A stretch of DNA of 64,000 nucleotides from Gemmatimonadaceae bacterium (GTDB lineage Bacteria > Gemmatimonadota > Gemmatimonadetes > Gemmatimonadales > Gemmatimonadaceae). Shown here one piece after another: positions 1-64,000 of the stretch. The translations under genes were made by a program, and so were the position numbers. The first letter of the stretch is position 1; each line of letters starts with the position of its first letter. The notes below the pieces were generated by a model, which saw nothing but the letters and a program-made list of their open reading frames with translations, was not told the origin of the DNA and searched no databases. The DNA is taken from positions 667,527 to 731,526 of the forward strand of contig JBHYGA010000005.1 of assembly GCA_051859245.1 (NCBI GenBank), written 5' to 3'.

Positions 1-66
1 GCTTCGCCCCGTTTCGTCCCCCGATCGCCTGACGATTGTGTGGACGCTCCTCTGTCCGTGTCCTGT

Positions 67-2052
67 ATGTCCGATTTGCGCACCGCTCCCGCTGACCTGA
101 TTGTTCTCACACTCCCCGACGGCAACACGCGCGAGGTGCCCGCCGGCACGCTCGCGCGAGACGTGGTGGGGTCAATTGGAGCGCGTTTGCTCAGCGCCTC
201 GGTGGCCGTGGCCGTGGATGGCGAAGTGGTCGACCTGATGACGCCGCTGCGCAAGAGCGGCGCCTTTGTGGTGATCACTGATAAGGATCCGCGGGCGCTG
301 GAGGTACTGCGCCACTCAGGCGCCCACATTCTGGCCACCGCCGTTCGCCGACTGCGTCCCGACGCGGCGATTGGCTTTGGACCGGCCATCGACGACGGCT
401 TTTACTACGACTTTGACGTCGAGAAGCCCTTCACGCCCGACGATCTGGCGGCGTTTGAGGCCGAAATGCGGAAGGTCGTGGCCGAGAAATACCCGTTTGT
501 GCGCGAGGAAGTGTCGCTTGAGGAGGCGCGCGCGCGGTTTGCCGGCGACCCGCTCAAGATGGAGCGCCTGGCCGACTTTGAAGGCAGCGACGAAGTGATT
601 TCCGTGTACACCGACGGTCCGTTCGTGGATCTCTGTCGTGGACCGCACGTGCCCGATACGTCGTACCTGAAGCACTTCAAGTTGTTGTCCATTGCCGGCG
701 CGTATTGGCGCGGTGATGTGAAGCGACAGATGCTGCAGCGCATCTATGCAACGGCGTTCTGGAAGAAAGACGAGCTCGACACACATTTGCACCAGCTCGA
801 AGAAGCGAAGAAGCGCGACCACCGCGTACTCGGCAAGTCGCTCGATCTTTTCTTCTTCAGCCCGGTGTCACCGGGTGCGGCGTTCTGGACCGAACGCGGC
901 ACAGTCATTGTGAATGAGCTGCAGGCGTATCTGCGCGACTTGCAGCGCGACGGGTATCAGGAAATCCGCACGCCGCTGCTGTACAACAAGTCGCTCTGGG
1001 AAACGTCGGGACACTGGGGCAAGTATCGCGAGAACATGTTCCTCGTGCTGGATAATGAGACGGGCGAGCACGATATGTCGCTCAAACCGATGAACTGTCC
1101 GTCGCATTACGTGATGTATGCGTCGAAGAAACATTCGTACCGCGAACTGCCGCTGCGCTTCAATACGTACGATGTGCTGCATCGCAATGAAGTAACTGGC
1201 GCGTTGTCGGGCCTAACGCGCGTGCGTCAGTTCCAGCAAGACGACTGTCACATTTTCCTGATGGAATCGCAGATCGCCGATGAAGTGCGGCAACTTGTGC
1301 AGTTCATTTTGTCGTACTATCGCACGTTTGGACTTACGGCCACGCTCAAGTTCGCGACGCGTCCGGCCACGCGCATTGGTAGCGACGCAATGTGGGATCA
1401 GGCCGAAGCGGCGCTGCGTGGCGCGCTCGAAGCAACTGGTCTGCCGTACGAACTCAAAGAAGGCGACGGCGCGTTCTACGGGCCGAAAATCGACTTTGAC
1501 GTGCACGATTCCATTGGTCGCGCGTGGCAGCTGGGCACCATTCAGCTCGACTACGCCGCACCGGAACGGTTTGACCTCTCGTACGTGGGCGAGGATAACA
1601 GTGCACACCGTCCGGTGATTATTCACCGCGCGGTATCTGGTTCGTTCGAACGCTTCACGGCCATCCTCATTGAACACTTTGCCGGCGCGTTCCCGGTGTG
1701 GCTCGCACCTGAGCAGATCCGCGTGATTCCGATTGCGGATGACTATCGCGAAACGTGTGAAGCACTGGTGGCGCGCTTCCGTGCCAAGGGATTGAGAGCG
1801 ACGGTTGATGCGCGAAACGAAACGCTGAACTACCGCGTACGCGATGGCGAGATGCAGAAAGTGCCGTACATGGCAGTGGTCGGGAAGCGCGAAGCCGAAG
1901 AGGCCACAGTTGCGCTCCGGGTTCGTCACACGGGCAAGAAGCAGGAGATTCTCTCGGTGGATGCATTCGAAGAACGTGTGCTGCATGAAGTGCGCACCCG
2001 CGCGCTCACGCCGATGCCGGTCGCCGCTTCAACCGACGAGGCGAGCGCGTGA
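67..2052 (+). CDS. thrS: Threonyl-tRNA synthetase
   Basis: N-terminal TGS region, editing motifs HSGAHILA and DLCRGPH, KRDHR, Zn-binding KPMNCPSH, GLTRVRQFQQDD, GAFYGPKID, IHRA. ATG at 67 preferred over GTG at 40. Confidence 0.98.
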   Translation: MSDLRTAPADLIVLTLPDGNTREVPAGTLARDVVGSIGARLLSASVAVAVDGEVVDLMTPLRKSGAFVVITDKDPRALEVLRHSGAHILATAVRRLRPDAAIGFGPAIDDGFYYDFDVEKPFTPDDLAAFEAEMRKVVAEKYPFVREEVSLEEARARFAGDPLKMERLADFEGSDEVISVYTDGPFVDLCRGPHVPDTSYLKHFKLLSIAGAYWRGDVKRQMLQRIYATAFWKKDELDTHLHQLEEAKKRDHRVLGKSLDLFFFSPVSPGAAFWTERGTVIVNELQAYLRDLQRDGYQEIRTPLLYNKSLWETSGHWGKYRENMFLVLDNETGEHDMSLKPMNCPSHYVMYASKKHSYRELPLRFNTYDVLHRNEVTGALSGLTRVRQFQQDDCHIFLMESQIADEVRQLVQFILSYYRTFGLTATLKFATRPATRIGSDAMWDQAEAALRGALEATGLPYELKEGDGAFYGPKIDFDVHDSIGRAWQLGTIQLDYAAPERFDLSYVGEDNSAHRPVIIHRAVSGSFERFTAILIEHFAGAFPVWLAPEQIRVIPIADDYRETCEALVARFRAKGLRATVDARNETLNYRVRDGEMQKVPYMAVVGKREAEEATVALRVRHTGKKQEILSVDAFEERVLHEVRTRALTPMPVAASTDEASA

Positions 2053-3299
2053 CGCCGGACGGATTGCTCGATCTCTTTGTGCTCTCGCCCGTTGGTATCG
2101 TGGCGATGAACGACGAGGGCGAAGTCGAGGTCGCCAATCCGTCGGCCAAACGGCTGTTGCATCCGTTCCTGCGCAGTGGCGACTTGTCGCCGTTCTTTGA
2201 TGTGTTAGCGCCGTGGGTGGGTGACCTCGGCAGTCGGGCGCGCGCGTTTGAAGAGCCGCGTGGTGTCGTGCAGGAAGGTCTCACATTGCTTGTGCCGAGT
2301 GCTCGCGACGAGATGCAGTCGCTGCTCTTGTCGCTGGTGAAACGTGGTCCGGGTCAGTTCATCGCACTCGTGACCGATTCGTCACGGGTAGCGGAACTCG
2401 ATGCCGAAGTGCGCGTCCTGTCGGCTCGCCTTCGTGCGGTGGATCAGGGAGTACGCGACTACGCACTCTATCTCGTGGACGGCGATGGTATCGTGCAGTC
2501 GTGGAGCGAGTCGTCAGAGCGTGTGCATCAGTGTGCCGCCAGCGACATCGTGGGTCAGTCCATGGCGGTATTGGCGCCGGCTGATGCCGGTGGCGAGTCG
2601 CACGTACGCGATCTGCTGAACGCCGCTGAGCAGAACGGATGGAGTGAAGAAGAGGGCATGCGTCTTCGACGCGATGGCACGCCCTTCTGGGCCACCACCG
2701 TGGTGGCAAGTTTGCACGTGAACGATGGCGCGAAGCAGTTTCAGGTGATCACGCGCGATTTGTCTGAGCGTCGTCGATTGGAAGATCTGGTGCGTGAGGG
2801 CGTGGGTACGTCGACAGACGATCTCACGGGTGTGGCCACGCGTCGCGGTTTTTACGATGTGGCGTCAACGGAAATCGCGCGTGCGCGTCGTTACGGACAG
2901 CCGCTCACGATTCTGCTGGTTGATCCGGACAAGTTCCGCGACTTGAACGAAGCGCACGGCACCGAGTTTGGTGACGAATGTTTGCGCGCGATCGCGTGGG
3001 TGTGTCGTCAGGAGTCACGCACCACCGACGTGATTGGTCGTGTGGGCGGCGAAGAGTTTGCGGTGCTGCTGCCGAGCACGGAACTGCCGGGTGGCCTGGT
3101 GTTGGCCGAGCGTATTCGTGAGCGCATGCAGCGCCATGTGTTCCCCGGTGCGCACAGTGGTGTGCGCTGCACGCTGAGTGTCGGTGTGGCCGAGTTGGCG
3201 GAGGAGGCCAGCACGGTGGATGGACTGCTGGCCATGGCGGATACGGCCGTGGCACGCGCCAAACAGGCGGGGCGGAACCTCGTTGTTGGGTTGGACTAG
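2049..3299 (+). CDS. PAS-domain diguanylate cyclase
   Basis: PAS/PAC (RLRRDGTPFW...ITRDLSERR), GGEEF active site preceded by RTTD I-site; GTGA overlap with thrS stop. Confidence 0.92.
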   Translation: MTPDGLLDLFVLSPVGIVAMNDEGEVEVANPSAKRLLHPFLRSGDLSPFFDVLAPWVGDLGSRARAFEEPRGVVQEGLTLLVPSARDEMQSLLLSLVKRGPGQFIALVTDSSRVAELDAEVRVLSARLRAVDQGVRDYALYLVDGDGIVQSWSESSERVHQCAASDIVGQSMAVLAPADAGGESHVRDLLNAAEQNGWSEEEGMRLRRDGTPFWATTVVASLHVNDGAKQFQVITRDLSERRRLEDLVREGVGTSTDDLTGVATRRGFYDVASTEIARARRYGQPLTILLVDPDKFRDLNEAHGTEFGDECLRAIAWVCRQESRTTDVIGRVGGEEFAVLLPSTELPGGLVLAERIRERMQRHVFPGAHSGVRCTLSVGVAELAEEASTVDGLLAMADTAVARAKQAGRNLVVGLD

Positions 3300-3334
3300 T
3301 CGCACGCGCGAGCGCCGCACTCAGGCGGTCGCGC

Positions 3335-3853
3335 TCAGGTCGCGTACCGCGCCGCCGCCATGCCGATCGCGCTCAGCACCACAAGTACCATGGCGGCCGC
3401 GCTGGATCGTACCGTCAGCATGCGTGCACGTCCCAATTGCGCACTGATCGTCGCGTGATCACTTGCTGAACCCGGCTGTTGCAGCATCGCCGCCAGCCGC
3501 AGCGCGCGCGCTGATGCCGGGCGAATCACCAGCATGGCGACAAGAAACGCCAGAATGCCAAATAGCGCGCCCCAGGCCAGCATGCGGCCCATTGGCAACG
3601 TGAAATAGGTCCGAGAAAAACCGCCGGAAGTGATCCACATGAGCCGCGCACCAGAGGCGATCGTGAGCACGCCGATGGTGGGCAGCACCGTGAACAGCCG
3701 CCGCGCCTGCAATCCGGCCATCACCGTGGACGCGGTGGACTGACCGGCGCGGATGAGCACTGGCGTGAGAAAGAGCACCGTGAAGAGGCTCGAGCCCACC
3801 CAGAACATGCCGCACAGAATGTGAACCACGCGAAGCAACAGGAGCTCGATCAT
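3335..3853 (-). CDS. Integral membrane protein, about four TM helices
   Basis: LRVVHILCGMFWVG first helix and further hydrophobic segments; fills the gap between neighbouring genes. Confidence 0.75.
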   Translation of the reverse strand: MIELLLLRVVHILCGMFWVGSSLFTVLFLTPVLIRAGQSTASTVMAGLQARRLFTVLPTIGVLTIASGARLMWITSGGFSRTYFTLPMGRMLAWGALFGILAFLVAMLVIRPASARALRLAAMLQQPGSASDHATISAQLGRARMLTVRSSAAAMVLVVLSAIGMAAARYAT

Positions 3854-3964
3854 GCGCTATGAGTAACCGAGCGGACGGCGGCGCGCACAGGGTCAGACGT
3901 ACCATCTTCGTCTTCGGCGGCGGTCTGGCTGGACGGCGGGGGCCGCAGACCGCACCTTTGCCGC

Positions 3965-5518
3965 ATGATGATTCTCGCAAAATCGCTTCGCCACGCGGCT
4001 GGTTGCCTCCTCGTTGGCTCCACCGCGTTCGCGGGTCTGGCGTCCGCCCAGGCGCCCACCGGCTTGCTCTCGCTGAGCGTGCGCCACAATACGCTCAAGA
4101 ACACCGCGCGCCCCACCGGAGAGACCAAGGCGCAGGTTGATTCGCTGGATCGCCTGATCGCACAGGCGAACAGACTTGGACGCTCCGCCGAGGTGCGTCG
4201 ACTGTACGCGCACGCCAACGCGCTGCTTACACGCCGGCCGTGGACCGCGGAATCTGAATACGCGGCCTCGCTCGTGCTGCGCACCGATCGCCAGGTGGTG
4301 GATCCCGCCGTGCGGTGGCCGGTGCGTGTTGAGCAGATCTTCGCGCCGTCGGTGGAACTGCTGCGCCCGCTCAGCGCGCGTGCGACGTTGCGACAGCGTG
4401 CCGCCGGCGCGGCGGCGAATGCGCCACTGACGGTTGTGAAAGAACTTGGCACCTTTGACGGGGTGCCACGCGATCTGCGCGACGCACCGTTTGTGATTGA
4501 CGCCGACTTGAACAGCGTGCCCGATGGCACGTATCTCGTGGCCGTTGACGTGCTCGACAGCACGCGCACACTCGGCACCGCCACGCTCAGCATTGTGGTG
4601 CGCAATGGCCTCGATGCCTCCGTGGCGCGATTGCAGCAAGCGGCGAGCACCGTGAGCGAACCGCTACGCTCTGATTTGCTGTTCCCGGTGGACCGGCTGC
4701 GTCACGTGAACAACAGTCGCATCGCGCTAAATACCTTCAACGCCGCGCGTGCGTTTGCCGCCGCAGAATCACTGCTGGTACGCATGGAGAGAACGCGCGA
4801 TCCGTGGGCAGGTCGCACGGGCGATCTCAAGCGACACTATCTGCTCGACGCGGCGGGCGAAATCATGCCATACCGCTTGTACATCCCCAAGTCGTACACG
4901 CCCGGCACCGCCATGCCGCTGATCATCGCGTTGCACGGACTCGGCGCCACGGAAGATTCGTTCTTTGATGCGTATGGTCGCGTGCTGCCGCAACTCGCCG
5001 AGGAGCGTGGATACATTGTGGCCGCGCCGCTCGGCTATCGCGTGGACGGTGCATACGGTGTGTCGCTCACAGGAAGTCGCGATCCGGCCACGCAACGCAC
5101 GCAAGCGCTGAGTGAGCAAGATGTGCTGCGCGTGCTTGAACAAGTGAAGGCCCAATACTCCGTAGACAATGATCGCGTCTTTCTGATGGGCCATTCCATG
5201 GGCGCGATTGGCACCTGGGGCATGGCCGCGAAACGTCCGGAGCCGTGGGCCGGTCTGGGCGCATTCTCAGGCTTTGGCGTAGCGAGTACCGCGAGCACGT
5301 TGCGTGCGATTCCACAGTTTGTAGTGCACGGTGATGCGGATCCGACCGTTGCCGTGAGCGGCTCGCGCACCATGGTGGCGGCACTTAAGGAAGTCGGTGC
5401 GAACGTACGCTATATCGAGGTGCCCGGTGGTGATCACTCGAATGTGGTTGCGCCAAACCTTCCGGCGATGTTCGACTTCTTCGACGCGATTCCGCGTCGT
5501 GTAGCGAGTCCACGATGA
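3965..5518 (+). CDS. Secreted alpha/beta-hydrolase (esterase/PHB-depolymerase-like)
   Basis: Signal peptide ending ASA-Q; LHGLG oxyanion region, GHSMG nucleophile elbow, HGDAD, GGDH. Confidence 0.88.
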   Translation: MMILAKSLRHAAGCLLVGSTAFAGLASAQAPTGLLSLSVRHNTLKNTARPTGETKAQVDSLDRLIAQANRLGRSAEVRRLYAHANALLTRRPWTAESEYAASLVLRTDRQVVDPAVRWPVRVEQIFAPSVELLRPLSARATLRQRAAGAAANAPLTVVKELGTFDGVPRDLRDAPFVIDADLNSVPDGTYLVAVDVLDSTRTLGTATLSIVVRNGLDASVARLQQAASTVSEPLRSDLLFPVDRLRHVNNSRIALNTFNAARAFAAAESLLVRMERTRDPWAGRTGDLKRHYLLDAAGEIMPYRLYIPKSYTPGTAMPLIIALHGLGATEDSFFDAYGRVLPQLAEERGYIVAAPLGYRVDGAYGVSLTGSRDPATQRTQALSEQDVLRVLEQVKAQYSVDNDRVFLMGHSMGAIGTWGMAAKRPEPWAGLGAFSGFGVASTASTLRAIPQFVVHGDADPTVAVSGSRTMVAALKEVGANVRYIEVPGGDHSNVVAPNLPAMFDFFDAIPRRVASPR

Positions 5519-6789
5519 ACACATCAATGATGGCGCACGTGGCGCGCACGCGACGCAACAGCGTGCTCATTGCGCTTTCATTGTTCAGCGCCGCCTGCGC
5601 GCAAACCGCCGACGCGCCTCAGCTTGACAGCGCCGCCGCCGAAGCAAGCAATCGAGACTACCTCTACGTGTGGACCGCCTCGGCCGACACCACGCAAGCG
5701 GATTTTCTCGCCGTGCTCGATGTGACCGAAGACTCAGTGCGGTACGGTTCGCTCGTGACCACGCTACCGGTGCCCGGACTCAAGAACGGTCCGCACCACA
5801 CTGAACATGAAATGCCGGCCGACGCGCAGCTGTTCGCGAATGGGTTCGCGTCCGGTCAAACCGTGGTGTTCGACTTGCGCAATCCCATCGCGCCGCGCAT
5901 TGCCACAACCTTTGGCGACGTGGAGGGCTTCGCACATCCGCACTCGTTTGTGCGCATGCCCGGCGGCAACGTGCTCGCTACATTCCAGATGCAGCACGAT
6001 ACCACCGGTATGAAACCCGGCGGTCTCGTAGAACTGACGCCGGCCGGTAGCGTGGTGCGGAGTCGCTCGGCGAATGCACCGGGCATTGATGCGGGACTGC
6101 GCGTGTATAGCGCCGCCGTGGTCTCGCCCCTTGATCGCATTGTCAGCACGACCAGCGACATGATGGCCGACTCGCCCGCGTCGCGGAACCTGCAAATCTG
6201 GCGACTCTCGGATATGTCGCTGCTGCACACGATCACCTTGCCTGACGGTCCGCTCGGTGGTGAATCGCAGCTTACCGCCGAGCCGCGCGTGCTTGCCGAC
6301 GGTCGCAGTGTGCTCGTGTCTACGTTTAACTGCGGACTCTATTTGCTCGACGGACTCGATACCGATCAGCCGTCGGGGCGACTGGTGGCGTCGTTCCCGC
6401 GAATGGAGGGCGAGTACTGCGCCATACCGGTGATTGTTGGGCGCTACTATCTCGTGGCCGTGCCCGCGTGGAATGCCGTGGTGAGTCTCGATATTTCCGA
6501 TCCGGCCACGCCGCGCGAAGTGAGCCGACTCACGCTCGGCAAACAAGACATTCCGCACTGGATCGCGGTGTCTCCCAATCAGAAACGTCTGGTGATCACC
6601 GGCTACTCGGCGCTGCAGCATCGCATTCAGATCGCAACGTTTGATACGGCGAGTGGACAGCTCGCACTCGATGAACGCTTTCGTGAAGCGGACAGTCTGC
6701 CGCCGGGCTTTCGCCTGGATAACAAAACGTGGCCGCACGGCGGAACGGCACAAGGCGTTCCTCACGGAGCGGTGTTCAGTCGTCGGTAG
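5515..6789 (+). CDS. SBP56/methanethiol-oxidase-like beta-propeller, probable lipoprotein
   Basis: Lipobox SAAC; DFLAVLDV...YG, PHHTEH, HPHSF, PHWI, PHGAVF motifs resembling the selenium-binding-protein family; ATGA overlap with upstream gene. Confidence 0.7.
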   Translation: MNTSMMAHVARTRRNSVLIALSLFSAACAQTADAPQLDSAAAEASNRDYLYVWTASADTTQADFLAVLDVTEDSVRYGSLVTTLPVPGLKNGPHHTEHEMPADAQLFANGFASGQTVVFDLRNPIAPRIATTFGDVEGFAHPHSFVRMPGGNVLATFQMQHDTTGMKPGGLVELTPAGSVVRSRSANAPGIDAGLRVYSAAVVSPLDRIVSTTSDMMADSPASRNLQIWRLSDMSLLHTITLPDGPLGGESQLTAEPRVLADGRSVLVSTFNCGLYLLDGLDTDQPSGRLVASFPRMEGEYCAIPVIVGRYYLVAVPAWNAVVSLDISDPATPREVSRLTLGKQDIPHWIAVSPNQKRLVITGYSALQHRIQIATFDTASGQLALDERFREADSLPPGFRLDNKTWPHGGTAQGVPHGAVFSRR

Positions 6790-6839
6790 TGCTGACTTTG
6801 GGAGTGTAGTTCAACCGCCAGCCGCAATCAGGAGCGCGC

Positions 6840-8759
6840 ATGTCAATCGCCGTGACCGCTTTGCTCGGGGCCGTTCTGAATGCACAACTTTCGGCCACGT
6901 TGCCACGTGTGCCGCTGCCGAAATCAGCGCCGGGAGTTGCGCGCACAGTCACTCACTCGAATCGTTTCCCCGCTGGGACGCTGGTCGGGAACACACTGCG
7001 CCTGTCGATCAACGTGCTGGAAAGCGCGTGGAAGCCGGAAGGAAACGATGATCCGGAAGTGCCGATTCTCGCGTTCGCTGAAAACGGCAAGAGTCCGTCT
7101 GTTCCGGGACCCTTGCTCCGTGTTCCTGTTGGAACAGAAATCCTGCTGACGCTGCGTAACGCGTCCGACTCGGCGGTTGTAATTGGCGGACTGCGACCGG
7201 GCGTTGGGGTGAGCGAGGACACCGTGCAATTGGCCACAGGCGCAACGCGCGAACTGCGCTACGTGCTAAAAGAATCGGGGACGTTCTACTACTGGGGCGC
7301 ATTCGCGGGCACCACGCTTGATGATCGCCTCTGGAAGGACAGTCAGCTCAACGGCGCGATCGTTGTCGACGAGCCGGGTCGTCGAATGCGCGACGAAATC
7401 CTGGTGATCAGCGAGTGGTTTCTCGAATATCCCGATGGACGTCCATTTGAAGTCGTATCAGTCATCAACGGCAAGGGCTGGCCACATACGGAAACCATTC
7501 AGTTGCAGCAAGGCGACTCCACTCGGTTTCGCGTGGTGAACGCAACGGTACTCTATCACCCGCTGCACCTGCACGGATTCTTCTACAACATCGAGTCGAA
7601 GGGCGACGGAGTGCATGACGCTTCGGTTCCGCCTGCACAACGACACTTGTCAAACACGGATCTGATCAATCCGCTTGGAACGGTTACGTTCGCATTCCTG
7701 CCGAGCACGCCGGGCAACTGGCTCTTTCATTGTCACTTTGCGTTTCATGCCGACGAAACAACGTCGCTCATCGGTTCACCCAAGGATTCTGCGGCGGCGG
7801 CCGCCTTGGCGCATTCGAGCCACGCGGCGGGGAGCGCCGGCAAGCACGCAATGGCCGGCCTCGTCGTCGGCATCAAGGTTGCGCCGCACGCCGACTATAC
7901 CGAGACAAGCACTGCGGACGCGAGAGAGCTGCGGCTATTCGTGCAAAAGAATCCTGGAAGACTCTACACGGGCGAAGCGGCGATTGGCTTTGCGCTGCAA
8001 TCCGGAGACAGTGCGCCGGCGCGCGACTCGGTATCGCTGCCAGGTCCGGTGCTCGAACTGCGTCGCAATCAGCCGGTGCGGATCGTGGTGCGCAACAATC
8101 TTGACGAGCCCACCGCCGTTCATTGGCACGGGCTTGAAATCGAAAGTTTTCCCGATGGTGTACCGCACTGGAGCGGTATCGGTGAACGCGTGTTTTCACA
8201 GATCGCGCCCAATGATTCGTTTGTGGCCGCGTTCGTCCCGACCAGATCGGGCACATATCCGTATCACTCGCATCTGAATGACCGACACCAGATCAACTCC
8301 GGAATGTACGGTGCGCTGCTCGTAACCGACGGACCGCGTGATCTGACCCGTGATCACTTGATTGTAACTGGCGGCGGTGGTCCTGAAGTGCGCAGAAAAT
8401 ACGAGAGCCCGTTCGCTCTCGTAAACGGACGTAGGAGTCCGCGTCCACTGCGTCTGACCGTCGGCGAAACGCATCGGCTCCGCATTGTCACGATACATCC
8501 GGACTGGCGCGTGGCCTACACGCTCAAAACCGATTCGACCGTGGCGCGGTGGCGAGCAATCGCGAAAGACGGTGCGGATTTACCGAGCGCGCTCGCTACC
8601 GTTCGCAACGCGCACGTTGAGATGGGTCCGGGCGAAACGTCCGATTTTGAGTTCACGCCCACGGAGGTGGGCGAGTGGCGACTGGAAATTCGCACGGTCG
8701 AACCAGGGTGGTACATCCCGCTGACCGTGATCGTGGTGCCGAAAACGAGCTCGCCTTAG
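6840..8759 (+). CDS. Multicopper oxidase-family protein with four cupredoxin-like domains
   Basis: HPLHLHG (from 7557), HCHFAFH (7728-7748), HWHG (8121-8132), HSH (8265-8273); PGPLLR/PGPVLE occurs twice; AGGAG SD upstream. Confidence 0.9.
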   Translation: MSIAVTALLGAVLNAQLSATLPRVPLPKSAPGVARTVTHSNRFPAGTLVGNTLRLSINVLESAWKPEGNDDPEVPILAFAENGKSPSVPGPLLRVPVGTEILLTLRNASDSAVVIGGLRPGVGVSEDTVQLATGATRELRYVLKESGTFYYWGAFAGTTLDDRLWKDSQLNGAIVVDEPGRRMRDEILVISEWFLEYPDGRPFEVVSVINGKGWPHTETIQLQQGDSTRFRVVNATVLYHPLHLHGFFYNIESKGDGVHDASVPPAQRHLSNTDLINPLGTVTFAFLPSTPGNWLFHCHFAFHADETTSLIGSPKDSAAAAALAHSSHAAGSAGKHAMAGLVVGIKVAPHADYTETSTADARELRLFVQKNPGRLYTGEAAIGFALQSGDSAPARDSVSLPGPVLELRRNQPVRIVVRNNLDEPTAVHWHGLEIESFPDGVPHWSGIGERVFSQIAPNDSFVAAFVPTRSGTYPYHSHLNDRHQINSGMYGALLVTDGPRDLTRDHLIVTGGGGPEVRRKYESPFALVNGRRSPRPLRLTVGETHRLRIVTIHPDWRVAYTLKTDSTVARWRAIAKDGADLPSALATVRNAHVEMGPGETSDFEFTPTEVGEWRLEIRTVEPGWYIPLTVIVVPKTSSP

Positions 8760-8920
8760 CGAGCTACCCCAATACTTCGGACACTGGCAGGCGGAACCCC
8801 GGGAGCCGTTAACTGGCCGCCGAGTCCTTGTCGGTCGATACCCGCCGCGAAACGCAAGGCGTCGCGTGCAGTAGAGTCGCGGGATTAGCTTTCCCGGGCT
8901 CCCCTTAACTCTACTGAATC

Positions 8921-10132
8921 ATGACCGACCTCATTCGTACGCCCGTCATCGTGGGTGCGGCTCGCACCCCGATTGGACGCTACCTCGGCGGCCTCGCGTC
9001 GCTCTCCGCTCCGCAGTTGGGGGCCGTGGCCATTAAGGCCGCGCTCGAACGCGCTGGCGTGTCGCCGGCCGACGTGAACGAAGTCATCATGGGCAATGTG
9101 CTGCAGGCGGGTGTGGGACAAGCGCCCGCTCGTCAGGCCATGCTGCTCGCTGGCGTGCCGAGTTCGGTGTCTGCGGTAACGATTAATAAGGTATGCGGGT
9201 CCGGACTCAAGGCCGTGATGCTCGCCGCGCAGGCGATCAAGGCTGGCGATGCGCAGGTGATCGTGGCGGGCGGCATGGAGAGCATGTCGAATGCACCGCA
9301 TTACGTGCTCGGCATGCGCGGCGGCGTAAAGATTGGCAATCAGACCATGGTGGATGGCATGATCCACGACGGTCTGCATTGTTCCACGTGCGATGTACAT
9401 ATGGGACGTCACGCGGAGCATACCGCGAACAAAGGCAAGGTGACGCGCGAGCGGCAGGATGCATTTGCGGCGCAGTCACACGCGCGGGCGATTGCCGCGC
9501 AGCAGAGCGGACAGTTCGATGCGGAGATCGTGCCGATCGAAGTGCCAGGTCGCAAGGGGCCCACGATTGTGTCGCAAGACGAAGGTCCGCGCGCCGATAC
9601 CACGGTTGACTCGCTGGCCAAACTGCGTCCCGCGTTCCCGGGCAGCGACAAGAGTGAAGCGCTCTCGGTCACCGCGGGCAACGCGTCGTCGCTGAACGAC
9701 GGTGCGGCCGCGATTGTTGTCACGAGTGAAGCGTACGCGATGCAGCACAATCTCACGATTCTTGCCCACATCACGTCGTATGCAACGGGTGCCGGTGATC
9801 CGCAGGAACTGTTCTTTGCGCCGATTACGGCGGTGCAGAATCTGATGGCGAAGGAAGGCACGAGCATTGCCGACTACGATCTGATCGAAGCGAACGAAGC
9901 GTTTGCGTCGCAGGCGCTGGCGGATGGTGACGGACTTGGGTGGGACGAGGCACGTGTGAACGTGCGCGGTGGCGCGATCGCTTTGGGGCACCCGATTGGT
10001 GCGAGCGGTGCACGCGTGCTGGTCACCCTGCTGCACGCGCTGCGTGATCGCGGTGGACGGAAAGGACTCGCCACGTTGTGTCTCGGCGGCGGAGACGCAG
10101 TGGCGTTGGCTGTGGAGCGTCGTACGGCGTGA
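8921..10132 (+). CDS. Acetyl-CoA C-acetyltransferase (thiolase)
   Basis: RTPIG, NKVCGSG, GGMESMS, NEAF, GHPIGASG, CLGGG. Confidence 0.96.
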   Translation: MTDLIRTPVIVGAARTPIGRYLGGLASLSAPQLGAVAIKAALERAGVSPADVNEVIMGNVLQAGVGQAPARQAMLLAGVPSSVSAVTINKVCGSGLKAVMLAAQAIKAGDAQVIVAGGMESMSNAPHYVLGMRGGVKIGNQTMVDGMIHDGLHCSTCDVHMGRHAEHTANKGKVTRERQDAFAAQSHARAIAAQQSGQFDAEIVPIEVPGRKGPTIVSQDEGPRADTTVDSLAKLRPAFPGSDKSEALSVTAGNASSLNDGAAAIVVTSEAYAMQHNLTILAHITSYATGAGDPQELFFAPITAVQNLMAKEGTSIADYDLIEANEAFASQALADGDGLGWDEARVNVRGGAIALGHPIGASGARVLVTLLHALRDRGGRKGLATLCLGGGDAVALAVERRTA

Positions 10133-11106
10133 CCAGCCGCACGCCGCGGCTCTCGTGGCAGAGGCCCGCGCGCGAGGTGCGCGACGGGTCGCCGTGGTTC
10201 GTGGCATCCACCGGGATGCTGCGAGCGCCGTGGCGGCTATCGGTGTTCGCGGCGGCGTTTGTCATGGCGTGGGTGCTCGCGAACAGCTTTCTGTATCCGT
10301 TGCTCACGTTGGCAACGAGCGGTCTGACCACGCCGCCACCGCTGTATCCGTGGCTGATGTTGGTTGCGACGTTCGTCGCGACCGTGATTGCGCTACGCAA
10401 AGTCGACGAACAGGAGTGGAGCGACATCGCCTGTGGCGCCGAGTCGTGGCGCGCGGCGCGTTTGTCGCGTGGCCTGATCGTCGGCGCACTCGCGATTGGC
10501 AGCACGCTGGCGCTCTTGCTGCTCACCGGTGGTGTGACGTTTGAAACAAGTGCGCAGGCCAACGCGACCGCCTGGCTCAGCACGGCCTTGCGCGCGGCCT
10601 TGTTGCTTGCGCCTGCCGCATTATGGGAAGAGCTGATGTTTCGCGGTTACCTGTGGCGTGTTGCTGAACAGAGCAGTGGGTCGCGTATGGCTCTGGCGTT
10701 CACCAGTGTCGCCTTCGGACTCGTGCATTTGCTGAACCCGGGCGCGAATGTGCGCACACTCGGCATCGTGATGCTGGCCGGTGTGTGTCTCGGCGTGATT
10801 CGCATGGTGACGCACAGTGTGCCTGCAGCGTGGCTGGCACATTTCGCGTGGAACTTTGTGATGGCCGCGATTGCGCACGCGCCCGTGAGCGGATTGCCAT
10901 TTGACGCGCCCGGATGGCGCCTCGTGTCGACGGGGCCGGCGTGGTGGAGCGGCGGCGCGTGGGGGCCCGAGGGTGGCGTTGCCGCCGTGCTGGTATTGTG
11001 CAGTGCATTGGGCGCGTACGCGGTGTGGACGTCACGCGCGCGAGCCGTCAACTCATCGAACATTGGTGCGCAGTCGTTCGTGACTGTGCCTTCAGGGAGC
11101 AGATAG
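10129..11106 (+). CDS. CPBP (CAAX protease/Abi) intramembrane metalloprotease
   Basis: [18 protein letters not shown] motifs, multiple TM helices; GTG overlapping thiolase stop chosen as start (uncertain). Confidence 0.88.
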
Positions 11107-11107
11107 C

Positions 11108-11962
11108 ATGGCCGATCGGATTGCGGTGATTGGGGCGGGGCAGATGGGCAACGGCATCGCCCATGTATTTGCCGTTGGCGGTCACGATGTCACGATGATC
11201 GATGTGAGTAGCGACGCGCTTGAGCGCGGACGCGGCACGATTGCCAAGAACCTTGAGCGTCAGGTCAAGAAGGGCGGCATCGAGTCGAGTGCGGCCGATG
11301 CGGCGCTGGCACGAGTGGCCGTGAACACATCGCTTGATGCGCTCGCCAACGCGGATCTGGTCATTGAAGCGGCCACCGAGCGCCGCGACCTCAAGTTTCA
11401 GATTTTTGCCGACGCGGATCGGATCGCACCGACGCACGCAATTCTTGCGTCGAACACCAGTTCCATTTCGATCACCGAAATTGCCGCGCGTACCAAGCGG
11501 CCGGAACAGGTCATCGGCATGCACTTCATGAATCCCGTGCCGGTCATGCAACTCGTGGAAGTCATTCGCGGGTTGGCCACGAGTGAAGAGACCACCGCGC
11601 GTGTCATGGAATCCGCGCGTGCGTTAGGAAAAACGCCGGTTGAAGCAAACGATTATCCAGGGTTCGTTGCCAATCGCATTCTCATGCCGATGATCAATGA
11701 AGCGATCTACTGCGTGATGGAAGGTGTGGGGACGCCCGAGGCGATCGACACGGTCATGAAGCTTGGCATGAACCATCCCATGGGACCGCTCACGCTGGCG
11801 GATTTTATCGGCCTCGACACGTGTCTCGCGATCATGGACGTACTGCACGAAGGCATGGGCGACTCCAAGTACCGCGCCTGCCCGCTTCTGCGAAAGTATG
11901 TCGCGGCCGGATGGCTCGGTCGAAAGAGCGGCCGCGGCTTTTACGATTACCGGACCACCTGA
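11108..11962 (+). CDS. hbd: 3-hydroxybutyryl-CoA dehydrogenase
   Basis: [42 protein letters not shown]. Confidence 0.93.
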
Positions 11963-13152
11963 TGTCACTGCTTCTGTATACGGAGTTGCAGCGCGAGATT
12001 CAGCGCACCGCGCGCGAGTTTGCCCAGCGCGAGTTGGCGCCCATCGCCGCTGAACTCGACCGCGAAGCGCGATTTGAACACGCGCTCGTGAAACGCCTGT
12101 CGGAACTCGGCTTCCTGGGCATGCTCATTCCCGAGCAGTGGGATGGCCTCGGACTTGATGCCGGCTCATACCTGCTGGCGCTTGAAGAAATCGCGGTTGC
12201 CGATGCGTCGGCCGCGGTGCTGATGAGTGTGCACAACTCGTTGCCCACGCAGATGCTGCTCAACTATGGCAATGACGCGCAGCGTGAGCAGTTCCTGAAG
12301 CCTATGGCGCGTGGCGAAATGCTTGGCGCGTTTGCGCTCTCCGAGCCAGATGCCGGCAGTGACGCGGCGGGGCTGCGCACGCAGGCGGTGCGAGATGGTG
12401 ACGACTACATACTCACCGGCACCAAGGCCTGGGTCTCGCACGGCACGCACGCCGATGTGATTCTGGCCATGGCGCGCACCGACGTGAGCGACGCGCGCGC
12501 CGGCGCCAAGGGCATCTCCACGTTCATTCTCACGCCTGATCTACCCGGCTTCAGCGTGGGGAAGAAAGAAGACAAAATGGGTTTGCGCTCGTCGCCCACC
12601 GTGCAGATCAATCTCGACAACTGCCGAGTGCCTGCTGACCGCCTGCTCGGCGAAGAAGGCCGTGGCTTCATGTACGCGCTCGCGTCACTCGATCACGGTC
12701 GACTCGGGATTGCTGCGCAGGCCATCGGCATCGCGCGTGCGGCGCTTGAAGCGGCGGCGCAGTACGCCACGGAGCGCAAACAGTTCGGCGAAGCGATTGC
12801 CGGATTTCAGATCATTCAGTTCAAGCTGGCCGATATGGCCACGCGCATTACGGCGGCGCGCACGTTGTTGCACGCTGCGGCCGCCGCGAAAGAGCGTGGC
12901 GAGCGCATTACCCGATTTAGCTCCATGGCCAAGTTGTTCGCCACGGAGACTGCCATGTGGGTTACCTCCGAAGCCATTCAGATTCATGGTGGCTACGGTT
13001 ACGTGACCGACTATCCGGTCGAACGCCATTTCCGCGACGCCAAGGTGACGGAGATTTACGAAGGCACCTCGGAGATTCAGCGGATTGTGATTGCGCGCGA
13101 CCTTCTTGCTGCCGTGTCGCAGGGCGACATACACGGCCACCTCACCGACTGA
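11962..13152 (+). CDS. Acyl-CoA dehydrogenase (short/branched-chain type)
   Basis: FALSEPDAGSD, GTKAWVS, EDKMG, HGGYGY, IYEGTSEIQR; TGATG overlap with hbd. Confidence 0.95.
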   Translation: MSLLLYTELQREIQRTAREFAQRELAPIAAELDREARFEHALVKRLSELGFLGMLIPEQWDGLGLDAGSYLLALEEIAVADASAAVLMSVHNSLPTQMLLNYGNDAQREQFLKPMARGEMLGAFALSEPDAGSDAAGLRTQAVRDGDDYILTGTKAWVSHGTHADVILAMARTDVSDARAGAKGISTFILTPDLPGFSVGKKEDKMGLRSSPTVQINLDNCRVPADRLLGEEGRGFMYALASLDHGRLGIAAQAIGIARAALEAAAQYATERKQFGEAIAGFQIIQFKLADMATRITAARTLLHAAAAAKERGERITRFSSMAKLFATETAMWVTSEAIQIHGGYGYVTDYPVERHFRDAKVTEIYEGTSEIQRIVIARDLLAAVSQGDIHGHLTD

Positions 13153-13163
13153 TACTCCCCTCT

Positions 13164-14240
13164 ATGCAATTCTTCGAAACCATCGCCGACATGGGCCACG
13201 AGCAGCTGGTCATGTGTCATGACCGCGCCAGCGGCTACCGCGGCATTATTGCGATCCACGATACCACACTTGGTCCGGCACTCGGCGGACTGCGCTTCTG
13301 GAATTACAAGACAGACGAAGAAGCGATTGTGGACGCGCTGCGGCTCTCGCGCGGCATGACGTACAAGAACGCCGTGGCCGGATTGAATCTTGGTGGTGGA
13401 AAGGCGGTGATGATCGGTGATAACCGCACCGCAAATCGCGAGATGTTGTTCCGCGCGCACGGACGTTTTGTGGATTCGCTCGGTGGCCGCTACATCACGG
13501 CCGAAGATGTTGGTACCAGCGTGGAAGACATGGACTTCGTGCACATGGAAACGAAGCATGTCACCGGCATTGGCTCCAAGTCGGGCGATCCGTCGAGCGT
13601 GACAGCGCACGGTGTGTTTCGGGCGATCGAAGCGTCGGCGCACGAGCGGTGGGGCAGTGATTCGTTGCAGGGCAAGCGCGTGGCGATTCAGGGCTGCGGC
13701 AACGTGGGATTGCATCTCGCCAAGGAGCTGTATGCGGCCGGTGCAACGCTTGTGGTTACCGACATTGACGAGTTCCGCATCAAGCGCGTGGTGGACGCGA
13801 CCGGAGCCGAGGTGGTGGCGCCGGACGCGATTTACGGCCAGCAGGCCGACATCTTTGCGCCGTGTGCACTCGGTGGCGTGATCAACGACACAACCATTCC
13901 GCAACTGCGTGTGGAGATTGTGGCAGGCGCGGCGAACAATCAGCTGCTTGAAGATCGCCACGGCGACGAACTCGCGGCGAAGGGTATTCTCTACGCGCCC
14001 GACTATGTGGTGAACGCGGGTGGTGTGATCAATGTGTACAGCGAGCTCACCGGCTGGACGCGCGATCGTGCACTTCGCAAAGCTGACGAAATTTACGAAA
14101 CGGTGCTGAGTGTGTTCCGCCTCGCAAAGCGCGACGGTGTGCCGACGTATCGTGCCGCCGATCTTGTCGCGGAGCAGCGCATCAGCGCGGTGCGTGCAAT
14201 GGTGCGGCAGTGGCCGCAGTACCCCAACAAGGAGACCTGA
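13164..14240 (+). CDS. Glu/Leu/Phe/Val dehydrogenase (leucine dehydrogenase-like)
   Basis: TLGPALGG, GMTYKN, GGGK, TAEDVG, QGCGNVG, GAANNQL, PDYVVNAGG. Confidence 0.94.
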   Translation: MQFFETIADMGHEQLVMCHDRASGYRGIIAIHDTTLGPALGGLRFWNYKTDEEAIVDALRLSRGMTYKNAVAGLNLGGGKAVMIGDNRTANREMLFRAHGRFVDSLGGRYITAEDVGTSVEDMDFVHMETKHVTGIGSKSGDPSSVTAHGVFRAIEASAHERWGSDSLQGKRVAIQGCGNVGLHLAKELYAAGATLVVTDIDEFRIKRVVDATGAEVVAPDAIYGQQADIFAPCALGGVINDTTIPQLRVEIVAGAANNQLLEDRHGDELAAKGILYAPDYVVNAGGVINVYSELTGWTRDRALRKADEIYETVLSVFRLAKRDGVPTYRAADLVAEQRISAVRAMVRQWPQYPNKET

Positions 14241-14259
14241 GCGCAGGCTCAGGACACAC

Positions 14260-14745
14260 ATGGCCGAACGCATTCCCATCGCATCTGATCACGCAGGCTT
14301 TGAGCTCAAGGAACGACTGCGCACCGTGCTCAGTGACGCGGGCTTTGATGTCGATGACATCGGCACGCATGGCACCGCCAGTACGGATTACGCCGACTAC
14401 GCGCATCCGCTGGCACAGCAGGTGTCCGATGGGACAGTGCAGCGCGGTGTGCTGTTGTGCGGCACGGGCCTTGGCATGTCGTACACGGCCAACCGCTATC
14501 CTGGCGTGCGCGCCGCCGTCGCCTGGAGTCCCGAGGTGGCGGAACTGGCGCGCAAGCACAATGATGCCAATGTGCTCGTGCTGCCGGCGCGGTTTCTGTC
14601 TGACGAAGATGGCATTGCGATTTTGCAGCGTTGGCTCGAGACGGACTTTGAAGGTGGTCGACACGAGCGTCGTGTCGCCAAGATTGAGCGGGACGATGAA
14701 GCACCAGAGTCAGCAGACGATGCGTCTGCGGGAGTGCGGGAATGA
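14260..14745 (+). CDS. rpiB: Ribose-5-phosphate isomerase B
   Basis: [27 protein letters not shown]. Confidence 0.95.
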
Positions 14746-16094
14746 GTGAGCACACGGCGAACGGCGGCGCGGGCACGGAACTGCTCGCGCACGAAGTACA
14801 CGACGCGAACCGGTGGCCGGATTGGGATCGCTGCCCACCCGGCGCTGCACTTCGTGCAACTGACCCTGCCATTGCGCATTTGCTGGACGAAGAAATCATG
14901 CGTCAGGGCGAAGGACTCGAACTGATCGCCAGCGAAAATTTTGTGTCGCCGGCGGTCATGGAAGCCATGGGCTCACCGCTCACGAACAAGTACGCCGAAG
15001 GTTTGCCGGGCAAGCGGTACTATGGTGGTTGCGAAGTGGTCGACAAAATTGAGCAGCTGGCAATTGATCGCGCCAAGCAACTGTTCGGTGCTGACCACGC
15101 CAATGTGCAGCCGCACTCGGGCGCGTCGGCCAATGCCGCCGTGTTTCTGGCCTTCCTCAAGCCGGGCGACACGTTTCTGGGCATGGATCTGTCGCAGGGC
15201 GGGCACCTCACACACGGTTCACCTGTCAATTTTTCGGGCTTGTTGTACAAGGCTGTGTCGTACGGTGTCACCGACGAAGGGTACATCGACTACGACGCCA
15301 TGCGTGCGCAGGCGCGGGCGCACTCGCCGAAGATGATCATTGCCGGCTACAGTGCGTACTCGCGCGTGATCGATTGGTCGGCGTTCGCCGAGATTGCGAA
15401 AGAAGTGGGTGCGCTGTTCATGGTGGATATGGCACACTTTGCGGGTCTGGCTGCCACGGGCGTGTACCCGTCGCCGGTGCCTTTCGCAGACATTGTGACC
15501 AGCACTACGCACAAAACGCTGCGCGGTCCGCGCGGCGGCATCATTCTGTGCAAGGCGGAACACGCAAAAGCAGTGGACAAATCGGTGTTCCCCGGAATGC
15601 AGGGTGGTCCGCTCGAGCATGTGATTGCCGCCAAGGCGGTGGCGTTTCATGAGGCGTTGCAGCCGGCGTTTACCGACTACTGCGCGCGTGTGGTGCAAAA
15701 TGCCAAACATCTTGCCGGGGCGTTGATGGCACGTGGGTTCAACGTGGTGTCGGGCGGTACCGACAACCATCTCATGCTCGTGGACCTGCGCAACCGTGGG
15801 CTCACAGGCAAGCTCGCCGAGGCAGCGCTTGATCGCGCCGGTATCACGCTGAACAAAAACACGGTGCCAAAGGAAACGCAGTCGCCGTTTGTGACGAGCG
15901 GCGTGCGCATTGGTACGCCCGCGGTCACTACACGCGGGATGGACGAAGCGGCCATGGATCAGATCGCGTCGCTCATTGATCGTGTGTTGCTGGCACCAGA
16001 AGACGCGTCTGTGTTGCAGTCAGTCAAGGCGGATGTGCGTGCGTTGGCCGCACAGTTTCCCTTGTATCCGATGGTCGGCGGAAGTCGGAGCTGA
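14742..16094 (+). CDS. glyA: Serine hydroxymethyltransferase
   Basis: [32 protein letters not shown]. Confidence 0.98.
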
Positions 16095-16249
16095 GGCGCC
16101 GCAGGAAGTTGGAACGGTGTTTGGGCCCCGCGCAAGGCATTGTGACCACCGGCGTGGGGCCACATCTTTTGAAGAGGTGAGTCTGGACGGGCGCTCCGCC
16201 GTATGGAGCCGAACAGTACGCGTGCCACAGTGACTTCTGGAGCGGGTGA

Positions 16250-16636
16250 GTGACGGAGCTGGCCTTTCGTGACGGCATTATGGAGCAGATCCGCTTGCGT
16301 GAGCAGCGGTTCGATGAGCGCGCCTATCTGTTTGTGTTGGCGGCGCTTGAGTATTGCCAGGGCCGGTTGACAGAGCGCCGTCACATTACCGGGCCTGAGC
16401 TGGCGCACGCGTGTCGCACGCTGGCCATGGAGCGCTTTGGTGTCACGGCGCGCCTCGTGCTTGACCACTGGGGCGTACGCACAACGCAGGACATTGGCGA
16501 CATCGTGTTCACGCTGGTGGAACTCGGTTTGCTGATCAGTCAGCCGCAGGATCGTCGCGAAGATTTTCAGGACGTATTCGACTTCGCGCAAACCTTTGAA
16601 CGCGAATATCCCTGGAGTGCGGCGCAGCTCGTGTGA
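16250..16636 (+). CDS. Minf_1886-family protein
   Basis: AYLFVLAAL, RHITGPEL, FG...VLDHWGV..TQDIGDIVFTLV, DRREDF pattern. Confidence 0.8.
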   Translation: MTELAFRDGIMEQIRLREQRFDERAYLFVLAALEYCQGRLTERRHITGPELAHACRTLAMERFGVTARLVLDHWGVRTTQDIGDIVFTLVELGLLISQPQDRREDFQDVFDFAQTFEREYPWSAAQLV

Positions 16637-16670
16637 GCGGCGTGCACCCTTCCCGATTCTTTCCTGTCCC

Positions 16671-16868
16671 ATGGTTCCAGTCCACGCATTGCCTGCCTGT
16701 GCCAAGTGCGGGACCGGCACACTCCTCCCACTCAGCGACTACGGTCGTGATGGCGCGCCGATCACGTACAAAGCGTGGGTGTGTTCGAACGCCACCTGCG
16801 GATTCAGCGTGCGTATCGACAACGGCGAGATTGGATACGGGCGCATGGTTGGCGTAAGCCAAAAATGA
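16671..16868 (+). CDS. Small putative zinc-ribbon protein (65 aa)
   Basis: CAKC...LLPLSDYG...YKAWVCSNATC: two Cys pairs; fills the gap in a co-directional gene run. Confidence 0.7.
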   Translation: MVPVHALPACAKCGTGTLLPLSDYGRDGAPITYKAWVCSNATCGFSVRIDNGEIGYGRMVGVSQK

Positions 16869-16871
16869 CCG

Positions 16872-18719
16872 GTGCGTGTGCGGTGGACGCGCGTGCCTGA
16901 GGGCGTGCGTGTGACCACCGCCGCCGAAGCAGCTGCACGCGACGCGTTGGCCATTGCATCGGGCACACCGTCGTTCTTGCTCATGCTGCGCGCCGGGACC
17001 GCGGCCGCTTCGCACATCGTGCGCATCGCGTCACATCGTCTGGCGTTCGGTGTGCACGTGTACGCCGGTTCCGGCAACAATGGTGGTGACGGTTACATCG
17101 TTGCGGCGCAGTTAAGTCGACTTGGTGTGCGCGTGCTCCTCCACGAAGTCGCGGCGCCGCGCACGCCAGACGCAATTGCCGCCGCGCAACTCGCACGACG
17201 ACATCTCGCCACCGAGCAGTTTGTCGCGAGTGAAGATACGGGCATTGCGACTGCGGCTCGCGTCGCGACGTTCACCATGACCCAAGCGGTATTCGTCGAT
17301 GCGATGCTCGGCACGGGGGCCAATGGGGTGCTGCGTGGCGCTGTTGCGCAAGCCGCGCACGTCTTCCGGCGTGCGAGGGAAGGTGGTGCCATCATTGTGT
17401 CGCTCGATGTTCCGACGGGCCTCGATGCGAGCACTGGCGAGTTGGCCCCGGATCATGTTGTTGCACATCACACGCTCACGTTCGGCACGTGCAAAGCGGG
17501 TCTCTTGTCGGCGCGAGACGCATGCGGCGAGATCACCGTGCTCGATATTGGGCTGGGTGCGCATGCAGAAATCAGTGACGATGCCGCCAGACTCGCGGAT
17601 GCCCGCGCGTTGCGTGCAACCCTGCCGGCGATTGCGTGGAACGCGCACAAGGGCACGCGCGGTCGCGTGCTCATTGTTGGCGGCGCTCGGGGAATGGCGG
17701 GCGCGGCGCAACTGGCGGCGCGCGGTGCGCTCGCGTCCGGCGCCGGCCTCGTGCGCGCCTACGTGCACTCCAGCAGTGTTCCGGCACTGCAAGCGAGCAC
17801 ACCGGCGGTGGTGTGTCAGTCGTGGCGTGGGCGGGGGGCGGCCGAGAGCCCATGGCGCGACCAGGCGCTGCGTACGTCTCGGGATGCGTCGCGTGATGCG
17901 TCAGGTGATCCTGCACTCGATGAGTCCGTTACGGTGCATGAATATCACGAACGGCTCGCGGCCAACGCTGACGAGTTCGCCAACTGGGCGCACGTGGTCG
18001 CGATCGGTCCGGGACTCGGACGTGACCGCGTGGCCGAGCGTGTATTGCGCGAGACGATACGGCGCGTAAGTGCTGGCAACGCGTCAATTGTGTTCGACGC
18101 GGACGCGCTCACCGTGCTTGGATCGATCTATTCGCCAGACGAGATCAGGCGCCTCGCCGCGTCGCGCCGTATCGTACTCACGCCGCACGCGGGCGAGTTC
18201 GCGACACTCGCGCGTGCGTTCAACATTGCAGTTGATACGCAGTCGCCAGAATTTGCGCGCGACCTTTCCGTACGGCGGCAGAGCGCTGTCGCGCTTGCAA
18301 CTCGGACGGGATGCATTGTGCTGCTCAAGGGAGCGCCGAGCGTCTGCGTGGCGCCTGATGGTGACGCGTGGATCGTGCCGCGTGGTACGTCTGCACTGGC
18401 AACTGGCGGAACTGGAGATGTCCTGACCGGCGTAATGGCAGCGCTGCTCGCATCAAAGCATGCCGCACCGCGCGCACGTATGGCGCAGTCCGAACAGCAG
18501 TCGGCAACTGACACCGCTGCGGAAACCTGTGCGCTTGCTGCCACCGCAGCGTGGGTGCATGGCGTGGCCGGTGAGCACACTGCGGCCCGCATTGGCGTGC
18601 GCGGCAGCACGGTCGAGGATATCGTGCACGCGCTTCCGTCCGCGTGGTCCGCGCTCACGCATCCGGCACCGTTGTGGCCAAATATGCTTTCCGTCGTGCC
18701 GCCATGCGTTCACGAATAG
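16872..18719 (+). CDS. nnr: Bifunctional NAD(P)HX epimerase/dehydratase
   Basis: GSGNNGGDG, DAMLGTG, LDVPTG, HKGTRG, GPGLG, DADAL, TPHAGEF, LATGGTGDVL. Start uncertain. Confidence 0.93.
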   Translation: MRVRWTRVPEGVRVTTAAEAAARDALAIASGTPSFLLMLRAGTAAASHIVRIASHRLAFGVHVYAGSGNNGGDGYIVAAQLSRLGVRVLLHEVAAPRTPDAIAAAQLARRHLATEQFVASEDTGIATAARVATFTMTQAVFVDAMLGTGANGVLRGAVAQAAHVFRRAREGGAIIVSLDVPTGLDASTGELAPDHVVAHHTLTFGTCKAGLLSARDACGEITVLDIGLGAHAEISDDAARLADARALRATLPAIAWNAHKGTRGRVLIVGGARGMAGAAQLAARGALASGAGLVRAYVHSSSVPALQASTPAVVCQSWRGRGAAESPWRDQALRTSRDASRDASGDPALDESVTVHEYHERLAANADEFANWAHVVAIGPGLGRDRVAERVLRETIRRVSAGNASIVFDADALTVLGSIYSPDEIRRLAASRRIVLTPHAGEFATLARAFNIAVDTQSPEFARDLSVRRQSAVALATRTGCIVLLKGAPSVCVAPDGDAWIVPRGTSALATGGTGDVLTGVMAALLASKHAAPRARMAQSEQQSATDTAAETCALAATAAWVHGVAGEHTAARIGVRGSTVEDIVHALPSAWSALTHPAPLWPNMLSVVPPCVHE

Positions 18720-20410
18720 CATTGGTCGGCGTGGCACTCGCCGTGGTGGGATGCGCAACGAGCGGCGGTGCAGGTGGCGGTGCAGTACGCAGCGTGCCGT
18801 TGGGCGTGGATGACCGCATCGTTGTGCGCAGCAGCGCCGATGTGTTCAGCGTCAGCACCACCACTCGTTATGTCTACGCGCTGACAAGCGGCGGCTTGAT
18901 TACCTACGATCGTACGTTCGCGCGATGGAAACCGATTTCGGCCCGCAGCGAAGAAGACTTGCAGCTGGTCAACATTGATCGCGCCCGCCTGCCGATCATG
19001 AGAGCGGATGTGATTGACGATGCCGTCTGGATTGGTATCAACGGTGCCGTGCTGCGGTATCGCGCACAACTCGACCAGGTAGAGCGTTTTTCTGTGCCGG
19101 GGCAGGTGAGCGCCCTTCGCCTCGCTCGCGATGGGGCATATGTGAATGCCTCCGGTCAGTGGTTCAGCGTATCGCGTGGAGGATTTGTCTCTCCGATCGC
19201 TGGTGGTACTGGCGGAGTGGCGCTGGCCTTCGAGCCCGATCTCGACGCTGTGTACCAAGCGCACCCTTCACTGCGTGGACAGCTTGAGTTTCTGCTGCGC
19301 GATTCACGAGCGGCCGGCGCAGGCGGCGGCCTGTTCCCGCGCGTGATTGCCGGCACGCTTTCCCCCGATCGCACCGGAGAAATCTGGATCGGCACACTCG
19401 GCGATGGTCTCTGGACTGTGGATGCGAATTTCCTGCAAGCGACGCCGCTTCGGTATGGTGTGCTTGATGACGCGATTGGCGCACTCACGATCACGGCGGA
19501 CGGCGTGATCAGCGCCGGGCAGGGCACGCGTCGCGGCGCAGGAATCTCGGTGGTGCATCGCGATCTCCAGCTGTTTCGTTGGATTACCAGCCCCAGCAGC
19601 GCGCCGCTCGACGGTGCATACGCGACGGCGCTTGCGACTCGTGGCGCGAACGTGTGGGTTGCGACCGATCGTGGTGTCGTGCGCGTGAGAGTTGGCGAGA
19701 CCCCGGCGTTCACACAATGGACCGCTCTGCATGGTTTGCCCGCCGAACAGGCCCTGAGTGTGGTGGCGTTGGACGACGGCGCGTGGGTGGGCACAACGCG
19801 TGGTCTGGTCTTCATTCACGACTCGAGCAACAATGCGGCCGTGCGCGGCAACGTCACCCTCGCCGGTTTCCCGGGCGAGCCGGTACATACACTCATGCGA
19901 GTGCGTGACCAGCTGCTTGTCGGAACTGCTCGCGGTTTGTTTACGCTGAAAGTAAGCGGACGTGAAGACGCTTCACAGAACACTGCGCCGCAGCGACTGC
20001 TCGGCCGCAACGCAATGTTTGTGCGACCTATTCAAGCGGCTGCGTGGAGCGATTCAACGCTCCTGCTGGTGACAGATCGCCGAGCGCATCTGTTGTCGCT
20101 TGAGCGTACACTGCAATCGGCGTACGATTCTGTTGCGTCCAGCCAATCCGACAGTGTCTGGAGTGAGTTTGAGCTGCAAACAATTGCACCGGTACACTCC
20201 GCAGCGATGGATGCGCGCTCGCTGTGGATTGCCGGACGAAACGGTGTGCTCACATATTCTCGCTTGAGCGGCGCCACGCGCATGCTGCGCGCGGGAGTTG
20301 ATGTGCCGGCGCGCGTGACAGCGGTTGCACTAGATGACAGCTGGGCGTGGATCGGAACGGATCGTGGAATTGTTCGCGTGAAGCGCGCGAGTGACGGTGG
20401 TTTGCCATGA
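18704..20410 (+). CDS. Beta-propeller lipoprotein of unknown function
   Basis: Lipobox VVGC; repeated WIGT/WVAT..GL blades (two-component-regulator-propeller-like), HGLP. Confidence 0.75.
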   Translation: MRSRIALVGVALAVVGCATSGGAGGGAVRSVPLGVDDRIVVRSSADVFSVSTTTRYVYALTSGGLITYDRTFARWKPISARSEEDLQLVNIDRARLPIMRADVIDDAVWIGINGAVLRYRAQLDQVERFSVPGQVSALRLARDGAYVNASGQWFSVSRGGFVSPIAGGTGGVALAFEPDLDAVYQAHPSLRGQLEFLLRDSRAAGAGGGLFPRVIAGTLSPDRTGEIWIGTLGDGLWTVDANFLQATPLRYGVLDDAIGALTITADGVISAGQGTRRGAGISVVHRDLQLFRWITSPSSAPLDGAYATALATRGANVWVATDRGVVRVRVGETPAFTQWTALHGLPAEQALSVVALDDGAWVGTTRGLVFIHDSSNNAAVRGNVTLAGFPGEPVHTLMRVRDQLLVGTARGLFTLKVSGREDASQNTAPQRLLGRNAMFVRPIQAAAWSDSTLLLVTDRRAHLLSLERTLQSAYDSVASSQSDSVWSEFELQTIAPVHSAAMDARSLWIAGRNGVLTYSRLSGATRMLRAGVDVPARVTAVALDDSWAWIGTDRGIVRVKRASDGGLP

Positions 20411-21392
20411 ACGAACATTCGCCGCGTGATTCGTCAGCACATGTGCCAATGAGTGGGGGCGCCGAGTTCGACGCTATCCGAAGCCTGCTCGATCGGTGGG
20501 GCGCGTTGGCCGAAGGTGTGGGTGACGATGCCGCCGTGTTCACACCGCCACCGGGTGAACACCTCGTATTCTCAACTGACGCGAGTGTCGAAGATGTTCA
20601 CTTTCGCGCGTCGTGGCTCTCGCCACAGGAGATTGGTGCGCGCGCGACCGCGGCGGCGCTGAGCGATCTCGCCGCGATGGGCGCGCGGGCGCTCGCGGTG
20701 CTCGTGGCGCTCGAGGTACCGCCGCTGTGGCAGAAGCGTTTGTCTGAACTCGCCGACGGTATTGGTCGCGTGGTCGAGCACGCGAACGCGCGGATCATCG
20801 GCGGCAACATGACACGAGGCGAACGGCTGTCGATCACCATGACCGTGATCGGAGCGACCGAGCGCCCAGTGTATCGCCGGGGCGCGCGACCGGGCGACGC
20901 ACTGTGGGTTACCGGACGGCTGGGTGGACCCCAGCAGGCGTTGACGGCCTGGTCCGCGGGTGCCGCGCCGTTGCCTGAAGCCCGCGCGCGCTTCGTCTCG
21001 CCCGTGGCGAGGCTCCGGGAAGGGGCCTGGCTGGCCGCGGTAGGCGCTCGCGCCATGATTGACATCTCAGATGGCCTTCTGGCCGACGCGGGCCACCTGG
21101 CCGCGGCCTCACGCGTGCAGTGCGAGCTCTGGCTGGACACGCTGCCGGTTGTGGGCGACTGCACACCGCTCGACGCGCTCAGCAGCGGCGAGGAGTACGA
21201 ACTGCTCGTCGCGACCGACCCGGATCTTGATGCCGACGGGTTCGCTCGGCGGTTTGGTGTGCCGCTGACCCGCATCGGCGTCGTTCGCGTGGCTGATCCG
21301 ACCGGTCCCTACGTGCAGCTGCGCGCGTCTGAGCACGCGCCGTCACCGCTTCGCGTTGATCTTCCGGGCGGGCACGACCACTTTTCAGCGTA

Positions 21393-21393
<1 letters not shown>
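20407..21393 (+). CDS. thiL: Thiamine-monophosphate kinase
   Basis: GDDAA, STD..VEDVHF, SDLAAMG, IDISDGL, GEEYEL. Confidence 0.95.
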
Positions 21394-23515
<2,122 letters not shown>

Positions 23516-23554
23516 ACGGAGCGCCCAATATCGTGAACACCAACACGTGCTTGC

Positions 23555-23905
23555 ATGCCGGTGAATAGCACGACGCGTCGTGGCCCAACGGCCGCGCGGC
23601 GTGTCGCCATACGTGTTGGTGCAGCGGTGGGCGCGCTGCTGATTCTGCTCTTTGCGCTCGAAGGCGGCGAGTACGGGACGCGTGATTTGCTGTCGCGAAC
23701 CAGCCGGCGCGCAGCACTCGAACTCGAAGTGCAGCAACTGCAGCTGGTGGTGGATTCGCTCAAACGCGAAACACGCGCCGTGGAATCGGATCTCGGTACG
23801 CTCGAGCGGATTGCACGCGAGGAATACGGCATGGTGAAAGGCGATCGCGAACTGCTGTATCGATTCGCCGACGATCTGGAAGCGGAACGCGACACGGTGC
23901 GATAG
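23555..23905 (+). CDS. ftsB: Septum formation initiator FtsB/DivIC family
   Basis: One TM helix, coiled coil, LERIAREEYGMVK; follows eno as in many bacteria. Confidence 0.85.
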   Translation: MPVNSTTRRGPTAARRVAIRVGAAVGALLILLFALEGGEYGTRDLLSRTSRRAALELEVQQLQLVVDSLKRETRAVESDLGTLERIAREEYGMVKGDRELLYRFADDLEAERDTVR

Positions 23906-23928
23906 TCGGTTCGAATGCGCGACAGGGG

Positions 23929-23957
23929 TTGACTTGCCGCCGCGTCAGGGTGATGTT
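23929..23957 (+). promoter_or_regulatory. Putative sigma70-type promoter of the tRNA pair
   Basis: TTGACT-N17-GATGTT ending 10 nt before the first tRNA. Confidence 0.45.
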
Positions 23958-23967
23958 GAGAGACTGA

Positions 23968-24041
<74 letters not shown>

Positions 24042-24047
24042 TTGGTT

Positions 24048-24079
24048 AAACGGCCGGTCCTCACGGGCCGGCTGTTTTT
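24048..24079 (+). terminator. Intrinsic terminator-like hairpin
   Basis: CGGCCGGTCC-TCAC-GGGCCGGCTG followed by TTTTT. Confidence 0.7.
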
Positions 24080-24144
24080 CGTTCGGCGCGCATCACTGGG
24101 CGGCACGGTGCAGGTCCCTGGGTGGCACGATCGATGGCTGGTAT

Positions 24145-24218
24145 GGCAGGGTAGCTCAGCTGGTTAGAGCACGGCACTCATAATGCCGGGGTCGCGGGTT
24201 CGAGTCCCGCCCCTGCTA
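24145..24218 (+). tRNA. tRNA-Met (CAT), probably elongator
   Basis: GGCAGGG/CCCTGCT acceptor, CGGCA-CTCATAA-TGCCG anticodon arm, GGTTCGAGTCC T arm. G2-C71/C3-G70 and lack of C4-G69/C5-G68 favour Met over Ile2. Confidence 0.9.
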
Positions 24219-24243
24219 CTCGCGGTCAACACTGCGAATCACG

Positions 24244-24277
24244 AAGCGCTCCCCGGCCTCGCCGACGGAGCGCTTTT
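24244..24277 (+). terminator. Intrinsic terminator-like hairpin
   Basis: AAGCGCTCC...GGAGCGCTT ending in a T run just after the second tRNA. Confidence 0.6.
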
Positions 24278-24381
24278 GTGCATCCGGGCGCTGCCGTCAC
24301 CTTGGCAGGATCGCTGGCGGGACGGCTGGGTATATTGTGAAGTTCGTCCCACCCTCCTGTCCCCATTCGGAGCACGTCCTG

Positions 24382-25158
24382 ATGATCCGATTGTTGTGCG
24401 CTCTTGTCTTCGTTGCCACGGCTTCCCTCAGCGCGCAGGATGCACGCACCATTATTCGCGTGTTCGACAACTCGGCCAAGCCCGTGCCGTACGCACTGGT
24501 GAACTTGCGAGACGGTGTCTCACGCGTGGCCGATGACTCGGGCCGTGTGGTGTTTAACGAGCCGCCGAAAGACTCGCTGCGTATTCAGGTGCGACGGCTC
24601 GGGTTTGACCCGTTTTACGGCTGGGTCACGCGCGTCCCGGAAACGGGCGAGTATCCGGTGCTCATTCGCTTGCTCCCGCAGTCCATTCAGTCGGTGCAGG
24701 TGACCGCGCGCGCGAACACGCCGCTCGGGCGCTCCGGTTTTTACGATCGGGTGCAGCGGGTGCAGGCGGGCGCGTACTCGGCGCGCATGATCACGCCGGA
24801 GGAGCTCGATCAGCGCAATCCGATCCGGCTTACGCAAATGCTGCAGGGAGAAAACGCGGTACGCATTCAGCGCCTCGATCACAACCGCGCCATGATCACG
24901 GGTCGCGGTGGTCAGTGTGGTTTTTCCATTTTGCTCGACGGCAATCGGGTAACCGGCACCTACGAAGAGTTGTTAACGAACAAAACCAACCCGCCACCAA
25001 TGTCGAGCCTCACTGGCATTGACGATTTCATCACGATCAACAGCGTGGCGGCGATTGAGATTTATTCAAGCGCCGCGTCAATTCCCGCCGAGTTGCAGCG
25101 TTCGCTGGGCGGCGGGTCGTGCGGCTTGATTGCGATCTGGACCGGGCGACGTCGCTAA
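24382..25158 (+). CDS. Secreted protein with carboxypeptidase-regulatory-like domain and TonB plug-like domain, no barrel
   Basis: Signal peptide (LSA-Q); ADDSGR, VRRLGF, GFYDR, ITPEEL, VAAIEIY, CGLIAIWT. Confidence 0.75.
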   Translation: MIRLLCALVFVATASLSAQDARTIIRVFDNSAKPVPYALVNLRDGVSRVADDSGRVVFNEPPKDSLRIQVRRLGFDPFYGWVTRVPETGEYPVLIRLLPQSIQSVQVTARANTPLGRSGFYDRVQRVQAGAYSARMITPEELDQRNPIRLTQMLQGENAVRIQRLDHNRAMITGRGGQCGFSILLDGNRVTGTYEELLTNKTNPPPMSSLTGIDDFITINSVAAIEIYSSAASIPAELQRSLGGGSCGLIAIWTGRRR

Positions 25159-25166
25159 TTCGCGAA

Positions 25167-25197
25167 CAACCCGCGCGCATTCACGGCGCGCGGGTTG
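25167..25197. terminator. GC-rich hairpin between convergent genes
   Basis: Perfect 12-bp stem CAACCCGCGCGC/GCGCGCGGGTTG, 7-nt loop; no U tract. Confidence 0.45.
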
Positions 25198-26593
25198 CTG
25201 GCGCCATCGATGCCGTAAAAAAGAATCCGTCGTACACTGCCGGCCAGTTCGCCGCGAACTGCTGATACCCGATCGCTCGCGCCACGCGTCGGTTGAAGAT
25301 CCACGCGTTTTCCTGCGTGGCAACGCGACGCAGATTCAGAAACGCGAGTGGTTTGCCGGTGGCGAGGAAGAGTCCGTCCCAGCTCTCCGGTAGCGGCATG
25401 ACCAGAGGACGCACCGGCGTGGTGGCCGGAGGATCCAATGGTCCATACGCGCCCGATCCCGCGAGAAAACCCAGCGAATACATCACATCGCCAAGTGTGA
25501 CACGCGCAATCTGCCCAAAGATCGCGCGGCCATGCCCCTGCGCCACGCCCGCCACACCGTACAGTTCATTCGGTGTGCGCATGATTGGTGTGGCCGTACT
25601 CCACACAATAATTTTGCGTCCCGGATACACGGTCTGTGCCAGCCACACGAGTGAATTCGACATCGACGAGTCGCGAATACCTGCTGACAGCTCCGACAGG
25701 TTCTGTTGACGGAGCGCGACCGATCGTCCATGCGCGTTCAGCGCCAGCGACATGGTCACCCAGAATGATGCCTCGTCTGACGGCGCAACGTTGACCAGAC
25801 GATTGCTTTCGGACATCAGCGCTTCCACGCCCGCCGCAAATGTGGCCTGCTCTGTTTGGGTGAATGGAGCAGCGTCGTAGTATCGACGCGCCAGCCGATC
25901 AACCACGGTGCGAAACGCCGGCCAGTTGGCACTGCTGCGTACCGGAGACTCGTAGCGGTTGAGATAGGTGTCGAGTTCGTTCAGAAAGCGCGCGCCCGTT
26001 CCACCACCAATCGGCCCGGTGAACTGCGGATCAATGCCGGCCAGCGCCAGCGGACGCGCGCTACTCGCACGCGCACCGATGTACGTAAAGAGTGCCGACA
26101 ACTCGCTGCTGTTGCTCCACGTGGCGTCAATCGACGCGCGCGCGGCGTTTACGGCATTTGCTCCTGACCGCACGTCGCGCCACGCCTCGCGCACATCAAA
26201 CACGCCGGATTCAAACACCAGCACGTCAAATCCCATCTGCTCATGCAGAAACCGCACAAGCCGGGCTTTGGCTTCGAACGTTGTGCCATCGTAGCGCGAC
26301 TGCTCGCCGAGCAACACGATGCGCGAGTCACCAATGCCGGTGCGCAGTGGTTCGAGATCGCTGAAGTTAGTGTCTGTGAAGTCGAGCGATCGAACCGCGG
26401 CCGAGTTCGCGGTGAGCCACGTGAGCGGGTCCGTGACAACAGGCGGCGGAAACGTGTCCAGCGGCGACGTGGGCAGACCAAGCCCGATGTCACCCCAGTC
26501 ACAGCTCGACGCCGACGCAACGGTGACCGCGAGCGCAACCAGGCTGAGCAAGGAAAGAGCGCGAGCACGAGGGCTCACACGAGCATGGGTCAT
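25181..26593 (-). CDS. Erythromycin-esterase-family protein, probable lipoprotein
   Basis: RIVLLGEQS, KARLVRFLHEQMGFDVLVFESG, GIDPQ, RDSSM, KIIVW, YDGFFF; ASSC after signal sequence. Confidence 0.85.
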   Translation of the reverse strand: MTHARVSPRARALSLLSLVALAVTVASASSCDWGDIGLGLPTSPLDTFPPPVVTDPLTWLTANSAAVRSLDFTDTNFSDLEPLRTGIGDSRIVLLGEQSRYDGTTFEAKARLVRFLHEQMGFDVLVFESGVFDVREAWRDVRSGANAVNAARASIDATWSNSSELSALFTYIGARASSARPLALAGIDPQFTGPIGGGTGARFLNELDTYLNRYESPVRSSANWPAFRTVVDRLARRYYDAAPFTQTEQATFAAGVEALMSESNRLVNVAPSDEASFWVTMSLALNAHGRSVALRQQNLSELSAGIRDSSMSNSLVWLAQTVYPGRKIIVWSTATPIMRTPNELYGVAGVAQGHGRAIFGQIARVTLGDVMYSLGFLAGSGAYGPLDPPATTPVRPLVMPLPESWDGLFLATGKPLAFLNLRRVATQENAWIFNRRVARAIGYQQFAANWPAVYDGFFFTASMAPATRAP

Positions 26594-26688
26594 GGGCCAA
26601 CAGGAAGGAGACAACCGCGGAGGGACTGCGTGTAGTATACGCGAAAGTCAGGGTCACGGATCCGTCACAGCCGCCAGGAATACCGCTG

Positions 26689-27750
26689 GTGCACCACTGT
26701 CTCCCGCGTTACCGTCTGCAGGTGATTCGCGCGCTCAGTCTGCTTTGCCTGCTCGGCACCGCCCAATCCGTCCTGTCCGCGCAGAGCGGCCCGGCGCCAT
26801 CGCACGATTCCACGGTTGTGCGCGACTCGGCGGCGCCGCGCATGCAGGTGGAGCGCATCACACGCGTGCTGCTCGACAATGATCTGTTTGCGCTGCGCGA
26901 CACCGGCGCGGCCACGGATTTCGATTACACGCACGGCATGGGCGTGGAGACACACTGGGCGAGTGCACCGTCATGGCTGCGTGGCTGGCTGCGCAACGCA
27001 CCCGGCTGCGAGCGTGAACCATCGCGCGTGACTGGCTGTGCGATGTTCACGCTCGGCGCGCGACAGGCCATTTACACGCCGGCCAGTAACCGCAGCGTAC
27101 CCGTTCCCGGGCAGCGTCCTCACGCGGGATACCTCGGTGTGAGCGCGCGTCTCTCGCATGCGACGCCAACTCGGTTGCGCTCCGCACACGTTGAGATCGG
27201 CAGCACCGGGAAGCTTGCGCTGGCGGAACCGCTGCAGCAGCTCATTCATGTGCTCACCGGCACTGCGCGAGAACTCGGCTGGCGGAATCAGATCGGGACG
27301 CGTCCAACGGTGCTGCTTCGCTACGACGATGCCGTCGTGCGCGATGTGCAAACGGGCCGCGCGTTTCTGCGGAGCAAGCCGAACGTGTCACTGCAGTTTG
27401 GCAACCTGCGCACCGCGGCGCGCGTGGGTGCCGAGTTTCAGCTGGCGATCAACCGGCGTCGTTTCTGGACGCCGTATGATGGTGGCGCCGCCTTGCCGCT
27501 CGGTCCGTATCTCGTGGCCGGCGCGCAGCAGGAATACGTGGCGCGTGACGTGTTTGTCGACGGTCACTTTGGTGACGAGTCCATCACCTCGGTGCGCGTG
27601 CCGAACGTTTCTACCACGCTCATTGGATTTGGCTGGCGATTTCCCGGCGGGACGTCGGAGTATCGCTACGTTCGCCGAGGCAAAGAATATGAAGCGCAAA
27701 CGGCCGTGCACTCGCACGGCGCGTTTGCATTCACATTCTATCGGCAATAA
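26689..27750 (+). CDS. Lipid A deacylase LpxR-family outer-membrane protein
   Basis: DNDLF, DYTHG, QAIYTP, RPHAGYL, QQLIH, GWRNQI, FGNL; C-terminal aromatic beta strand. Start uncertain. Confidence 0.8.
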   Translation: MHHCLPRYRLQVIRALSLLCLLGTAQSVLSAQSGPAPSHDSTVVRDSAAPRMQVERITRVLLDNDLFALRDTGAATDFDYTHGMGVETHWASAPSWLRGWLRNAPGCEREPSRVTGCAMFTLGARQAIYTPASNRSVPVPGQRPHAGYLGVSARLSHATPTRLRSAHVEIGSTGKLALAEPLQQLIHVLTGTARELGWRNQIGTRPTVLLRYDDAVVRDVQTGRAFLRSKPNVSLQFGNLRTAARVGAEFQLAINRRRFWTPYDGGAALPLGPYLVAGAQQEYVARDVFVDGHFGDESITSVRVPNVSTTLIGFGWRFPGGTSEYRYVRRGKEYEAQTAVHSHGAFAFTFYRQ

Positions 27751-27756
27751 GACGCG

Positions 27757-28620
27757 TTAGCGGCAACGCGGCACAGTTGGCGCGGGCGGCAATCGGCACG
27801 CGGCCGTGGTGCACAGCCTGCGCGCGCGCGCGATCCGATCCGCCAGACGGCCCACGGTAAATCGCGGATGCATGCCGTTGTCCGACACATCCGTGGCGGC
27901 ATCAAGCTGTTTGCGAATGGTGGTACCGGCCGCCACGTTGCGCACGCCCTTGCTCGCGGGATCGAGATAGAGCCGTGCGAGATCGTGCAGCGCCCAGTAG
28001 TTGCCCGGCTTCACAATCGATGTAATCGCGGTGCTGTCATCACCCGACGCGAGACGATCCGCAATGCTGCGCGCAGCCGTCAGACTGTACAACGCGCCAC
28101 TGCGGCTGCTGTTGGCCACTTGAATCTCTGCGAGGCCGAGCAAAAAGTTCACACTCTCGCGCGTGACGCTGCGCGGGACCTCGTTTTCGATTGGCGCATA
28201 GGCGCGGGCGTGCAGGGCACGCGCACTGGCATGATCGCCACGGCGTGCGAGCCACAGGACGTAGGCGTCAGCGGCCGCGTAGTCGCCTTCGGAGGTGAGT
28301 TGCACCGCGTCTTCGTACGCCGCGCGTGCGGAATCACGACAGTTGCGCCACACGTCCCAGACTTCGGCCATACCCAGTCGCGCCGCGCTGGCCAGTTCCG
28401 CATCGCGATCCTGTCGCGCGAGTCGCAGGGCTTCCGAATAGGAGGCGAGGGCCTCGTCGGCCTTGCCCGACAGGGCGGCGGTTTGTCCGGCTCTCCAGGC
28501 GCGGTCACCGTCGCTCTGGGCGCCAGCCACGGTCGGCGCTGCGCCCAGCAGTGCAATGAAGGTCAACACGAGCGCTGTGCACGCGAACCGCTGCTTCGCT
28601 CGTGTGAGTCTGTCACTCAT
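27757..28620 (-). CDS. Secreted TPR-like helical hypothetical protein
   Basis: Signal peptide (AGA-Q); G..DEALASYSEALRLA TPR-like helices. Confidence 0.65.
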   Translation of the reverse strand: MSDRLTRAKQRFACTALVLTFIALLGAAPTVAGAQSDGDRAWRAGQTAALSGKADEALASYSEALRLARQDRDAELASAARLGMAEVWDVWRNCRDSARAAYEDAVQLTSEGDYAAADAYVLWLARRGDHASARALHARAYAPIENEVPRSVTRESVNFLLGLAEIQVANSSRSGALYSLTAARSIADRLASGDDSTAITSIVKPGNYWALHDLARLYLDPASKGVRNVAAGTTIRKQLDAATDVSDNGMHPRFTVGRLADRIARARRLCTTAACRLPPAPTVPRCR

Positions 28621-28870
28621 GCATTCACTCCCCGTCCAATGAAGCCGTTTGGCGCGAACCAGTTCGCTCACGCTGCACACGCTCGTCAGTGCGACCCATC
28701 CACGCAAGACGTGCGGGTGAATATTAGGTATCGCCGAGGTGATACAGCGCACCAGATCTTTTGGGAAATATTGCGAACCGTTTTCCGGCGTTGCGCATTG
28801 ATCAACGGCATGACCGCAGCGACAACCCGATGACGGGTTGTACCCTCGGACCTTCAGCGTGTGCATTGGT

Positions 28871-29344
28871 ATGACCGACTTCAGCGCTCAGCGCGATCAG
28901 GCAGAACTTCACGGGAGCCGGCTCACGGCGCTGGTGATCGAACCGGACGTCATTTTGCAGCAGTTTCTGCGGCGACTGCTGGAACGGCACGGGATCGAAG
29001 CGCGACTGGCGTTCACCATGGAGCAGGGCGAGCGGCTGGCGCGCGAGGACAACGCGATCGATGTGGTGCTGCACGCCTCAGGCGCGGAGACACACGCGTC
29101 ACAGGCGTTCGGCGGGTCGAGGGCGCCGCTGCCGGTCGTGCAGTTCGGTGGTGTGATGTCGCTGCGGGCCAAGGGCCCACGTCGGGCAGGCTCGTCCGGT
29201 CGGACCGACACCGGTGAAATCCCGCTCGATGCCGAAGCCCTGGTCCAGTCCATTCTGGCCGCAGTCCGGCGCGAAGCCCCCCGACCGACCCGTCAGGAAG
29301 CCCCGCGCGATACGGACACTCAACCGATTCGCCGCAGCTCCTGA
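28871..29344 (+). CDS. Degenerate response-regulator receiver-like protein
   Basis: ALVIEPD...FLRRLLERHGIE...IDVVLHA follows the REC beta1-alpha1-beta3 pattern without the phospho-Asp. Confidence 0.6.
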   Translation: MTDFSAQRDQAELHGSRLTALVIEPDVILQQFLRRLLERHGIEARLAFTMEQGERLAREDNAIDVVLHASGAETHASQAFGGSRAPLPVVQFGGVMSLRAKGPRRAGSSGRTDTGEIPLDAEALVQSILAAVRREAPRPTRQEAPRDTDTQPIRRSS

Positions 29345-29664
29345 TTGGCCGAGTGGCCAGCTCCGTGAACCGCGGCGTGAACCGCCAGCATCACATCGGC
29401 CGGTAGCGGCGCGCCTGGCGCGCGTTGCACGGCCTGGACCACCAACTGCAGCACACGCGACTGTTCCGCGAACGATGCGAGCAGCGCACCGCCAGCCCCC
29501 GGTGTGGCTGCAATGTCCTGCGCCAGCAGTTCCAACTCCACCGAAAGCGCGCGTGCGCTATCGTGGCCTGCCAGGGCCGCGGCGACCTCGGTGGCCGCCT
29601 CATCGGGGCTTTCGGGAAGGGCCGTCACGAGCGCTTCCTGCACGCGCTGATTACTCATGGCCAT
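29320..29664 (-). CDS. Hypothetical helical protein
   Basis: Ala/Leu/Glu-rich ORF convergent with the REC-like gene; start uncertain (29658, 29664 or 29688). Confidence 0.5.
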   Translation of the reverse strand: MAMSNQRVQEALVTALPESPDEAATEVAAALAGHDSARALSVELELLAQDIAATPGAGGALLASFAEQSRVLQLVVQAVQRAPGAPLPADVMLAVHAAVHGAGHSANQELRRIG

Positions 29665-30008
29665 GGACGCCAGCCGGCGGCGGGCCATGTGCGAAGATTC
29701 GAATCCCACTCTGTTAGTCTCCTCAGCCGCGAACTGGACTCTTGACAGAATCGCGTTTGTGACATAAATGCGACGCGCGCTTTGTAAGCGCATGAATTAC
29801 TTTCTGTTGCAGTGATCAGGATCAGCAGCACGCCCCGAGCAGGCAGGCGGACCGGTTCTCCGGGTCAGCCTTGTCCGCTCGGGACCGGTCGTCGTGTTGA
29901 TCGGTAGCACGTCACGTGGCGGGTGTCCTGCCACGGGTGGCCAGTGGCCTCCCACGCGCTATCGACGCGGCGATCGTCAACCTCGAACGCTCGAGGGGAC
30001 ATCGCGTT

Positions 30009-30953
30009 ATGCACGTCCTTACGAATCAGACGGACCGCAGTCTCGACCAGCGCGATTTGCTGGCCGTGGCGCGAGCGACCCTCGACGAACACTGGGCCGT
30101 CTCCGCCGTCCCGCAGGAGCGACGAACACTGCTCCTCGAACGCGCCGACGAAGCCGCCGTCGCGGCCGGTGAGGGGCTCGGAGAGCCGATCGCCGATGGT
30201 CTGGCGCTGCTCGGAACCGCGTACGAACTGGCCGCGCTTGGTCAGCTCGAAGCCGCGCTCGACAGCGCCCCCACAGCGAATCGGGACCTCGCCCGCGCCG
30301 TGCTGATTCTTGGAGCGTCCCGCGCCTACCGCTGCGGCGCGGCGCTCCGCCCCCCCATTGATGACGGCGACGCCGCCCTCACCTGGGCGCTGCGCCTCGG
30401 TGCCTTGGCCATGGTCAGCGGACAGACGGATGTCTACGCCGACTGGTGGCAGAAACGCGAGGGCATTGCCGCCGCCGTGGAGAGCTACGGCAAATCGCTC
30501 GACACGCTCGCCTGGGAGCCGTACGCGCGCGGCACTCTCTGGCTGGCCTGGCTGGGCCTCCTGGGCGCGCCCCTGAGCGCTCCCATCCCGGAAGAGGGGG
30601 AAGTGGCCCCTCGGCCGCTCGTGGCCACCAGAACGCGTCTGGCGGCCTTCCGTGAACGTCGTGCGGCCCACGGCACCACCGGTGATGCGCCCGTGCTCAG
30701 CACGGCCGCGCTGCGCGCCCGCATGGCCGAGTTCGCCATCCGCCATCTGGCCGACGCCACGGAGCTGCTCACGATTGCCGTGCTGCGCCGCACGCTCCCC
30801 GACGTGTCGTCGGAGTTCAAGCTGCGACTGAGCGCGGCGCGCTCGGCGATGGCTGGTGATCACGGTCAGGATGTGCTGCTGGCGTGGTTGCAGGCTGCCG
30901 GCGTTACGCTGGCAGGCGGCGTGACCGCCCAGCTCGAACTCCCAGGATTCTAG
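30009..30953 (+). CDS. All-helical hypothetical protein ending in QLELPGF
   Basis: Long ORF with protein-like composition; GAGGGG SD before ATG 30009 (alternative GTG 29916). Confidence 0.75.
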   Translation: MHVLTNQTDRSLDQRDLLAVARATLDEHWAVSAVPQERRTLLLERADEAAVAAGEGLGEPIADGLALLGTAYELAALGQLEAALDSAPTANRDLARAVLILGASRAYRCGAALRPPIDDGDAALTWALRLGALAMVSGQTDVYADWWQKREGIAAAVESYGKSLDTLAWEPYARGTLWLAWLGLLGAPLSAPIPEEGEVAPRPLVATRTRLAAFRERRAAHGTTGDAPVLSTAALRARMAEFAIRHLADATELLTIAVLRRTLPDVSSEFKLRLSAARSAMAGDHGQDVLLAWLQAAGVTLAGGVTAQLELPGF

Positions 30954-31299
30954 TCCGTCCCAGCCGTTCGGCGCCCTTCACGCGCCACACGCGGAAGACC
31001 GTGCGTCCGGCAGAACCGGGGGCAAAGGCCACGCCACCGCGGCGTTCGCCACCGTCGGCGACCATGCCCGCGATGCCGGCGCGCAATGCCTGCGAGGCCA
31101 TATCCGCCTCCGCGCCAGATTCGATGCGGAACCACCGGCTCGAACCCGCCACATCCTGAGCGCGTACGTAATACGCGTCGTCAGCCGCCCAGAAGCCGGA
31201 GAGCTGCGCCGAGCTGTCGTCAGTGGACGCGATCGGCAGCGAGGTCAGCGGCGCGGGTTCAATGGCGCCAATCGGCGCGGCGCAGGGAATGACGTTCAT
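30904..31299 (-). CDS. Hypothetical protein
   Basis: ATG-initiated 131-aa ORF with plausible composition (GFWAADDAYYVR...WFRIE); overlaps the convergent gene by 50 nt. Confidence 0.4.
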   Translation of the reverse strand: MNVIPCAAPIGAIEPAPLTSLPIASTDDSSAQLSGFWAADDAYYVRAQDVAGSSRWFRIESGAEADMASQALRAGIAGMVADGGERRGGVAFAPGSAGRTVFRVWRVKGAERLGRTRILGVRAGRSRRLPA

Positions 31300-31410
31300 G
31301 GGGAGTGGGCGACAGGATCGGAGAATCGTGATCGAACACAGCGCGAGGCCGTGTGTCGGGCGAGCATTGTACGACGATCCGACCGCACACGCAATACGAA
31401 GTGAACGCTG

Positions 31411-31604
31411 TAAGTTGTTGACATTGATGTGGATACGCGTTCATAACTATGTGGATAACTCGCCAAGTGTCACATTCCCAACGTGTCCACACCAGTTCGT
31501 GTGTGGAAAACACCCCTTGTGATATCGAACCCTCGGTGGGCGCTGGACCCCATCTTTTCCACACGCAGGCGAATCACAAATATTGTATTTTCGTGTAGTC
31601 CACA
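31411..31604. promoter_or_regulatory. Cluster of DnaA-box-like 9-mers with an IHF-like site
   Basis: TGTGGATAC 31428-36, TGTGGATAA 31450-58 (perfect), GTGTCCACA 31483-91, TGTGGAAAA 31502-10, TTTTCCACA 31555-63, TAGTCCACA 31596-604; TAAGTTGTTGACA 31411-23; locally AT-rich. Confidence 0.8.
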
Positions 31605-31746
31605 TGGGCGCGAGCGCCGGGCCGACTGGAAAATTCTTTCCTTTCGCGCCGGATTCAGGCTGTCCCCCCATGGCGCAATGGCTCCCCTTTCGACATGATG
31701 GCGCGATACGCGTCACCCTTGATTTCCCGCTCTCTGGAGTTGCCTG

Positions 31747-32730
31747 ATGGTTGAACCGCGAATCGGCCTGATTGTCGGGCGCGAGTGGTCCTTTCCGCCC
31801 GCGTTCATCGATGCGGTCAAGCAGCGCCGAGCTGGCGTTGTGGCTGAATACGCCTCGCTGGACGCCACACGGATGGCGCAGCCGGTGCCGTACACGCTGC
31901 TCATCGACCGCATTTCGCACGAGGTGGGCTTCTATCGCACCTACCTCAAGCACGCGGCCATTCAGGGCGCCACGGTGATCAATAATCCGTTCATGTGGTC
32001 GGCCGACGACAAGTTCATTGATGCCACGCTCGCGGTGCGGCACGGTGTCGCGCATCCTAAAACAATGGTGCTGCCCAACAAGGACTACATCCCGGGCATC
32101 TCGCACACGGAGTCGTTGCGCAACCTGGCCTATCCGCTCGACTGGCGCGGCGTCGCGGAGCACATCGGCTTTCCCTGTGTGCTGAAGGATGCGCACGGCG
32201 GCGGCTGGCGCGACGTGTACATCTGCCATTCCATGGAAGAGCTGATCCAGCACTACAACGGCAGCGGATTGCTCACCATGATCGCGCAGGCCTTTGTGAA
32301 GTGGGAGCAGTACGTGCGCTGCATGGTGCTGGGACGCGAGCACGTGCTGGTGATGCCGTACGATCCGCGCGAGCGAAAGTACATCAGCGACCCGGGCTAC
32401 CTGCCCAAGGCCCTGCATGACCGCATTGCCGCCGACGCGCTCACGCTCTGCCGCGTGCTGGGCTACGACATGAACACCGTGGAGTTTGCGGTACAGGACG
32501 GCATTCCGTACGCGATTGACTTCATGAATCCGGCACCGGACATGGACATCAACTCGCTCACCCCGTCGTACTTTGAGTGGGTCGTCGAGCACATGGCCGA
32601 CATGGCAATTCGATTGGCCACGATGCCACATGACGCCGTGCGTCCTGAAACAGCGATCCCGCCGCTCGCGCAGGCTGGTGCATCAGCCGCCGCGACGGTG
32701 GTGCCTCTCGTGGCGCCCGCGAGCAAATGA
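31747..32730 (+). CDS. RimK/glutathione-synthetase-like ATP-grasp ligase
   Basis: IDRISH, VINNPF..SADDKF, PKT, GFPCVLKDAHGGGW, VEFAV, IDFMNP; GGAG SD. Confidence 0.88.
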   Translation: MVEPRIGLIVGREWSFPPAFIDAVKQRRAGVVAEYASLDATRMAQPVPYTLLIDRISHEVGFYRTYLKHAAIQGATVINNPFMWSADDKFIDATLAVRHGVAHPKTMVLPNKDYIPGISHTESLRNLAYPLDWRGVAEHIGFPCVLKDAHGGGWRDVYICHSMEELIQHYNGSGLLTMIAQAFVKWEQYVRCMVLGREHVLVMPYDPRERKYISDPGYLPKALHDRIAADALTLCRVLGYDMNTVEFAVQDGIPYAIDFMNPAPDMDINSLTPSYFEWVVEHMADMAIRLATMPHDAVRPETAIPPLAQAGASAAATVVPLVAPASK

Positions 32731-34112
32731 GTTACGCGGCAACGGGGTTGGGAGACGATCCGGTCGCCGCCGAGGCGATTGCTCGATATCACGACGGACT
32801 CACGGACGACATTGCCGAGTCGTCCATGGATATGCTGACCTCGCGGCTGCGCAGCGACGGTCTCTATTTCGGCGATCGTCCGCTCTGCAGCGTGATTCGT
32901 CCGCGGTTCTTTACGCTCGCGCAGTACAAGCATGTGGGGCGCGCGTCGCGTCTCGTTGTGTCGGCGATGGAAAAAGTGCGGGTGGCCGCGATGGCGGACA
33001 GCACGTTGCGTGCGCAGTTCCGCTTGCTCGACTGGGAAGAGCGCCTGATTCACGCCGATCCACGATTGCCGGTGGCGAGTCCCACGTCTCGTTTGGACGC
33101 GTTCTTTGCGCCTGGACCGGAGGGGCTCAAGTACACCGAGTACAACGCGGAAACGCCGGCTGGCGCGGCCTACAACGATGCGCTCGCCGCCGCGTTCATG
33201 GACCTGCCGGCCATGGCCGCGTTTCGCAAGCACTACATCGCGCTCAACGTGCCTGCGGGGGCGAGCGTGGTGCAGGCGTTGCTCGAGTCGTACTACAGCT
33301 GGCGTGGGGTACGCGAGACGCCCAGCGTGGTGATTCTGGATTGGAAGGAAGTGCCGACCTACAGCGAGTTTGTGCTGTTCGAGCAACTGCTCAAGGATCT
33401 CGGCGTGCCCGTCATGATTGGTGACCCGCGCGACGCCGAGTACGCCAACGGGGTGCTGACAATTGCGGGCACACCGGTGACGCTCATTTACAAGCGGGTG
33501 CTGCTCGACGAACTGATCACGCAGAGCGGGGAAGACTCGCCCGTGGTGCGCGCGGTGCAAGACGGCGCGGCGTGCATGGTGAATCCGTTCCGCTGCAAGC
33601 TGCTGCACAAGAAGGCGAGTCTGGCCGTGGTCAGCGATGAACAACAGGCGCATTTGCTCACCGCTGAAGAGCGGGCGGTCGTGACTGCGCACGTGCCGTG
33701 GACGCGGGTGGTCGAGGAGCGGCACACGCAGCATGCCGGTCAGTCTGTTGACCTGTTGCCCTTCATTCGCGAGCACAAGGACCGGTTGGTGCTCAAGCCC
33801 AATGACGACTACGGGGGTAAGGGGATCATCCTCGGCTGGACCGTGTCCGACGCGGAGTGGGAGACTGGCCTGATGACGGCGCTCGCGAATCCGTATATCG
33901 TTCAGGAGCGCGTGGTCCTGCCATCGGAGGCATTTCCAGCGTGGGTGGACGGGCGACTGCACATTGCCGACCGCATGGTCGACACCGCCCCCTTCCTCGT
34001 GCAACAGGCGGTTGTCGACGGGTGCCTTTCACGCATCGCGACTGATCCGTTGCTGAACGTGACCGCTGGTGGGGGCTCGAACGTCCCCACATTTCTGGTG
34101 GAGAACCGATGA
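32727..34112 (+). CDS. Circularly permuted ATP-grasp ligase (type-2-like)
   Basis: SRLD...EYNAETPAG placed N-terminal to LVLKPNDDYGGKG, YIVQERV and NVTAGGG; ATGA overlap. Confidence 0.85.
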   Translation: MSYAATGLGDDPVAAEAIARYHDGLTDDIAESSMDMLTSRLRSDGLYFGDRPLCSVIRPRFFTLAQYKHVGRASRLVVSAMEKVRVAAMADSTLRAQFRLLDWEERLIHADPRLPVASPTSRLDAFFAPGPEGLKYTEYNAETPAGAAYNDALAAAFMDLPAMAAFRKHYIALNVPAGASVVQALLESYYSWRGVRETPSVVILDWKEVPTYSEFVLFEQLLKDLGVPVMIGDPRDAEYANGVLTIAGTPVTLIYKRVLLDELITQSGEDSPVVRAVQDGAACMVNPFRCKLLHKKASLAVVSDEQQAHLLTAEERAVVTAHVPWTRVVEERHTQHAGQSVDLLPFIREHKDRLVLKPNDDYGGKGIILGWTVSDAEWETGLMTALANPYIVQERVVLPSEAFPAWVDGRLHIADRMVDTAPFLVQQAVVDGCLSRIATDPLLNVTAGGGSNVPTFLVENR

Positions 34113-34924
34113 GTGACACGCCGTACCGGCCGACGATTGGCCTGACCACACAAACGCTGCATTCCATTGACGGCATACCGCCGGCGCTTCCGTCGTCGTG
34201 GGTGATGAATCAGCGGTACTTCATGGCCACTACGATGGTGGGCGGTGTGCCGTGGATGATTCCGCTGCTCGACGACGATCTGCCCACGCTGCGCGCGATC
34301 TACGAACGCCTTGACGGTCTCTTGATTCCGGGCGGTGTGGACATGGATCCGCGGCAATACGGTCAGGAGATTGCGCCGTACTGCGGCAACCTGGATCCGT
34401 CGCGTGATCGCACGGAGTTGCAGCTTGCGCGCTGGGCCATTGAAGACGGCAAGCCGGTGTTTGGTCTCTGCCGCGGTTTGCAGATCATCAACGTGGCACT
34501 CGGCGGCTCGCTGTGGCAGGACCTGGCCACGCAGAAGCCCGAGCTTGCCAAGCATGATTATTTTCCCACGGCGGGTTACGCACGCACACATCTTGCGCAC
34601 TCGGTTACGCTCGAAGCCAACTCGCGTCTCGCGCGTTTGCTCGACGGACCGGATACCGTGATGGTGAACAGCATGCATCACCAGGGTGTGCAGGAACTGG
34701 GCGACGGTTTGCTCGTGTCTGCTCGTGCACCAGACGGATTGATTGAAGCGCTCGAGTTGCCCGGTGAAGCGTTTGTGATGGGTGTGCAGTGGCACCCGGA
34801 AGTGTTCGAAATGAGCGACCCGCACACCCGCCATTTGTTCGGCGGTTTTATCAACGCATCAGTGCAATGGGCCGAGCGTAATCGCGCCGGTCATGTCATG
34901 GCAGGATCCACCCGGGAGCTGTAA
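34109..34924 (+). CDS. Peptidase C26 / gamma-glutamyl-gamma-aminobutyrate hydrolase (PuuD-like)
   Basis: PGGVDMDP, GLCRGLQ nucleophile, NSMHHQ, QWHPE; ATGA overlap. Confidence 0.92.
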   Translation: MSDTPYRPTIGLTTQTLHSIDGIPPALPSSWVMNQRYFMATTMVGGVPWMIPLLDDDLPTLRAIYERLDGLLIPGGVDMDPRQYGQEIAPYCGNLDPSRDRTELQLARWAIEDGKPVFGLCRGLQIINVALGGSLWQDLATQKPELAKHDYFPTAGYARTHLAHSVTLEANSRLARLLDGPDTVMVNSMHHQGVQELGDGLLVSARAPDGLIEALELPGEAFVMGVQWHPEVFEMSDPHTRHLFGGFINASVQWAERNRAGHVMAGSTREL

Positions 34925-36145
34925 ATGAAGGGACCGTCGCTCACCGTCGGAATCGAAGAAGAGTACCAGATTATCGACCCGGTGACGCGAGATCTCACGC
35001 CGGGTTTTGAATCGTTGATTCGGTCTGATGATCCGCTCATGGCCGAAGTGAAGCCGGAGCTGCATCAGTGTCAGGTGGAGATTGGCACGAAGCCGTGCAA
35101 TACCATCGCTGAACTGCGCGTAGAGCTGACCAAACATCGCAAGGCGGTGATTGGTGCCGCCGCGCAGCACGGACTCGCGATTGCATCGGCCGGTACGCAT
35201 CCGTTTTCAAATTGGATGAATCAGGAAATGACGCCCAAGGAGCGGTATCTGGGCGTCAAGGCGGAGCTGCAGGATCTGGCGCATCGCCTGCTGATCTTCG
35301 GCACACACGTGCACGTGGGTATTGAAGACAACGAGTTTCGTATTGATTGTCTGAACGCCGCGCGCTACGTGCTGCCGCACATTCTGTGCCTCTCTACCAG
35401 TTCGCCGTTCTGGTTCGGGCGCAACACGGGGCTGCACAGTTATCGCAGCATCGTCTTCAAGAACTTTCCGCGTACCGGCGTGCCGCGCATTTTCAACGGC
35501 TGGTCGGAGTACACGAATGTGGTTGATACGCTGGTGGAAACGCGCAGCATTCCTGACGGATCAAAGATTTGGTGGGATGTGCGTCCGCACCATTTGTATC
35601 CCACGCTTGAGTTCCGCATTTGCGATGTGAACACGCGTGTGGATGAAGCGATCTGCGTGGCGGCGTTGCTGCAGGCCGTCGTGGCCAAAATGTGGAAGCT
35701 GCGCCGCGACAACATGACGTTCCGCGTGTACGCTGCCGATCTCATTGAAGAGAACAAGTGGCGCGCGGTGCGTTGGGGGCTCGGCGGCAAGCTGATCGAC
35801 TTTGGCAAGCGCACGGAGTTGCCGGCGCCGGAAGCGATTCGTGAACTGATTGAATGGTTCCTTGATGATGTGCTTGATGAACTGGGCACGCGCAAGGAAG
35901 TGGAGTACGCGTTTGATATTCTGCAGCACGGGTCGAGTGCTCAGCGGCAGTTGGCCACGTACGCGCGCACGGGGGATCTGCGGGCGGTGGTGGATCAGTT
36001 GATCCTGGAGACGGCTGAGGGTGTGTGTGATGTGACGCTCGGGCCGCCGCTGAATCGAATTGATGCGCCGATGACGGCGGCGAAGCCGGGGACGATCGCG
36101 ACGCCTGTTGCGCCGCCGATGGGTGTGCCGGTGGAGTCGGATTGA
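34925..36145 (+). CDS. Carboxylate-amine ligase, YbdK/GCS2 family
   Basis: [42 protein letters not shown]. Confidence 0.93.
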
Positions 36146-36186
36146 GGGTTGGTGCAGGTGCAGGGTTGTGTGCAGGGGGAAACGGC

Positions 36187-36337
36187 AACTGCTTTGAACA
36201 CGGAGACGCGGAGACGGCATGTGGCTCCGGGCGCGTCGCGGAGCCGCACGTTCATCAATTTTTATGTGAACTGCGTGCAAGGGCCACGGTTTGCCCTTCA
36301 TACCAACTCACTCCGCGTCTCCGTGTTCAAAGCAGTT
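36187..36337. repeat. Palindromic repeat element, copy 1
   Basis: Perfect 27-bp inverted repeat AACTGCTTTGAACACGGAGACGCGGAG (36187-36213) / 36311-36337 around a 97-nt spacer with internal hairpins. Confidence 0.9.
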
Positions 36338-36589
36338 TACGATGCCGGTGCCGAGCGCAGACCGTGGAGACTAGCACCGAACTTCTGGATTTTTGGAATG
36401 CTTGCGAGCCAGTTTCTATTCACGTGGTGCTGGCGTAACTCGGCGAGGACAGGCCGCTACGACCGTAGCGATCTACGATCCCGCGCCGACGTCGCACATG
36501 TTGCAGACGCGAAGGACTCGAAGGTGTCATCGTAGCGAGTGTCAGCGAACCGCTGCGTGACTTCAGGTGTGGCGCTGAGTCGGCACCGG

Positions 36590-36747
36590 AACTGCATTAA
36601 CACAGAGACGCAGAGTCGCAGAGACTGCATGTCGCGACGAGCAGCGTCGCAGCGGGTACACATATTCAATTAATTTGAATCTGTGTGCCGCGATGCTCGA
36701 ACAACATGTTGTCTCTGCGCCTCCGCGTCTCCGTGTTCAACGCAGTT
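36590..36747. repeat. Palindromic repeat element, copy 2
   Basis: Imperfect inverted arms of about 43 nt (36590-36632 / 36704-36747) of the same family; the interior also pairs (ACACA.ATTCAA...TTGAAT.TGTGT). Confidence 0.88.
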
Positions 36748-38624
36748 TACGATGCGAGCCCCGCGCGCAGGCTGTCGAGATCTGCACCAAACCCGAGCAG
36801 CATCCGTGCGATCGGCTGCTCATCTTCACGTATTAGCGCGAGCAGCACGCGCTCCGGCGAAATTTCCTCTCGGCGCTTCTCCCGAGTGAGCTCGCGGGCA
36901 TCAGCGAGCGCCTTCTCAACCTCCGCATCCAACGCGATCGCGGGCGCATCAACACGATCATCGTGCGGCAACAACCGCTCGCGATACTCCTGCGCAAAGC
37001 GTCGCACATCCATTCGACTGGTGTTCTTCAGCGTGGGTTGCGCGCCGCTGCGTGATCGTATGAGGCCGAAGAAAAGATGCTCGACCGTAACGAGTGAATC
37101 ACCGCGTCGGTGTGCATCATCGCCGGCGAGCAGCAACGCTTCCTGAACACGCGAAGAAAACTGCGGTTCAGGTGCTGGTTTCGCACGCTCCTCCGCGAGC
37201 ACCGCGTCGGGATCAATACCGAACAACTCGGCGATTCGACGCGATGATCGATATGGATCTCCCAACATTTCGCGTGCCATCTCGCGCGCCGATGTTCTGG
37301 GACGCCAGCCCCGCAGGTCGGGATCTGCACCGCATCGCAGCAGCGCCTCAACGGCGTTTGCCCAACCGTTGCCAACGGCGACAACGAGTAGCGGAACTTC
37401 CCACAGTCGAGCGTTCACGTTGGCGCCGCGCTTGGCGAGGTATTCGATGGTGGATGCGCGGCCGTTCATCGCGGCGACGATGAGCAGTTCGAAGAGCAGT
37501 TCTTCGTAGCTTGGTTCCGGGATCATTGGCATGGCCATGCCGGGGCTCGCGGCCGGAAAGTTTGGGCGATTTCGGCGTGCCTCCGGGCGCAGCTTTCCGT
37601 TGCTGTCAAACCATCGTGAGAGGCCGACAACATCGCCAAGTCCGGCGGCGATCCAAGCGGCGTCGCGACGGTTGGCGCGCGCCGCGAGCACGTCAACAGC
37701 ATCACCATTCCACCAACGCAATATGGCGTGCTCCAGCACGCTCAGACCGTTCGGCGCCACCCAGTTGGGATTTGCGCCAAGCGCGATAAGATGCGTGACG
37801 CGGTCGGGGCGCATCATGTTTACGCCGAGCAGCTGCGGGTTGAGAAGCGAATGCAGATCACCCCCTCGCTCAACCAGCCATTCGACAAGCGCCGCTTCGT
37901 TCTCTGGCGTTGAGCGGTCACGTAGCGAGAGCACCGCTTCCAGCAGCCGTTGCACTCCGACTCCAAACGCAGTTTCACTGGCCAGCATGCCGGGATTGTT
38001 TTCCACCACCTGCTCGAGCGCAGCCACGTCGCCTTTCCGAATGGCGTCGAAGGCCTCTCGAAATTCATCAACGTACCACGGATCGTTGTGCTGCCACGAC
38101 GCCTGTTCCGCGGACGCTTCCAGCAAACGCGTCCAGTTGCTGAACCCACTATGTCGCGCAATCGCCAGACGCGCCTCGTCTTCGGTGACGGTGCTTTCGA
38201 AGACGTCTTCCAGTTTCAGCCCGTACAGCCGAGGCACGTACGCCGCAAATGCGCGTCCGGTGAACTCACGCTTGGCGGCATGTTCAGCGATCCACTGCTT
38301 GACGCGGCGTTCGAGATGTTGGGCGGGTTCGATACCGCGACGCCAGCCCCCACGCTGTTCGCGTGATGCCAACTGTTGCTCCATCTCGCCGAAATAGCGC
38401 ACCAGACGAGGCCAACTCAAAAACCCGTACTCACGCGCAATAATGCGCTGCGCATCGGCCAGCTTGATACTCTCGGGTTTCGCAGTTGCGATGTCGTCAT
38501 TCAGCGCAGTCGCCCGCGCAATCGCGTCGGCGTTTCCCGCGCGCAGTTGCTTGAGCAGCGCCTTCGCAGCTTTGCGTTCGAACTCCAGGCTCGGGTTCGA
38601 CGGCAGCATGCGGCTTCCGGACAT
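36747..38624 (-). CDS. Ankyrin-repeat-like protein with duplicated N-terminal helical domain and C-terminal Clp-N domain
   Basis: LPSNPSLEFERKAAK...IAREYGFLSW, second IARHSGFSNW; ankyrin-like GANPN, GANVN, GADPD; Clp-N-like FSSRVQEAL...VEHLFFGL; AAAGGAGG SD. Confidence 0.85.
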   Translation of the reverse strand: MSGSRMLPSNPSLEFERKAAKALLKQLRAGNADAIARATALNDDIATAKPESIKLADAQRIIAREYGFLSWPRLVRYFGEMEQQLASREQRGGWRRGIEPAQHLERRVKQWIAEHAAKREFTGRAFAAYVPRLYGLKLEDVFESTVTEDEARLAIARHSGFSNWTRLLEASAEQASWQHNDPWYVDEFREAFDAIRKGDVAALEQVVENNPGMLASETAFGVGVQRLLEAVLSLRDRSTPENEAALVEWLVERGGDLHSLLNPQLLGVNMMRPDRVTHLIALGANPNWVAPNGLSVLEHAILRWWNGDAVDVLAARANRRDAAWIAAGLGDVVGLSRWFDSNGKLRPEARRNRPNFPAASPGMAMPMIPEPSYEELLFELLIVAAMNGRASTIEYLAKRGANVNARLWEVPLLVVAVGNGWANAVEALLRCGADPDLRGWRPRTSAREMAREMLGDPYRSSRRIAELFGIDPDAVLAEERAKPAPEPQFSSRVQEALLLAGDDAHRRGDSLVTVEHLFFGLIRSRSGAQPTLKNTSRMDVRRFAQEYRERLLPHDDRVDAPAIALDAEVEKALADARELTREKRREEISPERVLLALIREDEQPIARMLLGFGADLDSLRAGLAS

Positions 38625-38740
38625 ACGACCTCCTTTCGTGGTGGCCCCGTCCGCGTGTGGGCTCGAAAGAAGGAAGTGAGTTGTACCTGCGGGTGCATCA
38701 CCATCGGATGGGACGATCCCTTCCTGCGGACCAGCGGCGC
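38625..38740 (-). promoter_or_regulatory. Structured 5' leader with alternative SD-sequestering folds (riboswitch/attenuator candidate)
   Basis: CCUUCUUUCG (38673-38664) pairs with CGAAAGGAGG (38638-38629); competing GUCCGC/GCGGAC and AGGAAG/CUUCCU stems. Confidence 0.55.
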
Positions 38741-39010
38741 TCCGACTGCGCCGAGGAGATTCTGATGCCGGGGCAGCACCGCGTCAAGCGTCTGGATGTC
38801 GAGGCGTTCGGCTCCGAAGCGTCGTTATCTGCGCCGCCATCTGCGCCGCCATCTGCGCCCGTGACTGCCGTCACCCAAAGAGAAGGCCGTGGGCGATCAG
38901 GGACAGAACAAGATCCTCCCCAAGGCGAATGTTCGGCGGCTCCGCGAAATGTCAGGTTCCATCTTCTCGCCGCCGCACGCGGATCTGGAACGCCCCACAC
39001 GGAGACTCCC

Positions 39011-39541
39011 ATGTCGCTCGACACACTGCACGACCTGCTGGTGCACGAACTCAAGGACCTCTACAGCGCCGAGAAGCAGCTGGTCGCAGCGCTGCCGAAG
39101 ATGATCAAAGCCACGACCACACCAGAGCTGAAGGACGCCTTCACGACGCACCTCGAGCAGACCAAGGAGCATGTGGCGCGCATTGAGCAGGCGATGGAGC
39201 TCATTGGTGGCAGCCCGCGTGGTATGAAGTGCAAAGGCATGGAAGGGCTGCTCGAAGAAGGCAGCTCGCTACTCGAAGAAGATGCCGATCCGGACGTGCT
39301 CGATGTTGCATTGATCGGTGCCGCACAGCGTGTGGAACACTACGAAATCGCGGCCTATGGCTCAGCCTGCGCACTCGCCGCCAGCATGCAACACAATGAC
39401 GTGCTGTCGCTGCTCGAACTCACGCTGTCGGAAGAACTGGAAACAGACTCGCTCCTCGCGGCAATGGCCGAAGAACTCATGAGTTCAATCGCCGAGCGCG
39501 ATGGCCAGGAGGCCATGGGTGTTGCCGACGGCGAAGACTAG
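39011..39541 (+). CDS. Ferritin-like DUF892 (YciE/YciF) protein
   Basis: ELKDLYSAEKQ, HLEQTKEHVARIE, CKGMEGL, QRVEHYEIAAYG; GGAGA SD before ATG 39011. Confidence 0.92.
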   Translation: MSLDTLHDLLVHELKDLYSAEKQLVAALPKMIKATTTPELKDAFTTHLEQTKEHVARIEQAMELIGGSPRGMKCKGMEGLLEEGSSLLEEDADPDVLDVALIGAAQRVEHYEIAAYGSACALAASMQHNDVLSLLELTLSEELETDSLLAAMAEELMSSIAERDGQEAMGVADGED

Positions 39542-41568
39542 CGGAGCAGGGCCGTCGCGCTGAGGGCCGAGCTGGGCACTCGGTACACCAGCGCCTGGCC
39601 TTGCACTGTTGTCTCCAATCCGCGTTCGCTTTTCGCGCGCGACACGATTTCGTAGCGGTGAACGTGCTCGGCGTTTGAGCATTTCACCTGTACGTTCGTT
39701 CGCGCGCCAAGCGAAAGCTCCACCGCCACGACGCACTGCGCGGGCAGCGTGGCACCGCTCCAATCAATGGAAATCGTGAGTTCGCCGGTGGCGTGCACGG
39801 TGAGGGTGATACACAAGTCATCGCCCGTGAAGTCGAGCGCGATATGATCGGCGGCAATCTTGCGCACCGCCACTGCAAACGCTGAGGTCGTCCACGAGCG
39901 CAGCGGAACGTAGTCTGCGTTCTCGTACTGCTGATCCGTGACACGCGCATCGATCGCGCGCACCTGAAATAGCGACCGCACATCGAGATCGGCCGGTGGC
40001 AGCGACTCCAGCGTGTGCGAGTGCTCCAGATCGTGAATAGACGGCGCACCCTGAGCGGTCGTACTTGATGCAGCGGTGGCTTCGGTCTCGGCCGCAGCGT
40101 GTGCTACCGCCTCCGTCTCCACCGTCTCCGTCTCCACCGCGTGCGGTGTCACCGCACTCGCCGCCATCGCATGCGCTGCTACCGCATCAACGTGGTACGA
40201 CTCCACGCGACGCGTCAGCACATCCGCGGCGTTCTCGGCATGGTCCAGCCGCAGCCATGTTTCGATCGCGGCGCCACGATGCGGCGCAATCACCACCGAC
40301 ACATGTTCGCCGTGTACCCACAACTCGTCGTGGCCATCGGCGTCGATGTCGCGCCGTTCAACCGCCAGCGGCTGACCGTAGCGCAGCAACGCTTCCGCAC
40401 GCGCGAGATGATGCCAGTTCGACTCGCGCAGCCACGGCAAGTACAATCCACCAAACACTCCGTGCCAGAGCGGATCGTTGCTCTGCGCCATGCCAATCGC
40501 GCGGCGCGCTTCCACCGGATTGCCACGCGCTCGGCACAGTGCTGACACGGCCAGCATATGCTTGTGCAACCGATTCGCTTCCGGATACTTGACGAGAAAG
40601 TGTTTCCAATGCGAACCGCGCACAAAAATTCCGTCGGGTCCATCAACACGTTCGTCGCCGAGTGCCACGCGCATGTCGTTACGAAGCGCAGCGAGCCGCT
40701 GCGTCGCGGCGGCGGGCAACGACCATTCTTCCATTTCGCGATACGAGCCGGTGGGCAGATACGTGAGTCCACCGCGCCGCGACGAGCGCAGCGCTTCCAC
40801 GCCCGTTACCAGGCGAACTTCACCGGCTTGCTGCAATTCGCTGAGCGTGTCGAGAAACGTCTCGAGCCAGCCGGATCCAAAGACCCATTCGTGTGTGCCA
40901 GGCCAGCCACCAAACTTTTCGGCGTCGTCGGCAAAGATGGCGAGCGATTCACCGGCAGTTCTGCGCGCGCGCAGTGCCGTCACAATGTCGCTCACGGGCT
41001 TGAACGGAATCAGATACCGCAGGCGTTCATCGATCGGCAGCAGATCCAGATGTCGGCCATCGTGCTCCGTGCGAAACACGGCGCCAAGCGTTGATGGCTC
41101 ATGTCCCGCGGCGAGCAGCGGGCGGTCGTCAATGAGCGCGTACTGTACGCCCGCATCCGCCAGATCGCGTGCGAGGTCGGGCTCCCACACGCGTTCCGTC
41201 AACCACAATCCCGGACCTGCTGTGTCAAAGCGCGAGCGTAGCGCCTCGGTGAGCCAGGCGATCTGTTCGAGTCGATCCGCGCGCGGCAAGGTGGCGAGGA
41301 TTGGCTCGTAGTAACCCGCCAGCAAAAACTCCAACCGGCCCTCAAGGGCTAATCGACCGAGATCGTCGAGCAGGCGGTGATCGTGCTGCGCGCACCAGTC
41401 GAGCAGCGGACCGGAGATGTGAATGATCGCCGGCCACTGCGGCCGCTTTGCAAGCGCGGCAATCAGCGGCCGATACACCTCACGCACATGCTGTTCGAAC
41501 ACTTCGCCAAAGTTGCCAACGGGCTGGTGCAGGTGCAGCGCAAAATACAGATCAAGCGGCGCGGTCAT
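39538..41568 (-). CDS. GH57 4-alpha-glucanotransferase/alpha-amylase-like protein
   Basis: HLHQPVGN, HISG, YEPIL, WLTERVWEP, DDAEKFGGWPGT, SYREMEEW, KYPEAN, QSND..WHGVFGGLYLP. Confidence 0.92.
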   Translation of the reverse strand: MTAPLDLYFALHLHQPVGNFGEVFEQHVREVYRPLIAALAKRPQWPAIIHISGPLLDWCAQHDHRLLDDLGRLALEGRLEFLLAGYYEPILATLPRADRLEQIAWLTEALRSRFDTAGPGLWLTERVWEPDLARDLADAGVQYALIDDRPLLAAGHEPSTLGAVFRTEHDGRHLDLLPIDERLRYLIPFKPVSDIVTALRARRTAGESLAIFADDAEKFGGWPGTHEWVFGSGWLETFLDTLSELQQAGEVRLVTGVEALRSSRRGGLTYLPTGSYREMEEWSLPAAATQRLAALRNDMRVALGDERVDGPDGIFVRGSHWKHFLVKYPEANRLHKHMLAVSALCRARGNPVEARRAIGMAQSNDPLWHGVFGGLYLPWLRESNWHHLARAEALLRYGQPLAVERRDIDADGHDELWVHGEHVSVVIAPHRGAAIETWLRLDHAENAADVLTRRVESYHVDAVAAHAMAASAVTPHAVETETVETEAVAHAAAETEATAASSTTAQGAPSIHDLEHSHTLESLPPADLDVRSLFQVRAIDARVTDQQYENADYVPLRSWTTSAFAVAVRKIAADHIALDFTGDDLCITLTVHATGELTISIDWSGATLPAQCVVAVELSLGARTNVQVKCSNAEHVHRYEIVSRAKSERGLETTVQGQALVYRVPSSALSATALLR

Positions 41569-43529
41569 CGCGGTTCAAACGAGTGAAAGGGCGCATCGGG
41601 AAACGGCGTGAGTGCGCGCGTTTTGAGCAGCGCACGTGCGGCGATTTCCGGAAAGTCGCGCACGTCATACAACGAGGGTGTATCGAGACGTCCACGCACC
41701 ATACCACGCAATGAGACACGCGGTGCACCGTGTTCGGCGCTCATGAGCACCACGGCCTGATACGATGCGGTCCGGCCCGTGCGCGCGTGCTGTAGTGTGA
41801 CGGTAAACGGTGCGGTGGTATCAACAGCGGTGTCCACTGTTGCATCGTAGGCGCCCAGACGAGGCGGCGTACCGAGCGTTTGCGCGAGCTGTCCATCGGC
41901 GAGCAGTGCCGCGACGGCCGCGGCGGTGCGCGCTTCCACGCTGCGATGGGGCAAGGCACCACGCACAAACACATCGGCGGCGGTGCCAGCACGCGGATCG
42001 TTGCTGCGTGCGTCAGCGAGTCGCTCCACAAATCCGGCTTCAAGTCGAGCGGCACGACCGCTCAGGTCGAGCACACGCGCCGCATACCGCAGCACCTGCC
42101 GCGCTTCAATGCGTGCCACATCATCAAAGAACCACGCGCATGATGTGAACAGTCGCAGCACGGCGCGTTGCATTTCGAGCAGTTCGCGGGCGCGCTGGAC
42201 ATCGGCCGCATCGGTGCGCCGCTCCGGGCGCATTGCGCCTACCACGTAGTCATTGAGTGCGTCACCTTGCAGCGCGACAACTCGACCGTATCCATCACGC
42301 ACACTCCACGGATCATCGCTGAACAGCGGCGTGGCGTCTGTGGAATAGATCGTGTGCGCTTCATTGGCGAGCCAGGTAAGCGCGCGGCGCAGCGGGCCAC
42401 GCCAGGCCTGACTGGTGCCGGCACCTGGATCGAGCTTGCATCCACAATCACTGCGCCAGCGCTCGACGCCGTGCGCGCAGCTCCACGCACTCGGCGCCAC
42501 CAGTTCGGCATCGGCCGCTGGCGGCAAGATGGTGAGCAGCGACGAGAAGTTGTGGACCTGCGCATCCGGTCGCGCCGCAATGCGTGCCACGGCACGCGCA
42601 AGCGTCACATCACCACCGCGGTGATGATGGCCGAACGTTTCACCATCGGTTGCCAGGATCGTATTCAAGACCGGCGACGACGGATCAGACGGCGCCAGTC
42701 GATTCGCTAACGCCACGGGATCGCGCAGCAATCCACCAAATGCAACCTCGCCGGAGAGTCCGCCGTCGTAGGTGAACAGGGCGAGCTCGTGGCCATTCGC
42801 CGAACGCCAGCGCAACGGACGCCCCGTTGGATCGGGATTCCGGACCTGATACGGCGCGAGCACAACAAACCGAATGCCCGCCTCTGCGACCACCTCGAGC
42901 GTCTCTTCGTCGACCGCCGTTTCGGGCAACCAGAAGCCCTGCGGCGCGCGACCAAAACGACGCGCAAAATCGTCAATGCCCCAGCGCACTTCGGTGACTT
43001 TGTCGCGGCGCGACGCGAGTGGCAGAATGATGTGGTGATACGGCGCGGCAATCGCGTTGCCGTGTCCACCAAGGCGCGTTGCACTGGCGCGGTCACCGTC
43101 GATCATGGCCTGATACGTTTCCGGCGCGTGCACTTCCAGCCACTCACAGAGTGTGGCACCCACATCAAACGCACACCACGCATACAGATTCACAATGCGC
43201 GCCAATCCGCCCGGCACATCGGGTGCAGGCGCGGGCCCGAGTTCGCGGGTCAACACGGCAAGCGCTCGCGAACGTGCGTCGCCCGCCAGCGCGGCCTCGG
43301 CCTCAGGCGGAAGCTCTTCGTCAACGCGCGCGGGTGCAACGCGAACTTCTGTGGCAGCGAGGCGTGCGTAACACTCACGATCAATGCGTGCGTTCCAGTC
43401 GTGATCAGGCGCCGCCGACGGCTCCACGTCAACCAGTTCAAGCCACGGATCTTCCCGGGGCGGCTGGTAGCAGTGCGCGTGCACGATCACGGAGCGCACC
43501 GTGGTCGCTGGTGCGTCCGGCTCAGACAC
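41565..43529 (-). CDS. GH57-family DUF3536-domain protein
   Basis: HAHCYQPPREDPW, HDWNARI..ECY, HIILPLA, WLPETAVD, TDGETFGHH, WSCAHGVERW, FTSCAWFFDD; GTG 43529 behind GGAG. Confidence 0.9.
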   Translation of the reverse strand: MSEPDAPATTVRSVIVHAHCYQPPREDPWLELVDVEPSAAPDHDWNARIDRECYARLAATEVRVAPARVDEELPPEAEAALAGDARSRALAVLTRELGPAPAPDVPGGLARIVNLYAWCAFDVGATLCEWLEVHAPETYQAMIDGDRASATRLGGHGNAIAAPYHHIILPLASRRDKVTEVRWGIDDFARRFGRAPQGFWLPETAVDEETLEVVAEAGIRFVVLAPYQVRNPDPTGRPLRWRSANGHELALFTYDGGLSGEVAFGGLLRDPVALANRLAPSDPSSPVLNTILATDGETFGHHHRGGDVTLARAVARIAARPDAQVHNFSSLLTILPPAADAELVAPSAWSCAHGVERWRSDCGCKLDPGAGTSQAWRGPLRRALTWLANEAHTIYSTDATPLFSDDPWSVRDGYGRVVALQGDALNDYVVGAMRPERRTDAADVQRARELLEMQRAVLRLFTSCAWFFDDVARIEARQVLRYAARVLDLSGRAARLEAGFVERLADARSNDPRAGTAADVFVRGALPHRSVEARTAAAVAALLADGQLAQTLGTPPRLGAYDATVDTAVDTTAPFTVTLQHARTGRTASYQAVVLMSAEHGAPRVSLRGMVRGRLDTPSLYDVRDFPEIAARALLKTRALTPFPDAPFHSFEPR

Positions 43530-43531
43530 GA

Positions 43532-45046
43532 TCAGCTCCGACTCTGCACGACGTGGCGCGCTTTGTCGTACAGCTGCGCATACCGTTCGGCCGACCGTTC
43601 CCAGCCAAAGTCTCGACCCATGGCGACATGCATACGCTTGGCCCAACCCGCGCTGTCACCGAAACGGGCCAATGCACGCGAAATCGCGTGATCAAACGCC
43701 GCCGACGTAAACGGATCGAAGAGAAACCCGGTGACATCGTCTTCGACGGTGTCTGCAATGCCACCAACGCGACGGCCAATCGGCAACGCGCCGTACCGCT
43801 GCGCGCGCATTTGTGTGAGACCACACGGTTCATACTGCGACGGCATGAGAAACATGTCTGCACCGGCCATGAGGCGGTGCTCCAACCGGTCGGTAAAGTC
43901 GAGCTGCACGCCAACGTGATTGGGTCGCGCGCTCGCCAGTTGCGTAAGGGCGCGCTCGTACCTCGGCTCACCCTGGCCAAGAAACACAAACTGCGCATCC
44001 ATATTCCAGACGAGATGCGAGTTGAGAATCAGGTCCAGCCCTTTTTGCGTGACCATGCGACCGGTCATGCCAAAGAGCGGCGTGCGCTTGCGTTGCGGCA
44101 GACCGAATGAACGTTGCAGAGCCGCCTTGCAGCGCGCTTTCGCACTCGTGTCTTCGCGGGTGTAGTTGGCGGTGATCTGGTCGTCGCGAGCCGGATCCCA
44201 CTCGGTTTGATCAATGCCGTTTGTGATGCCCGCGAATCGGTCGCCCAACCACTGGAACGTGGTGTGCAAACCGAATCCACCATCAGGCGTGCGCAGCTCA
44301 CGCGCGTGTCCCGGGCTCACGGTCACAGCCACATCGGCGAACGCGAGTCCCGTTTTGAGATAGTTCACGCGGCCGTACCACTCGGCCATACGCCAGTTGT
44401 ACACCTCAGGCGGAATGCCACAGTCCGCCATGATGCTTTCGGGAAAGTGCCCCTGATAACCGGCGTTGTGAATCGACAACACGGTTGGCGTGGTCGCAAA
44501 CCGTTCGCGCAGGCCGCTGTACGCGCGCATGTACATGAGCGCGAGCGACGTGTGCCAATCGTGCGCATGTACGAGCACTGGTCCGGCAATCAACCGGTTG
44601 ATCCCATCGAGTACGGCGCGCGAAAACACGGCGTAGCGCCGCGCGTTGTCCGGATAATCCTGTCCGTTCTCGCCGTACAACCCACTGCGATTGAAATACG
44701 CCGGTGCATCAACAAACACCACGCGTGGTCCGGGACCGCTGTTGACTTCGCGAAAGAAACGCACTTCGACCGACCGAAAGCCCAGTTCAACGGCAATCGG
44801 TCGGCCAAGTGGCGCGAGGTCCGGCGCGTGATCACGCACGCTGCGATAGAGCGGCACAAACACCACCACCGCCGAACCAGCGCGTGATTGAAACGTGGCG
44901 AGGCCACGCACGGCCTCGGCAAGCCCACCGGTGCGCGCGTACGGCGCGTACTCCGACGTGAGATGAACGATCGTTGGTGAACCGTCCGCAGCAGGCGGAA
45001 CGGCGGGAAACGAAACGGACGGTGTGGGCTGCGCGAGGCGCGTCAT
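43532..45046 (-). CDS. glgA: Glycogen synthase (GT5)
   Basis: RTGGL, HAHDWH, IHN..YQG, TVSP, NGID, QKG, PSQYEPCGLTQM, GGIADTV. Confidence 0.94.
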   Translation of the reverse strand: MTRLAQPTPSVSFPAVPPAADGSPTIVHLTSEYAPYARTGGLAEAVRGLATFQSRAGSAVVVFVPLYRSVRDHAPDLAPLGRPIAVELGFRSVEVRFFREVNSGPGPRVVFVDAPAYFNRSGLYGENGQDYPDNARRYAVFSRAVLDGINRLIAGPVLVHAHDWHTSLALMYMRAYSGLRERFATTPTVLSIHNAGYQGHFPESIMADCGIPPEVYNWRMAEWYGRVNYLKTGLAFADVAVTVSPGHARELRTPDGGFGLHTTFQWLGDRFAGITNGIDQTEWDPARDDQITANYTREDTSAKARCKAALQRSFGLPQRKRTPLFGMTGRMVTQKGLDLILNSHLVWNMDAQFVFLGQGEPRYERALTQLASARPNHVGVQLDFTDRLEHRLMAGADMFLMPSQYEPCGLTQMRAQRYGALPIGRRVGGIADTVEDDVTGFLFDPFTSAAFDHAISRALARFGDSAGWAKRMHVAMGRDFGWERSAERYAQLYDKARHVVQSRS

Positions 45047-45056
45047 GACGAGACGG

Positions 45057-47234
45057 TCAGGAGATCGGCGGATCGTCCTGGAGGGCGTCCCCCAGAATCG
45101 ATGGCGCGTAGTAAGCGCGAACGTACTGCTCAACCATGCGACGACCCGTGAAGTGCGTGCCGGCCACGCGCATCGCGTTCTTCATGGTGGCGAGCCACTT
45201 GAGTGGCACGTCTTCGTCGTCGCGGTCATAAAAGTTGGGCACCACTTCTGTTTCCAGCAGCGTGTACAACCGATCGGCGGTGCGGTTCCCGATGTCGTCA
45301 TCAACTTCGGGTTCAATCGCCCAGCCATTGGTGCCATCATAGCCTTCTTCCCACCAACCGTCGATGGTCGACAGTTGCGGCACGCCGTTGAGGGCGGCTT
45401 TCATGCCACTGGTTCCCGACGCTTCCAGCGGCACGCGCGGCAGGTTCAGCCACAGGTCCACACCTTGCACCAGCAAATGGGCGAGGTGCATGCCGTAGTC
45501 TTCAATGAACACAATGCGACCTTCGAACTGCGGATCGCGTGTGAACTGATACACCTCCTGCAACACCTGCTTGCCCGGATTGTCGGCGGGATGTGCCTTG
45601 CCGGAGAAGACAAACTGCACGGGACGCGAGCTGTTGGTGATCAACTTCTTCAGTCGATCGAGATCGCGGAAGAGCAGGTTGGCGCGCTTGTATGTGGCAA
45701 AGCGACGCGCAAACCCAATCGTGAGTGCATGGGGATCGAGCAATGTGCCTGCACCCACCAACTGCGGGGCCTGCATGGTGCGACCAGCAAACTGACGACG
45801 CGCTTCTTCGCGCACCATGCGCATGAGCACGTGCTTGAGACGCAGATGCGTGCCCCACAGTTTTTCGTCGTCGAGCGTGAGTACGCGTTCCCAGATCTTG
45901 GGATCACGATTGGCGCCCCAGTTCTCGCCGAGATGTTCGTCGAGCAGCTGCATGATCGGGTTGGCCATCCAGGTGGCCAGATGCACGCCGTTGGTCACGT
46001 GACCAACCGGTACATCCTTCGCCTCGCGACCAGGCCAGAGTGGGCCGCACAGCTCACGTGACACCGCGCCATGCCGCTCCGACACACCATTCACCCGACG
46101 CGACAAACGCAAGCACGCCGCGGTCATGTGAAACACCTGTCGACCCGTTGACGGGTGATAGCCGAGTTGCAGCACGCGTGACGCGTCAACGCCCAACTCG
46201 CCCCAGACCGCGCCACCACACTCGCGCACCTGATCAAGTGCGAAGTGATCATGACCGGCGGGCACGGGCGTGTGCGTGGTAAACACGCTGGCGGCCCGCA
46301 CCTGTTTGATGGCCTCGTCGAATGCAAGGCCTTCTTCGCACAATGCCCGAACACGCTCAAAGAGCATGAACGCGGCGTGACCTTCGTTGGCGTGCCACGC
46401 GGCTGGTGCAATGCCGAGTGCCTTGAGCACGCGTACGCCGCCCACACCCAGCAACCATTCCTGACGCAGCCGCATGGCCGGTCCGCCCGCGTAGAGCTTG
46501 GACAGCAGCGGACGATCTTCGACGTGATTCTCTTCCAGATCGGAATCAAGCAGGTACACGGGGACACGTCCCACCATCATGCGCCACACGCGAATGTGAA
46601 TGTCGCGTCCGAACGTGCGCACGGTGGTGAGATACTTCTGTCCGTTGATCCCCGGCACCGGCTGAATAGGCACCGAGGACAAATTGAACGTGTCCGGCGA
46701 ATCTTCCTGCCAACCGTCCACACGCACGCGCTGATTGAAGTAGCCGTCGCGATAGAAAATACCAACGCCAACGAGCGGTACGCCGAGATCAGACGCGCTC
46801 TTGCAGTGGTCGCCGGCGAGCACGCCCAGTCCACCGGAATAAATCGGCACGGAGTTGTGAAATCCAAACTCGGCGCAGAAGTACGCAATGGATTGGCCGC
46901 GCAGTTCCGGATACGTCTGGGCGTACCACGTGTGTTCGTCGCTCTGTTCGGCCTGCAGCCAGCGCATCACGCGATCGTATCGCGCGCAGAAGTCCGCGTT
47001 CGCGGCGAGCGCTTCAAGGCGCGCCGGGTCGATCTGCTGCAGCAGCTGAATCGGGTTGTGGCGCAGTTTTGTCCACAGCGTTTCGTCGATTGTGCGAAAC
47101 AGCAGACGCGCTTCTCGATTCCAGCTCCACGCAACGTTATTCGCAATCAGCGTGAGTCCGGCGAGGCGCGGAGGGAGCGCCAGCGGGGCGGGCTCAATAG
47201 GTACGATGGTCGGTACGGCAGTAGTCACGGACAT
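45057..47234 (-). CDS. glgP: Alpha-glucan (glycogen/maltodextrin) phosphorylase
   Basis: YSGGLGVLAGD, NEGH, TTHTPVPAGHD, TNGVH, ARRFATYKR, GKAHPAD, EASGTSGMK. Confidence 0.95.
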   Translation of the reverse strand: MSVTTAVPTIVPIEPAPLALPPRLAGLTLIANNVAWSWNREARLLFRTIDETLWTKLRHNPIQLLQQIDPARLEALAANADFCARYDRVMRWLQAEQSDEHTWYAQTYPELRGQSIAYFCAEFGFHNSVPIYSGGLGVLAGDHCKSASDLGVPLVGVGIFYRDGYFNQRVRVDGWQEDSPDTFNLSSVPIQPVPGINGQKYLTTVRTFGRDIHIRVWRMMVGRVPVYLLDSDLEENHVEDRPLLSKLYAGGPAMRLRQEWLLGVGGVRVLKALGIAPAAWHANEGHAAFMLFERVRALCEEGLAFDEAIKQVRAASVFTTHTPVPAGHDHFALDQVRECGGAVWGELGVDASRVLQLGYHPSTGRQVFHMTAACLRLSRRVNGVSERHGAVSRELCGPLWPGREAKDVPVGHVTNGVHLATWMANPIMQLLDEHLGENWGANRDPKIWERVLTLDDEKLWGTHLRLKHVLMRMVREEARRQFAGRTMQAPQLVGAGTLLDPHALTIGFARRFATYKRANLLFRDLDRLKKLITNSSRPVQFVFSGKAHPADNPGKQVLQEVYQFTRDPQFEGRIVFIEDYGMHLAHLLVQGVDLWLNLPRVPLEASGTSGMKAALNGVPQLSTIDGWWEEGYDGTNGWAIEPEVDDDIGNRTADRLYTLLETEVVPNFYDRDDEDVPLKWLATMKNAMRVAGTHFTGRRMVEQYVRAYYAPSILGDALQDDPPIS

Positions 47235-47373
47235 GGGGCAAATGCTGCTCAGAAGACAATCGGCGCGGTCAAAACGCACCGATGCGAAACCACAAAGATC
47301 TGACAATTCAAAGGTACCTTTTGGGACAGGTGAGTGGACAGGTACCCGGCTGTCACGGTATCCTCCCGCGCAC

Positions 47374-49917
47374 ATGGTTACAACACGTCGTTCTCGATCC
47401 CGACAGCCGGTGGTCCACAAGTTCGGCGGCGCCTCGCTCGCCGACGCCTCGGCCGTTCGCCACGCCATTACGCTCGTGGCCGAACATGCCGCGCGACCGG
47501 CCGTGGTCGTCGTGTCCGCGATGGCCGGAGTGACTGACGCATTGCTGGCGCTTGGCCGTGCGGCCTTGGCCGCCGGTCCGGATGCCGCACCTCGCGGCGC
47601 TCTTGCGGAGGGCGTCTCGGCCCTGCGCGAGCGGCATGAAGCGGTGGCCAAGGCCGTGATTCCCGCTGGCCCCCTGCGTCAGCGTGCGCTTGACGAGGTC
47701 CGCCGGTCGTTCGATGAGCTCAGCACATTGCTCGACGGCGTAGCGTCGCTGCGCGAGCTCACGCCGCGCACCAGCGACTTTCTGGTCTCGCGGGGTGAAC
47801 GACTGAGTGCAGTGTTGCTCGCCACCGGGCTTGAAGCCCGTAATGTGGACGCGCGATTTGTGGAAGCCACGTCGCTTATTCATACCAATGGCGTGCACGG
47901 CAACGCTTTTCCGGAGATGGGACCGACCGAGCGGGCCACGCGCGCTGCCCTCGGGCCGCTGATCAAAAAAGGGGTAATTCCGGTCGTGCCGGGTTTCCTC
48001 GGCGCGTCGCCAGATGGCACCGTGACGACGCTGGGGCGCGGCGGCTCCGACCTTACGGCCACGGTGCTCGCCCGCGTGTTGAAGGCGAGCGCCGTGCAGT
48101 TGTGGAAAGACGTGCCCGGACTGCTCACCACCGATCCGCGCACCGTGCCCGAAGCGCGCGTGATTCCGCAGCTTAATGTGCGTGAGGCCGCGGAACTGGC
48201 TTACTACGGAGCCAAGGTGTTGCACCCGCGCGCGCTCATTCCGCTCGCGCGAACGAGTACGCCCGTGCATGTGCGTCCATTCGCGGACCCAAGCGCAGAA
48301 GGCACCGAGATCTCATCACGTCGCACCTTGCAACGCTATCCGGTCAAGGCGCTGTCGATGGTGCGTGCGCAGGCACTGGTGACTGTGACCGGCAGTGGCA
48401 TGCTCGGCGTGCCTGGCATCGCCGCGCGCACATTCGCTGCGCTGCACCGCACGGGTGTCTCGGTGTCGTTCATTACGCAGGCGTCCTCGGAGCATGCGAT
48501 TTCGTTGTGCATCCCTGCAGAAGCGGCAGGGACGGCACGAGCGGCACTTGACGACGAGTTCGCGACCGAGCGCAGCCGACGCGAGATCGAGCGCATTGAC
48601 GTGCGCAACAACGTGGCCATGGTGGCGGTGGTTGGACTCGGCATGGCGGGATCACGCGGTTTGGCGGCGCGCATGTTTACGGCGCTCGGTCGCGCGGGTA
48701 TCAACATTGTGGCGATCGCGCAGGGCTCGTCGGAGTTGAACATCACGGTCGTGATTGACGACGCCGATGCGCCAGCCGCGATTCGCTCCGTGCACGCCGA
48801 GTTTCAGCTCGACAAGATTGGTGGTGGTGCGGCGGCTACGTCGTCACATGTTGACGTGGTGATGCTCGGCTTTGGACAAATCGGTCGTGAGTTCACGCGC
48901 ATGTTAACGCGGGGCAAAGCCAAGACGGCGGTCCGTGTTGTGGCCGTGTGTGATCGCAGCGGCATGGTGTTTGATGCCGACGGCATCAGCAACAAACGAT
49001 TGGCCGCATTGGCTGCGCACAAGGAAAAGGGCGCCGCGTTGGCCGATCTCGAAGGTGGCCAGCGTGTGTCCGAATCCGCCGCGATCAAGGCCATCGCACG
49101 TCATGCGTTGTCACATCCGGTACTCGTCGACGTGACCGCCAACGACACGTTGCCCACCGTGATGACCGCGGTTGAGCACGGCTTTGATGTGGTGCTCGCC
49201 AACAAGCGACCGCTCACCGCATCGCGCGACGCAGTCGAAGCGCTGCACGCTGCGGCTAAAGCACGCGGACGACGCGTGTTGTTCGAGACGACGGTTGGCG
49301 CCGGGTTGCCGGTCATGGATTCGTACGCGAAGCTCGTGGACGCCGGTGACAAGGTGCTGCGCATTGAAGGGTGCACCTCGGGCACGCTCGGTTTTCTGCT
49401 CACAGAAATCGGTCGCGGGCGCGCGTTCAGCGATGCGCTGCGTCGTGCCATGGCCAAGGGTTACACCGAACCCGATCCGCGCGATGATCTGTCGGGAATG
49501 GACGTGGCGCGCAAGGCGCTCATTCTTGCCCGCATGCTCGGCTACAAAGGTGAACTTGCAGATGTGAAAGTGGAGTCGCTGGTGCCCGCGAGCGCGCGAT
49601 CCATGAGTCGCGATGATTTTATCGCGACGCTCGAAACGCTTGACGATGACTGGCGCGCGCGACAGGACGCGGCCACACAAGCAAACGCCGTGTTGCGTTA
49701 CGTACTCGAAGTGACGCCGCGCAAGGTGAGCGTGGGACTGCGCGCGGTGGATCTGTCGCACCCGCTCGCAGGGCTGCGCGGCACGGACAATCAGGTGGTG
49801 TTCACCACACCGCGGTACAAGGAGAATCCGTTGGCGATTACCGGACCGGGCGCAGGGCCTGCGGTCACGGCAGCGGGCGTACTGAATGATGTGCTGAAGT
49901 TGGCGGGTGTGTCGTAA
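47374..49917 (+). CDS. thrA: Bifunctional aspartokinase/homoserine dehydrogenase
   Basis: KFGGAS, VSAM, TLGRGGSD, two ACT domains, GFGQIG, ANKR, ETTVGAGLP, GYTEPDPRDDLSG, GPGAG. Confidence 0.95.
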   Translation: MVTTRRSRSRQPVVHKFGGASLADASAVRHAITLVAEHAARPAVVVVSAMAGVTDALLALGRAALAAGPDAAPRGALAEGVSALRERHEAVAKAVIPAGPLRQRALDEVRRSFDELSTLLDGVASLRELTPRTSDFLVSRGERLSAVLLATGLEARNVDARFVEATSLIHTNGVHGNAFPEMGPTERATRAALGPLIKKGVIPVVPGFLGASPDGTVTTLGRGGSDLTATVLARVLKASAVQLWKDVPGLLTTDPRTVPEARVIPQLNVREAAELAYYGAKVLHPRALIPLARTSTPVHVRPFADPSAEGTEISSRRTLQRYPVKALSMVRAQALVTVTGSGMLGVPGIAARTFAALHRTGVSVSFITQASSEHAISLCIPAEAAGTARAALDDEFATERSRREIERIDVRNNVAMVAVVGLGMAGSRGLAARMFTALGRAGINIVAIAQGSSELNITVVIDDADAPAAIRSVHAEFQLDKIGGGAAATSSHVDVVMLGFGQIGREFTRMLTRGKAKTAVRVVAVCDRSGMVFDADGISNKRLAALAAHKEKGAALADLEGGQRVSESAAIKAIARHALSHPVLVDVTANDTLPTVMTAVEHGFDVVLANKRPLTASRDAVEALHAAAKARGRRVLFETTVGAGLPVMDSYAKLVDAGDKVLRIEGCTSGTLGFLLTEIGRGRAFSDALRRAMAKGYTEPDPRDDLSGMDVARKALILARMLGYKGELADVKVESLVPASARSMSRDDFIATLETLDDDWRARQDAATQANAVLRYVLEVTPRKVSVGLRAVDLSHPLAGLRGTDNQVVFTTPRYKENPLAITGPGAGPAVTAAGVLNDVLKLAGVS

Positions 49918-50873
49918 TGTCCCACGCAACTCCTGCGGCATCGCTCCCACAAGCCGTGGAAGCATTCTCGCCGGGCAGCATCGGCAATCTTGGCCCCGGG
50001 CTCGACGTACTCGGCTGCGCGGTGACCGGCGCCGGTGATCGTGTGCAGGCGCGTTGGACCACGGGCAACACGATTGTCCTCGAAGACGCTGGTCACCCCG
50101 ACTTGCCAACCGATCCCGCCAAACACGCCTGCGCGATCGCGGCGGACGCCGTGCTGCGCGCGTGCGACGCAACCGGTCGCGGCCTCAGCTTGCGTGTGTT
50201 CAAGGGACTGCCACTCAGTGCAGGGCAGGGCGGCAGTGCCGCAAGTGCTGTGGCCGCCGCGGTGGCGGTACACGCACTGCTCGGCGAACCGCTCTCGCCC
50301 ATGACATTGCTCGCCTGCTGTCTCGAAGCCGAAAGTGCGGTAGCCGGTCGACACCTGGATAATCTCGCGCCTTCGTTGCTTGGCGGCGTGGTGACGGTGC
50401 TGGGCATTGATCCACCCGATGTTGCGCATGTGCCCGTGCATACCGCGCCGTGGTTCGCCATGGCGTATCCGCATATCACCGTGCGCACCGCCGATGCGCG
50501 TGCGGTACTGCCGCAGTTCGTGTCGCGTGCAATGGCGATCGCACAACTGGCCAGTGTTTCGGCGCTGGTAACCGCGCTCGCCAGCGGCGACCTTGCACTG
50601 CTCGGACGGTCACTGGTAGACCACATTGCCGAGCCCGCGCGCGCACCACGCGTGCCGGGTTTTGCCAACGCCATTGCGGCCGCACGCGAAAGCGGCGCGG
50701 TGGGCGGATCATTTTCCGGTAGCGGACCCACCACCTTTGCGGTGTGCGCCGACGAAGCAACCGCCACACGCGCAGCGCAGTCCATGCAACGTGCGTACGA
50801 AGCCACAGGCGCAACGTGCGACACGCGCGTGGTGACCATCGACATGCAGGGAGCCAGATGGAGCGCGATTTGA
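49917..50873 (+). CDS. thrB: Homoserine kinase
   Basis: NLGPGLDVLG, PLSAGQGGSAAS, HLDN, SGSGPT. Confidence 0.93.
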   Translation: MSHATPAASLPQAVEAFSPGSIGNLGPGLDVLGCAVTGAGDRVQARWTTGNTIVLEDAGHPDLPTDPAKHACAIAADAVLRACDATGRGLSLRVFKGLPLSAGQGGSAASAVAAAVAVHALLGEPLSPMTLLACCLEAESAVAGRHLDNLAPSLLGGVVTVLGIDPPDVAHVPVHTAPWFAMAYPHITVRTADARAVLPQFVSRAMAIAQLASVSALVTALASGDLALLGRSLVDHIAEPARAPRVPGFANAIAAARESGAVGGSFSGSGPTTFAVCADEATATRAAQSMQRAYEATGATCDTRVVTIDMQGARWSAI

Positions 50874-52228
50874 GTCTCGATGCACACGTCCTGCTGCCGC
50901 TCGGCAGCGCGTCTCACCAGCAGTGTGAAGACTGCGGCGCCGAATGGCCGGAGTTGCACGCGGCACCGCAGTGCGCAACGTGTGGTGGTCTGTTGGTGAT
51001 TCGTCACGCACCGCCCGTGAACGCGCGTGGTGAGCAGATGAGCGGCGCCGAGTTGCAGCACACGTTTGCGCAGCACTGCTGCGCGCGGCCGCAGGGACAT
51101 GCGTCTGGTGTATGGCGCTTTGAGCCGGTGGTCATGCCAACCGCGGGCGACTCCATTGTGAGCTGGCCCGAAGGGAACACCGCGCTCGTGCATCGCAAAC
51201 AGATTGCGCAGTACGTGGGCGTTGATGCGTTGTGGTGCAAGCACGAGGGCATGAATCCCACGGGCTCGTTTAAAGATCGAGGCATGACGGTTGGCACAAC
51301 GCAGGCGGTGCGCGTGGGCGCAACGGCCGTAGCGTGTGCGAGCACGGGCAACACGTCGGCGTCGCTCGCGGCCTATGCCGCACAGGCCGGCTTGCCGGCA
51401 CTGGTGTTTGTGCCAGCGGGGCAGGTGGCACTTGGCAAGCTCACGCAAACACTGGCGTATGGCGCACACACATTGCTGGTGCGCGGTGACTTTGACGATT
51501 GTTTGCGGCTGGTGCAGGAAAGCGCGCAGGAACTGGGCATTTACCTGCTCAACTCCATCAATCCGTGGCGCCTTGAAGGGCAAAAGACCATTGTCTTTGA
51601 GTTGCTGCAACAACTCGGTTGGGACGCGCCCGAGTGGATTGTGCTGCCCGCCGGCAATCTTGGGAACACGGCGGCGTTTGGCAAAGCGCTGCGAGAAGCG
51701 CACGCACTCGGCCTCATCAATCGTGTGCCGCGCATTGCCAGCGTGCAGGCGGCTGGTAGCGCGCCCTTCGCCCACAGTTTCGCCGACGGCTTTCGCACGC
51801 GCACGCGTGTGCAGGCGGAAACACTCGCCACCGCCATTCGCATTGGCGATCCGGCGTCGCACAATCGTGCGGTGCAGGCGATCACGTTCAGCAATGGTGT
51901 GGTGCTGTCGGTGACCGATGAAGAAATCGTGGCCGCGAAGCGTGTGATTGACGCGGCCGGTGTGGGGTGTGAACCGGCGAGCGCCGCGAGTGTGGCCGGT
52001 GCACGCGCGCTTGTGCAACGCGGTGTGATCGGCGCGAACGATCGTGTGGTGGCGATTCTTACGGGCCACGTACTCAAGGATCCCGGTATTCTGGTGCGCA
52101 TGCATCAGGAGGCCGCGTTCGCCGACGCACCTGCGAACACGCCCATCGAAATCGACGCGAACGTCGCCGAGGTTGCGCGCGTGTTGCGCGAGCACGCGAG
52201 TTCGTTTCCTTCTGCTTCAACCACGTAA
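50858..52228 (+). CDS. thrC: Threonine synthase with N-terminal Zn-ribbon-like Cys pairs
   Basis: EGNT, NPTGSFKDRG, CASTGNTS, EGQKT, GNLGN, EPASA, TGHVLKD. Confidence 0.95.
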   Translation: MERDLSLDAHVLLPLGSASHQQCEDCGAEWPELHAAPQCATCGGLLVIRHAPPVNARGEQMSGAELQHTFAQHCCARPQGHASGVWRFEPVVMPTAGDSIVSWPEGNTALVHRKQIAQYVGVDALWCKHEGMNPTGSFKDRGMTVGTTQAVRVGATAVACASTGNTSASLAAYAAQAGLPALVFVPAGQVALGKLTQTLAYGAHTLLVRGDFDDCLRLVQESAQELGIYLLNSINPWRLEGQKTIVFELLQQLGWDAPEWIVLPAGNLGNTAAFGKALREAHALGLINRVPRIASVQAAGSAPFAHSFADGFRTRTRVQAETLATAIRIGDPASHNRAVQAITFSNGVVLSVTDEEIVAAKRVIDAAGVGCEPASAASVAGARALVQRGVIGANDRVVAILTGHVLKDPGILVRMHQEAAFADAPANTPIEIDANVAEVARVLREHASSFPSASTT

Positions 52229-52962
52229 TGCTTCCTCCCGGACGACGCACTCTTGTAACCGGCGCCAGCCGACCCTACGGCGTCGCGCTGGTTCGCGCCT
52301 GCCTTGAACGCGGGGACCGAGTGATTGCCGCGTCGCGCAATCCGGCGCGCGTACCGGTGCTGGCGGATTTGCGCGCCGAGTTTGGCGGGCTGGATCTCTT
52401 GCCGCTCGATCCGGCTGACGCAGCATCGGTCGCCGATGCGGTGCCTGTACTCGAATCACTCGCGCCATCGCTCGATTTGTTGCTGATTGGGCCGCCCGAA
52501 CCCGGGGTGCACGAAAAGCTTGCCGACGCCGAACGTGACGCCGTGTTTGCGACCATGTCGGGCACGGGGTTGGTCGAGCACTACCGTCGTTCGGCCGTCG
52601 CTCCCGTGCTCCTCGTGCGCACATTGTTGCCGTTTTTGGCGCGTGAGCGCGGCGCGCGTGTACTGTTCGTGAGCTCCTGGCTGGGCTCACTCGACGGCAA
52701 GGTGCAGGGTGGGGACTACGCCGTATGCGCCAGTGCGGCTGGGCTACACATGATGGTGCGTGCGCTGTCGTACGATGTGGCCGAACACGGCATCACCTGC
52801 GTGATCGGCAACCCGGGGTGGTACGCCACGTCTCCGGACGGTCCGGTGTTTCGTATTCCGATCAATGAGTCGGCGCAGGGGCTGATTTCTGTAACCGATG
52901 CCATCGCTGCGTCGCAGAGCGGCGGATTTTTTGACTATACCGGGGCCGAACGAGCATGGTAG
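52228..52962 (+). CDS. SDR-fold protein with degenerate catalytic motifs
   Basis: VTGASRPYG, SSWLGS, NPGW..T, SGGFFDYTG...W (CsgA-like SDR layout) but no YxxxK. Confidence 0.8.
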   Translation: MLPPGRRTLVTGASRPYGVALVRACLERGDRVIAASRNPARVPVLADLRAEFGGLDLLPLDPADAASVADAVPVLESLAPSLDLLLIGPPEPGVHEKLADAERDAVFATMSGTGLVEHYRRSAVAPVLLVRTLLPFLARERGARVLFVSSWLGSLDGKVQGGDYAVCASAAGLHMMVRALSYDVAEHGITCVIGNPGWYATSPDGPVFRIPINESAQGLISVTDAIAASQSGGFFDYTGAERAW

Positions 52963-53957
52963 AGCAGCAACTCAACTGGCGTTGTGTGCGCCAGACATTC
53001 ATGGCCACTGGCGCGCTGGTCGTGTCCATGTCGGCTCCGTTGCACAATGCGTACGCACAACGTCCGCTCCCTGCATCTGCGCAGCCACCGGCTGCGACGT
53101 CTGTCGTGCCGGCGAACGCGCTGTACGTGCCGCATCGCGTGGCGCGCGGTAAATCGTGGACGGACTTTGAAGCGATGCTGCAGCAGCTCACCAAAGCACA
53201 CGCGGTCTTCCTTGGTGAGCAGCATGATGATCGCGGCACACACGCGTTGCAGTTGGCGGTTCTGGAGGGGCTCGCGCGCCGCAACGTGCAGGTCGTGCTC
53301 GCGCTTGAAATGTTTGAGCGCGATGCACAGGCCGCGCTCGACGCCTATCTGGCCGGTACCATGCCCGAGAGCGCGTTTCTCGCCCAGTCGCGGCCCTGGC
53401 CCAACTACGGGCCGGACTATCGCCCGCTCGTTGAGTTTGCGAAGAAGCGGGGGTGGCCCGTGATCGCGTCGAATGTACCGCGTAATATTGCGTCGATGGT
53501 ATCGCGTGGCGGATTGAGCGCCCTCGATACGTTGAACGCGACCAGCCAGCCGTGGGTGGCCGCCGAGCGTCAGTGCGGCCCTGGCGACAGATACGCCAAA
53601 AAGTTTGGCAAGACCATGGAAGACATGGGCGGCCACGGCAGCGCCGCGATGCCGCCCGAGATGATTGGTCGGTTTTACGAAGCGCAGTGCGTGAAGGACG
53701 AGACCATGGCCGAGAGCATTGTGCGCGCCTTCGACCGGTACCCGAATGCGATGGTGGTACACGTTGCCGGTGGCTTCCACGTGGAAGAAGGGCTGGGCAC
53801 GGTGGAACGCGTGAAGCGGCGTGTGAAGGCCGGCGCCACCACCCGCAAGGTCTCGGCGTTTCCGGTGGTGATGTTCGTCCCAACGGTAGACCTTGATGCG
53901 GCCAAAGCGGGCGCGCAGCGGCACTTGGGCGACTACGTGGTGTACCCGATCAAGTAA
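52956..53957 (+). CDS. ChaN-family (EreA/ChaN-like) exported protein
   Basis: FLGEQHD, LEMFERD.Q, WPNY..DYRPL, AQCVKDETMA, GGFH. Confidence 0.87.
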   Translation: MVEQQLNWRCVRQTFMATGALVVSMSAPLHNAYAQRPLPASAQPPAATSVVPANALYVPHRVARGKSWTDFEAMLQQLTKAHAVFLGEQHDDRGTHALQLAVLEGLARRNVQVVLALEMFERDAQAALDAYLAGTMPESAFLAQSRPWPNYGPDYRPLVEFAKKRGWPVIASNVPRNIASMVSRGGLSALDTLNATSQPWVAAERQCGPGDRYAKKFGKTMEDMGGHGSAAMPPEMIGRFYEAQCVKDETMAESIVRAFDRYPNAMVVHVAGGFHVEEGLGTVERVKRRVKAGATTRKVSAFPVVMFVPTVDLDAAKAGAQRHLGDYVVYPIK

Positions 53958-54057
53958 GGCGTGTGCAGTTGCGATGCTGAGCCAATTGTCGCATCGTCAG
54001 TAGGTCAAGCAGTGTTGCCGTTCCAACCACAATTCTCTCCTCCAACACCCCTGTCAC

Positions 54058-54522
54058 ATGAAGAAACTTTCCACGTTCGCGCTTTCAAAGGCGCTCGTCG
54101 TTGCCGGACTTGTGCTCGTCGCCGCGCCCCTCTCGGTCCAGGCGCAGGACGGACTCACCAAGTCTTCCGGCAAGTGGATGGGCAACTTTACGGGCAGCAT
54201 GGGCGCCATGGTCACCGTTGAAAACGCCAAGAAAGACACGGAGTCTGAGGCACGCATGGAAGTGCAGCGCGCCGGCTCGAATGTGCTGGTCGCGTGGGAT
54301 ATCGCTGAAGGTGTGTGCGGCGACAATGCGAACCCGCTAGTAGCTCGCGCCAAGTTCCGCCAGATCCGTGCAGGCACAGACGGCACGGGTACGGGCAAGG
54401 CCACGATTCCCCGCCTTGATCCGACCAAGCGTTATTACGCGCGCGTGTATAGCCCGGAAAACGCGGCGGCTCCTGATGGTGGACCCGGCAGCTGCGTGAA
54501 CCTCGCCGAGCAGCCGAAGTAA
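54058..54522 (+). CDS. Secreted hypothetical protein
   Basis: Signal peptide (AQA-Q), two Cys (EGVCG, GSCVNL); followed by a terminator. Confidence 0.75.
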   Translation: MKKLSTFALSKALVVAGLVLVAAPLSVQAQDGLTKSSGKWMGNFTGSMGAMVTVENAKKDTESEARMEVQRAGSNVLVAWDIAEGVCGDNANPLVARAKFRQIRAGTDGTGTGKATIPRLDPTKRYYARVYSPENAAAPDGGPGSCVNLAEQPK

Positions 54523-54543
54523 CTGTCATCACGCTGGACAAAC

Positions 54544-54588
54544 AAAAAGAAACGGGGCCGTCGCATCTGGTGCGACGGCCCCGTTTTT
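54544..54588. terminator. Bidirectional intrinsic terminator
   Basis: AAACGGGGCCGTCGCA-TCTGG-TGCGACGGCCCCGTTT with A run upstream and T run downstream, between convergent genes. Confidence 0.9.
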
Positions 54589-54605
54589 ACATCACAGCCA
54601 CCTCG

Positions 54606-56243
54606 TCACGGCGCCGAACCCGGGCCGCTGCCACCGAACGTGTAGATCGGGAGGCCAAGCGTTTCGAGCTCACGACCGTGCACCGGGAAGTGCAACGGCG
54701 TACCACGCAGCAGCTTGCCCCAGCCGCGCTGATCGTAGTACGAGATCGCGGGCTCCAACGGGAAGAGGTCGATACGCTTTTCATACATGAGCGCATCCCA
54801 CAAGTCGCCGCACGTGCCGTCATCCTTGCGCGGCACGCAGGACGGCGTGTTTGGCGGACCGTTGACCGTCACCGGTGCGAGGCCTGCGGCAACACGCGTC
54901 GGGTTGAGAAGCGCTGGCACTTCGTTGCGACGGTTGAGGCGATACAAAGCCTCGGCGCGGATGTAGCGCATTTCATCCAGCGTCATGATCGGAAGCACGC
55001 CGGTTGTGTGGAAGTTCAGCGCGGGAGGATTGCGATACCGCGTGCTGTGGTAGTTCGAGTGCATGTACGTGCCGCTAGTCGCTGACATTGTCTGCGATGC
55101 GATACGCTTGATGCGCGTCCCGGCCGGCTGCGCGTCCGTCGTAGTGTTGGAAATGCGCTTGTCCGGTGTCCCAATCGTGATCGCTGCACGCTGTTCGATG
55201 GGCAGATTCAGCCAAGTCTGATAGACGCCGGTGGTATCCGCGGGACCGATCAAACGATTGTTGGTCCGTGCGTTGGTCTGCAAGTAGGCAAACTGCTGGT
55301 ACACCGAGCGAGTGTCAGCAATATCAAGCTGCGCCTGAGCGGTGAAGTCCTTGGTGATTGCAGAATCGAGCAGCGTGAGAATCCGCTGCCAGTCGGTCGC
55401 CGCGCGACCCGCTGGGTCGCGCGCTTCGTACGCGTAGCTGCGCACGAGGTACCCGTACATCACGCGCACGAAATCATCGCGCGTCAAGGCGTTGCCATTG
55501 ATCCACGTGGTCGGAAGCGTGAATGCTGGCGCAGCTTTGGCATCAGCGATGGCGGAGCGAAGGCTGGCGCGACCCGTCTCAAGCATTTCCGTGTACGGCT
55601 TCAGCGTCGTGAAATCGTACGTTGCCGGGTCATCGTTCTCAGTCGCCGGGAAACCCTGGTCGAACATCAGACCAATCTGGATGTTTCCCAGTCCGATCAG
55701 GAACTTGCTGAAAACAATCGCGCGAGGCGTGTCCTGTCCATCTGGGAACTGGGCGTTCACCAGTCCCAGCTTCAGATTGTTCGCCCGGATGGACGTGATC
55801 GCGTCGCGCCCTGTTGCGAGCACGCCGTAGCTCTCGTACCACGGTTTCCGGTTATGCCAGCCGCCGGCATCGAGATTGTTGATTTCCGGACGCGGTTCAC
55901 GCGTGATCTGGAATGGGAACGCGTCGGCAGTCGTCAGCTCATTGCCCCATACTGAGAGCTGAATGCCGGGCGATCCCGCGACGGAGGTCGTGGTCGAACG
56001 CGCGCCTTGCGTTACGCCCCAGTAGTCGCGCCATCCGCCAATCAAAGCCGCTTCAATATTCGAAGCATCTGAGAATACACCGAGAATGAGTGGCGAGTTC
56101 TGATTCGTCACGTCGAGCGATTGACACCCGGCGAACAGGAGTGGTCCCGCCACCACCGCCGCTGTGATCCATGGCGCTCGCCGAACCAGCGTGCGCTGGT
56201 TCGGGTTCAAAGATTTCTTCATAAGCTGTGTCTGTGGGCGCAT
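54606..56243 (-). CDS. SusD/RagB-family outer-membrane lipoprotein
   Basis: Lipobox FAGC, LDVTNQN, EMRYIRAEA, YEKRI, YYDQRGWG; directly follows SusC (alternative ATG 56222). Confidence 0.88.
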   Translation of the reverse strand: MRPQTQLMKKSLNPNQRTLVRRAPWITAAVVAGPLLFAGCQSLDVTNQNSPLILGVFSDASNIEAALIGGWRDYWGVTQGARSTTTSVAGSPGIQLSVWGNELTTADAFPFQITREPRPEINNLDAGGWHNRKPWYESYGVLATGRDAITSIRANNLKLGLVNAQFPDGQDTPRAIVFSKFLIGLGNIQIGLMFDQGFPATENDDPATYDFTTLKPYTEMLETGRASLRSAIADAKAAPAFTLPTTWINGNALTRDDFVRVMYGYLVRSYAYEARDPAGRAATDWQRILTLLDSAITKDFTAQAQLDIADTRSVYQQFAYLQTNARTNNRLIGPADTTGVYQTWLNLPIEQRAAITIGTPDKRISNTTTDAQPAGTRIKRIASQTMSATSGTYMHSNYHSTRYRNPPALNFHTTGVLPIMTLDEMRYIRAEALYRLNRRNEVPALLNPTRVAAGLAPVTVNGPPNTPSCVPRKDDGTCGDLWDALMYEKRIDLFPLEPAISYYDQRGWGKLLRGTPLHFPVHGRELETLGLPIYTFGGSGPGSAP

Positions 56244-59200
56244 CAGAAGGTGATCGTGAAAGCGGCAGTGATCGTGCGGGTGAGCGGATACACTTCCTGG
56301 TCGAGATTGGTCAGTGCACCGTTACGACCTTCGACGTTGATGCCGGAGTAGTTCGTGATGGTGAGCAGGTTACGGCCTACAAGGTCGGCCTGAATTCGGC
56401 TTGCGCCAATCTTGCCAATCCACGGATGACGGCGGGAATCGAACAGATAGCCGAACGCCATTTCCTGCAGGCGCGCGTACGATGCGTCTTCCACGAACTC
56501 CGCCTGGTAACCAGAGTTACCGTTGGCAAGGCCAGTCGCGTAATAGCTGGTCGGCTTGCGCAGTTCATCGGGCTTTCCGACCTGATTCACTTCCGGGTGG
56601 TCATTCGACGCGAGCAGCGTCTGGCGCACCTGGTTGTAGATGTCTCCACCGAACTGGCCGTTGAACAGCGTGTAAAGGCGGAATCCTTTGTAGCGGAACG
56701 TGTTTCCAAAGCCGAATCGAAGATCGGCAGCAAAGTCTGCGATCAGGTCGCGACGAAGAACACCCGCGTCATCTACCTGGAGGAAGGGGCGGCCCCATGC
56801 GTAGTTGATGCCGTCGATGCGCACTGTGGTATTCCACAGATTCTTAGCTTTGCCATCGGTGTAGTTGTTGCCAACGCCGACTGGTACAAGGTAGCCGTTG
56901 TCGTCAACCTGGAACTGGTTCAGCGAGTTCGCGTGCACCGAGCGCAACTGCTCCGGGCTCTTGACATGGAAGTTTCCAAACCACTGGCCAAGCCGGAGAT
57001 TGTCACAGTAGTTCACTGGTCCGTCGGTAAAGCAGGTACGACCGAACTTCTCAATGAAGTTGCGCGAACGATCGGCGGTCAGCAACACATCCCACTGAAA
57101 ACCGTTCGGATTCTGCAGGATGTTGGCCTGAATCGTTGCCTCAATCGTCTGGCCGCTGATCGAACCGACGTTCTGGTTCTGCGTGTTGTAGCCAAACAGC
57201 GCGCCGAGTGGAATCGGAATGATGTTCTGGTCGGTGTACGTGTCCACATACACGAGTGACGCTGAAATCTTCTGATTGATGATCATGTCCACGCCGAACT
57301 CCTGTTCGGTCGTGAGTTCCGGGCGTAGCAAAGGGTTGCCCAATTCCGTACGAACTACGGCGCCGGTGCTCACCGCCAGCAGTTCGTACTGATCAGCAAA
57401 GTTCGGACGCGTGCCGGCCGTACCAATGCTGTAGCGCAGCTTGAACAGATCGAGGAAGCCTACATTGAACCAGTCTTCTTCGTTCACCAGCCATGAGCCA
57501 GCGAGGCGATAAAAGTTGTTCCAGCGTGCTTCCGGTCCAAAGAGCGAGCTGCCTTCGCGACGGATGAGACCATCGATGATGTACTTGTCGTTATAGTCAA
57601 ACGCGACCGTGCTGAGCACAGAGTTTGTGCGACGATCCGTGATCGACGACGATGCCGTGCGCGTGGTCGATGACTGAATCGTCTTCACGCCCGACACCGT
57701 GAAGATGTCGCCGCGGCCCTGCTGGGCCGGCGTGATTTCCCGCTCGGTCTGTCCACGCACCGTCCAACGCGCGGTGAGGTCGCCGAACGCCTTGGTCATC
57801 GTGGCACCGGTGGTGGCCACAATACCCTGCGTGATGTCCTTGTCGAGCACCAGCGTGCCGGTGGTCAGACCTTCGCCGTTTTCATTGGTCTGGCCGCGCG
57901 GAATGAACTGTTCATCATCCACGTCACCGCGGTCATAGCCAACGTCGCCCGTGAGGGTGAGCCAGCGATACGGGCGATACTGCGCGTTGAGGTTGAGCAG
58001 GGCACGGGCGCGCTGCTGCTTACGCTGCACGAACTCCTGGTTGTAGAACGGATTCGTGGCGGTCGACAGCGGATCCGGCAGGATGGCGTACTTGAAGCGG
58101 CCGAGTGAATCGGGCGCCTGCAGGTTCACGTCCGGGTTGAAGCGATAGAAGTTGATGTAGCTGATACGCGCCGGATCGTTCTGGCTCGTGGTGTACGACA
58201 CTGAGGCACCAAGACTCAGCTTTTCCTTGATGCGGTGATCCACATTGAGGCGCATCGACTGGCGATTAAAGCCATTCGACCCTTCAATGATGCCCGGCTG
58301 CTGATTGCGCGTGAACGACAACGTGAAGTTGGTCGCGGCACTGTTCTGCTGAAGCGTCGCCGTCTGGGTATTGAACGTGCCCGGATTGAAGAACTGCTTC
58401 GCGTGATCGTACGTGGGATCAATGTACGGGTTTTCCATGATGCCGCTCGGCTGCTGCACCCGATTGGCGCGCGGCACAACCTGTCCGGCCGCGTTGATGT
58501 ACTGCCCCTGCTCGTTCACCAGGAACTGGTGTGCCAGCGGCTTGCTCAGCTGCTTGGACACCTGATCCGTGCCGACTTCCGTACGCAGCGTGAACTGCGT
58601 CTGGCCGAGCTGCAGGTTGCTGCCGCGAGCCGTGGTAATGGCGATCACGCCTGATGCAGCGCGAGAACCGTACAACGCGGCTGCGGCGGCGCCCTTGATC
58701 ACTTCGATCGTTTCGATATCAAGCGCTTCGATGTCCTGCGTGGTCACAGACTGCGTCTGATTGAGGAACACGCCGTCAATCACGTACAACGGACCGTTGT
58801 TGCCGTTGTACTGCGACACCGGCGTACGCAGCTGCACGAACATGCCCGATCCCGGCGCGCCGCTTGCACGCGTGATATTCGCACCCGCCACTTTACCGAT
58901 GAGCGCGCCCGCGGCCGATCCGGTCGTCGGAACGGGCAGGTCAGCCGCCGTGAGCTTGTCCACCGTGTACGGCGTCTTGTTGCCGGACGTAGGGTCAACC
59001 GACGCGGACACCGTGACCTGATTCAGACGGAGCTGGTTGACGTTCAACTCAAAGTTGATCGTCTGGATTGAGTCAAGCACAAACCGGATGTTGTCGACCT
59101 GACGTTCGCCGTAACCGATGCGGCGGGCCTGCAGCGCGTACACGCCCGAGAACGGAGCGGAGAGTACATAGCGACCGTCCGCGCCGGTGGTCGCCGCGGT

Positions 59201-59386
59201 GGTGGTGCCCGCCACGCGGATCGTCACACCCGGAATCGGGAGCTTTGTTTCGACGTCTGTGACCGTGCCCGTAACGCGCGCGTTGCGCGTCTGCGCGCTG
59301 ACGTCGGCGGCCGAGGTGACAACCGCGATTGCGGCCAGAGGGACAAGCCAGCGTAGTGCCTGGCGGGGGGAACTTCGACGCGACAT
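56243..59386 (-). CDS. SusC/RagA-family TonB-dependent outer-membrane transporter
   Basis: PLYVIDG, DIETIEVIKGAAAAALYGSRAASGVIAITT, GNPLLRPE, C-terminal Phe. Confidence 0.95.
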   Translation of the reverse strand: MSRRSSPRQALRWLVPLAAIAVVTSAADVSAQTRNARVTGTVTDVETKLPIPGVTIRVAGTTTAATTGADGRYVLSAPFSGVYALQARRIGYGERQVDNIRFVLDSIQTINFELNVNQLRLNQVTVSASVDPTSGNKTPYTVDKLTAADLPVPTTGSAAGALIGKVAGANITRASGAPGSGMFVQLRTPVSQYNGNNGPLYVIDGVFLNQTQSVTTQDIEALDIETIEVIKGAAAAALYGSRAASGVIAITTARGSNLQLGQTQFTLRTEVGTDQVSKQLSKPLAHQFLVNEQGQYINAAGQVVPRANRVQQPSGIMENPYIDPTYDHAKQFFNPGTFNTQTATLQQNSAATNFTLSFTRNQQPGIIEGSNGFNRQSMRLNVDHRIKEKLSLGASVSYTTSQNDPARISYINFYRFNPDVNLQAPDSLGRFKYAILPDPLSTATNPFYNQEFVQRKQQRARALLNLNAQYRPYRWLTLTGDVGYDRGDVDDEQFIPRGQTNENGEGLTTGTLVLDKDITQGIVATTGATMTKAFGDLTARWTVRGQTEREITPAQQGRGDIFTVSGVKTIQSSTTRTASSSITDRRTNSVLSTVAFDYNDKYIIDGLIRREGSSLFGPEARWNNFYRLAGSWLVNEEDWFNVGFLDLFKLRYSIGTAGTRPNFADQYELLAVSTGAVVRTELGNPLLRPELTTEQEFGVDMIINQKISASLVYVDTYTDQNIIPIPLGALFGYNTQNQNVGSISGQTIEATIQANILQNPNGFQWDVLLTADRSRNFIEKFGRTCFTDGPVNYCDNLRLGQWFGNFHVKSPEQLRSVHANSLNQFQVDDNGYLVPVGVGNNYTDGKAKNLWNTTVRIDGINYAWGRPFLQVDDAGVLRRDLIADFAADLRFGFGNTFRYKGFRLYTLFNGQFGGDIYNQVRQTLLASNDHPEVNQVGKPDELRKPTSYYATGLANGNSGYQAEFVEDASYARLQEMAFGYLFDSRRHPWIGKIGASRIQADLVGRNLLTITNYSGINVEGRNGALTNLDQEVYPLTRTITAAFTITF

Positions 59387-59935
59387 GCGCGCTCCTCGAG
59401 ATTGGGGCGGGAACAGATGTGATCGTGTCAGCTCCCGAGCGCTAAGGCATCGGACCGGTCACAATCAGGAAAGGAAACAGCAGATTACGACGTCATTCTG
59501 CACACTTTACACAAATACGCAAGACTTGCGCCGGAACAAGCGCTGACTGGTGGTGTAGACTTGCGATTGTCTTGGTGATGCTGACGCATTTCCCGACAAA
59601 AGCATGAGCCCGTCACCCCACCCTCGGTTGTCCGTTGCCGATGTCAACGTACCCGCAATCGTGCGACCGTACACAGTCGATTGGATCGGCCGGATTCGTA
59701 CGCACCAGGTGCCCTACGTGTTGATAGATACGGTCCGGTTACACAAACGCGACGCCAAGCGGGCTCAGCCGCTGACAAGGACGTCAAGGCGCTGAATCGC
59801 GGGACAGACAGGCGCTCACGTTGGGAATCACGCGGCGGATCGATTCCACTATCTTCTGTCTTTGCGCGGACACATGCGCCTCGCGCCGATGTTACCATCG
59901 CGCGATGCGCGGCCACATTCACGCCTGGATAACCT

Positions 59936-61009
59936 GTGCAGCCTTCCATACTGGTGACGTTCGTCCGTGACCTGAGCCGGCATGTTCCACGTTCGAGCTG
60001 GGGTGCTCCGTCGCGTCTCGTGCGCCGCACTTCGCTGGCGCTGCTGGTCGCTTTGCCAACCGCGGGTGCGTGCACGCACGCCCAGCCAGCAACGCAAACA
60101 CCGGAGCGCGCCGTGGCGCCGCAGAGCGCCGATCGCGTGGCGCTCGGTGCGCAGTTGATGCGCCGCCTCACCGCATTGGCGCATGATTCCATGGAGGGCC
60201 GAGGTGCCGGCACCGCCGGTGGTGCGCGTGGTCGCGCCTACATTGAGCGCGAACTGCGCACGCTCGGCGTGGCTGCGGCTGGATCTTCGTATCAGATCCC
60301 CGTTCGCGTGCGAGCGCGCCCCGGGGCCGACACACTCGGCGCCAATGTGGTCGCGCGCGTGCCAGGCAAACGGCCCGGCGGGCCGGTGATCGTGATGTCA
60401 GCGCACCATGATCACCTCGGCATCCGCGGCGACAGCATCTATAACGGTGCCGATGACGACGCATCAGGTTCCGTGGCGCTACTCTCCCTCGCGGAACGGT
60501 TCATGAAAGCGCCGCTCGAACACGATGTGATCTTCGCCTGGTTCGAGGCCGAAGAAAGCGGTATGCTCGGATCACGTGCGTTTGTTGAATCGCCGCCGGT
60601 GCCGCAGGAACGGATCGCAGTGAACGTGAACCTGGACATGGTGTCGCGGCGCGAGGGAGGTGCCACGCTGTGGGTTGCCGGCACCGCGCACTATCCGCAG
60701 CTCAAAGCGATTGCCGAATCGGCGGTTGCAGGCGCAGCCATTCCCGTAAAATTCGGGCATGATTCGCGCGGCCTGCGTCCCAGCGATGACTGGACGTCGG
60801 CGTCGGATCACGCGTCGTTCCATCGCGCCAAGATTCCGTTCTTGTATCTCGGTGTTGAGGATCATCCAGACTACCACAAGCCTGGTGATGACGCGGCCAA
60901 GGTGGATCCCACATTCTTTTCCGCGACGGTGCTGTACACGGAAGTGCTGGTCCGCGCACTCGATGCGCGGCTGGCTGAGGTGCACAAGAGCCGCGCCGGC
61001 GCGCCGTAG
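59936..61009 (+). CDS. M28-family metallopeptidase, probable lipoprotein
   Basis: SAHHDH, NGADDDASG, AEESG, NLDM, SDH, DYHKPGD; true start probably downstream of 59936. Confidence 0.9.
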   Translation: MQPSILVTFVRDLSRHVPRSSWGAPSRLVRRTSLALLVALPTAGACTHAQPATQTPERAVAPQSADRVALGAQLMRRLTALAHDSMEGRGAGTAGGARGRAYIERELRTLGVAAAGSSYQIPVRVRARPGADTLGANVVARVPGKRPGGPVIVMSAHHDHLGIRGDSIYNGADDDASGSVALLSLAERFMKAPLEHDVIFAWFEAEESGMLGSRAFVESPPVPQERIAVNVNLDMVSRREGGATLWVAGTAHYPQLKAIAESAVAGAAIPVKFGHDSRGLRPSDDWTSASDHASFHRAKIPFLYLGVEDHPDYHKPGDDAAKVDPTFFSATVLYTEVLVRALDARLAEVHKSRAGAP

Positions 61010-61030
61010 CCAACACGTGCCGTACAAACG

Positions 61031-61066
61031 AGAAGGCCGCTGCGACGAATCGCAGCGGCCTTCTTT
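61031..61066. terminator. Intrinsic terminator
   Basis: Perfect 15-bp stem AGAAGGCCGCTGCGA-CGAA-TCGCAGCGGCCTTCT plus TT. Confidence 0.85.
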
Positions 61067-61110
61067 GTCCTGAGCCGGCTCGTGACGATCACGAGAACCG
61101 GAAACCCGTA

Positions 61111-61176
61111 CTATCGGGCGGTGATCAGGGGACCGTTTGCCCAATACGAGCCGACTAAGGGACTTTGGCTAGACAA
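61111..61176 (-). CDS. Candidate 21-aa small ORF (MSSQSPLVGSYWANGPLITAR)
   Basis: AGGAGGTGATCCA immediately before TTG (7 nt after AGGAGG); TAG at 61113-61111; hairpins downstream. Confidence 0.4.
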   Translation of the reverse strand: MSSQSPLVGSYWANGPLITAR

Positions 61177-61295
61177 TGGATCACCTCCTGTGTTTCGGGT
61201 TGGACTGAGGGCAGATCAGTCACCGTTCAGTGACCGCTTCTCATTGAACGACGACCCAAATGCACATTATGTCGCGACACAGCGCCGGACAAGTG

Positions 61296-61547
61296 TTACG
61301 CGTTGTCTGGAGGACAGGGCGATACGTCTGGAGTCGGATTCGTTGGCGGCGGGGGGCGCAATGTATCCTCCTCGGCGGCGGTATCTCTGGGTGGCGTGAG
61401 GATTTCCTCCTCACACTCGGGAGGCGCCACCACGCCGTCAGCAGAAATACACGCGGTTGCCGTGGCCGCAATGACGAAGCCCAACACTGCGAGGCGCGCC
61501 GTCCGACCGACTATCGACAATGAGTTTCTCGTAGCAAGTTCAGTCAT
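61296..61547 (-). CDS. Small Pro-rich putative lipoprotein
   Basis: Hydrophobic stretch ending ATAC, then acidic/Pro-rich tail with two more Cys. Confidence 0.5.
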   Translation of the reverse strand: MTELATRNSLSIVGRTARLAVLGFVIAATATACISADGVVAPPECEEEILTPPRDTAAEEDTLRPPPPTNPTPDVSPCPPDNA

Positions 61548-61665
61548 ACAGAGGAATATACGTGATGAGTGAAGCGTGCACGCTATATCTGTATTACCCG
61601 CCGATGTTCTGAAAAGTTTTGGGCCTGACGTCCAGACTCCCCCCGCACTTCGCTGGAACACACAT

Positions 61666-63900
61666 ATGACCCATTCCATCATGCGTTCCGTTGCGGGCGC
61701 ATCCCTGCTGCTGCTCGCTACCTCGCCCGCGTTCGCTCAAAGCGCGCGTGGCGCGCAACAGGCAAGCGCCGCGGCACCTGCACCCCGTGCCATGCAACTG
61801 CGCGACTGGTATCGCGTACAGACCCTCTCGCAGCCCGCCATGTCGCCCGATGGCAAGCTGGTGGCGTTCACCGTGACCAGCGTGCGCGAGTCCGAGAACA
61901 AACGCCACCAGGAGGTCTGGGTGGTGCCCACGGCCGGAGGTGATCCGGTGCGCTACACATCGCCGAGCACGGAGAGTTCAAATCCGCGCTTCACTCCCGA
62001 CGGCAAATACTTGCAGTTCAGCAGCACGCGTCCCGGCGGCAAGGGCAATACGTGGGTGCTGCGCATGGATGCGCCCGGTGGCGAGGCCACACAGGTGGAG
62101 ACGATTCCGAGTGGCTCGTTTCCACGTGACGGTTCGTTTGCGGTGTTCACCGGTCCCGCCGCACAGCGCGATTCTGCGCCGGCGCGCACAAATGATCCGT
62201 ACGCGCGCATGCAGGCGCCAGCACGTCCGCCCATGAACTCCATCACGCGTCCGCTTGATCCAGCGCGTTTTGATGGACGGCAATATGTGGAAATGCCGAT
62301 CAAGTCGAACGGTGTAGGTTACATCGCGAATCCGCGTGAGGCGCGCGTGATTCGTCCCGCGCAGTTGTGGCGACAGAACATGGGCGACACGTCGCGCACC
62401 ATGCTCACGTCCACTGTGTATTCGCATCGGAGCCCGGTGGTCTCGCCAGATGGCCGGTGGATTGCGTTTGTTGCCGACGCGCGGTTGCGTGCGGATTCGC
62501 TCGTGCAGGCCGAGCAGGATTCGATTCGTAAGCTGCCGTACAGCCGCGAGCGTGATGACGAAGTGCGCAATGACGCCGACATCTACGTGATACCAGTGGC
62601 CGGTGGCACGCCGCGCAAAGTGACGGAGTGGACGGGCGGTGAATCGTCGCTCACATGGTCTCCAGACAGCCGGCAGATTGCGTTTGTGGGACGCGCGGCT
62701 CGCACGACCAACGCGCGCCTGTACGTGGTGAACGCGACTGGTGGTACGCCGGTGAATGTGGTCGGGAATTTTCAGTATGAGCCGGAGAGCATGGAGTGGA
62801 TGCCGAGTGGCGTGTTGCAGTTTGAGGCAACCAAAGGTGGCAGCACGTCGGTGTATCGCGCCGATCTCACCGGCAAGAGTGCGCCGCGCGAAATCGTGAC
62901 GGGCCGTCGTCGCATTAACGGTACGTCGTACGACGCGGCCGGACGCAGCATGGCGTTTGTGGCCACGAGCCTCGCCAAGCCGACCGAGCTGTTCATTGCC
63001 AATGCTGATGGCAGTGGGGAACGTAAACTCACCAATCTCAACGCCGATCTGAACAAGGAAGTCGCGTGGAGCGATGGTGAACGCTTCACGTACAAGGGCA
63101 TCGGCGATGTTGAGATTGAAGGCTGGCTGATGAAGCCGTACGGCTACGAAGCGGGTAAAAAATATCCGCTTGTGCTCTACATTCACGGCGGTCCGCACTC
63201 AGCGTACGGCGAGAACTGGTTTGACGAGTTTCAGAATCTTGCCGCGGCCGGCATGTGGGTGTTGTTCACCAATCCGCGTGGCTCCTCAGGATACGGCGCG
63301 GAGTTCACGTACAGCACGCGCGGTCGCTGGTTCGCCGAAGACTATGACGATCTCATGCGCGCGGTGGACATCGCCGCCAAGCGTCCCGACGTGGACAGCA
63401 CGCGCATGGGTGTAACCGGTGGATCGTATGGTGGTGTGATGACGGCGTGGGTGACCGCGAAGACGAATCGATTCAAAGCGGCGCAGGCGGACCGCATGAT
63501 TTCAAATTGGTGGTCGTGGTACGGGTCGTCAGACGCGCAGGGGCTCACCGAGTTCGAGTTCTACGGTTCGCCGTGGGACAACCCGATCATGTACGACACG
63601 CTTTCGCCGATTCGCTACATCCCCAACGTGAAAACGCCCACGTTGATCGTGCAGAGCGAAGAAGATTTCCGTACGCCGATGACGGACGCCGAGCAGTGGT
63701 TCCTTGGGCTGAAAAAGTTCAACGTGCCGGTGGAGTTGGTGCGGTACCCGCGTTCGAATCACGATCTGTCGCGCACGGGTGAGCCGTGGTTGCTCGTTGA
63801 CCGGCTTGGTCGTTTGCGGCAGTGGTTCGGGTTCTGGTTGCAGGATAAGAAGCCTGAGGATCCTGCGGCGGTGCGGGCGGGTGCGGTGTCGGGGCGGTGA
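61666..63900 (+). CDS. S9-family (acylaminoacyl/dipeptidyl) peptidase
   Basis: Signal peptide (AFA-Q), SPDG propeller repeats, IHGGPH, NPRGS.GYG, GGSYGG, EEDFR, YPRSNH. Confidence 0.94.
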   Translation: MTHSIMRSVAGASLLLLATSPAFAQSARGAQQASAAAPAPRAMQLRDWYRVQTLSQPAMSPDGKLVAFTVTSVRESENKRHQEVWVVPTAGGDPVRYTSPSTESSNPRFTPDGKYLQFSSTRPGGKGNTWVLRMDAPGGEATQVETIPSGSFPRDGSFAVFTGPAAQRDSAPARTNDPYARMQAPARPPMNSITRPLDPARFDGRQYVEMPIKSNGVGYIANPREARVIRPAQLWRQNMGDTSRTMLTSTVYSHRSPVVSPDGRWIAFVADARLRADSLVQAEQDSIRKLPYSRERDDEVRNDADIYVIPVAGGTPRKVTEWTGGESSLTWSPDSRQIAFVGRAARTTNARLYVVNATGGTPVNVVGNFQYEPESMEWMPSGVLQFEATKGGSTSVYRADLTGKSAPREIVTGRRRINGTSYDAAGRSMAFVATSLAKPTELFIANADGSGERKLTNLNADLNKEVAWSDGERFTYKGIGDVEIEGWLMKPYGYEAGKKYPLVLYIHGGPHSAYGENWFDEFQNLAAAGMWVLFTNPRGSSGYGAEFTYSTRGRWFAEDYDDLMRAVDIAAKRPDVDSTRMGVTGGSYGGVMTAWVTAKTNRFKAAQADRMISNWWSWYGSSDAQGLTEFEFYGSPWDNPIMYDTLSPIRYIPNVKTPTLIVQSEEDFRTPMTDAEQWFLGLKKFNVPVELVRYPRSNHDLSRTGEPWLLVDRLGRLRQWFGFWLQDKKPEDPAAVRAGAVSGR

Positions 63901-63927
63901 TTTGCGCTCACCACTAGCACGCTAAAA

Positions 63928-64000
63928 AGCATTAACGCAGAGGCGCAGAGGCGCGGAGACTGCATGCGATGACGAAGGTCGTATTCGCATGCAGTCTCCG
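63928..64000. repeat. Palindromic repeat element, copy 3 (cut by window end)
   Basis: GCATTAACGCAGAGGCGCAGAGGCGCGGAGACTGCATG matches the copy-2 left arm; perfect 16-bp IR 63954-63969 / 63985-64000. Confidence 0.85.

Follow-up and report, generated by a model that had tools for sequence, protein, structure and literature searches.

A candidate family of kissing-loop leader RNAs that hide the Shine-Dalgarno sequence of ankyrin-repeat genes in about nine bacterial phyla

Introduction

An ankyrin-repeat gene of a Gemmatimonadaceae bacterium is preceded by a stretch of RNA that an earlier reading of the DNA (the original prediction) took for a riboswitch-like leader with two mutually exclusive folds, one blocking and one freeing the Shine-Dalgarno sequence (SD). 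The question raised by this locus is whether the leader is a conserved structured RNA, whether it switches in the way proposed, and what signal it might serve. Below, the window means the whole stretch of DNA that was analysed (64,000 nucleotides).

Structured leader RNAs common to many phyla are rare and mostly already catalogued. The leader described here has six covarying helices, including two tertiary pairings, and is absent from Rfam 15. We consider it probable (about 60%) that this leader of ~128 nt (about 38752-38625, minus strand) represents an uncatalogued family of structured cis-regulatory RNAs controlling translation of an ankyrin-repeat gene; judged from sequence, it would be a new class within the known kind of structured, SD-sequestering leaders or riboswitch candidates. 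It would be either an orphan riboswitch class, presumably answering to a universal signal, or the first hint of RNA binding by a very large family of N-terminal domains, and it would offer a regulatory handle on widespread bacterial ankyrin proteins, some of which carry Clp substrate-recognition domains.

Genomic context of the leader

The leader element is housed in a divergent intergenic region of 386 bp, with the following features in and around it.

36747-38624, minus strand: the regulated gene (625 aa), encoding a basic five-helix N-terminal domain, ankyrin repeats and two C-terminal Clp_N repeats
38624-38622, minus strand: its start codon, AUG
38759-38787, minus strand: promoter-like site, with -35 TTGACG (38787-38782), a 17-nt spacer and -10-like CAGAAT (38764-38759)
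39011-39541, plus strand: DUF892 gene, on the other flank of the divergent intergenic region

Searches of the 625-aa protein against Pfam detect the ankyrin repeats and the two Clp_N repeats, and return no match for the first ~100 residues. The protein has more than 450 relatives and is a member of a family of ~620-aa proteins in Gemmatimonadota (alignment A1).

The promoter-like site has 9 of 12 matches, where 0.1 such sites are expected by chance. In our reading of the MAFFT alignment, 26 of the 28 Gemmatimonadota leaders have TTGAC at one shared alignment position, its distance upstream being fixed, and locus L068 has an arrangement of promoter and leader similar to that in the window. The predicted transcript start, near 38752, coincides with the 5' edge of the first hairpin (P1), and the leader occupies essentially the whole predicted 5' UTR. 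No intrinsic terminator was found in the window leader; a weak terminator-like site occurs in the linker of L070 only. Besides the leader, the divergent intergenic region contains the promoter-like site and a tandem repeat.

Distribution and conservation

Species-representative genomes were scanned once with a protein query, yielding 77 loci. All loci were thus chosen through the protein, and the association of RNA and gene is measured from the protein side only. The leader is conserved at the nucleotide level, and the orthologous proteins downstream are only about 35-50% identical; among 28 Gemmatimonadota leaders, long blocks are invariant (MAFFT alignments A2 and A3).

A covariance model (R1) built from the 28 Gemmatimonadota leaders of A3 matches 72 of the 77 loci, 68 at full length and four cut by a contig end. 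With three non-evaluable loci left out (L028, L041 and L048), the leader precedes 72 of the remaining 74 homologous genes, which bears out the proposed link to genes beginning with an LPxxPxLE..K.AK N-terminal domain. In the other two (L045 and L058) the gene start is intact, and the upstream spacer of ~200 bp shows no motif even with filters off. Every full-length R1 match ends at, or at most ~10 nt from, the start of the homologous gene. The R1 scores are 116-145 bits in Gemmatimonadota and 21-74 bits in other phyla. With a broader model (R2), true matches score at least 46.8 bits, loci of other phyla 49-101 bits and noise at most 15 bits. The 64-kb window holds a single copy (117 bits; next best 13.3 bits with R2 and filters off), and a search of the flanks of the loci with R1 and R2 found no additional copy.

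By record titles and general taxonomic knowledge, the leader occurs in about nine phyla, the groups being Gemmatimonadota, Actinomycetota, Acidobacteriota, Planctomycetota, Chloroflexota, Pseudomonadota, Myxococcota, Melainabacteria and Methylomirabilia. The titles of the lower-scoring loci name Actinomycetes, Acidobacteria, Planctomycetota, Chloroflexota, Alpha-, Gamma- and 'delta' proteobacteria, Polyangiaceae, Melainabacteria and Methylomirabilia. Several paralogues per genome carry the leader. No gene neighbours are conserved beyond groups of at most four close relatives, and the DUF892 gene is no conserved partner.

Architecture of the leader

In the 5' to 3' direction of the transcript, the leader of the window comprises the following elements.

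38736-38752, minus strand: hairpin P1, formed by GGCGC (38752-38748), the loop AGUCGGA (38747-38741) and GCGCC (38740-38736)
38741-38745, minus strand: 5' strand of the pairing PKa, UCGGA, which is the 3' part of the P1 loop; its partner is UCCGA (38708-38704)
38724-38734, minus strand: 2-bp clamp (C38734-G38724 and U38733-A38725), closing a 7-nt loop, G-GUCCGC
38731-38726, minus strand: GUCCGC, within the clamp loop
38710-38720, minus strand: hairpin P2, GGGA-UCG-UCCC, preceded by GAA and followed by A38709
38704-38708, minus strand: 3' strand of PKa, UCCGA, after P2 and A38709
38674-38703, minus strand: variable linker, 30 nt in the window, in which RNAalifold predicts no pair
38664-38673, minus strand: anti-SD strand CCUUCUUUCG, 5' side of the outer helix of hairpin P4
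38644-38662, minus strand: inner helix of P4, GCCC (38662-38659) with GGGC (38647-38644), and its loop ACAC-GCGGAC-G
38654-38649, minus strand: GCGGAC in the P4 loop, 3' partner of the pairing PKb
38643-38639, minus strand: 5-nt bulge, CACCA, on the 3' strand of P4
38629-38638, minus strand: SD strand CGAAAGGAGG, 3' side of the P4 outer helix

P1, P2 and P4 were counted on a 69-sequence alignment fitted to the covariance model; for P4 and P2, the MAFFT alignment A3 gives the same picture within Gemmatimonadota. PKa, PKb and the clamp are unpaired in R1, so their covariation is not a product of fitting. The counts below are of sequences, many of them related, and the cell counts therefore overstate the number of independent events, which come from two independent lineages each for PKb and the clamp, and from many for PKa, P1 and the P4 inner helix.

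The 5' domain begins with P1, in which 91.5% of cells are paired and four of five pairs are changed on both sides, with pair types that include GCGC/GCGC, GCGU/ACGC, GCC/GGC, GCUC/GAGC, GCGG/CCGC, GCAG/CUGC, GGUCG/CGACC and GCAU/AUGC. The P1 loop pairs with the segment after P2 to give PKa, which is 92.9% paired and changed on both sides in all five pairs (MAFFT alignment A6, not fitted to any structure), against 38-57% in slid controls; its variants are UCGGA:UCCGA, GCAGG:CCUGC, GCAAG:CUUGC, CGAG:CUCG, CCGGG:CCCGG and GAGG:CCUC. P1 and PKa together are a predicted H-type pseudoknot. Two other assignments of this region were discarded: a CGGA:UCCG hairpin proposed by RNAalifold, since in other phyla the loop reads CAGG, CAAG or CGAG and covaries with the segment after P2, and a P2 outer stem CGG/CCG, which was re-assigned to PKa for the same covariation.

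Between the two strands of PKa lie the clamp and P2. The clamp pairs are C-G in 68 and 67 of the 69 sequences and are unpaired in none, the exceptions being A-U in L076 and U-A in the window and L001; the 7-nt loop that they close reads R-GUCCGC across the sequences. P2 is a 4-bp hairpin, 98.5-100% paired, with two covarying pairs: its closing pair is A-U in 49 sequences and C-G in 19, and another pair is G-C in 65 and A-U in 3. Conserved unpaired bases are few, namely the invariant A before P2 (A38721; column 64 of the alignment, A in 69/69), a neighbouring A/C and a mostly-A position after P2. The linker that follows is 21-35 nt long across the 69 sequences and has no conserved sequence or structure.

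The SD lies in P4, the 3' hairpin. On the 69-sequence fitted alignment, 95.2% of cells in its outer helix are paired, as are 98.3% in the inner helix, against 47-64% when the partners are slid by 1-3 columns; both sides have changed in 8 of 10 outer and 4 of 5 inner pairs. U/C changes at two anti-SD positions keep the pairing with the invariant SD through G-U or G-C; U-G pairs occur in 40 sequences at one pair and in 20 at another, and such pairs fit the sense strand only. In the SD itself, 57-67 of the 69 sequences agree on the base at each GAAAGGAG(G) column. The bulge on the 3' strand is 4-5 nt across the sequences. The window P4 has 10 bp with a single G-U, plus four G-C pairs, and over 69 sequences the free energy of P4 spans -10.1 to -26.5 kcal/mol (median -21.1).

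The loops of the two domains are complementary. Every one of the 68 rows that carry letters for both strands is fully paired in PKb (GUCCGC:GCGGAC; 100%, against 23-46% in slid controls), and three of its six pairs are changed on both sides (AUCCGC:GCGGAU in L061, GUUCGU:ACGAAC in L053); the first pair is G-U in L051, L054, L056 and L057. The PKb helix is nearly invariant in sequence, whereas the other helices vary freely. By this covariation PKb is a predicted 6-bp kissing (pseudoknot) contact from the clamp loop to the P4 loop. It can coexist with P4, because GCGGAC sits in the P4 loop and the P4 stem also covaries. In tests of PKa, the P1 and P4 helices and PKb, none of 500 shuffles reached the observed covariation. 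The conservation and covariation upstream of homologues that the original prediction had proposed as a check were thus both found.

The thermodynamics of the single sequence were rejected as evidence. The window leader has an MFE of -42.9 kcal/mol by RNAfold, the shuffle mean being -46.1 (z = +0.81), and 157 of 200 shuffles are equally or more stable. The significance of the leader comes from its conservation, not from the fold of one sequence.

A single conserved fold

The proposed switch involved, besides the segments listed above, two further ones.

38725-38720, minus strand: AGGAAG
38676-38671, minus strand: CUUCCU

All segments and coordinates of the original prediction are correct on the minus strand, and its SD-blocking hairpin, a 10-bp anti-SD:SD helix with inner GCCC/GGGC, appears both in the RNAfold MFE structure and in compensatory changes across homologues. 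A conserved structured 5' leader that sequesters the SD, as had been suggested, is upheld by the covariation of P4. Of the SD-free fold, the GUCCGC/GCGGAC pairing is real (68 of 68 rows paired), but its companion AGGAAG/CUUCCU is not conserved (64.9% of cells paired): the three inner pairs of that helix are broken in 10 to 23 of 28 sequences, and the helix is specific to the window, where the A of 'CGCAGG' pairs instead with the U of 'GCUG' in the 2-bp clamp. The two folds can also no longer be called mutually exclusive, since GUCCGC/GCGGAC coexists with P4 and no conserved SD-free alternative was found. In calculations on nested structures of the window, the MFE is -50.1 kcal/mol and the best SD-free fold -41.6 kcal/mol; with PKb forced as a nested helix the best fold has -44.8 kcal/mol, and the ON fold of the original prediction together with P1 has -24.3 kcal/mol.

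Conserved alternative pairings that could act as an expression platform were sought in the aligned leaders, and none was found. A shifted register, GGAAGGG:UYYUUUC, considered as an anti-anti-SD, is 96.4% paired in Gemmatimonadota but was dismissed as compositional; the complementarity of GG-RAA-GGG to the anti-SD is no better than in shuffles (median z -0.06; 9 of 69 below -1.64). A second GUCCG at the start codon, which might compete for the P4 loop, occurs in 16/28, 2/25 and 3/15 sequences of three groups and is not conserved. CsrA-type GGA sites were likewise dropped, since some leaders lack GGA in one of the two loops (the P1 loop of L051, for example, and the P4 loop of L053). Only one conserved fold is thus apparent from the alignments, and the SD is predicted to be hidden in it. 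A platform stabilised by kissing needs no alternative pairing, and riboswitch-like action would be compatible with a single fold. We infer any switching, because no conserved SD-free structure was found.

The N-terminal domain of the encoded proteins

The proteins behind the low-scoring leaders differ from that of the window in their C-terminal part. Among 18 scanned proteins from such loci (L051-L077), 17 are ankyrin-repeat proteins of 372-543 aa with the same N-terminal domain and without Clp_N, and the remaining one, from L067, has no Pfam match. The leader-linked proteins thus have in common the N-terminal domain and the ankyrin repeats, Clp_N being found in Gemmatimonadota-type proteins only.

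Structure prediction from 48 sequences gives the N-terminal domain as a five-helix bundle (pLDDT 79). It is basic in all 48 sequences, with a median net charge of +4 and a pI of about 10, and its invariant residues are R64, G67, S70 and W71. Against the PDB, Foldseek gave no match at E <= 0.001 (best E 2.7) and phmmer found nothing. The family comprises 9,597 cluster representatives (50% identity) at E <= 0.001, in which the domain is almost always N-terminal. Thirty representatives were scanned of the 150 listed: 13 have ankyrin repeats, one has zf-C4_ClpX and Clp_N, two have FliM and 14 have no Pfam match. A tblastn search of plasmids with the N-terminal domain of L070 gave no match, a protein atlas search returned only unnamed clusters, and PADLOC reported only ankyrin-type similarity.

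Proposed mechanism and alternative explanations

In the mechanism that we propose, the 5' domain would be built from the H-type pseudoknot (P1 and PKa), P2 and the 2-bp-clamped 7-nt loop with GUCCGC, while the very stable 3' hairpin P4 would pair the SD GAAAGGAGG with the internal anti-SD and present GCGGAC in its apical loop. The 6-bp kissing helix between the two loops would dock the SD-blocking hairpin onto the 5' domain, and the 5' pseudoknot and the kissing contact would together lock P4 at its distal end. The conserved state would be translation-OFF, and an effector bound at the 5' domain or at the kissing interface may set how firmly the SD is locked. An SD hairpin of -21 kcal/mol should almost abolish translation, and this high stability of P4 implies a default OFF state. 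The SD GAAAGGAG(G), which we take to be the full complement of the CCUCCUUUC tail of 16S rRNA, is unusually long and conserved, and may let that tail compete when the lock is loose; the ribosome may then compete with the anti-SD, an imperfect internal mimic.

Because the leader occurs in about nine phyla without a conserved neighbouring gene, its effector should be either universal or self-encoded. We divide the candidates into roughly one third each for a small molecule, for the basic N-terminal domain of the encoded protein, and for something else (RNase processing, the ribosome itself, or no switch). One possible reading, which we hold tentatively, is autogenous control, in which the encoded protein would bind its own leader through the basic N-terminal domain, at the kissing helix or the 5' pseudoknot, and so set its own translation, leader and domain forming one portable module along the lines of the original prediction. 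It is favoured by the constant company of leader and gene (72 of 74 evaluable loci, about nine phyla, several paralogues per genome) with no conserved neighbour, although this co-occurrence was measured from the protein side only. The part shared by the proteins is the N-terminal domain with the ankyrin repeats, and the domain is basic in 48 of 48 sequences with invariant R64, G67, S70 and W71; yet it has no significant PDB match by fold (best E 2.7) or by sequence, and its RNA binding is putative. The near-invariance of the kissing helix suggests sequence-specific recognition of PKb, by a protein or by tertiary contacts, and the few unpaired conserved bases fit a scaffold recognised by protein. 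Negative autoregulation, however, needs a translatable default, whereas the free RNA already hides the SD strongly. About equally likely is a small-molecule or ion riboswitch of a new class, whose pocket would be formed by the 5' pseudoknot and the kissing interface and whose ligand would stabilise the kissing and hence the sequestration of the SD. As in riboswitches, the leader is a conserved, covarying structured element that fills essentially the whole predicted 5' UTR; it has a complex double-pseudoknot architecture whose core segments hardly vary over about nine phyla, and a kissing-loop-to-RBS-hairpin layout that cobalamin riboswitches also use, and the lack of a conserved partner gene means that the signal must be universal. 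The leaders show no conserved mutually exclusive pairings of the kind that make up a riboswitch expression platform. A typical small-molecule aptamer would be expected to have more conserved unpaired nucleotides than the leader has. The one gene family known to follow the leader has no metabolic or transport domain, and the domains of its product, all of them for protein interaction, point to no ligand.

The remaining explanations are far less probable. As an RNA thermometer, the leader would open its SD hairpin on a temperature upshift, and both the sequestered SD and the Clp_N repeats of the Gemmatimonadota gene, a domain of stress-related unfoldases, would suit such a role. We regard it as very unlikely, since thermometers rely on an SD hairpin that is only marginally stable, contains mismatches or weak pairs and melts in the physiological range, while P4, with its median of -21.1 kcal/mol and, in the window, a perfect 10-bp helix with one G-U, is far above the strength of ROSE and fourU elements, and since a thermometer would have no need of the kissing contact or of so elaborate a conserved 5' domain. 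Less likely still, to the point of being negligible, is that the RNA has no function and the conservation reflects a DNA operator or promoter, an N-terminal coding extension, or chance. Such a reading could draw on the promoter-like site and tandem repeat in the same intergenic region, on the single-sequence fold that is no better than shuffles, and on an upstream frame that is open as '...KGG-x-M' in many loci. This conserved pseudo-peptide, which appears when the region upstream of the start codons is translated, is however the nucleotide conservation of the leader, 'KGG' being the SD AAAGGAGG in frame, and a coding extension was rejected on the in-frame stops inside the leader; in L003, L021, L024 and L034 these stand 60-78 nt before the start, and no other candidate start is present. 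Compensatory base changes in six helices, strand-specific G-U pairs and covariance-model scores of 117-145 bits against noise of at most 15 also speak against it.

Returning to autogenous control, the leader and the basic five-helix domain could make up a self-contained, horizontally mobile RNA-protein autoregulatory module, in which the domain would be a new RNA-binding fold recognising the kissing-loop pseudoknot in its own mRNA, and which would have travelled to about nine phyla ahead of Clp-adaptor-like ankyrin proteins. We offer this extended picture as a speculation that is more doubtful than the leader family itself.

Comparison with known RNA families

A literature search, with subscription journals outside its coverage, found no description of the leader. 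The main text of Narunsky 2024 (PMC11109978) does not mention 'ankyrin', 'Gemmatimon' or 'kissing', the eight supplementary files of Weinberg 2010 (PMC2864571) do not mention 'ankyrin', and the full text of Weinberg 2017 (PMC5737381), whose supplement might list such a motif, has 0 occurrences of 'ankyrin'. A scan of the window (38300-39300) at E <= 10 with the 4227 models of Rfam 15, which cover every curated class of riboswitch, leader, thermometer and ribozyme, gave three chance-level matches (E 3.5-8.3), none of them overlapping 38625-38755, and a scan of nine distant loci at E <= 1 gave no match at any leader. The original statement that the leader is not of a known riboswitch class thus agrees with Rfam, in which no family matches it.

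The closest likeness in layout is to the cobalamin riboswitches (E. coli btuB and env8 class-II), in which a ligand-dependent kissing loop closes the RBS hairpin. In both cases a loop of the sensing domain pairs with the apical loop of a downstream RBS hairpin and would couple the sensor to SD access. Unlike them, the leader has no Rfam cobalamin match (we take RF00174, RF01482 and RF01689 to be the cobalamin models, and the B12 box to be their core) and no visible B12-box-like core; the downstream genes encode ankyrin proteins, an unrelated gene context, the SD hairpin is much stronger, and any ligand dependence of the kissing contact is putative. The guanidine-II and guanidine-IV riboswitches also depend on loop-loop kissing between two hairpins, but their loops, sizes and gene contexts are different, and Rfam gives no match at the leader.

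With preQ1-II, SAM-II and SAM-V, the leader shares a compact H-type pseudoknot in the 5' UTR, A-rich loop segments and presumed translational control through the SD, and with preQ1-II in particular a small hairpin embedded in a long pseudoknot loop. In those riboswitches the SD is itself a strand of the pseudoknot, whereas the SD of the leader lies in a separate hairpin joined only by the kissing helix, and there is no sequence or model similarity between them and the leader. The rpsO/S15 and alpha-operon/S4 leaders are likewise pseudoknotted, include the SD, and are tied to and carried with one gene; their proteins, however, are known RNA binders with leaders that mimic rRNA, while here the protein has ankyrin and Clp_N repeats and an N-terminal domain that is uncharacterised. 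The ROSE and fourU thermometers resemble the leader in pairing the SD in a 3' hairpin, but the hairpin of the leader (median -21 kcal/mol) lacks the weak or mismatched pairs of thermometers, and the 5' pseudoknot and kissing contact are additional to it. Elsewhere in L070, 1.6 kb from its leader, lies a sub-threshold match to Guanidine-I.

Architectures of the N-terminal domain

The basic five-helix N-terminal domain that begins the leader-bearing proteins is found in combination with several other modules. In one family representative scanned with Pfam (P0160), it is accompanied by two ClpX zinc fingers and four Clp_N repeats, while in two others (P0201 and P0237) it precedes FliM domains. 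That the domain is repeatedly linked to modules for Clp substrate recognition suggests that these proteins act in an adaptor-like way. In the Gemmatimonadota protein alignment, the '..DA.L..AR..GF.SW..L' motif of the domain apparently recurs at residues ~100-190 of the 625-aa ankyrin protein (window 38325-38210). Because the motif seems to be repeated after the domain, the uncharacterised N-terminal part may, judging from sequence, be a tandem duplication.

Paralogues and individual loci

At least three paralogue groups are present in Gemmatimonadota, with N-terminal extensions that differ between groups, and in several cases a single MAG carries two of the homologous loci (L019 and L036; L032 and L045; L008 and L028). 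Covariance-model searches detected the leader at both L019 and L036, and found none at L045, the second copy beside L032.

In the MAG locus L011, the leader is intact (139 bits with the covariance model) and the start-codon position (2998-3000) reads AAG, not ATG or GTG; the start may be damaged, or the assembly may be wrong at this point. The record titled 'Mycobacterium sp. KBS0706' (L054) is almost the same as two records from the alphaproteobacterium Inquilinus (L056 and L057) in both its leader and the N-terminus of its protein, and the organism name of the L054 record may be wrong.

The Rfam covariance-model search also returned a match in the Acrocarpospora locus L070:

L070 1109-1239, + strand, sub-threshold Guanidine-I riboswitch-like match

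This match reaches 40.4 bits (E 7e-4), below the gathering score of 63. It is unrelated to the Acrocarpospora leader, which lies ~1.6 kb downstream of it.

Surroundings of the leader in the window

Two further features flank the divergent DUF892 gene:

38827-38859, divergent intergenic region, perfect 12-bp tandem repeat ATCTGCGCCGCC, 2.8 copies
39538-43646, - strand, two long ORFs (676 and 693 aa) beyond the DUF892 gene

The ORF products resemble glycoside-hydrolase-family-57-type enzymes when their sequences are judged by eye. The tandem repeat precedes the -35 box of the leader by ~40 bp, and could be a transcription factor binding site for either of the divergent genes.
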